From positions 1 through 31,081 of IMG/VR virus record IMGVR_UViG_3300031820_000014: 31,081 bases of DNA; one strand, written 5' to 3'. This document shows, one piece after another, positions 1-31,081 of the stretch; positions within the stretch are counted from its first letter, which is position 1, and every line of letters begins with the position of its first letter. Position numbers and translations under genes: made by a program. Origin of the DNA: a virus. Taxonomy: Duplodnaviria; Caudoviricetes. The notes below the pieces were generated by a model, which was not told the origin of the DNA, made no database searches, and saw only the letters and a list, made by a program, of their open reading frames with translations.

Positions 1-154
1 CTATGGACCCCTGGGCCACCAAGATCGCAATGTGTACGGGTCTGGAAACGGACACACCGGACACCACCCGGGGTAACGACCCGTCACCCGTGACAGTACG
101 TCACCTCGGACGGCCGTGACTCTCCGTACAATGTGACCGGGGGTGACGGTCGAT

Positions 155-733
155 TTGGCTGGCATGGGTCCCCCGCCGAAGTCACCCGAGACCCGGGTGC
201 GCCGCAACGCCTCGGTGAGCATGACGTCGCTGCCGGCCGAGGGTCGCCAGGGTGAGACGCCACGCTGGCCGTTGCTGCCCGACGTGGCGCTGCGTACCCG
301 CCGGGACCTGGCAGCGACGAAGGTCGAGGACCTGCGCGACAAGCTCAACGAGGCCGAGTTCGACGCCAAGCCGACCGCCGCGCTCGAGCAGCGCCTGGAC
401 GCCGCGCTGGAACGCCTGGCCATCCTGGAGGCGCAGGTGCGTGACCAGCGCAAGCTGGAGCTGGTGCTGTGGCGTGAGCTGTGGCAGCTCCCGCAGGCCT
501 GCGAGTGGGAGCGGCTGGGCTGGCTGCGCGACGTCGCCCAGTACGTGCGGCACAAGGTGATGGCCGAGCTCGGTGACCTCGACGCGGCCAAGGAGGCGCG
601 GCAGTGGTCCGACCGTATCGGTCTGACCCCGATGTCGATGCTGCGCCTGCGCTGGCGGGTCGTCGTCGACGAGGTGGCGGCCAAGCGTGAGGAGAGCGCC
701 GGCGCCCGGGGGCGGATCAAGGCTGTCGGCTGA
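155..733 (+). CDS. Phage terminase small subunit
   Basis: N-terminal (M)AGMGPPPK..RVRRN and C-terminal W..LW..PQA..W...GLTP..M..LRW motifs are typical of actinophage TerS. Stop overlaps the TerL start (TGATG). Start could be 143, 155 or 164. Confidence 0.85.
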   Translation: MAGMGPPPKSPETRVRRNASVSMTSLPAEGRQGETPRWPLLPDVALRTRRDLAATKVEDLRDKLNEAEFDAKPTAALEQRLDAALERLAILEAQVRDQRKLELVLWRELWQLPQACEWERLGWLRDVAQYVRHKVMAELGDLDAAKEARQWSDRIGLTPMSMLRLRWRVVVDEVAAKREESAGARGRIKAVG

Positions 734-2328
734 TGCCGTGGCGTGGGCCGGCCGAGCCGGGCGAGTTCCCCACGTTGGGCTACGACGTCGGCGAGTGGAT
801 CGAAGCGAACTGCGTGGTGCCGGACGGCTACCGGATGGGTGCGCCGTTCCTGCTCACCGACGAGATGTGGACCTTCCTGATCCGCTACTACCGGCTGTAC
901 CCGCACGCGGCGCCGTGGCCGGCCCCGGACGCTCTCCTGTACACGGGGGCGCAGTTCCGGCGGGTGCAGAAGTTCGGCAAGGACCCGTTCGGGGCGGCGA
1001 TCATCTGGGCGGAGGCACTCGGCCCGACCCGGTTCGACGGCTGGGACGCCGCCGGCGAGCCGGTCGGCGCCCCGTACCCGTCGCCACTGATCGTGTGCCT
1101 GGGCACGTCCGAGGAGCAGACCGCCAACACCTACCGGCCGCTGGTGTCGATGGCCCGCCGCGGTCCGCTGGTCGACACGTCGGGCCTGGACGTCGGGGAG
1201 ACCCGCGTCGTGTTGCCCTCCGGCGGGCAGATCGACCCGGTGACCACCTCGGCCCGCGCTCGTCTGGGCGCGCCGTTGACCTTCCTGACGATCACCGAGT
1301 CGCACCTGTTCACCTTGCAGGGCGGCTTCCGGAAGGTGTGCGGTGCGGTCAAGCGCAACGTGGCCGGCATGGACGGCCGGTGGCTGGAGCTCACCAACGG
1401 CTGGGACCCGACCGAAGGTTCCGAGGCGCAGGTGACCGGGGACTCCGGCGACGAGCGGGTGCTGGTCGACACGATCGAGCCGCGCCGGGTGGAGGACCTC
1501 TCCGATACCGAGGCGGTCTACGCGGAGCTGCTGCGCCAGTACGGGGGCAGCGCGCGGGAGGCCGGCGGCTGGGTCAACGTCCGTGGCCGGATCCTGCACG
1601 AGGTCCAGTCCGCGCGGCATTTGGAGGCAGACCGGCGTCGGTTCTTCTTGAACGAGCTGGTGGTCGGCGAGTCCGTGTTCGTCGACCCGACCCGCTGGGA
1701 CCTGGCCGCCCGCGAGGACCAGTTGCGTCCCGGCGATGCGGTGGCGCTGGGTTTCGACGGTTCGAAGTACCAGGACGCCACCGCGCTGGTCGCCTCCCGG
1801 CTGTCGGATGGGCGGCTGTTCACCGTGCGGGTGTGGGAGAAGCCGGCCGCGGCGCTCGAGTGGCGGGTTCCGACGACGGAGGTCGACGCGGCCTTGCGGG
1901 ACGTCTTCGCCGCCTACACGGTGGCGTTGATGTACGCCGACCCGTACCGCTGGCAGGACTACCTGGACGCGTGGGCGGCGGAGTGGCCCGGCATCGTCGT
2001 GGAGTTCCCGACCAACGTCGAGCAGCGCATGGACAAGGCGATCGAACGGTTCACGACGGCGTTCACCGGCGCCGAGCTCACCCACGACGGCTCCGAGGTG
2101 CTGTCGCGGCACTGCAAGAACGCGGTGCTGGTGAAGGGCTCCCGCAAGAAGCCCCGCCCGGGTGACGACGTCGAGCTGGCGACGCACTACCTGAAGATGG
2201 CCAAGCGGGGTGACGGGATGCTCATCGACGCCGCGGTCGCGGCGGTGCTCGCGTACCACGCCCGCGGGCAGGCCATCGAGGACGGTGCCCTGACGCAGCC
2301 GGAGCAGCCGTGGGCCGTATTCGCCTGA
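733..2328 (+). CDS. Phage terminase large subunit
   Basis: 531 aa. Walker A-like RRVQKFGKD, SEEQT, Walker B-like FLTITESH, nuclease motifs LGFDGS and IDAAVA. Lies between TerS and portal. Confidence 0.93.
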   Translation: MPWRGPAEPGEFPTLGYDVGEWIEANCVVPDGYRMGAPFLLTDEMWTFLIRYYRLYPHAAPWPAPDALLYTGAQFRRVQKFGKDPFGAAIIWAEALGPTRFDGWDAAGEPVGAPYPSPLIVCLGTSEEQTANTYRPLVSMARRGPLVDTSGLDVGETRVVLPSGGQIDPVTTSARARLGAPLTFLTITESHLFTLQGGFRKVCGAVKRNVAGMDGRWLELTNGWDPTEGSEAQVTGDSGDERVLVDTIEPRRVEDLSDTEAVYAELLRQYGGSAREAGGWVNVRGRILHEVQSARHLEADRRRFFLNELVVGESVFVDPTRWDLAAREDQLRPGDAVALGFDGSKYQDATALVASRLSDGRLFTVRVWEKPAAALEWRVPTTEVDAALRDVFAAYTVALMYADPYRWQDYLDAWAAEWPGIVVEFPTNVEQRMDKAIERFTTAFTGAELTHDGSEVLSRHCKNAVLVKGSRKKPRPGDDVELATHYLKMAKRGDGMLIDAAVAAVLAYHARGQAIEDGALTQPEQPWAVFA

Positions 2329-2540
2329 CCCGCCGTCACCGGGCGTTGCTGGGCTACGTGGCCGGCTGCCTGCTGATCGTGGCCGGTGCCTGGGTGGCGG
2401 CCGGTCTGGCCGCCGGGCTGATCACCGCCGGGGTCATCACCGCCGCGTCGTTCCTGCTGCTGACCGACGTGGAGGAGGGCACGGGTGAACCTCCTGCAGT
2501 CGCTGTCGCGCCGCGGCGGGTCTTCGACCCAACGCTATGA
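2310..2540 (+). CDS. Small two-TM membrane protein between terminase and portal
   Basis: 76 aa with a long hydrophobic stretch (ALLGYVAGCLLIVAGAWVAAGLAAGLITAGVITAASFLLL). Overlaps both neighbours. Confidence 0.6.
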   Translation: MGRIRLTRRHRALLGYVAGCLLIVAGAWVAAGLAAGLITAGVITAASFLLLTDVEEGTGEPPAVAVAPRRVFDPTL

Positions 2541-3909
2541 CGGCGTCGACTTTTCGGGGATAGACCCGCTCGACTTCGCCTGGTCGTTCGGTGGCACGTC
2601 CTACATGGGTGTGCCGGGCATCACCGGCAACAAGACGGAGACGCTGGAGTCCAGCTTCCTGGGCATGGTCCAGGGCGCCTACAAGCGCAACGGGGTCATC
2701 TTCGCCTGCATGCGGGCGCGGTTGTCCGTGTTCAGCGAGGCGCGGTTCCAGTTCCGGCGGATGCGCAACGGCCGCCCCGGCGACCTGTTCGGCACCCAGG
2801 ATCTGGCGTTGCTCGAGCAGCCGTGGCCGAACGGGACGACCGGCGACCTGCTGACCCGGATGCTGCAGGACGCGGACCTGGCCGGCAACGCGTACTGGAC
2901 GGTGCGTAACGGCAACCTGCGGCGGCTGCGTCCGGACTGGGTGTCGATCGTGATGGGGTCCCGCGACGACCCGCGGGTGGGTCCCGACGACCTGGACGCG
3001 GAGCTGCTGGGCTACGCGTACTGGCCGGGCGGGTTCGCGAACAAGCAGTCCGACCCGGTATACCTGCTGCCCGGTGAGGTGGCGCATTTCGCGCCGACCC
3101 CGGACCCGATCGCCCACTTCCGGGGGATGTCCTGGATCACCCCGGTGATCCGCGAGGTCGAGGCGGACACCGCGGCGACCGTGCACAAGCTGGCCTTCTT
3201 CCAGAACGGCGCCACCCTGCAGACCATCGTGACCTTCAAGGACATGCGGCAGGAAGTCTTCGAAGCGTTCGTCAAGAAGATGGACCTGGCCCACAAGGGC
3301 GCCCAGAACGCGTACAAGACCCTGTACCTGGGCGGCGGCGCCGACGCGACCGTGGTCGGGGCGGACCTGCGCCAGCTGGACTTCAAGGCCACCCAGGGCG
3401 CCGGGGAGACCCGCATCGCCGCGGCGGCCGGGGTGCCCCCGGCGATCGTCGGCCTGTCCGAGGGACTGCAGGGCTCGTCGTTGAACGCCGGCAACCTGGG
3501 TCAGCTGCGCCGCCAGTTCGCCGAGGGCACGCTCAGCACGCTGTGGCGTAACGCGGCCGGCTCCCTGCAGACCCTGGTCCCGCCTCCCGGCGGCGCCGAA
3601 CTCTGGTACGACACCCGCGACATTCCGTTCTTACGGGAGGACCGCAAGGACCGCGCCGACATCGCCCAGCAGCAGGCCGCCACCCTCTCGTCTCTGATCA
3701 ACGCCGGGTACACGCCGGACTCCGCCGTGGCCGCGCTGGAGGCCGAGGATTGGACGCTGCTGGTGCACACCGGCCTCTTCTCGGTGCAGCTCCAACCGCC
3801 CGGCGCCGGGGCGCTCCCGGGAAGCATCGAGGGCCAGGCCAATCAGGCGGCCATCACCGCCGGACCTGTGGCGGGTGGTGCCGGCCCAAAAGCGCCACCG
3901 TGGGCGTAG
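2485..3909 (+). CDS. Phage portal protein (HK97 family)
   Basis: 474 aa. Motifs L..PWPNGT, DADLAGNAY, LRPDWV, GMSW, FFQNGA, IAAAAGVPP..VG. RBS GGAGGAGG upstream. Confidence 0.93.
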   Translation: MNLLQSLSRRGGSSTQRYDGVDFSGIDPLDFAWSFGGTSYMGVPGITGNKTETLESSFLGMVQGAYKRNGVIFACMRARLSVFSEARFQFRRMRNGRPGDLFGTQDLALLEQPWPNGTTGDLLTRMLQDADLAGNAYWTVRNGNLRRLRPDWVSIVMGSRDDPRVGPDDLDAELLGYAYWPGGFANKQSDPVYLLPGEVAHFAPTPDPIAHFRGMSWITPVIREVEADTAATVHKLAFFQNGATLQTIVTFKDMRQEVFEAFVKKMDLAHKGAQNAYKTLYLGGGADATVVGADLRQLDFKATQGAGETRIAAAAGVPPAIVGLSEGLQGSSLNAGNLGQLRRQFAEGTLSTLWRNAAGSLQTLVPPPGGAELWYDTRDIPFLREDRKDRADIAQQQAATLSSLINAGYTPDSAVAALEAEDWTLLVHTGLFSVQLQPPGAGALPGSIEGQANQAAITAGPVAGGAGPKAPPWA

Positions 3910-5018
3910 GCCCCGATGCCCACGACGAGGTCTCAGCGGCGCTGCTCGAGGCCATGAACACGCTGGCGCCGCGCACCGCCGCTCAACGCTCCCTGGCCGA
4001 GCGAGGCGTCTGGGACGAGGCGAAGCATCCACGCAACCCGAAGGGCACACCGGGTGGTGGGAAGTTCAAGTCCCTCGCCCAGCGGATCACGGAGCACCTG
4101 CAGGGCTTCCTCACCGGCGACAGTCAGGGCGATCCGTTCGAGGGCTTCAGCCGCGAACAGCTCCGCAAGGTGGCCAAGGCCAGGGGACATAACCTGCCCC
4201 GCGGCGCCAGCCGGGACCACATCGCCGCGCTGCTGCTCGATGACCTGAAGGCCAACCACCACGCAGCGGGGCACTCGTCCGCGGCTCCGCATGCGCCCGC
4301 CGTGAACGCACCGAGTGCGGCAGCGATCAAGAAGGCCGAACCGTCGAAGCCGAAGGCCCACCTGACTGGTAAGGATGCGCTGATCGCCGCCCCCCTCGAA
4401 TTCGGCGCCGGAGAGTTCGTCCGCGGTGCTCACGGTGATCTCAAGCATGAACTGGACCCGGACTCGCTCGAGGAGTACCGCGGCAGTGGCTACGAGGACA
4501 TCAACGCCTACCTGCGTGCCATCGGTGCGGGTGAGCATCCGGACGACATAGACCCGGACGGCGATTTCAAGCAGACCGTCTCCGCGATCGACTTGGCGAT
4601 GCGGCATTCGAAGCTGACCCAGCCAGTCGCCGTTCACCGCGGCGTGATGGGCCTTGAGACCATGCTCCCCGGCATCGATACCAAGAGCAGTCTGGTCGGC
4701 CTCGAATATGTCGAGGACGCGTTCGCCTCGACAACGGTCGACCGGCGGGTCGCCGATGGCTTCGGCGGTGCGGGAGTGGTCCTGAACATCGCCGCCCCGA
4801 AGGGCGTCGGCGCTATCCAGTTGTCGAAGTTCTACGACGGTGCGATGCGCGGCGGAACACCGGTCGCGAACCAGAACGCCAAATCGATCAGCAACGTCAT
4901 CCACGAGCCCGACTTCGAGGCCGAGCTCCTCCTCCAGCGCGGCCTACGGTACCGGGTCGTCGGAGACCGGACCGTCAACGGCGTTCGGGAACTGGACATC
5001 GAGGTGGTGCATCCGTGA
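3900..5018 (+). CDS. VIP2/C2-like (R-S-E class) mono-ADP-ribosyltransferase with N-terminal KHPR leader and Rho_N/HeH-like domain
   Basis: GTG at 3900 overlaps the portal stop. Contains YEDINAYLR, VHRG (R at 4638), FASTT (4728) and EAELLL (ExE at 4917-4925), followed by RG..YRV. WDEAKHPR...GGKF at 4011-4067. SREQLRKVAKARG..LP.GASRDHI resembles a helix-extension-helix. Confidence 0.85.
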   Translation: MGVGPDAHDEVSAALLEAMNTLAPRTAAQRSLAERGVWDEAKHPRNPKGTPGGGKFKSLAQRITEHLQGFLTGDSQGDPFEGFSREQLRKVAKARGHNLPRGASRDHIAALLLDDLKANHHAAGHSSAAPHAPAVNAPSAAAIKKAEPSKPKAHLTGKDALIAAPLEFGAGEFVRGAHGDLKHELDPDSLEEYRGSGYEDINAYLRAIGAGEHPDDIDPDGDFKQTVSAIDLAMRHSKLTQPVAVHRGVMGLETMLPGIDTKSSLVGLEYVEDAFASTTVDRRVADGFGGAGVVLNIAAPKGVGAIQLSKFYDGAMRGGTPVANQNAKSISNVIHEPDFEAELLLQRGLRYRVVGDRTVNGVRELDIEVVHP

Positions 5019-6286
5019 CGACGAAGGCCACGTCCGGCCGGAAACGGATGACCATCGACTACCCGGTCCGGGTCCTCCGCCAACCCGACGCTGCTGGTGG
5101 GGTCCCAAAAGGTAGGGCCGCGATAGCGGCCCGATCATTCAACCCGGCCGATGACGATGACGACGGGCCGCTCGACGACGAAACCCTCGCGCTCGTCTGG
5201 GCGCTCGCCGAACTCGCCCGGGAAAAAGACGGGTTCGCGGCGCGAGCGTCGTGGGATCCGGCGAAGCACCCTCGCATTCCCGCTGTCGCGGCCCGAGCCT
5301 TCAACCCGGCCGAGCCCCGAGACCCACACACCGGTAAGTGGATCGCCGGGATGCCCGGCGCCGTTGTCGAGACCGTACTCAAAGTGGCCGGCGGCGCGCT
5401 GCACGTCAGCGCCGAGCCCGGCGCCGAAGGCCATGCCACCCTCAGCCATGGCGACCGGAGCGTGTCGCTGCGTCCGAAGGAGATCGAGCAACTCCGGAAA
5501 GAGATCATAAACGCGGAGTACGGCGAGGAGGACCAGGTCGACGGGTACGGCTTGTACGCCATACGCCGCTACAGCGGCAAGCCCGGCGAGCCCGTGAAGA
5601 TGGAACCGCTGGTCGCCCTTCGCCCGGTGCCAGGCAAATACGTCAGCGAGACGGGCAAGCCTGTCGCGAATCCCGATGCCGGCCCGCCCGACGAAGAGGT
5701 CTACAACGCCGAGTTCGACCTGTTCATCGGCCGCTCACCCAATGACCCTAACGGCGACTTCGGATCGGAGACCGAGCCCGGCGTGCGGGTCAGCCTCAAG
5801 GACCTCGACACGCACCGGCGCACCGGCCTGTACGAAACGCTGATGGATGCGACCTCAGCCCGCCGCGTTGACACCGGTAACGGGCCGACGGACGTGTACA
5901 CCCCACGGCCTGGACGGTTGGCGCTGCGGATGAAGGACGACAACGGCAACCCTACAGAGGTCGAGTTCAACGCCGGAGAGTGGCGACGCATCGATCACGC
6001 CATAAACCTCCTCGCCGAAGGCTTCGACGAGTCGAAGATTCCGGCGAACGCGCCGGACGACTATCACCCGCCGGAAATCAACCACCTGATCGTCCAGACC
6101 GCCGCCGGCCCGGTCGAGCTCAATTGGCGCGGCCCCCGCCAGGACCACGGCTACAGCTCCGCTGCCAGCCTGACGATCACTCCTCAGTACGGCGCCGCAT
6201 GGGGAATCGCTGTCGACGGGGACCACATGTCAGACCTGTTCGGCGCGCTCGCAGGCGTGGCCGAGATGTCAGGCATCCAGCAGTAA
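5015..6286 (+). CDS. Hypothetical protein with repeated WDPAKHPR / FNPAEPRD..TGKW leader motifs, putative head-associated
   Basis: 423-aa ORF coupled to the ART stop (GTGA). Leader motif is shared with the ART. C-terminal ~300 aa not recognised. Confidence 0.7.
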   Translation: MTTKATSGRKRMTIDYPVRVLRQPDAAGGVPKGRAAIAARSFNPADDDDDGPLDDETLALVWALAELAREKDGFAARASWDPAKHPRIPAVAARAFNPAEPRDPHTGKWIAGMPGAVVETVLKVAGGALHVSAEPGAEGHATLSHGDRSVSLRPKEIEQLRKEIINAEYGEEDQVDGYGLYAIRRYSGKPGEPVKMEPLVALRPVPGKYVSETGKPVANPDAGPPDEEVYNAEFDLFIGRSPNDPNGDFGSETEPGVRVSLKDLDTHRRTGLYETLMDATSARRVDTGNGPTDVYTPRPGRLALRMKDDNGNPTEVEFNAGEWRRIDHAINLLAEGFDESKIPANAPDDYHPPEINHLIVQTAAGPVELNWRGPRQDHGYSSAASLTITPQYGAAWGIAVDGDHMSDLFGALAGVAEMSGIQQ

Positions 6287-6344
6287 GAACCCGACTACCC
6301 CCCCACCACAGTCCCCGCGCGAGACCGAGGAGGTGCGTGGGCCG

Positions 6345-7409
6345 ATGACGCATGCCCTACGCGCAGACGCACAGAAGCCGTACGGCGACGTCGCCTACGC
6401 CGACCCCGGGTACCAGGCCGACGGGAAGAAGCGCTACCCGATCGACACCGAGGAACACTGCAAGGCCGCGTGGTCCTACATCAACCAGGCCAGCAACGCG
6501 TCGAAGTACTCGCCGGAGCATCTCGCGGCGATCAAGGGGCGGATCAAGAGCGCGGCGAAGAAGTTCGGCATCGAGATCGCCGATTCGGGCAGCCGGTCCG
6601 AGTTTGCGCCGCTGCCGTTCGTGCGCAGCTTCCCGCTCTCGGATATCTCGATCCGGGCCGGCGGCGACGGCCGCACCGTGGACGCCTACGCGACCGTGTT
6701 CGACACCCCGGTGCCGATCCACGACCAGGACGGCGACTACATCGAGGTCATCGACCGGCGCGCGTTCGACCGGATCCTGCCGAAACTAGCCCCGTCGGGC
6801 GGCCGGTCGTCGTGGCGGGTGGGCGTCTTCTACAACCACGGCATGACCCTTCACGGCACACCCAGCGACCTCAACTCGATGCCCATCGGTGTGCCCTTGG
6901 AGATCAAAGCGGACGGCCACGGCCTGTTCACCCGCACCCGCTACTCGAAGGGACCGGAGATCGACCGGATCCTCGACGCGATCAGCGAAGGATCCCTGTC
7001 GGCGTACTCGTTCTCCGGGCGCTTCGACCGCTCCGATCCGACACCGCCGCGCGGCGGGTTCCGCGCCGACGCGCGCGGCAACCTGCGCACCGTGCGCCGC
7101 ACCGAATCGACACTTCGGGAGTACGGCCCGACCCCGTTCCCCGCCTACCAGGACGCGGCGATCGTCGGCGTGCGCGCCGAGCAGATCACCGAGCAGCTCG
7201 ACCGCATCACCGAACTACTGCGCAGCGGCGCTCCGCTGGACTCGCCGCCGCTTTCCGGCGCTCCCGAATGGGACTCGCCGCCCGAGGACTCGCACCAGGT
7301 GCGCTCCGGTCGGTCAGTCAAGGAGGAGATGCAGGCCGCGAGGTCCCGTTTCCTCCAGAGGTACGGGAGCGAACATCATGCCGGAAACCACTACCCGCGA
7401 CGCGCCTGA
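6345..7409 (+). CDS. HK97-family prohead protease with N-terminal DUF6582-like domain
   Basis: RBS GAGGAGG. N-terminal KPYGDVAYADPGYQADGKKRYPIDTEEH..AAWSYIN. Protease motifs YATVF, EVIDRRAF, YNHG, PIG, GL, YSFSG, EYGPTPFPAY. Confidence 0.9.
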   Translation: MTHALRADAQKPYGDVAYADPGYQADGKKRYPIDTEEHCKAAWSYINQASNASKYSPEHLAAIKGRIKSAAKKFGIEIADSGSRSEFAPLPFVRSFPLSDISIRAGGDGRTVDAYATVFDTPVPIHDQDGDYIEVIDRRAFDRILPKLAPSGGRSSWRVGVFYNHGMTLHGTPSDLNSMPIGVPLEIKADGHGLFTRTRYSKGPEIDRILDAISEGSLSAYSFSGRFDRSDPTPPRGGFRADARGNLRTVRRTESTLREYGPTPFPAYQDAAIVGVRAEQITEQLDRITELLRSGAPLDSPPLSGAPEWDSPPEDSHQVRSGRSVKEEMQAARSRFLQRYGSEHHAGNHYPRRA

Positions 7410-8862
7410 GGACACGGAGGTCAAGGTCAAGCGCGCCCGCCAGCAGACCCTACGCACGCAGTACCGGACCCTGCAGGAGATGGAGGGCCGCCAGTCGGCG
7501 ATCCGCTCCGAACTGGCCTCGATCTCCGCGATCCCCGAGCCGGCCGACGACGACCTGGCCTGGCAGACCACGCTCATCGCCGAGTTCGACGACCTGGAGG
7601 AGCTGGTCGAGCCGCTGCGCAAGCGGGCCAGGGACCTCGAGCGCGTCATGCACGCCGCGCAGAACCCGGTCAACGTGGAAGGCCCGAACACCGACAACCG
7701 CACGCCGGACCTGGTCACCCGCAACGTCATCGGCCAGGACCCGTTCCGGGACCTGCACCTCGTACGGCGCCACATGGTCGAGCCCGGCGAGTGCCGCGGC
7801 CGGGCGCTGGACGCGATCGAGATGGCCTCGCGCCGCGGGGATCTTTCCGACGACTACGCCCAGACCGCGACCAGGATGGCGGAGGTCAACTTCACCGGCC
7901 AGTCGAAGGTGGCGCAGCACATCCTGGAGACTGGTTCGCCGGAGTACCTGCAGGCATTCCGGGACTACATCCAGGACCCGCAGGCCAACTCCAACCGTGC
8001 CGCACTGTCGCTGACCCTGGCCAACGGCGGGTACCTCCTACCTTTCGTGCTCGATCCCTCCATAATCCTCACGAACGCCTCATCGGCGAACCCGTGGCGG
8101 CGGATCTCCCGGGTCGTCCAGACGACTTCCAATACTTGGAACGGAGTCAACTCCGCTGGCGTAACGGCAGCGATGATCGGTGAAGGCACGGTAGTCGCGG
8201 ATGCGACGCCAACCGTAGCGAACATCGTTATCACGCCACAGAAGGCGAACGCCTGGATCTTCGGCTCATACGAGGTCCTGGAGGACACCGACTTCGGCCA
8301 GCAGCTCCCGGTGCTCCTCGCCGACGCCAAGGACCGGCTAGAGGAAAGCCAGCTGGCCACCGGTAACGGCACCCCGCCGAACGTGCAGGGCGTCATCCCG
8401 GCAGCGACGATCGTGGTCACCACGGCGACCACGCTGGTGGTTGCGGTCGGCGACGTGTACGCGACGCAGCAGGTGCTCCCGGCCCGATTCCGCAACGCCC
8501 CGAACGCCGCCTGGGTGGCGAACGTGGCGCAGATCAACCGGTTCCGGCAGCTCGACACCGCCGGCGGTTCTTCGTTCTGGACGAACCTCGGCAAGGGCCA
8601 GCCGGCGACGCTGCTCGGCGCCCCGATCTACGAGTCGACAACGATGGACGCCACTGTCGCCGTCAACGCCCTCGAGGCGATCTACGGCGACTTTGCCCAG
8701 TTCATCATTTGCGACAGAGTGGGCGTAAGCATGATTTACGAACCATTGGTGAAGGATTCGGCTACAGGCAGACCAACCGGACAAGCAGGATGGTTCATGT
8801 TTTGGAGATTTGGCTCCCAGATCTCCACGACGAACGCCTTCCGCGTCATGAAGGGCAAGTAA
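7378..8862 (+). CDS. Major capsid protein (HK97 fold) with N-terminal delta/scaffold domain
   Basis: 494 aa from ATG 7378. Coiled-coil N-terminus, NRAALSLT..NGGYLLP, GEG, S.EVLED, GNG, LLGAPIYES, YGDF. Confidence 0.93.
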   Translation: MPETTTRDAPEDTEVKVKRARQQTLRTQYRTLQEMEGRQSAIRSELASISAIPEPADDDLAWQTTLIAEFDDLEELVEPLRKRARDLERVMHAAQNPVNVEGPNTDNRTPDLVTRNVIGQDPFRDLHLVRRHMVEPGECRGRALDAIEMASRRGDLSDDYAQTATRMAEVNFTGQSKVAQHILETGSPEYLQAFRDYIQDPQANSNRAALSLTLANGGYLLPFVLDPSIILTNASSANPWRRISRVVQTTSNTWNGVNSAGVTAAMIGEGTVVADATPTVANIVITPQKANAWIFGSYEVLEDTDFGQQLPVLLADAKDRLEESQLATGNGTPPNVQGVIPAATIVVTTATTLVVAVGDVYATQQVLPARFRNAPNAAWVANVAQINRFRQLDTAGGSSFWTNLGKGQPATLLGAPIYESTTMDATVAVNALEAIYGDFAQFIICDRVGVSMIYEPLVKDSATGRPTGQAGWFMFWRFGSQISTTNAFRVMKGK

Positions 8863-8880
8863 CTCCAGAACGTGTAGACG

Positions 8881-8950
8881 CCCTCCGGTAGCTCCGGAGG
8901 GAAGGAAGGCCCGGCATCCCCAGGTGTCGGGCCTTCCGCATACCTGGGAG
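8881..8950 (+). promoter_or_regulatory. Two hairpins with a pseudoknot/alternative pairing that covers an RBS
   Basis: CCCTCCGG/CCGGAGGG hairpin (8881-8901). GGAAGGCCCGGCA/TGTCGGGCCTTCC hairpin (8904-8937). CCCAGGT (8919-8925) is complementary to ACCTGGG (8942-8948). Confidence 0.6.
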
Positions 8951-9008
8951 AAACAAATGCAAAAGATTTGCGCCAGCTCCGACTGGTCATCTGAGAGGAA
9001 AGCAGCCG

Positions 9009-9221
9009 ATGGCCGCACGGTATGCGCTGGTCCCGTTCGTGTTCCAGAACACGGTCACCACGCAGATGGAGTCGGTGATCCAGGGTGCACAGCGGGACTC
9101 CGTCACGTCGCAGGCGTTCCTGGAGACCCCGGCGGCCTACTGGTCCACGACCCCGCTGGTCGCCGGTACGCAGATCAGCCCGCAGTTGGCCGCGTACCTC
9201 GCGACCTACCCGAACACATAG
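9009..9221 (+). CDS. Hypothetical phage protein
   Basis: 70 aa, RBS GAGAGGAAAG, GC3-biased codons. Confidence 0.7.
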   Translation: MAARYALVPFVFQNTVTTQMESVIQGAQRDSVTSQAFLETPAAYWSTTPLVAGTQISPQLAAYLATYPNT

Positions 9222-9229
9222 GAGACGCG

Positions 9230-9436
9230 ATGGCGCACAGAGCGCAGGACACGTTCGTGGCGACGCTGCCGGACGGGACGATGCGGCGGGTCAGCAAGGG
9301 CGACATCCTGGCCGACAACGACGAGATGGTCAAGCACGACCAGGCCGGGGACGGGGTGCTGTTCACGAAGCTGAACTTCGGCGAGGACGAGGAGCCGCCG
9401 AAGCCGACGCGGGGCAGGAAGGCAGCGGCGGGCTGA
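9230..9436 (+). CDS. Hypothetical phage protein (post-capsid small protein)
   Basis: ATG 9230 after AGGAG. MAHRAQDTFVA...KGDIL...LF...EPPKPTRGRK. Confidence 0.7.
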   Translation: MAHRAQDTFVATLPDGTMRRVSKGDILADNDEMVKHDQAGDGVLFTKLNFGEDEEPPKPTRGRKAAAG

Positions 9437-9759
9437 TGGCGACGCCGCCGGGCTACAAGGTCTGGGATCAGGTGGCGCCGGTGACCGTGGCCGCGTCGCC
9501 GCTGGTGTCCGGCTGGTACGACACGACTGGGTACACGAACCTGTTCATCTCCTACGTGTTCACCAACTCAACCGGCACGACCACCCTCACCATCGAGGGC
9601 AGTTTCGACGCGTCGACGCTGGAGACCGACATCGTCTACGCGGCGGTCGGTGCGACGCCGGCGACCGTGGCGGTGTTGACCCCGTACGTTCGGTTCCGCA
9701 TCGTTCAGGCGACGGCGGACGCGACCCGCACGAAGGCGTGCGCGCAGGCGAGGGCGTGA
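9436..9759 (+). CDS. Beta-rich putative virion/decoration protein
   Basis: TGATG coupling. Thr/Val-rich with TLTIEGSFD...YVRFRI, a jelly-roll-like pattern. Confidence 0.65.
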   Translation: MATPPGYKVWDQVAPVTVAASPLVSGWYDTTGYTNLFISYVFTNSTGTTTLTIEGSFDASTLETDIVYAAVGATPATVAVLTPYVRFRIVQATADATRTKACAQARA

Positions 9760-10079
9760 TGATTACTCCAGCAGACAGCGCACCGACCGCGCCGGAGCAC
9801 GTGCCGGTCTCGACGTTCGACATCCAGGCGCCGTACTCGCCCGGTTCCTCCTCGGCGATCTTCGTGGGTGGCAGTGCGGATGCCGGCGGCCGTGACGACG
9901 TGGCCGGCACCGTGGCCGCGGCGCAGGCCGCCGCCGAGGCGCGCTTCCACGAGCACCAGACCGACACCTACGGGCAGGGCTCGCAGATCGGCGACCTGAT
10001 GACCCTGCCGGACGTCGTGTCGGACCACAGCCTGACCACCGGCGGCGACGGCGTCGGGCACCCGTTCGAGGAGGACTGA
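9759..10079 (+). CDS. Acidic hypothetical protein (MITP paralog 1)
   Basis: TGATG coupling. Begins MITPADSAPTAPEHVPVSTFDIQAP. Confidence 0.7.
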   Translation: MITPADSAPTAPEHVPVSTFDIQAPYSPGSSSAIFVGGSADAGGRDDVAGTVAAAQAAAEARFHEHQTDTYGQGSQIGDLMTLPDVVSDHSLTTGGDGVGHPFEED

Positions 10080-10351
10080 TGATCACGCCTCGCGACACGC
10101 CCTCAGCGCCGGCGCAGTACGACGCCGTGCCGGTGCAGGACATGAACATCCAGGCACCACAGGAGGACCTGGCCGCGACGTTCGACGCGGCGAACGCGTT
10201 GGCCGGTGCTGGCGTCCTCTACACGCAAGGGCCGCGGCAGGCGCAGACCGAGGTGCTGCTGTCTTCGCCACAGGGCTTCGCCTCCGAGGGCTACGACATC
10301 GACGCCGGGTACGCGGCGGGCTGGGACACCAACGTCGAGCCCGGTGGCTGA
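10079..10351 (+). CDS. Acidic hypothetical protein (MITP paralog 2)
   Basis: TGATG coupling. Begins MITPRDTPSAPAQYDAVPVQDMNIQAP. Confidence 0.7.
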   Translation: MITPRDTPSAPAQYDAVPVQDMNIQAPQEDLAATFDAANALAGAGVLYTQGPRQAQTEVLLSSPQGFASEGYDIDAGYAAGWDTNVEPGG

Positions 10352-11033
10352 GCGCGCCGTCATCGGCTACTGCCATTCCAAGGACGTCGCCGCCGAGTTC
10401 TGCGCCTCTCTGTTCGCCATGGGAATGGAAGCCCAGACCCCGGTGGACGCGCTGCTGACCTACCGGTCGGGTCCGAATATCTCCACCGCCCGGAACAAGA
10501 TCGTGGCCGACTTTCTGGGCCGCGAGGGTTCGCCGGCGTGGCTGTTGATGGTCGACACGGACATGGTCTTCGCCGGCGACGCGCTGGACCGGCTTGTCGC
10601 GGCCGCCGACCCTGCCGAGCGTCCGCTGTTGGGTGCGTTGTGCTTCAGCCAGAACGGCGACGACGAACCGCACCCCGTCATGTACGAGCTCGGCCAGGGC
10701 GAGAACGGGTCGCTGGCCTTCATCCGCTACACGACCTGGCCGGATGACGCCTGTCAGCGGGTCTCGGCGACGGGTGCGGCGTTCCTGCTGATGCACCGCG
10801 GCGCGCTCGAGCGGATCGAAACGGTCAGCAAGGACCCCGCCGCGCCCTGGTTCCGCGAGTCCCCGGTAGGTGCCCCGCTCGCGCTCATGGGCGAGGACAT
10901 GACCTTCTGCCTGCGCGCCGCCGCGGCCGGTATCCCGGTGCACGTACATACGGGCGTGCAGGTCGGGCACATGAAACCGATCATGCTGGGGAAGGTCGGG
11001 TGGGCCGGTTGGTTGCATACTTCACGGCCGTGA
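10344..11033 (+). CDS. GT-A fold (GT2-like) glycosyltransferase
   Basis: ARN, WLLMVDTDMVF (DxD), GAAFLLMHR, GEDMTFC.R, VQVGH. GTG start at 10344. Confidence 0.85.
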   Translation: MAERAVIGYCHSKDVAAEFCASLFAMGMEAQTPVDALLTYRSGPNISTARNKIVADFLGREGSPAWLLMVDTDMVFAGDALDRLVAAADPAERPLLGALCFSQNGDDEPHPVMYELGQGENGSLAFIRYTTWPDDACQRVSATGAAFLLMHRGALERIETVSKDPAAPWFRESPVGAPLALMGEDMTFCLRAAAAGIPVHVHTGVQVGHMKPIMLGKVGWAGWLHTSRP

Positions 11034-11293
11034 GCAACGAGCTGCTGCCGGCGCTGCGCTCGGGCGAGGAAATGCCGGCGTGTCTGCGTCTCAAGCGTGA
11101 GGTCGCACCGATCGTCTCGCCGTACGGCGGGATGACCCTCGTCGAGTTCGAGGATGACGACGCGCCCGCCGAGCTGGCCGGCCGGACCGTGACGCCGACG
11201 ATCCAGTCGCACTACGACGAGCGCGGCGACCGGACCCACAACACAGTCCTCGGTCGCGACATCGACACCACCGAGTGGCAGTTGGCGCTGTGA
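11000..11293 (+). CDS. Hypothetical protein
   Basis: 97-aa ORF filling the gap between the GT and the adaptor, with overlaps at both ends. Confidence 0.55.
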   Translation: MGRLVAYFTAVSNELLPALRSGEEMPACLRLKREVAPIVSPYGGMTLVEFEDDDAPAELAGRTVTPTIQSHYDERGDRTHNTVLGRDIDTTEWQLAL

Positions 11294-11850
11294 GCGTCAT
11301 GTACTGCACGGTCGCCGAGCTGGCCAGCTTCTTGAAGCAGGACGTCGACACGAGCACCGCGACTCTCGCGATTCAGGTGTGCAGCGAGTTGTTCGCCAAG
11401 CGCGCGCACACCCGTTTCGAGTCCACCACGGCCACCTACAGCCAGCCCGGACTGAACACATTCCAGATCGTGCTGCCGTTCCAGCCGCTGATCGCCGTGC
11501 AGCAGGTGCGGATCACCCCGTTCGGTGGGACCCCGCAAATTCTGGCCACCACCGAGTACTCGGTCATCGGCCCGGCCATTTACCGGCGGCTTGGGTTCGG
11601 TAACTGGTGGCGGTTCCCGCCCGACCTCGTCGAGGTCGACTACACCCACGGCTTCACATCGGTTCCCGACGATGTGAAAGGCGCCGTTCTGGAGTCCGCC
11701 GGCGCCGCCTACATGGCCCCGGACATCACCACCAAGTCCGAGTCCATCGACGACTACTCGGTGTCCTCGGCGCCCAACACCGGTGGGTTCATGCTGTCGC
11801 CGTCCGCGCAGGTCCTCGCCGACTTCTACGCCGGCGCCCTGGTCGCCTGA
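11290..11850 (+). CDS. Head-to-tail adaptor/connector
   Basis: YCTVAELASFL, VEVDYTHGF..VPDDVKGAV, SESIDDYSVS. Confidence 0.85.
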   Translation: MSVMYCTVAELASFLKQDVDTSTATLAIQVCSELFAKRAHTRFESTTATYSQPGLNTFQIVLPFQPLIAVQQVRITPFGGTPQILATTEYSVIGPAIYRRLGFGNWWRFPPDLVEVDYTHGFTSVPDDVKGAVLESAGAAYMAPDITTKSESIDDYSVSSAPNTGGFMLSPSAQVLADFYAGALVA

Positions 11851-11882
11851 CCGTTTCCTCCTGCCCACGGAAAGGGGCTTCC

Positions 11883-12401
11883 ATGGCGCGCTACGGGGCG
11901 ACCCTGCTCTCGCAGGCCGGCCAACTGTCCGGTGTCAACGCGACCACCACCGTCAACGGCTACCTGGGCTACTGGGGGGCGTCGGCGACGTCGGGGTTCC
12001 GCCTCCGGCGCCTGCAGCTGGGGATCATCGCCGGCGCCAGCGTGCCGACCAGCCAGCAGATCTCGGTGGGCGTCTACCGCCAGACGGTGGCCCCGTCAGG
12101 TACGGGCCTGGCGGCGGCGGTGCTCGGGCAGCCGTTGGAGACGTGGACCCCGCAGACCGACCCCACGGTGGGCGTCATCGCCACCACGGCCACCACGATC
12201 GGCACGACCGGCCCGACGCTGGCGGCCAACCCGATCGCGGTGATCCCCTACAACACCCAGTCGATGACGGAGACGCAGTGGGAGTTCGTCGACGAGCTGG
12301 TGTGCGCGATCGGCACGGCGAACGGCATCGCGTTCGTCAACATCGGCAACACCCTGCCGGCCGCCCACTCGATCCGGCTCAACGTAGAGATCGAGGTGTG
12401 A
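11883..12401 (+). CDS. Putative virion structural protein (beta-sandwich, paralog A)
   Basis: ATG after GAAAGGGG. Thr/Gly/Ala-rich, ends ...IRLNVEIEV. Confidence 0.7.
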   Translation: MARYGATLLSQAGQLSGVNATTTVNGYLGYWGASATSGFRLRRLQLGIIAGASVPTSQQISVGVYRQTVAPSGTGLAAAVLGQPLETWTPQTDPTVGVIATTATTIGTTGPTLAANPIAVIPYNTQSMTETQWEFVDELVCAIGTANGIAFVNIGNTLPAAHSIRLNVEIEV

Positions 12402-12405
12402 CGGC

Positions 12406-12873
12406 GTGAAGGCTGGCTATTCCGCACCATCGGCCGCTGTGGTGGCGCTGGCCGCCGGCGTGGCCAAGAGTGTCATCGGGGTGCTCGCCCCGGCCCAGTT
12501 CGGGGTTGACCTCACCCGGCTCCGGCTGGCCTTCGACGGGGTGACCGCCTCGGCGATCCCGGCGCAGATCGAGGTCTGCCAGGCCACGTTCGCGACCAAC
12601 GCGCCCGGCACGAACTCGACGACGATCACCCCGGTGCAGGTCTACGGCCGGGCGATCACCGCCGGGTTCACCGCCGCGTCGAACTGGACCACCGAACCCA
12701 CGGTGCTGACCGTCGCCGACGCGTGGAGCCTGACCCCCAACGGCGGCACGGCCATCTACGACCAGCCGTTCAACGGCACCTTCGACTCGGCCGTGTCGAC
12801 CGGCTTCGTGGTCCGCATCACCGCCCCGGCGATCGTCAACGTGCGCCCGACCCTGTTCTTCGAGCGCTGCTAG
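12406..12873 (+). CDS. Putative virion structural protein (beta-sandwich, paralog B)
   Basis: 155 aa. Spacing of motifs resembles the preceding protein (L.RL.L....., G..V......VR..L.FE). Confidence 0.7.
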   Translation: MKAGYSAPSAAVVALAAGVAKSVIGVLAPAQFGVDLTRLRLAFDGVTASAIPAQIEVCQATFATNAPGTNSTTITPVQVYGRAITAGFTAASNWTTEPTVLTVADAWSLTPNGGTAIYDQPFNGTFDSAVSTGFVVRITAPAIVNVRPTLFFERC

Positions 12874-12885
12874 GGAACGGTCGCC

Positions 12886-14892
12886 GTGCCCGGCAACCAG
12901 ATGCCCGTGCCGATCGCCGCCGGTACACGCCCACGCCCGCCGGCCGCGGGCCAGGTCATCACCGCGCGTGGCAGCCTCGTCGACGACGCCCTGTTCGTCG
13001 TGCCCAACGCCCCGGACGCCGCCTTCGCCGACCAGGCCCAGCTGGACAACGTCGACCTTCAGGTGCTGGCCGCCTCGGCCCAGGGCACCGGCGTGGTCTG
13101 GGGCTGCGGGGTGGTCACGACCGGCGCGGCTGACGGCAGCGTGATCGTCGGCGCTGGCCAGGTCCGGCTGGTCGATACCCTGGTCACCGTCGCGCGGACC
13201 ACGGTGCCGATCGTGGCCAACGCGTCCGGCCTGCTGCGCTACGACCTGGTGGTTATTCCGGTCTCGGGAATACCGGTGGTGGTCGCCGGGACCCCCGCGG
13301 CCACGCCGGAGTTCCCGCCGATCCCGCCCTACTACGTGGCCGTGGCCGTTGTGCGGGTGGCCAACGGCCACGGCCCCACCACGGTCCTCGCACCGGGCGC
13401 GGTGGTCAGCAAGTCCGTGCGGGTCTCGAACCGGTTCGTCACCACCGGCGCCCCAGGGCAGGCCGGTACGGAGTGGCTGTTCCAGCAGACCGACCCGGCG
13501 AAGGTCATGGTCCGGTTGCGGGGCGCGCAGTGGGCCGGCGGCCCGTTCGCGAACACCTTCCTGGAGGTCGACGACTACCTGGACGCGCCGATCGCCTGGG
13601 TGTCCGGGGTCGGCGGGGTCGGGGTCAACGACGACCTGTACACCGCCTACAGCGTGCTGGGGGACTACCCGTTCAAGGCCGACATTTACGGGTTCCAGTG
13701 GCGTAAGTCGCAGTGCAGCTACGCCTTCGACGGGCCGCCGGGCAACATGCTGGACTGGCAGAGCGCCTGCCACGAGGTCTACCAGGCCACCCGGGCGCCC
13801 GCGTTCGGCATGTGGGGTGTGGTCGCCGCCTGCACCTTGGCGACTTTCGACTTCGCCCTGCCGCCGACCGCCTCCCCGACGAAGTACCGCCGGGGGCTTC
13901 GGCTGACGAACACCACCGGCGGTTCGATGTGGATCGCCACGTTCGGTGGCGCGGCAGCCCTGGGTGGGGTGGTTCCCGGCCAGGTGTACAGCCTCGTGGC
14001 CAACGTGCGCTCCAACTCGGCCGCCGCGGCCCGCAACGCCAACCTTAGGGTGGCCTGGTTCGACTCCGGCGGTACCCAGATCGGCACGGACATCGTCGGC
14101 TCGACCGTGTCGGTACCCAACACCGGCGTGTTCACCACGGTGGGCATGGCCGGCCAGATCGCCCCGGCGCTCGCGGCCAAGGTGCAGATGCAGATCGTGG
14201 TCGCCAGCGCCATCAACGAGTCCCACGATGTCGTCGGTTGCGGGATCATGAAGGGCACCAGCGAGGCCAAGTTCGGGCCGCCGTTCGTGGCGCAGCACCT
14301 GGACAGCGAACCGCCGGTCGCCAACGGCTCCATCGCCGGTGACCACTGGTACCGCACCGACACGACACTGGTTCCCGGCAAGCGCGAGTACGTCCAGACC
14401 GTGGGCACGAAGGCCGCCCCGGCGCATCCGGAGAACCAGATCTGGGTCCCGCTGGACTCCTCCGACGTCAAGCGGCTGCTCACCGACGTCAGCTTCACCT
14501 CCACGACGCTGGCGCCGGTGACCCCGTACTTTGACGTGTCGGTGGCCGCCAACGAGCAGTACGAGATCGAGTACCTGCTGGCGATCACCAGTGCCGCGAC
14601 GACCACCGGGTGGCAGTTCTCCATCACCGGCCCGGCCTCCCCGGTCTCGGTGCTGGGCGTGTGCGAGTACCAGTCCTCGGCTACGGCCTGGACGACGGCC
14701 ACGATCCAAGCCTTTGCCGCGTTCACGGCCACCGCAGCGGCGTACGTGGCGACCCCGTCGCAGATCCTGGTCCGGATCACGGTGGTGCTGGTCAACGGCG
14801 TCAACGCCGGCACGGTGGCGCTGAACGTGAAGACGGCGGTTGCCGCCTCGGCGATCGTCGTCAAGCAGGGTTCGACGACCACCGTGAGCTGA
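12886..14892 (+). CDS. Fibre/receptor-binding-like protein with CBM4/9-like domain
   Basis: 668 aa. N-terminal GVVWGC.V...RYDLVV...GTPAATP..P anchor-like domain. V.PGQVYSL.ANVRS...LRVAWFDSGGTQI is CBM-like. Beta-rich C-terminal domain. Confidence 0.7.
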   Translation: MPGNQMPVPIAAGTRPRPPAAGQVITARGSLVDDALFVVPNAPDAAFADQAQLDNVDLQVLAASAQGTGVVWGCGVVTTGAADGSVIVGAGQVRLVDTLVTVARTTVPIVANASGLLRYDLVVIPVSGIPVVVAGTPAATPEFPPIPPYYVAVAVVRVANGHGPTTVLAPGAVVSKSVRVSNRFVTTGAPGQAGTEWLFQQTDPAKVMVRLRGAQWAGGPFANTFLEVDDYLDAPIAWVSGVGGVGVNDDLYTAYSVLGDYPFKADIYGFQWRKSQCSYAFDGPPGNMLDWQSACHEVYQATRAPAFGMWGVVAACTLATFDFALPPTASPTKYRRGLRLTNTTGGSMWIATFGGAAALGGVVPGQVYSLVANVRSNSAAAARNANLRVAWFDSGGTQIGTDIVGSTVSVPNTGVFTTVGMAGQIAPALAAKVQMQIVVASAINESHDVVGCGIMKGTSEAKFGPPFVAQHLDSEPPVANGSIAGDHWYRTDTTLVPGKREYVQTVGTKAAPAHPENQIWVPLDSSDVKRLLTDVSFTSTTLAPVTPYFDVSVAANEQYEIEYLLAITSAATTTGWQFSITGPASPVSVLGVCEYQSSATAWTTATIQAFAAFTATAAAYVATPSQILVRITVVLVNGVNAGTVALNVKTAVAASAIVVKQGSTTTVS

Positions 14893-14911
14893 ACGGGGGA
14901 TCGGCACCGCC

Positions 14912-15808
14912 GTGGCCGTGTTCACGCTTCGAGGCTCGACGCTTCGTGGTGGCGACACCCTCCGCGGCCCCGCCACCGTCCCCGCCTTCGTCCCGGCACC
15001 GACCCGCCCACGTCCGCACCCGGCATGGCTTCGCCGGCCCCGCGCGAGCATCACCGCCCCGCCGCCGGGGCAGGAGCTGCCGCCGGCGAACGTCCGGACC
15101 CGGCCGCGACCCTGGCCGCCGCCGCGACGTAGGGGATCCGCCCCGCCGCCGCCCGCCCAGCAGCTGCCACCGACCAACACCCGGACCCGGCCGCAACCAC
15201 CACCACCGCGTCGGAGGCCACCCGCGCCGCCCGTTCCGGCGCAGCCGGGTCCCTGCCAGCAGCCGCGCGTCCGCCCACGTCCCGCCCGGCCGCCCCGCCC
15301 CCGCGTCGTCTCCCCGGTCCCACCGCAGGAACGCCCTCCGCCCGCGGTCCGGGTCAGGCCCCGGCCCCGGCCCGCGAAGCTGTTCGCGGCCCGTGCCGCG
15401 CAGGTCCTGCCACCTCAGGCGCTCGCCCCGCCTGTGCCCGTGTACCCGCCGCAGGCGGTCCGGGCGAGGAGGACGGCCTGGGGGATGCGCCGCCGCCGGG
15501 CGCAGGTCGACGGCTGGATCACCGCGGCCGGCTGCCGCACGCTCCGGCCGGTCGGCGGGGTGACGGCGTACCAGACAGCGACCACGACCCGCCCAGCTAC
15601 CGGCACCACGTCCCGCCCGGCCTCGGGCACGACGGCGTACCCGAGCGCGACCACGTCCCGCCCGGCCTCGGGCACGACGGCGTACCCCGGCGCGGCGACC
15701 GCCCGACCGTCGTCCGGGACCACGTCCCGCCCGGCGACCGGGACGACCCCGGCCCCGCCGGCGACGACGTCGCGGCCGGACACCGGTGTCACCGCCGACC
15801 CGTGCTGA
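14912..15808 (+). CDS. Pro/Arg-rich low-complexity protein with C-terminal TTxRPxxG repeats
   Basis: 298-aa ORF in operon order. Stop is followed by the GGAGG RBS of the next gene. Confidence 0.6.
   Translation: MAVFTLRGSTLRGGDTLRGPATVPAFVPAPTRPRPHPAWLRRPRASITAPPPGQELPPANVRTRPRPWPPPRRRGSAPPPPAQQLPPTNTRTRPQPPPPRRRPPAPPVPAQPGPCQQPRVRPRPARPPRPRVVSPVPPQERPPPAVRVRPRPRPAKLFAARAAQVLPPQALAPPVPVYPPQAVRARRTAWGMRRRRAQVDGWITAAGCRTLRPVGGVTAYQTATTTRPATGTTSRPASGTTAYPSATTSRPASGTTAYPGAATARPSSGTTSRPATGTTPAPPATTSRPDTGVTADPC
15605..15687 (+). repeat. 38-nt exact direct repeat, period 45 nt, within degenerate TTSRPASG repeats
   Basis: ACCACGTCCCGCCCGGCCTCGGGCACGACGGCGTACCC at 15605 and 15650. Confidence 0.9.
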
Positions 15809-15817
15809 GGAGGTGCC

Positions 15818-16216
15818 GTGTCCGCCGAGTCGACGCTGGCCCGTGGCCGCCTGGCCGCCTCACGCCTGTTCGTGGACGCCTGCACGATCCAGCGGGTCGC
15901 CACGTCCGGCACGGATCCGGAGACGGGTGCGGTCACCCGGACCTACAGCGGCGTCTACACCGGCCCATGCAAGATCGCCAACTCGGGTGCGGCGTTCGCC
16001 CGGCCCCGCGACGTCGGGCAGGCCGAGCTGTTCTTCACCCGGATGGCCCTGCACGTGCCGGTCACGGCGCCCGTGGCGCAGCCCGACGACCTGCTGACCG
16101 TCACGGCCAGCGTCCACGACCCGGACATGGTCGGCCGGCAGTGGCACATCCGGGGCACGCCGGATAAGACCTGGGCCACCGCGCACCGGTACTCGATCGA
16201 AGAGGTCACCGGGTGA
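15818..16216 (+). CDS. Head closure protein (DUF6093-like)
   Basis: GR.AA..L..D.CTI.R, DP.TG, VYTGPCKI, LHVPV, DP.MVGR, ATA.R. Confidence 0.8.
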   Translation: MSAESTLARGRLAASRLFVDACTIQRVATSGTDPETGAVTRTYSGVYTGPCKIANSGAAFARPRDVGQAELFFTRMALHVPVTAPVAQPDDLLTVTASVHDPDMVGRQWHIRGTPDKTWATAHRYSIEEVTG

Positions 16217-16587
16217 GCGAGTCCCTCGACGCCTGGATCGCCGACCTGGCCCGGGCGCAGGAGCTGGTCGGCCCCGAAGGTGAGAAGGTCCTCGGTAAAG
16301 GCGCACTGAATATCAAGACCGAGTGGCGGCGGCGCTGGTCCGGCTACGCCCACATCCCGCACCTGCCCTCGGCGATCGACTACGAGGTGCACCGCGCCGG
16401 CGCGGACGCCTGGGCGGAGGTCGGGCCGCGCCGCGACCGGGAACAGGGCGGCCTGGGTTCCTACATCGAGCTCGGCACCGTCAATAACCCGCCGATCCCC
16501 GGCGGCCTGCCGGCGCTGGACGCCGAAGAGCCCCGGTTCGTGTCCGCCGTCGCCGACCTGGGCGAGAAGCTGCTGGCCGAGCGGTGA
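16213..16587 (+). CDS. HK97 gp10-like neck/tail completion protein
   Basis: KGALNIK..W, L..AIDY, AEVGP, IELGTVNNPP...PAL..EEPRF. Confidence 0.8.
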   Translation: MSESLDAWIADLARAQELVGPEGEKVLGKGALNIKTEWRRRWSGYAHIPHLPSAIDYEVHRAGADAWAEVGPRRDREQGGLGSYIELGTVNNPPIPGGLPALDAEEPRFVSAVADLGEKLLAER

Positions 16588-17000
16588 CCGACACCCTCGA
16601 CCAGAAGCTCGTCAACGCCGGCCTGGCCCTGCTGGCCGCCGACCCGGGCCTGACCGTCTACGACGGCTTCGTACCACCCAACTCGCCCCGCCCCTACGTG
16701 CTGGTCTACACCAGCGTCGAATGGGTGCCCGCGCCCGGTGACGGCCTCGACGGGGCGTCGACCTCCCCGGTGGTCCGCTGGTACTGCCACTGCGTCGGCG
16801 AGACGGCCACGGCCGCCAGGGCGGTCGCCCAGCGGGTACGTACCCAACTGCTCGACCAGCGCCCGGTCATCCCCTCAGCCCCGACCATGACCCTCGGCCT
16901 GGTCCGCTTCGAGTCCGGCGTCCCGCCGGTGAAAGACGAGACGACCGGCGTCCTCGTCATGGACACCGTCACCGTCTACAAGCTCGCCGCCAACACCTGA
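16584..17000 (+). CDS. Tail terminator (DUF3168-like)
   Basis: VYDG.VP....PYVLVY, CVG.T...AR.VA..VR..L. Confidence 0.8.
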   Translation: MTDTLDQKLVNAGLALLAADPGLTVYDGFVPPNSPRPYVLVYTSVEWVPAPGDGLDGASTSPVVRWYCHCVGETATAARAVAQRVRTQLLDQRPVIPSAPTMTLGLVRFESGVPPVKDETTGVLVMDTVTVYKLAANT

Positions 17001-17051
17001 TCTCCCCCGCCGAGCGGCGGTTCCCCCTTCCAGTCAAGGAGGTACGCCGCC

Positions 17052-17384
17052 ATGGCGGCTCTCACGTCCACTGCCATCACTCTCGCCGGGGCGCTCGCGG
17101 CCCCGGCCGCGGTGTCCGCATCCGACACGATCGCGTCCGCGCAGTTCGGCTCGACCGGCGTGATCCTGCGCGTCATCAACGGCGGCGGCTCGCCGGACAC
17201 GGTGACCATCACCGACCCGAACATCACGACGATGGGTTCGGCCGCCACCAACCCGACCGTCTCGGTGACCAACGGCACGACCAAGACGATCTTCATCCCG
17301 ACGTCGGCGATCAACTCTTCGGGCGTCGCGACCGTCGCGCACTCCTTCACCACATCCGTGACCTACGAGCTTTACAAGATCTGA
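17052..17384 (+). CDS. Small Thr-rich virion protein preceding the tail tube
   Basis: RBS AAGGAGG. VINGGGS..TVTI.DP, Ig-like beta pattern. Confidence 0.7.
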   Translation: MAALTSTAITLAGALAAPAAVSASDTIASAQFGSTGVILRVINGGGSPDTVTITDPNITTMGSAATNPTVSVTNGTTKTIFIPTSAINSSGVATVAHSFTTSVTYELYKI

Positions 17385-17391
17385 GGCGGCC

Positions 17392-17637
17392 ATGGACTGG
17401 TTCGTGGTTCGTCACCCCGAAACGGGCGGAGCAGGCGTCGTGGCCGAGTCCGCCCTGCCGACCCATCGCGGCCTCGGCTGGCTCCGCGTCTCCGACGCGG
17501 TGTCCGAAATGGACAAAGACCAGATCGACCTGTCGGCCTACGCCAACGCCCCGGACCTCGACGCGGTCCCGGCCGCCACCGAGCCCGACGACCAGGCCGA
17601 GGACGACGTGCCGGCCGAGACCCCAAGGGAGAACTGA
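17392..17637 (+). CDS. Hypothetical protein
   Basis: 81 aa. RHPE....V.ESA...H...GW motif with an acidic tail. Confidence 0.65.
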   Translation: MDWFVVRHPETGGAGVVAESALPTHRGLGWLRVSDAVSEMDKDQIDLSAYANAPDLDAVPAATEPDDQAEDDVPAETPREN

Positions 17638-17638
17638 G

Positions 17639-18112
17639 ATGGCTGTCGTCATCATCGACGGGCGTGTGGCGGTCGACTGGTGCACCGCCATCGCGACCCT
17701 CGCCTCGCCGACCACGTCCGAGCTGAACGCCGGCACCCGGCTGGAGACCTTCATCACTCCGGACGGCCTGACGATCAACCCGACTACGGCGCCCGTGGAC
17801 GTGTCCAACCTCGGCTCGAAGTACACGTGGAAGCGCGCCGGCCGCGTCGACATCGCGGTGAAGATCAAGTTCCACCACGACGGCTCCACCGACACCGCCT
17901 GGAACCTGTTCCCGTACAGAACCAATGGTTTCCTCGCGGTGCGCCGGGGCATCGACCGGACTACGGCGTTCGCCTCTACCCAGCAGGTCGAGTGCTATCC
18001 GCTGGAGTCCGCCGAGCCCGACCAGATCGACCCGGCGCCGAACACGAACTGGGACTTCACCATCGACTTCTTCCTGACCGGTGACCCGGTGACCCGCGCG
18101 GTGATCGCCTGA
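17639..18112 (+). CDS. Major tail (tail tube) protein
   Basis: DG.V.V.W...IA...SPT..ELNAG..L...IT.DGL, GFL.VRRG, VE.YP. Confidence 0.88.
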   Translation: MAVVIIDGRVAVDWCTAIATLASPTTSELNAGTRLETFITPDGLTINPTTAPVDVSNLGSKYTWKRAGRVDIAVKIKFHHDGSTDTAWNLFPYRTNGFLAVRRGIDRTTAFASTQQVECYPLESAEPDQIDPAPNTNWDFTIDFFLTGDPVTRAVIA

Positions 18113-18732
18113 TGGCCTTGGATATCGAGGCGATCCTGGCCGAGGCAGAGTTACCCACCGGCTCGGTCGACCTGTGCCTGAAAGGCTCCCTGGTCGTCGA
18201 GTACGAGTTGCTCGAAGCCCGGCTGAGCGGGACGCCGTCCCCGACCAGCCTCGCCGACGCGTCCCCGACCGTCGCGATCGCCGAGGAGATGGATGCCCTC
18301 CGCGAGCGGATGCTGGCCTACGAGGTGAGGTTCACCCTGCAGGCCATGCCGGCCCGGGAGGGTTCCGACTTCCGTGCCACCGCACCCAACCGCACGGACA
18401 TCTCGGACGAGAAGGCCTTCGTCGACGCCTACCACGCGTGGGCCTGCGAGCTGCTGGCCCGCACCGTCACCGAGCCGAAGCTGACGGCCGAGCAGGCCGA
18501 CCAGCTGGCGGCCAAACTGTCGGACAACCAGTGGCAGCGGCTGACCATCGCCTCCTGGCAGGTGAACTACGGCCAGCAGGGCATCCCTTTCTCCGCGGCC
18601 GCCTCCGCGCTGACGCGGTCCTCCGAGCCGAGCTCGAGGCGGCCACCCGAGCCGGAGTCCCCCGGTCCATCTTCCTTGGCCGGTCCCTCACCCAGCGCAC
18701 CGTCTGCGAGTACGCCGACGACGGACGCCTGA
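18112..18732 (+). CDS. Tail assembly chaperone (G)
   Basis: Between the tail tube and tape measure. Ends in IPFS followed by a low-complexity tail. Confidence 0.8.
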   Translation: MALDIEAILAEAELPTGSVDLCLKGSLVVEYELLEARLSGTPSPTSLADASPTVAIAEEMDALRERMLAYEVRFTLQAMPAREGSDFRATAPNRTDISDEKAFVDAYHAWACELLARTVTEPKLTAEQADQLAAKLSDNQWQRLTIASWQVNYGQQGIPFSAAASALTRSSEPSSRRPPEPESPGPSSLAGPSPSAPSASTPTTDA

Positions 18733-18989
18733 CCGGCTGGGTCACCACCCGCGAGCCGGGGTGGACCTCCTCCGACCGGGACTGGCTGCTGGCCTACCTC
18801 GCCGAGGAACACGACACGTGCGGCGGCTGTGGCCATCCGATGGCCGTGAGCCTCGACCCGGCCACCCAGCGGCAGTGGCGGGTGCAACGGCACACCTGCG
18901 AGGCCTGCCGGGTGCTGGAAGCCGAGATCGGCAACGACGTGGAGGCCGGCGACCGCCGCGGCGTGAAGTACGCCGTGCGGCGCACCTGA
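18585..18989 (+). CDS. Tail assembly chaperone -1 frameshift extension (GT)
   Basis: Slippery heptamer C CCT TTC at 18585-18591 in the G frame. The -1 frame stays open to 18989 with W...DR...LA and CxxC...CxxC. Confidence 0.8.
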   Translation, partial: PFLRGRLRADAVLRAELEAATRAGVPRSIFLGRSLTQRTVCEYADDGRLTGWVTTREPGWTSSDRDWLLAYLAEEHDTCGGCGHPMAVSLDPATQRQWRVQRHTCEACRVLEAEIGNDVEAGDRRGVKYAVRRT

Positions 18990-19004
18990 GGGCGGGGAGG
19001 TCGC

Positions 19005-20957
19005 GTGGCTGACCGCTCCGTCTCCGTCAAGCTGGAGCTCAACGCTGCCCAGTACAAGGCCGAGCTGGCCGAGGTGAGGACCCTCACCGAGGGCCTGGAC
19101 CGTTCGGTGAAGGATCTCGACCAGGGCGCCGGGAAGCTGTCGGCCAGCTCGGGCAAGGCCGGGGCGGGCCTGAAGGGCATGGGCACCGAGGCGGCCGGCG
19201 CGAAGAAGGACTTCGCCGGCCTGGTCGACGAGATCGCCCGGACCCGAACGAACATCGAAAAGCTGGCCACCGAGTACAACCGCACCGGCGACCGGTCCCT
19301 GTTCGGTGACATCAAGGCCCAGCGCGCCCACCTGTCGCTGCTGCAGAGCCTCAATAAGGAGCTCAAGGCCGCCGAGTCGGCGGTGGCCGGTGGTGCCGGC
19401 CCCTCAGGCGGTGCCGCGGCGAGCTCGGCGGCGGCGGCGGGTTCGCCGGTGGCTGGTCTCGGCCCGGCCGTGGGTCTGGGCGCCGCCTACCTGGCGCCGA
19501 TGATCGGCGCCGCGCTCAGCGCTGGGATCCTGTCGGCGGTCGGCGGCGGCGCGCTCGCCGCGGGTATCGCGGCACAGCTGCACGGCAACCCGGCGCTGAG
19601 GGCCGCAGGCGGCGACCTGGCGCATGTTCTTCTCGACGAGTTCGCTCGGGCCAGCGCCGGCCTGACGTTGCCGATCCTGAACTCCTTCCATGCGCTCGGC
19701 GCCGACCTGCAGCCGTTCTTCGCCGAGCTGCAGAAGGGCTTCTCGGCGCTGGCCCCGTACCTGGAGCCGTTCGTGCACCAGATCGGCCTGATGATGCAGG
19801 CCCTCGGGCCGGGGCTGGCCAAGGCCATAGAGGCATCCGGTCCGGTGCTGCTGGCCCTGGGCCAGGCGCTGCCGATCATCGCCGTGGGGATCTCGAAGTT
19901 CTTCGAGCAGGTCAGTGCCGGCGGCAAGGGCGCGGCCGAGTCGCTCCTGGTGCTCGCGCGGGCGATCGCCAGCGCGCTGGCGGTGACCGGGATGCTGCTG
20001 CGCGGCCTGAGCGACCTGTTCGACGTGTTCATCCAGGGTCTGGACAAGGTGGTCGGCGCGGTCGCATTCGTGTTCAACGCGGCCGGCAGCCACGCTCTCG
20101 ACCCGGTGCGCAACGAGGTCCACCGGATCGCGACAGAGTTCGACCGGCTGAAGATCTCGGCCACCGACTCCGGTGACGCCGCGGCCGACAGCGCGGCGAA
20201 GCTCAACGAGAAGCTCTCCGGCACGGACAAGCTGCTGCACCAGCTCTCCGACGACTTCGACAAGCTGCTGGGCAAGCAGCTCAGCGTCGCCGAGGCGAAC
20301 ATCCGCTACCAGGCGGCCATCGACGCGCTGACGGCCTCGATCAAGCAGAACGGCCGCACGTTCGACGACAACACGGCCAAGGGCCGCGCCAACCACCAGG
20401 CGCTGCTGGACCTGATCAAAGCCGCCGAGGACCTGCGCCAGGCCGACATCGCGGCCGGCGGCAGCGTCGCCGAGGCGAACCAGCGTTTCCAGCAGCAGGT
20501 CGACGCGATCCGCCGCATCCTCACCCAGGCCGGGCTGAGCAAGCAGGCCATCGACGCCCTGATCAGTTCCTGGGAGGCGCTGGCCCACAAGCCGAACATC
20601 GTCAAGACCCTGGAGTTCCGGCTCTCGGGCAGCGCGCTGGCGATCGCGGCGGCCACCGGTCACAACCCGACCAGGGCCGGCCCGGCGATCCCCGCCTTCG
20701 ACGAGGGCGGCATGGTGCCCGGGGCGCTCGGCTCGCCCCAGCTGATCCTGGCCCACGGCGGTGAGGTCGTCGTGCCGCCCCAGGGGATCCGGGTGGCCAA
20801 CTCGGGCGGTGGCGGTGCGAGCCCGGGCGGCGTCGACCCGGCCGCCCTGGGCCGGGCGGTCGCCGCGGCGCTGGTCGGGATGCACGTGGTCCTCGACGGC
20901 CGCACGGTGGGCAGCATCCAGGGCCGGCAGGCCGACATCTACACCCGCACAGGCTAA
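19005..20957 (+). CDS. Tape measure protein
   Basis: 650 aa. MADRSVSVKL start, Ala/Gly-rich helical body, F.EGG.VPG..G.P.L...HGGE.V and LDGR.VG C-terminus. Confidence 0.88.
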   Translation: MADRSVSVKLELNAAQYKAELAEVRTLTEGLDRSVKDLDQGAGKLSASSGKAGAGLKGMGTEAAGAKKDFAGLVDEIARTRTNIEKLATEYNRTGDRSLFGDIKAQRAHLSLLQSLNKELKAAESAVAGGAGPSGGAAASSAAAAGSPVAGLGPAVGLGAAYLAPMIGAALSAGILSAVGGGALAAGIAAQLHGNPALRAAGGDLAHVLLDEFARASAGLTLPILNSFHALGADLQPFFAELQKGFSALAPYLEPFVHQIGLMMQALGPGLAKAIEASGPVLLALGQALPIIAVGISKFFEQVSAGGKGAAESLLVLARAIASALAVTGMLLRGLSDLFDVFIQGLDKVVGAVAFVFNAAGSHALDPVRNEVHRIATEFDRLKISATDSGDAAADSAAKLNEKLSGTDKLLHQLSDDFDKLLGKQLSVAEANIRYQAAIDALTASIKQNGRTFDDNTAKGRANHQALLDLIKAAEDLRQADIAAGGSVAEANQRFQQQVDAIRRILTQAGLSKQAIDALISSWEALAHKPNIVKTLEFRLSGSALAIAAATGHNPTRAGPAIPAFDEGGMVPGALGSPQLILAHGGEVVVPPQGIRVANSGGGGASPGGVDPAALGRAVAAALVGMHVVLDGRTVGSIQGRQADIYTRTG

Positions 20958-20969
20958 GGACGCCGCCCC

Positions 20970-22829
20970 GTGGTCTACGCGTTGGCATTCGTCGACAGCA
21001 TCTCCGACACGGCGAACGTGCGGCTGAACCTGACCTCGCCGCCGTGGGCGGCGCGCCCGGCCGGTACGAGCTTCGGGCCGCCGCCGCGGCGGCGTTCGGC
21101 CGTCTCGACGCTGCTGACCGATGGGGAGGCCATCCCGGCGTCGGTGTACGGCAACCGGATGCTGACCCTGTCGCTGTACCTGGCGGCGGACGGCGACACC
21201 GCGGCAACACAGCTGCAGTTGCTGTCCCGGGAGCTGGACCGCCCGGCCAACATCCTCCGGTACACGCCGGGTACCACGAACTCGATCTACTTCCTGACCC
21301 TGCCGTCCGACTTCAACGCCGTGGACTGGGACCCGGTCGCGAAGCTGGTCACGGTCAACGTCCTGGCCCAGCCGTTCGGGTACGGGCTGAAGCAGACGGC
21401 GGTGGCCGCGGCCACCCTGTACGCCGACCCGGCGCACCCCGGCGCGTTCCTGAACGCCAACCCGTTCTTCGAGACCGACGTGTCCGGGTGGGCGTCCTCC
21501 GGCGGCACGTTCGTGCGCTCGACGGCACAGTTCCACCAGGGCGCCGCCTCGGGCCTGTTGACTCCGGACGGTGTCACCGCGACCGTGCTGGCCGAGACGG
21601 TCCACGTCGTCTTCGCGGCCGGCGCCGGCCCCTCCTACCGCGGCCAGGCGTGGGTGCGGTGCGCGGTGTCCCGCAACGTGGTGCTGAACCTCGACTGGTA
21701 CACCTCGGCGAACGCGTACATCTCCTCGACGGCGCTGACGCTCGCGGTGACGCTGAACACGTGGACGCTGCTGGAGGTGGCCGGGGACGCGCCGACCACG
21801 GCCGGGCGGGTCGGCCTGTCCGTGACGATGACCGGCACGCCGCCCGCGTCCAACACGCTGTTCATCGACGAGGCCTGGTCGGCGCCGGTCGGGCATTCGG
21901 GCGCGAACGGCTGCTACGTCGACATCCCCGCCGGCGCTGTGCTCGGCGACGTCGAAACCCCGTGCGACGTGACGGTCGACTCGACGCACCTCTACGACAA
22001 CGCGGTCCAGCCCAAGAGCGTGCTGGCCGTGCGCCGCCGCGGCACCCCGGTCCTGGCGCCGCTGCTGCTGCAGGCCGAGGCGATGACGACCGGGACGACG
22101 ACGACGATCCAGGCCAACGACGCCAACTACTCCGGCGCCGGGCAGAACTTCATGCGCTCCACCTTCTCGACGACCACCATGCTGGGCCGGCTGTCGAAGA
22201 ACCCGTTCCCCGCCTCCTCCGGTGTGGACGTGCGGGGCACGTACCGGGTCTTCGCCCGGGTGCGCAAGTCCGTGTCCGGCGATACGATCAGCGTCCAGTT
22301 CCAGTACTCCTACGGCGCGTTCACGGTGACCAACGACGCGGTCGTGGTACCGAACGTCACCGTCAACCAGCTCGTCGACGTGGGCCTGTGCACGTTCCCG
22401 GTCGGCCCGGACCCGGTCTTCGACGGCTACTCCAATGTGGAGCTTCCGGTCGACAACACGGGCGTGAGCGTGCAGGTCAACGCGCAACGCTCCGCCGGCA
22501 CCGGCACCCTGGACTTCGACTACCTGCTGTTCGTGCCGGCCGATGACTGCCTGGCGATGCTCGACTGGGCCAACGAGACGCTGACGACGTTGACCGTGCA
22601 TGTCGACGGGATATCCGAGACGGTGTGGGCGGCCGGGTCGGGCACGGTGTACTCGTTCAGCCCGTCGACCCTGGCGGGCCGGTTCCCGCGGCTGTCCCCG
22701 AACGTCGCCCAGCGCCTGTATCTGGTGCCGGTGGTGGGTAACATCGCCGCGGAGACGGTCGGCTACACCTACACCGTCTCGGTGACCTACTTCCCCCGCT
22801 ACCTGTACGTGCGGCCGGCGGCCACATGA
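20970..22829 (+). CDS. Distal tail protein (Dit-like) with inserted CBM-like domain
   Basis: Follows the TMP. YGNR.LTL, A.PFGYG, LNANPFFETDVSGW (CBM4/9-like), GDVETP, C-terminal Y.PRYL. Confidence 0.75.
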   Translation: MVYALAFVDSISDTANVRLNLTSPPWAARPAGTSFGPPPRRRSAVSTLLTDGEAIPASVYGNRMLTLSLYLAADGDTAATQLQLLSRELDRPANILRYTPGTTNSIYFLTLPSDFNAVDWDPVAKLVTVNVLAQPFGYGLKQTAVAAATLYADPAHPGAFLNANPFFETDVSGWASSGGTFVRSTAQFHQGAASGLLTPDGVTATVLAETVHVVFAAGAGPSYRGQAWVRCAVSRNVVLNLDWYTSANAYISSTALTLAVTLNTWTLLEVAGDAPTTAGRVGLSVTMTGTPPASNTLFIDEAWSAPVGHSGANGCYVDIPAGAVLGDVETPCDVTVDSTHLYDNAVQPKSVLAVRRRGTPVLAPLLLQAEAMTTGTTTTIQANDANYSGAGQNFMRSTFSTTTMLGRLSKNPFPASSGVDVRGTYRVFARVRKSVSGDTISVQFQYSYGAFTVTNDAVVVPNVTVNQLVDVGLCTFPVGPDPVFDGYSNVELPVDNTGVSVQVNAQRSAGTGTLDFDYLLFVPADDCLAMLDWANETLTTLTVHVDGISETVWAAGSGTVYSFSPSTLAGRFPRLSPNVAQRLYLVPVVGNIAAETVGYTYTVSVTYFPRYLYVRPAAT

Positions 22830-24463
22830 GCCTGCCGGTTCCGCTGGCCGTGCGGTTGAAGACGTCCCGCGCCGACGTGCACATCACCAGCGACCTGCGC
22901 GGTCTGTCCTTCCGGGAGACCGCCCCCGGCGGCTACGCCTCCGCGCGGCTGTCGCTGAACCGGCCGTTGAACTTCCAGCCCGACGACGTCGACTACTACG
23001 CCACCGTGTACGTCTACGACGGCCACAACGGCAGGACCGTCTGGGAGGGCCTGGTCGAGGACCCGCACCGTGTCGCCGGGGCGGACGGTCAGGTCTTCGA
23101 CCTGACCGCGGTCGGCCCGGCCGCGCGGGTCAACGACCGGACCGTCCCTTACATCGTGGTGGACACCGACTTCGCCGCGTTCAAGCGCTACAACGTCAAC
23201 TTGGTCGCGGCGAACGACACGGTGAAGGACGACCCGGGCGGCAGCGGCAAGCAGGGCCTGGTCCTGCAGTACCCGCAGGGCATCACCACCTTCGTGGGCG
23301 CCGAGATCCGGATGAGATACAACCGGATCTGGGACGCCGGGCAGAAGCTGGCCCGGGTGGACTACCAGTGGCGGGCCGGCGGCACGGACGCGAACTTCAC
23401 CACCCACTTCATGACCGGCGTCAACGGCGCCCTGACCACGCAGCTGCGCACCGCCACCCTGGTGCCCAGTACCGGCTTCGCCCCGAAGGTCGTGGTCACC
23501 GACTGGGCCAACGGGCACAACACGTTGGACCTGCACCACGAGAACGCCGGCCCGGGTACCGGGGTGGTCCCCAATGACGGCTTCTGGGCGTCGTTCCTGG
23601 ACGTCTCCGTGCTGGCCATGCGCTACAACGCGGACGGCACCGAGAAGACGACCGGCTACAACACGAACACCGTGCTGGCCTCCGACGTGGTCGCGGACCT
23701 GCTCGGCCGCGGTTTCCTGCCGCTGTTCGACGGCGTGAACGCCTCGATCGCCACCACCAGTTTCGGTATCGAGCGCCTGGCCTACCCGGACGGGGTTACC
23801 CCGGGCCGGGTCCTCGACGACCTGATGAAACTGGAGGCCGGCTACTTCTGGGAGGCCCGTGCCTCCAACCCGACCACCGGCAAGAACCAGTTCAACTGGA
23901 AGGCGTGGCCGTCGACCGTGCGCTACGAGGCCGACGTCAAGGACGGCTTCGACTCCCCCGGTCGCGCGGCGGACATGTTCGACAAGGTTCGCGTGCGTTA
24001 CACCGACCTCAACGGTGAGATCAGGACGGTCCAGCGCACCCAGTCGGTGCCCGCGCTGATCGCCGCCGGGATCTCCCGTGAGGCGTTCATCGACCTGGGC
24101 ACCGACGCCGGTACCCTCGCCAACGCCAACCAGGCTGGTGACCAGTTCCTCGCCCAGCACGCCAGCCCACCCAACTCCGGCACCCTCACCGTGGCCCGCC
24201 CGGTCGTCGACCTGCAGCGTGGCTGCATGGTCCAGCCGTGGGAGGTCGAGGCCGGCAACCTCATCCGGGTGCGCGGGGTCCGCCCGACCATCGACGCGCT
24301 GAACGCCACCGCGCGCGACGGGGTGACGGTCTTCCGGGTCGTCGCGCGGGAGTACAACGCGGCCACCGCGGTCGCGACGCTGGAGCTCGACTCGTACGCG
24401 CCGTCGATCGAACGGCAGCTGGCCGAGGTCGCGAAGGCGGCGGTCGCGAAACCGCGGAGGTGA
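22826..24463 (+). CDS. Baseplate hub / minor tail protein
   Basis: L.F....PGGYAS..L.L, VWEG.VE, AVG, AGNLIRV. Position after Dit. Confidence 0.75.
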   Translation: MSLPVPLAVRLKTSRADVHITSDLRGLSFRETAPGGYASARLSLNRPLNFQPDDVDYYATVYVYDGHNGRTVWEGLVEDPHRVAGADGQVFDLTAVGPAARVNDRTVPYIVVDTDFAAFKRYNVNLVAANDTVKDDPGGSGKQGLVLQYPQGITTFVGAEIRMRYNRIWDAGQKLARVDYQWRAGGTDANFTTHFMTGVNGALTTQLRTATLVPSTGFAPKVVVTDWANGHNTLDLHHENAGPGTGVVPNDGFWASFLDVSVLAMRYNADGTEKTTGYNTNTVLASDVVADLLGRGFLPLFDGVNASIATTSFGIERLAYPDGVTPGRVLDDLMKLEAGYFWEARASNPTTGKNQFNWKAWPSTVRYEADVKDGFDSPGRAADMFDKVRVRYTDLNGEIRTVQRTQSVPALIAAGISREAFIDLGTDAGTLANANQAGDQFLAQHASPPNSGTLTVARPVVDLQRGCMVQPWEVEAGNLIRVRGVRPTIDALNATARDGVTVFRVVAREYNAATAVATLELDSYAPSIERQLAEVAKAAVAKPRR

Positions 24464-24663
24464 GGGACGTGGACAACGCGATGACCGCAGTGGCCGCGTT
24501 GCGGGTCAAGGCCGACGCGGCGATCGCGAACAACGCCACCTACCTCGCGATCGTCGGTCCGACCGCGGCGCAGGCCATCGCCCAGGTCGAGCGGCTGACC
24601 CGCCAGGTGAACGCCATCATCCGGCAGCTGACCGACCAGCTCGACGACCTCACCGGCACTTGA
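24460..24663 (+). CDS. Small helical minor tail-associated protein
   Basis: GTGA coupling (alternative start 24469). NATYLAI..PT.AQ..AQV.RLTRQ coiled-coil pattern. Confidence 0.6.
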   Translation: MRDVDNAMTAVAALRVKADAAIANNATYLAIVGPTAAQAIAQVERLTRQVNAIIRQLTDQLDDLTGT

Positions 24664-24688
24664 TGTCCCCAGTGGAGGGAGGCCACGA

Positions 24689-25648
24689 GTGACCCTGTAC
24701 GGCTGGGATGCCAGTCACTACGACGGCCTGTTGAGCACGGCGGTCCTTGCCCGGGCCAGGGCCGAGGGCATCTCGTTCTTCACCCACAAGATCGCCGAGG
24801 GGACGTCCAACACTGAGCGGCGTCCGGGTGGAGGCGACTACGACGACACCGCGCTCGCGGCGGCGCGTGACGCGGGGATCGAGTTCCTGGGCGGCTACCA
24901 CGTGGTGCGGTCGGCGCCTTCGGTGGCCGTGCAGGTCGACGCGCTGGTCGCGTTCGCCGACGCCGGCGAGCCGTGGTGGCGTGGCTTCCCGGGCTGGTTC
25001 TGGCAGGTCGACCTCGAACACTGGCCGGGCGACCCGGTCAGCGCGGCCACCGGCATCGCCTTCGGCCAGCTGCTGCGCCAGCGCACCGGCAAGACAGTGG
25101 TCATGTACGCGTCGAAGGGCCAGTACGGTGACCAGCTGACCGGCTGGGGTGGTCCACTGTGGAACGCGAACTACCCGTCGTCGCGGCAGGCCGGCTTCGT
25201 GAGCCTCTACCCGGGCGACAACGGCATCGGCTGGGCGCGGTACTCCGGGCAGGCGCCCGTCTTCTGGCAGTACGCCAGCAGCGCGACCATCGCCGGCCTG
25301 ACCACCTGTGACGCCAACGCCTTCCGCGGCGGCGTCCAGCAGCTGCGCGCCCTCATCGAGTCGGGAGCAGACATGTACGAGCAGTACGACCGGGACCTGT
25401 TGGCCAACGTGTACGAGGCCATGTTCGGCAAGAAGGACAAGGACGGCAACCTCGTCGACCCGTCCAGGCCGGGCCTAGTCGCCGAGCTCGTCGCCGTCAA
25501 GGCGAAGCTCGACGCCGGTACGCCGGTGGTCCTCGGCGGGGAGCTGGCCTCGGCGGTCATCGCCGCGATCCAGCAGCACACCACGGTCGACCTGGACGCG
25601 CTATCTACCGCGGTCGCCGACAAGCTCGCGGCCCGGCTGCAGTCCTGA
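24689..25648 (+). CDS. Endolysin, GH25 muramidase
   Basis: GWDASHY, K..EG, GGYH, VDLE (DxE), LW.A.Y, FWQY.S, CDAN. RBS GGAGG. Confidence 0.9.
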   Translation: MTLYGWDASHYDGLLSTAVLARARAEGISFFTHKIAEGTSNTERRPGGGDYDDTALAAARDAGIEFLGGYHVVRSAPSVAVQVDALVAFADAGEPWWRGFPGWFWQVDLEHWPGDPVSAATGIAFGQLLRQRTGKTVVMYASKGQYGDQLTGWGGPLWNANYPSSRQAGFVSLYPGDNGIGWARYSGQAPVFWQYASSATIAGLTTCDANAFRGGVQQLRALIESGADMYEQYDRDLLANVYEAMFGKKDKDGNLVDPSRPGLVAELVAVKAKLDAGTPVVLGGELASAVIAAIQQHTTVDLDALSTAVADKLAARLQS

Positions 25649-25661
25649 CCCGCATGCCCCG

Positions 25662-26114
25662 ATGCGTCACCGCCACCGTGAGGAGAGCCTGAGCCTCCGC
25701 GAGTACGTCGACCTGCGTACCAACGAGACGCGGGCGTACCTCGACCTGCGCCTGACCGAGCTGGAGAAGCGTCTCACCGGCGAGCGTGCCCTGCTGGTCG
25801 TAGCCAACGCGGACCGGCAGGCCGAGATGGAGCGGCGGCTGACGGGGCTCAACGAGCTGCGCAACGAGGTCCTCGCCGATAGGAGCCTGTTCGTGACCAA
25901 GGACGCCTTCGAGCTGGTCTCCACCCGGGCCGGCAGCTCGGTGCTGCGCGAGTACTACGACGAGCAGCACCAGAACCTGGCCGAGCGGGTGGGCGCCAAC
26001 GCGCAGGCGATCGCGTCGATGCGCAGCCGTTCGGCGGCGTACACCGCCGCGATGGGCATGGCGCTCACGCTGCTGACCGCCGTCGTGATCATCATTCAGA
26101 TAGTGCACCGCTGA
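25662..26114 (+). CDS. Coiled-coil protein with C-terminal TM (lysis cassette)
   Basis: 150 aa, ends AMGMALTLLTAVVIIIQIV. Follows the endolysin. Confidence 0.7.
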   Translation: MRHRHREESLSLREYVDLRTNETRAYLDLRLTELEKRLTGERALLVVANADRQAEMERRLTGLNELRNEVLADRSLFVTKDAFELVSTRAGSSVLREYYDEQHQNLAERVGANAQAIASMRSRSAAYTAAMGMALTLLTAVVIIIQIVHR

Positions 26115-26236
26115 TGCCGTCCGACACGCCGCCCCCCGGTACCCCGGCACCGTCTGGTCCCCCACCCGGTCCGACCCATCCGACCCCGACCGGTCCCGGG
26201 CAGCCACCGAGCCCTCCTCCACCACCACCGCGCTGA
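26114..26236 (+). CDS. Proline-rich micro-ORF (40 aa, 21 Pro)
   Basis: TGATG coupling. MPSDTPPPGTPAPSGPPPGPTHPTPTGPGQPPSPPPPPPR. Below the ORF-track cut-off. Confidence 0.5.
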   Translation: MPSDTPPPGTPAPSGPPPGPTHPTPTGPGQPPSPPPPPPR

Positions 26237-26264
26237 CCTCCTCCCAGGCGTACGCTGGATCGCG

Positions 26265-26367
26265 GCTCGATGTAGCTCAGTGGATAGAGCGCCGCCCAGG
26301 GCGCGAGGGTCGTCCAGGACTCGACGCGTCGAGGCGGAGGTCGCCGGTTCGAGTCCGGTCTCGAAGC
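26265..26367 (+). ncRNA. tRNA-like RNA with extended anticodon arm
   Basis: TA-GCTC AGTGGATA GAGC D arm, CCGCC/GGCGG stem enclosing 36 nt, AGGTC variable loop, GCCGG TTCGAGT CCGGT T arm, bulged acceptor stem, no CCA end. Confidence 0.7.
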
Positions 26368-26409
26368 TAGGAAGCGCTAGGTGCTGGACTCGCCTGGCGC
26401 TTCTGCCTT

Positions 26410-26610
26410 TCAGCGGCCGGTCAGCAGCTGCGCGTCGTCGACGTGCCCGTCCGCGTACTGCTCGTCCCCACACACCAGGCAGTACCAGGACAGATGGCCG
26501 CCTGCCCGCGCCCGGTCACAGGAGCAGTGGGCGAAGCCGACCTTGACCTTGCGCGGCCCGAGCGGGTGACCGTTCCGGCAGGTCACCGGTGGGTGCTGGG
26601 CACTGAACAC
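26410..26610 (-). CDS. Small Cys/His-rich putative zinc-finger protein
   Basis: 66 aa with CRNGH, CSC, GH, CLVC. Leaderless GTG 7 nt after TACGAT. Confidence 0.75.
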   Translation of the reverse strand: MFSAQHPPVTCRNGHPLGPRKVKVGFAHCSCDRARAGGHLSWYCLVCGDEQYADGHVDDAQLLTGR

Positions 26611-26617
26611 AAGCCCG

Positions 26618-26634
26618 ATCGTACGACTGTTCGA
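26618..26634 (-). promoter_or_regulatory. Actinobacterial LexA (SOS) box overlapping a -10 element
   Basis: Minus strand TCGAACAGTCGTACGA against consensus TCGAAC-N4-GTTCGA (1 mismatch). -10 TACGAT at 26623-26618. Confidence 0.75.
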
Positions 26635-26648
26635 GAGGTAGGAAAGAA

Positions 26649-26984
26649 ATGATGCAGCCGACCATCGGCCGGATCGTGCACTACACGCTGAACGACGCCG
26701 ACGCGACCGCGATCAACGTGCGCCGCGCGGACTTTCAGGCATTCCAACGTTCGCACGCACACCCGCACGAGGCAGGCCAGCCCGGAGCGACCGGTCACGT
26801 CGCGCACGTCGGCAACCACGCAGAGGCCGGGCAGACGTACCCCGCCGTCGTGGTGCGCGTCTTCGACCCGAGCGTCACGACGTCCAACCTCCAGGTGCTG
26901 CTCGACGGCAACGACACGTACTGGGCGACCTCCCGACTGGAGGGCGAGGGGCCGGGTACCTGGGCGTGGCCAGCGCGCTCATGA
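26649..26984 (+). CDS. Hypothetical phage protein (PTIGRIVHY family)
   Basis: QPTIGRIVHY...PAVVVRV...NLQVLLDG...W.WP motif pattern. RBS AGGAAAG. Confidence 0.8.
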   Translation: MMQPTIGRIVHYTLNDADATAINVRRADFQAFQRSHAHPHEAGQPGATGHVAHVGNHAEAGQTYPAVVVRVFDPSVTTSNLQVLLDGNDTYWATSRLEGEGPGTWAWPARS

Positions 26985-27184
26985 GCCGCTGGCGTGTCGG
27001 CCGCCACCTCGGCCGGACGATCTACGACGGCGACCGCTTCGAGGGCATCCTCGAATCCCCCGAGCTTGCTGCCCGCGTCGTCGAGCTGCTGAACGGCAGC
27101 CGGTACGCGGCCGGCGGCGGCGTCATCGCACCACCCGCCCCCGGCTCGATGCCGCTCCTGGTCGGCGAGACCGGTCCGGAGTAG
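26981..27184 (+). CDS. Hypothetical protein
   Basis: ATGA coupling. WRVGR..GRTIY...ELAARVVELLN. Confidence 0.65.
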   Translation: MSRWRVGRHLGRTIYDGDRFEGILESPELAARVVELLNGSRYAAGGGVIAPPAPGSMPLLVGETGPE

Positions 27185-27189
27185 CCACG

Positions 27190-27417
27190 ATGGACGGCTG
27201 GACGATCGCCTGGCTGGTCTGGGGCGCCCTGTTCCTGCTCATCGAGGGCCTGGCCCTGGTCAAGAGCAGGCACCAGGAGGGAACCCTCTCCGACAACGTG
27301 TGGCGCTGGTTCGGCGTCCGGTCCCGGCACTGGACGGCCTGGGTGATCGTCCGCCGGCTGGTCCTGGCCCTGTTGCTGGTCGTCCTCACGCTCCACCTGA
27401 CGCTGGCGTGGCCGTGA
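27190..27417 (+). CDS. Small two-TM membrane protein
   Basis: WTIAWLVW..LF..IEG.AL....TLS..VW.WF, second TM ending ..HL. Confidence 0.75.
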   Translation: MDGWTIAWLVWGALFLLIEGLALVKSRHQEGTLSDNVWRWFGVRSRHWTAWVIVRRLVLALLLVVLTLHLTLAWP

Positions 27418-27779
27418 CCGGGACCGTCGCTGTCGACTTCGATGGCGTGATCCACACGTACGAGCGCGGCTGGGCGGACGGCAGCATCTACGGCGACTTC
27501 ATGCCAGGCGCGGTCCAGGGACTGACCCGGCTGATGTTCCGCTACGCCGTGTTCATCCACACCACCCGCAACGCCCGGCAGGTGGCGCACTGGATCGAGG
27601 ACCGGTCCGGACACGGCTTCGAGTGCACGACGTGGTTCCCGCGCTGGCGCAAGTTCTGGAATACCAAGGACTTGCTGCTGGTGACTAATCGCAAGCTGCC
27701 GGCGCTCGCGTACCTCGATGACCGGGCGGTGCGCTTCACCGACTGGCCGGCCGCCCTCGCGGAGATCGCGCCGGACTGA
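27414..27779 (+). CDS. Minimal (capless) HAD-superfamily phosphatase
   Basis: VAVDFDGVIH (motif I), HTTR (II), K (III), YLDDRA (IV). GTGA coupling. Confidence 0.8.
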   Translation: MTGTVAVDFDGVIHTYERGWADGSIYGDFMPGAVQGLTRLMFRYAVFIHTTRNARQVAHWIEDRSGHGFECTTWFPRWRKFWNTKDLLLVTNRKLPALAYLDDRAVRFTDWPAALAEIAPD

Positions 27780-27810
27780 TGGTCCCACTCCCTTCGATGT
27801 GGAGGAGCCG

Positions 27811-28074
27811 ATGATGACGCAACCGAAGATGCGGGTACCGGCCGAGTTACCCCCGCCGGCCCACCTGGATGCCCGCAACCGGGCGGTACGCACATTCCTG
27901 CAGGGGCTGCTCGCCACCGTCTTCGCGGCGATCGGGCCGGTGCTGCTGTCCTGGACCGGCACGATCCGTTGGACCAAGGAGTGGTGGATCGCCTCGGGTA
28001 CCGCGCTCGGCCTCGTCGCGCTGACCGCCGTGATCTCCTACATCACCCGGTACACCCACCCGCCGAACGTGTGA
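27811..28074 (+). CDS. Putative holin
   Basis: RAVRTFLQG plus two TM segments. RBS GGAGGAG, ATG-ATG start. Confidence 0.7.
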   Translation: MMTQPKMRVPAELPPPAHLDARNRAVRTFLQGLLATVFAAIGPVLLSWTGTIRWTKEWWIASGTALGLVALTAVISYITRYTHPPNV

Positions 28075-28081
28075 GGCCACG

Positions 28082-28225
28082 ATGAGCCTCGCGGTCCTGC
28101 TCTTCCTCCTGGCGCTGCTCTGCTTCGCCATCGAGGCGATCTGGCACCGGTCCCTGCTCGCCCTCGGGCTGTTCCTGGTGACCGTCGTCTGGTTCCTGCA
28201 GGCCGGCGGCGTGCACGTCTCGTAA
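28082..28225 (+). CDS. Small hydrophobic membrane protein (47 aa)
   Basis: MSLAVLLFLLALLCFAIEAIWHRSLLALGLFLVTVVWFLQAGGVHVS. GAGG RBS. Not in the ORF track. Confidence 0.65.
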   Translation: MSLAVLLFLLALLCFAIEAIWHRSLLALGLFLVTVVWFLQAGGVHVS

Positions 28226-28297
28226 GCTGGATGAGGATGAAGGATGCGATCGATGGGCGGTGAATGACGATGGAAGACGGCCAGTGATCGATCTCGG

Positions 28298-28370
28298 TGC
28301 AGGGTAGAGCAGTTGGTAGCTCGCCGGCCTCATAAGCCGGAGGTCGCCGGTTCGAGTCCGGTCCCTGCCA
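28298..28370 (+). tRNA. tRNA-Met(CAT), initiator-like
   Basis: TGCAGGG/CCCTGCC acceptor with 1:72 mismatch, GAGC/GCTC D stem, CCGGC-CTCATAA-GCCGG anticodon arm, TTCGAGT T loop. CCA not encoded. Confidence 0.9.
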
Positions 28371-28401
28371 CGCCTTGCGACCAACAGGCAGTCCCACCAC
28401 A

Positions 28402-28455
28402 GAAAGCGGCCCGCCGCACTCGGTCCTCGTGACCGGGTGCGGCGGGCCGCCTTTC
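28402..28455. terminator. Long hairpin, probable bidirectional terminator
   Basis: GAAAGCGGCCCGCCGCACTCGGTC-CTCGT-GACCGGGTGCGGCGGGCCGCCTTTC between convergent transcription units. Confidence 0.8.
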
Positions 28456-28464
28456 GTCGTGCTC

Positions 28465-28695
28465 TCAGCCTTTGAGGATGTGGACCGGCTCGCTCCCGGT
28501 GTCCGCGTCGGCGCCTTCCCAGACGCACACCCGCCAGTTGCCGCCATCGGCAACGGTCTGGTTGGTGGCTGCGAAGGCCGCGATCTGCTCGGCGCTCTCG
28601 CCCTCCAGCGCGGTAACGGTCTCGGCCGGGTGTAGCGCCTGCCAGACGTCGCCGCGCTCGTCGCCGGCCTGGATCTCAACGGTGTACTCGCTCAT
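28465..28695 (-). CDS. Acidic hypothetical protein
   Basis: MSEYTVEIQ..., RBS GAGAGGA 8 nt upstream. Confidence 0.7.
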   Translation of the reverse strand: MSEYTVEIQAGDERGDVWQALHPAETVTALEGESAEQIAAFAATNQTVADGGNWRVCVWEGADADTGSEPVHILKG

Positions 28696-28715
28696 GGTGT
28701 GCATCCTCTCGTGCT

Positions 28716-28967
28716 CTACTCGGGGTTGGTCAGGAGGTAGACCGTTAACGCTGCGTGCAGCCGCACCATGTCCTCGCGGCTCATGTCGAACTGGATGGCT
28801 TCGCCCCGGCCGTCGCCGATCTCCATACGCCGGATACCGCTGTGGTCGTCGACCTGGGTGCACCAGTCGAAGTACCGGCAGTTGGCGACGATGTTCTCCC
28901 GGTCGAGGTACACCCCGGTCGGGTCCTGGACGGCGAGGCTGGCGATCAGGGATTCGATGTTCGTCAT
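28716..28967 (-). CDS. Hypothetical protein, leaderless
   Basis: MTNIESLIASL..., ATG 6 nt after -10 CATACT. Confidence 0.7.
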   Translation of the reverse strand: MTNIESLIASLAVQDPTGVYLDRENIVANCRYFDWCTQVDDHSGIRRMEIGDGRGEAIQFDMSREDMVRLHAALTVYLLTNPE

Positions 28968-28973
28968 GAGGTA

Positions 28974-29002
28974 AGTATGTTGCGCTAGCGCATCCAACTC
29001 AA
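28974..29002 (-). promoter_or_regulatory. SigA-type promoter with palindromic operator in the spacer
   Basis: TTGAGT-17-CATACT. Operator GTTGCGCTAGCGCATC (+ strand 28979-28994). Confidence 0.75.
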
Positions 29003-29305
29003 GCATGCCTGACCAGGGACAATGGCGCACCGAGGAGGGAGCATCGCGTGCGGCGCCGGACCGGCCTGCCTGGAATCGGGCAAAGCGGCCAGGATCAGCG
29101 GTGCGTGACCGTCCAATGAGGACGATGTAAGGGACCGCGAGGCAGCATCCGCTTACAGGCGCTGGTCGTTGCCGAACCTTGACCGATCGGCCCATGCCAA
29201 ACCGGACAGATCGAAAAAGATCATGCCCGTGGAGATCGACTAGCGCGGCGGCCGGAACGAATCGGGCAGCACAGTCCGTGACCCTAGCGCCTCGAACTAA
29301 GGCCT

Positions 29306-29334
29306 TAGCACGTTGCGCCAGCGCAACCTACACT
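29306..29334 (+). promoter_or_regulatory. SigA-type promoter with palindromic operator in the spacer
   Basis: TAGCAC-17-TACACT, ATG 7 nt later. Operator GTTGCGCCAGCGCAAC (29312-29327). Confidence 0.75.
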
Positions 29335-29341
29335 GAACGGC

Positions 29342-29569
29342 ATGGCGCAGATCCGGATCACCGTAGACGGCAAGCTCGCCTTCACCACCGCACAGGCGGC
29401 GACGAAGCACGACCGGACCCGGCCCAACATGCGGATGCTCCTCGCCCGCCTCGCCCTGGAGCCCGTCGCGCACCTCGACGACCGGACCCCGCTGTACTCG
29501 GCGGCCGAGCTGGCGCGCGCCGTCAAGGCGCTACCGGGCCGAGGCGCGAACCTGCGAGCTCACGGGTAG
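29342..29569 (+). CDS. Small HTH (MerR/Xis-like) DNA-binding protein
   Basis: FTTAQAA....T...MR..L.R, wing ...LY...EL, C-terminal PGRG. Confidence 0.7.
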   Translation: MAQIRITVDGKLAFTTAQAATKHDRTRPNMRMLLARLALEPVAHLDDRTPLYSAAELARAVKALPGRGANLRAHG

Positions 29570-29594
29570 CCAGGAAGAGGAGCCAGGACAGGAC

Positions 29595-30302
29595 CTACGG
29601 GACTAACCAATCGGTTACGCCCCCGTCTTGGGGCTGGTACTCGATGAACTGAGGATGGCGGCCGGCGGGGACACCGAACGTGATCCAGCCTCGGACACAG
29701 CGCCCGACCGGCACCACCCGGTCCTGGGGGTACTCGGGTTGCGGGAACTGTCCGTAGATCACGTTCGACGGTTGGACCACGGCGCCATCGGCGTAGGTGA
29801 CCGCCCAGGGCAGCCAACTCACACGGATCGCCCCCGCATCTGCCTTCCGCGCGCAGATCCGGATGTCGGCCGATCCCCATTCGTAGCCGGCGGCCGGCGG
29901 CTCCGGGGTGGATGCGCTCGGCTGGCGCCAAGCGAAAACGGTCGTGTCGGCCGAGGCGTCCCCGGCGACGATCGTCACCGTAATACCGAGAGCCTTGCCG
30001 GCAGGTGCGGCAGGAGGCGCTGTCGGGATCGCCGAGGGTTCGCTACGCGCCGCCGTGCTCGGGGAGGTCACCGCACCGGCCGGGATGCTTGCCGCGCGCC
30101 GGTCGCTAGTGTTCTGGACCAGGATGTACGCCGCCCCGGCGATGATCAGCGCGATCGCCCCGGTGATTCCGGCGACCAGCCACGGCGACCTACCCGTCCG
30201 CACCCGAGGTGCCGCGGTGACCTGCGCCAGGGTGAACGACTCCTCGGGCGGACCCGGCACGTACGGGGCGTTGCGGATAGGTGGCTCTCCGGGGTACACC
30301 AT
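29595..30302 (-). CDS. Membrane-anchored DUF4352-like Ig-fold protein
   Basis: TM WLVAGITGAIALIIAGAAYILV, Pro/Ser/Ala linker, V..G.CVRGWITF.VP....P..IEY. Start 30302 or 30311. Confidence 0.75.
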   Translation of the reverse strand: MVYPGEPPIRNAPYVPGPPEESFTLAQVTAAPRVRTGRSPWLVAGITGAIALIIAGAAYILVQNTSDRRAASIPAGAVTSPSTAARSEPSAIPTAPPAAPAGKALGITVTIVAGDASADTTVFAWRQPSASTPEPPAAGYEWGSADIRICARKADAGAIRVSWLPWAVTYADGAVVQPSNVIYGQFPQPEYPQDRVVPVGRCVRGWITFGVPAGRHPQFIEYQPQDGGVTDWLVP

Positions 30303-30319
30303 GCCGCGCATCCTGGTAC

Positions 30320-30568
30320 CTACCCCTCGCCCTCGGTAACCGGATGATCGGCGGATGACGATCCGATGATCGGGTCGAACAGCCTGTCGCCGGCCGCCTT
30401 GAGCCTCTCCCACCCGTCCCGGCTCAGGTCCAGGACGCCGGTCAGCTCGCTGCGCTCGACGACCAGCCGGAGGACCGGGTCGGCGTCGAGGCGCTCGTCG
30501 CGGTCGGCCAGGTACACGGACACGTCGCAACCGGTCACCCGGTCCTCGACGTCGTAGCGCTCACCCAT
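30320..30568 (-). CDS. Hypothetical protein
   Basis: 82 aa, RBS GAAGGGA. Confidence 0.65.
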   Translation of the reverse strand: MGERYDVEDRVTGCDVSVYLADRDERLDADPVLRLVVERSELTGVLDLSRDGWERLKAAGDRLFDPIIGSSSADHPVTEGEG

Positions 30569-30695
30569 CGCCGCGTCCCTTCACGACCGGCACCGGGTAG
30601 GGGCAGGGCGCCTGCAGGATCGTGGCGACCATGGCCAGGTGCTGGACGGCGCGCAGGTACAGCCACAGCGGCACCGGGGGCAGCAGCAGTCTCAC
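30561..30695 (-). CDS. Small hypothetical protein (44 aa)
   Basis: MRLLLPPVPLWLYLRAVQHLAMVATILQAPCPYPVPVVKGRGDG. Overlaps both neighbours. Confidence 0.45.
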   Translation of the reverse strand: MRLLLPPVPLWLYLRAVQHLAMVATILQAPCPYPVPVVKGRGDG

Positions 30696-30832
30696 TGCGT
30701 CGCCCCGATCGCGCCCCAGGCCAGGGCGCCCAGCCAGGCCCAGAACAGGACTCCCACCGTCACCGCCGCCAGGTAAGCAACACCAGCAACCCGACCAGGA
30801 CCACGATCACGACCACCGTCGCCGCCATCCAC
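30692..30832 (-). CDS. Small single-TM protein (46 aa)
   Basis: GTG 7 nt after AGGGAGG. MDGGDGGRDRGPGRVAGVAYLAAVTVGVLFWAWLGALAWGAIGATQ. Confidence 0.55.
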   Translation of the reverse strand: MDGGDGGRDRGPGRVAGVAYLAAVTVGVLFWAWLGALAWGAIGATQ

Positions 30833-31000
30833 CTCGATGCCTCCCTAGCCCCCCGACAGCCCGCGACCGACATCAACGGACTGCCGGGGGAGTCCTACCT
30901 GGGGTGGCGTGCCGACCCCGTGAGCCCCACGGGGCCGGCGCGCGGGGAGCGACCGTCAGCTTGCCAACCGGGGGACGCACCCGTCTCGCAAGGTACCATA

Positions 31001-31040
31001 GGTGGCTATAGGAGGCTACAGGCGGTTAGGAGAGGCTACT
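31001..31040. repeat. Four phased imperfect 10-bp direct repeats
   Basis: GGTGGCTATA / GGAGGCTACA / GGCGGTTAGG / AGAGGCTACT. Confidence 0.6.
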
Positions 31041-31081
31041 TGTGGTGATCGGTCCTGTCGTGATCGAATCGGCTCGCCAAC

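What the first reader, a model, noticed from the sequence alone, without database searches (positions are those of the whole stretch)
26265..26367. tRNA mimic whose anticodon loop is replaced by a 36-nt structured extension
Seen: canonical D arm, 5-bp anticodon stem, variable loop and T arm. The segment 26297-26332 folds further (GGCGCG/CGCGTC, then GGGTC/GACTC) and is capped by a GTCCAG loop. The acceptor stem is bulged (GCTCGATG/CTCGAAGC) and lacks CCA. A possible -10 (TACGCT, 26251) precedes it. The nominal anticodon position reads GGG (Pro) but with A33. The elbow is preserved and the insert base-pairs, which argues against random decay. Arm order is normal, unlike permuted YrlA RNAs. Inference: a non-decoding tRNA mimic (decoy for anticodon nucleases or tRNA-sensing defences, or a ribosome/synthetase ligand) or a tRNA with an unusual intron.
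Basis: partly seen in the sequence, partly recalled or inferred. Interest (0 to 1): 0.8.

Follow-up and report, generated by a model that had tools for sequence, protein, structure and literature searches.

The report
Anticodon-locked phage tRNA with antisense switch
A soil actinobacterial phage carries an aspartate tRNA gene with 30 extra bases in its codon-reading loop and a downstream hairpin complementary to its own 3' half, so it likely cannot decode and is predicted to flip between two folds, possibly as a DNA-damage-induced switch, although no second copy or expression data were found.

Summary
It derives from tRNA-Asp(GUC): with the loop left free, this anticodon arm matched only tRNA-Asp, in 55 of 61 genomes of the likely host family. 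The GUC anticodon is still present. A 30-nt insert replaces U33 and pairs with it, and no excision restores U33 or has splice geometry.

Three features were missed. (1) The hairpin just downstream is antisense to the tRNA's 3' half, more strongly than in any of 418 ordinary tRNA contexts, and is predicted to unfold the T arm. (2) Its loop is the exact complement of the insert's loop. (3) A LexA-type box overlaps the -10, and a second one fronts a convergent small zinc-ribbon gene.

Best reading: a non-decoding, likely SOS-induced, two-state RNA (0.42). A decaying pseudogene remains open (0.27): there is no homologue of the insert, the insert's fold is only weakly non-random (p about 0.04), the acceptor stem is damaged, and no RNA data exist. 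The scan had already noted anticodon-less phage tRNA mimics on other DNA, one with an alternative fold. The Asp origin and the self-antisense design are new here.

The parts
26248..26263 (+). LexA-type (SOS) box overlapping the -10 hexamer TACGCT (26251-26256); predicted promoter and operator of the RNA
   Evidence: One of 3 sites of CGWAC-N4-GWWCG in the window. Consensus from PMC9380542; its validated alkB box shares 11 consecutive bases with this site. Function inferred.
26265..26272 (+). 5' strand of the irregular acceptor stem (position 1 = 26266 in the Rfam register; U6 has lost its partner)
26273..26296 (+). U8-A9, D arm (4 bp), G26 and 5' strand of the anticodon stem
26298..26327 (+). 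30-nt insert in place of U33; 6-bp and 5-bp helices, apical loop 26312-26317; its first helix pairs with the anticodon
26328..26332 (+). Retained Asp anticodon G34-U35-C36 with G37 and A38
26333..26359 (+). 3' anticodon-stem strand, variable loop and T arm (G49.U65); 28 of 29 identical to the window's tRNA-Met over 26332-26360; target of the antisense hairpin
26360..26369 (+). 3' acceptor strand with one base missing, G73 (26366), no encoded CCA
26370..26409 (+). Terminator-like 14-bp hairpin (26370-26404, loop 26384-26390). The loop is complementary to the insert loop and to the T arm; 26383-26409 can form a 26-bp helix with 26331-26359
26410..26610 (-). Convergent 66-aa Cys/His (zinc-ribbon-like) gene of an actinobacterial family of unknown function; it ends just past the hairpin
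26618..26634 (-). Second LexA-type box (11 of 12 to consensus) overlapping a -10 hexamer 7 nt before the start of the zinc-ribbon gene
28298..28371 (+). Ordinary tRNA-Met(CAT) of the same phage; shares the 3' half with the element

Best explanation
It is a tRNA-Asp(GUC) gene of an actinobacterial phage in which a 30-nt hairpin replaces U33 and is predicted to pair with the anticodon, so it likely cannot decode, and it likely works as a two-state regulatory RNA made from a predicted LexA-repressed promoter. Shown: Asp ancestry, intact elbow, damaged acceptor, complementarity of the downstream hairpin to the 3' half and to the insert loop, and two LexA-type boxes over -10 hexamers. Inferred: after DNA damage the RNA is transcribed. 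In state A the cloverleaf forms, the downstream hairpin folds as a terminator and its loop is captured by the insert loop, which copies the T-arm segment at 5 of 6 bases; this gives a discrete elbow-bearing RNA. In state B the nascent hairpin loop invades the T arm and forms a 26-bp helix, which destroys both the elbow and the terminator; this gives read-through towards the convergent zinc-ribbon gene and the downstream late genes, or decay of the double strand. Whatever binds or stabilises the elbow (RNase P, tRNA-modifying enzymes, a phage protein) would set the ratio.
For: Ancestry. All 14 D, anticodon and T pairs are kept; 3 are changed on both sides against host tRNA-Asp. The cloverleaf is the minimum-energy fold with the real insert but with only 125 of 1000 shuffled inserts. 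Antisense helix: -47.1 kcal/mol, reached by 0 of 418 ordinary tRNA contexts (minimum -42.1, median -24); the T stem falls from 0.75 to 0.001, which happens in 3 of 258 controls. The two folds lie 4.7 kcal/mol apart, and state B is already favoured before the hairpin is complete. Loop-loop complement of 6 bp: 70 of 31074 window 7-mers, 11 of 5000 shuffled loops, at most 4 bp in 20 other long-arm bodies. The hairpin folds better on the + strand (-23.6 against -15.5). LexA-type boxes: 3 sites in 31 kb, 2 of them flank this cassette, and these 2 are the only ones among 46 TANNNT sites that overlap a box.
Against: No homologue of the insert or the hairpin in any search, so no covariation test was possible. 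The insert's stability is marginal (127 of 3000) and the anticodon lock arises in 1201 of 3000 shuffles. By other nulls the antisense match is weaker: 43 of 2000 shuffles and 139 of 656 window tiles by duplex energy, 96-211 of 2674 tiles by alignment score. The 418 controls include many homologous genes. The nearest-neighbour ensemble puts almost all full-length RNA in state B; state A needs tertiary contacts that the model does not score. The LexA pattern was tuned after I saw the site. No other of 29 long-arm bodies has a strict box, and only 1-2 of 13 zinc-ribbon relatives do. An intramolecular kiss would need a sharp bend at the first internal loop (my geometric estimate). The hairpin has only a weak U tract.
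Confidence: 0.42

Rival explanations
1. Decaying pseudogene: a phage tRNA-Asp was inactivated by an insertion or partial duplication in its anticodon loop and has begun to lose its acceptor stem; the antisense hairpin is a by-product of inverted duplication or chance.
For: Singleton in all searches. Acceptor lesions (missing partner of U6, 1:72 mismatch), whereas 16 of 20 other long-arm bodies keep 6-7 acceptor pairs in register. The changes against host tRNA-Asp in the D and T stems are shared with an ordinary mobile tRNA-Asp (L276), so they predate the insert. The full-length RNA is predicted to misfold. The intact elbow is partly ascertainment.
Against: The insert is not a recent copy of anything: no match within 3 mismatches in 482 other loci, and likeness to either tRNA half is not robust. 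If it is old, the core should have decayed too. Promoter, operator and a + strand-biased hairpin are retained, and the antisense and loop-loop matches are rare in controls.
Confidence: 0.27
2. Stable trans-acting tRNA mimic: the RNA is processed, keeps the elbow and titrates a host tRNA-binding or tRNA-sensing protein during induction; the hairpin is only a terminator.
For: Intact elbow. Own promoter and terminator. A wide class of such bodies in phages: 66 of 124 pattern matches, which include intron-type genes, and 20 strict bodies without U33. In another actinophage group 8 of 16 consensus pairs show double changes. L323 has the same anticodon stem and an irregular acceptor after lysis genes.
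Against: A buried anticodon is a poor bait for anticodon nucleases. The acceptor is unlikely to be charged. It does not explain the exceptional antisense hairpin.
Confidence: 0.18
3. Processing signal in cis (t-element): RNase P cuts at the tRNA-like fold to end or stabilise the endolysin and membrane-gene message upstream.
For: It lies 150 nt after the lysis-region membrane gene on the same strand. L323 and L206 carry tRNA-shaped RNAs before terminators downstream of tail or lysis genes.
Against: It has its own predicted promoter and operator. [quoted passage not shown]
Confidence: 0.08
4. tRNA-Asp with a 29-nt intron that is spliced to give a working tRNA with C or A at position 33.
For: 3 of 7 single-excision products restore the GUC anticodon. 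C33 occurs in 18 of 119 ordinary tRNAs of GC-rich loci. G73 is kept.
Against: No product has U33 (51 of 52 Asp genes have it). No bulge-helix-bulge gives a 7-nt loop. Far too short for a group I intron. Bacteria lack protein-spliced tRNA introns (PMC4090602). The acceptor is damaged.
Confidence: 0.05

Closest known systems
Bacterial tRNA-Asp(GUC) (Rfam RF00005), Micromonosporaceae chromosomal type and mobile-array type (L276)
   Same: Identical at 26-32, 34-36 and 38-50 to the host-family gene; G49.U65; G73; D and T stems and G37 as in L276.
   Different: 30-nt insert in place of U33, anticodon paired, acceptor bulged with a 1:72 mismatch, antisense hairpin downstream.
Phage T4 RNA C and RNA D (species 1 and 2)
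   Same: Phage-encoded late small RNAs of unknown function (PMC9697503, passages). Their tRNA-like shape is recalled and was named in the scan's earlier notes; not tested here.
   Different: No sequence comparison made. Different host phylum. No antisense hairpin or LexA box is known to me for them.
YrlA Y RNAs (PMC4201824, passages)
   Same: Non-decoding RNA that keeps D and T arms and elbow contacts; present in actinobacteria and their phages.
   Different: In YrlA the T arm precedes the D arm and the gene lies within 4 kb of Ro60. Here the order is normal, there is no Rfam YrlA match, and no Ro60 among 9 genes scanned between 24689 and 29569.
Archaeal and eukaryotic intron-containing pre-tRNAs (PMC4090602, passages)
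   Same: Extra sequence in the anticodon loop that pairs with the anticodon.
   Different: No bulge-helix-bulge, insert at position 33 rather than 37/38, bacterial host.
Transcription attenuators and riboswitch expression platforms (general knowledge)
   Same: Two mutually exclusive folds, one of which removes a terminator-like hairpin.
   Different: The sensor would be a tRNA elbow within the same RNA; no ligand known; not shown.

Membership tests
Decoding tRNA-Asp(GUC) | Cloverleaf with D, anticodon and T stems and invariant core bases | tested here: met
Decoding tRNA-Asp(GUC) | GUC anticodon and G73 | tested here: met
   26328-26330 and 26366; G73 in 52 of 52 Asp genes
Decoding tRNA-Asp(GUC) | 7-nt anticodon loop with U33 | tested here: not met
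   36-nt loop; no excision gives U33
Decoding tRNA-Asp(GUC) | Regular 7-bp acceptor stem | tested here: not met
   3 pairs in strict register; 5-7 only with bulges
Decoding tRNA-Asp(GUC) | Charged by AspRS | not testable with these tools
   needs an assay
Protein-spliced tRNA intron | Bulge-helix-bulge at the splice sites leaving a 7-nt loop | tested here: not met
   the only BHB-like motif leaves 23 nt
Group I intron in tRNA | Catalytic core of well over 100 nt, 5' exon ending in U | tested here: not met
   29-30 nt insert, exon ends in C32, no Rfam match
YrlA Y RNA | T arm 5' of D arm | tested here: not met
   normal order
YrlA Y RNA | Ro60 gene within 4 kb | tested here: not met
   no such Pfam match in the 9 genes scanned between 24689 and 29569; some small ORFs were not scanned
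Anticodon-less phage tRNA-shaped RNAs (informal class) | tRNA body in a phage with a long structured loop and no free anticodon | tested here: met
Anticodon-less phage tRNA-shaped RNAs (informal class) | Conserved in relatives with covariation | tested here: not met
   no homologue found; absence from the searched sets only
LexA regulon member | tCGAAC-N4-GNNCGa box over the promoter | tested here: inconclusive
   core matches with one A-to-T change that also occurs in validated boxes; binding untested
Attenuator or RNA switch | Two exclusive folds of similar energy, one lacking the terminator | tested here: met
   predicted only:
Attenuator or RNA switch | Conditional termination in vivo | not testable with these tools
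   no RNA data

The most novel reading that the evidence does not exclude
A tRNA gene turned into an SOS-induced attenuator: the RNA senses the state of its own tRNA elbow, and a loop grafted into the anticodon arm copies the T arm so as to capture the terminator loop and block self-invasion, thereby timing read-through from the endolysin side into the downstream holin-like and tRNA-Met genes.
Probability: 0.17. Interest if true: 0.85.

Novelty: new variant of a known kind. Interest (0 to 1): 0.55.

Why it matters
Phages carry many tRNA-shaped genes with long loops that standard tools miss. About 2000 IMG/VR stretches match a simple pattern, and about half of those sampled are true tRNA bodies. 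Their origin and job are open. Here the parent can be named and the anticodon is still in place, so the route from tRNA to non-decoding RNA is visible in one sequence. If the two-state fold and the LexA control hold, it would be a tRNA reused as a regulatory switch, testable with a few point changes in a reporter. If it is a pseudogene, it shows how such genes arise.

Tried and rejected
Homologue searches that found none:
- DNA patterns in viral contigs (6 hits, 28: 4, 36: 0, 62: 71), metagenomes (35: 24 hits, one the window's own record, 23 intron-type tRNAs with U33) and genomes (26: 2; 86: 120 of about 660 shown, all ordinary tRNA-Asp).
- Whole genomes: 19 of 401 and 2 of 301 matched; none is a homologue as far as inspected.
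- blastn on phages and plasmids.
- 63 tail-gene and 45 neighbour-gene relatives (ARAGORN on 60 of the 63).
- A single-sequence covariance model over 84 and 13 sources and one genome: self 176 bits, next 49.5, ordinary tRNAs about equal.
- Endolysin and single tail-protein queries gave no loci.

Sequencing runs: no RNA holder listed.

Ideas dropped:
- Arg ancestry from the D loop: replaced by Asp.
- Insert as a duplicated tRNA half: 215-828 of 2000 shuffles against its own half and 82-1122 of 2000 against host Asp, depending on scoring, and an aligner maps it to the other half equally well. Origin unresolved.
- Recent copying from the window's tRNA-Met: 28 of 29 is high (maximum 26 in 270 same-locus pairs), but an unrelated Asp reaches 27. 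Suggestive only.
- Conserved cassette with the zinc-ribbon gene: 0 of 4 and 0 of 13 relatives have a long-arm tRNA.
- Loop-loop pairing as a class feature: 0 of 20 others.
- The contig end as a tRNA-Asp attachment core: not significant.
- The 14-bp palindrome at 26320-26333: 9 such in the window.
- The sigma-70 scan found no promoter (it does not cover -10-only promoters).

Full report
Setting. The window is one 31,081-base viral contig with terminase, portal, protease, capsid, tail and endolysin genes in order. Relatives of its last tail gene are named mostly as Micromonospora proteins where names exist, and 5 of 12 genome loci are Micromonospora, so the host is likely a Micromonosporaceae soil bacterium (inference). 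The element lies 150 nt after a membrane-protein gene that follows the endolysin. An ordinary tRNA-Met lies 2 kb further on.

Observation. The arms, the 36-nt loop and its two helices are as described. ARAGORN and default Rfam miss it; with relaxed filters RF00005 scores 34.7 bits with a 35-nt local insert. U8, A14, G15, G18, G19, A21, C48, G53-C56, A58 and C61 are all present. A contig of the probable source run has no difference here.

What it came from. Among 99 ordinary tRNAs from GC-rich loci, the best body match was a mobile tRNA-Asp(GUC) whose loop ends in the same five bases as the element's (L276). A genome scan for Asp genes with an insert returned only ordinary ones (120 of about 660 shown), but showed that Micromonospora and Actinoplanes tRNA-Asp has the element's anticodon arm. 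The unbiased test left the seven loop bases free: 55 of 61 family genomes had one match each, all with the Asp loop. G49.U65 occurs in 51 of 52 and G73 in 52 of 52 Asp genes (that set was enriched by my pattern). So the loop is C32, a 30-nt insert in place of U33, then G34-U35-C36-G37-A38. Against host tRNA-Asp no D, anticodon or T pair is broken and three are changed on both sides; the D and T stems equal those of L276, so these changes predate the insert. In the Rfam register the acceptor has lost the partner of U6 and has a 1:72 mismatch. The absence of CCA says nothing: 11 of 122 Asp matches encode it.

Not an intron. Of 7 distinct products of a single excision leaving a 7-nt loop, 3 give GUC and none gives U33; the only bulge-helix-bulge-like motif leaves 23 nt. 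Bacterial tRNA introns are group I, and bacteria lack protein-spliced ones (PMC4090602, passages).

How non-random the insert is. 127 of 3000 dinucleotide shuffles fold the arm as stably, and 1201 also bury the anticodon, so the lock alone is not evidence. The whole cloverleaf stays the minimum-energy fold with the real insert but with only 125 of 1000 shuffled ones. Its origin is unresolved.

The downstream hairpin. A 14-bp hairpin starts two bases after the acceptor and folds better on the + strand (-23.6 against -15.5 kcal/mol). Its base occurs in two hairpins of a related Micromonospora prophage, but its upper part differs. That upper part and the 3' arm are antisense to 26331-26359. The resulting 26-bp helix is predicted at -73.5 kcal/mol against -68.8 for cloverleaf plus hairpin, and is already favoured at lengths where the hairpin is incomplete. 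As a control, 0 of 418 ordinary tRNA contexts in GC-rich loci had so strong a duplex (-47.1; minimum -42.1), and the T stem was lost in 3 of the 258 that form it alone and in 1 of 92 with a strong hairpin (many controls are homologous). Shuffle nulls are less extreme: 43 of 2000 and 54 of 5000 by energy and 3-22 of 2000 by alignment, but 139 of 656 and 96-211 of 2674 window tiles do as well. The hairpin loop is also the exact 6-base complement of the insert loop (70 of 31074 window 7-mers; at most 4 bases in 20 other long-arm bodies), and the insert loop matches the targeted T-arm segment at 5 of 6 bases. The two duplexes have like energies (-9.2 and -8.9). These comparisons were made after looking, so the probabilities are optimistic.

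Promoter. The -10 hexamer lies inside a LexA-type box. The Streptomyces consensus is tCGAAC-N4-GNNCGa, validated boxes include the TCGTAC variant, and the validated alkB box shares 11 consecutive bases with this site (PMC9380542, passages). A stricter pattern has 3 sites in the window (5 strand matches, 0.73 expected). Two of them flank this cassette and are the only ones among 46 TANNNT sites that overlap a box. The second fronts a convergent 66-aa Cys/His gene with 98 relatives among cluster representatives whose stop lies just past the hairpin. Against this: the pattern was tuned by me; none of 28 other long-arm bodies has a strict box; 3 of 4 relatives of the small gene have a near-consensus box in one set but only 1-2 of 13 in another; and none of these 17 relatives has a long-arm tRNA beside it.

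Conservation. No homologue was found in viral, metagenome, genome, phage or plasmid collections, in 108 loci of related phages, or with a covariance model. The contigs of the closest protein relatives could not be fetched, so absence is not shown. The wider class is real: 66 of 124 sampled viral matches are tRNA bodies with long loops, some of them intron-type; 20 strict ones lack U33; one actinophage group shows double changes in 8 of 16 consensus pairs. L323 shares the anticodon stem, an irregular acceptor and the post-lysis position, but not the insert or the loop complement.

Mechanism. I commit to a non-decoding, likely SOS-induced two-state RNA (0.42). The sequence relations are shown; expression, LexA control, both folds, the kiss and any effect on termination are inferred. 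The folding model puts nearly all full-length RNA in the invaded state, so the tRNA state depends on tertiary contacts, the kiss or a bound protein. By my rough geometry a kiss within one molecule needs a sharp bend at the first internal loop. Rivals: pseudogene 0.27, trans-acting decoy 0.18, processing signal 0.08, spliced intron 0.05.

Literature. Nine searches on this kind of RNA showed no paper describing it; a tenth was for the SOS box. The library lacks most subscription papers. I read passages only of PMC7824862, PMC10865867, PMC12282133, PMC10264068, PMC4201824, PMC10690425, PMC4090602, PMC9697503, PMC7609411 and PMC9380542. PMC10690425 reports 10,006 candidate viral RNAs, including tRNA-like ones. 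A 21-base probe was absent from 6 of its supplementary files, but 3 files could not be searched, so a prior listing of this class cannot be excluded. Earlier notes of this scan describe anticodon-less phage tRNA mimics on other DNA; none matched this sequence.

Verdict. Real feature, parent identified, new variant of a known kind. The self-antisense hairpin, loop complement and LexA-type box raise it above a plain pseudogene, but it is a single unexpressed example. Interest 0.55.

Noticed in passing
window 28298-28371 (+): tRNA-Met(CAT) with initiator-like features (1:72 mismatch, host-type D stem) but without the three G-C pairs in the anticodon stem; followed by a very stable hairpin (z = -6.1). 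An 11-of-12 motif containing a -10 hexamer precedes both it and the element.
   Followed up: partly
window 3750-5018 (+): Gene after the portal with a C-terminal ADP-ribosyltransferase domain (PF03496, E 1.4e-15); a third LexA-type box lies at 3597-3610, inside the portal gene.
   Followed up: no
window 27414-27779 (+): HAD-type phosphatase between the element and tRNA-Met, with a weak match to the RNA-repair HAD family PF18143 (E 0.014, below cut-off).
   Followed up: no
window 26115-26247 (+): C-rich tract with small hairpins and two anti-Shine-Dalgarno-like CCTCCTCC motifs; only a weak F6 sRNA match (E 7.9).
   Followed up: partly
L206:16474-16615 (+): In a related Micromonospora prophage, a tRNA-shaped RNA with a 9-bp acceptor, 4-bp T stem, long variable arm and an enlarged anticodon loop (parsed by eye) precedes a hairpin with the same base as here; no Rfam match.
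   Followed up: partly
L287:2001-2094 (-) and L308:2001-2103 (+): Two actinophage tRNA bodies share a conserved multi-hairpin insert of about 45-53 nt in the anticodon loop; no Rfam match for L287.
   Followed up: no
L297, L310, L313, L316, L290, L347, L351, L350 (about 1992-2091): A group of actinophage anticodon-less tRNA bodies with a shared D loop, several directly ahead of a ribosome-binding site and gene.
   Followed up: partly
L292:1300-3330: At least four long-arm tRNA-shaped RNAs within 2 kb of one phage contig.
   Followed up: no
L270, L271, L276, L277, L285: tRNA arrays in Micromonosporaceae genomes; several genes have C33 instead of U33 (18 of 119 GC-rich tRNAs), and L271 holds an anticodon-less body inside the array.
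   Followed up: no
window 30990-31045: Three short direct repeats near the contig end, possibly integrase arm sites or an origin (seen).
   Followed up: no
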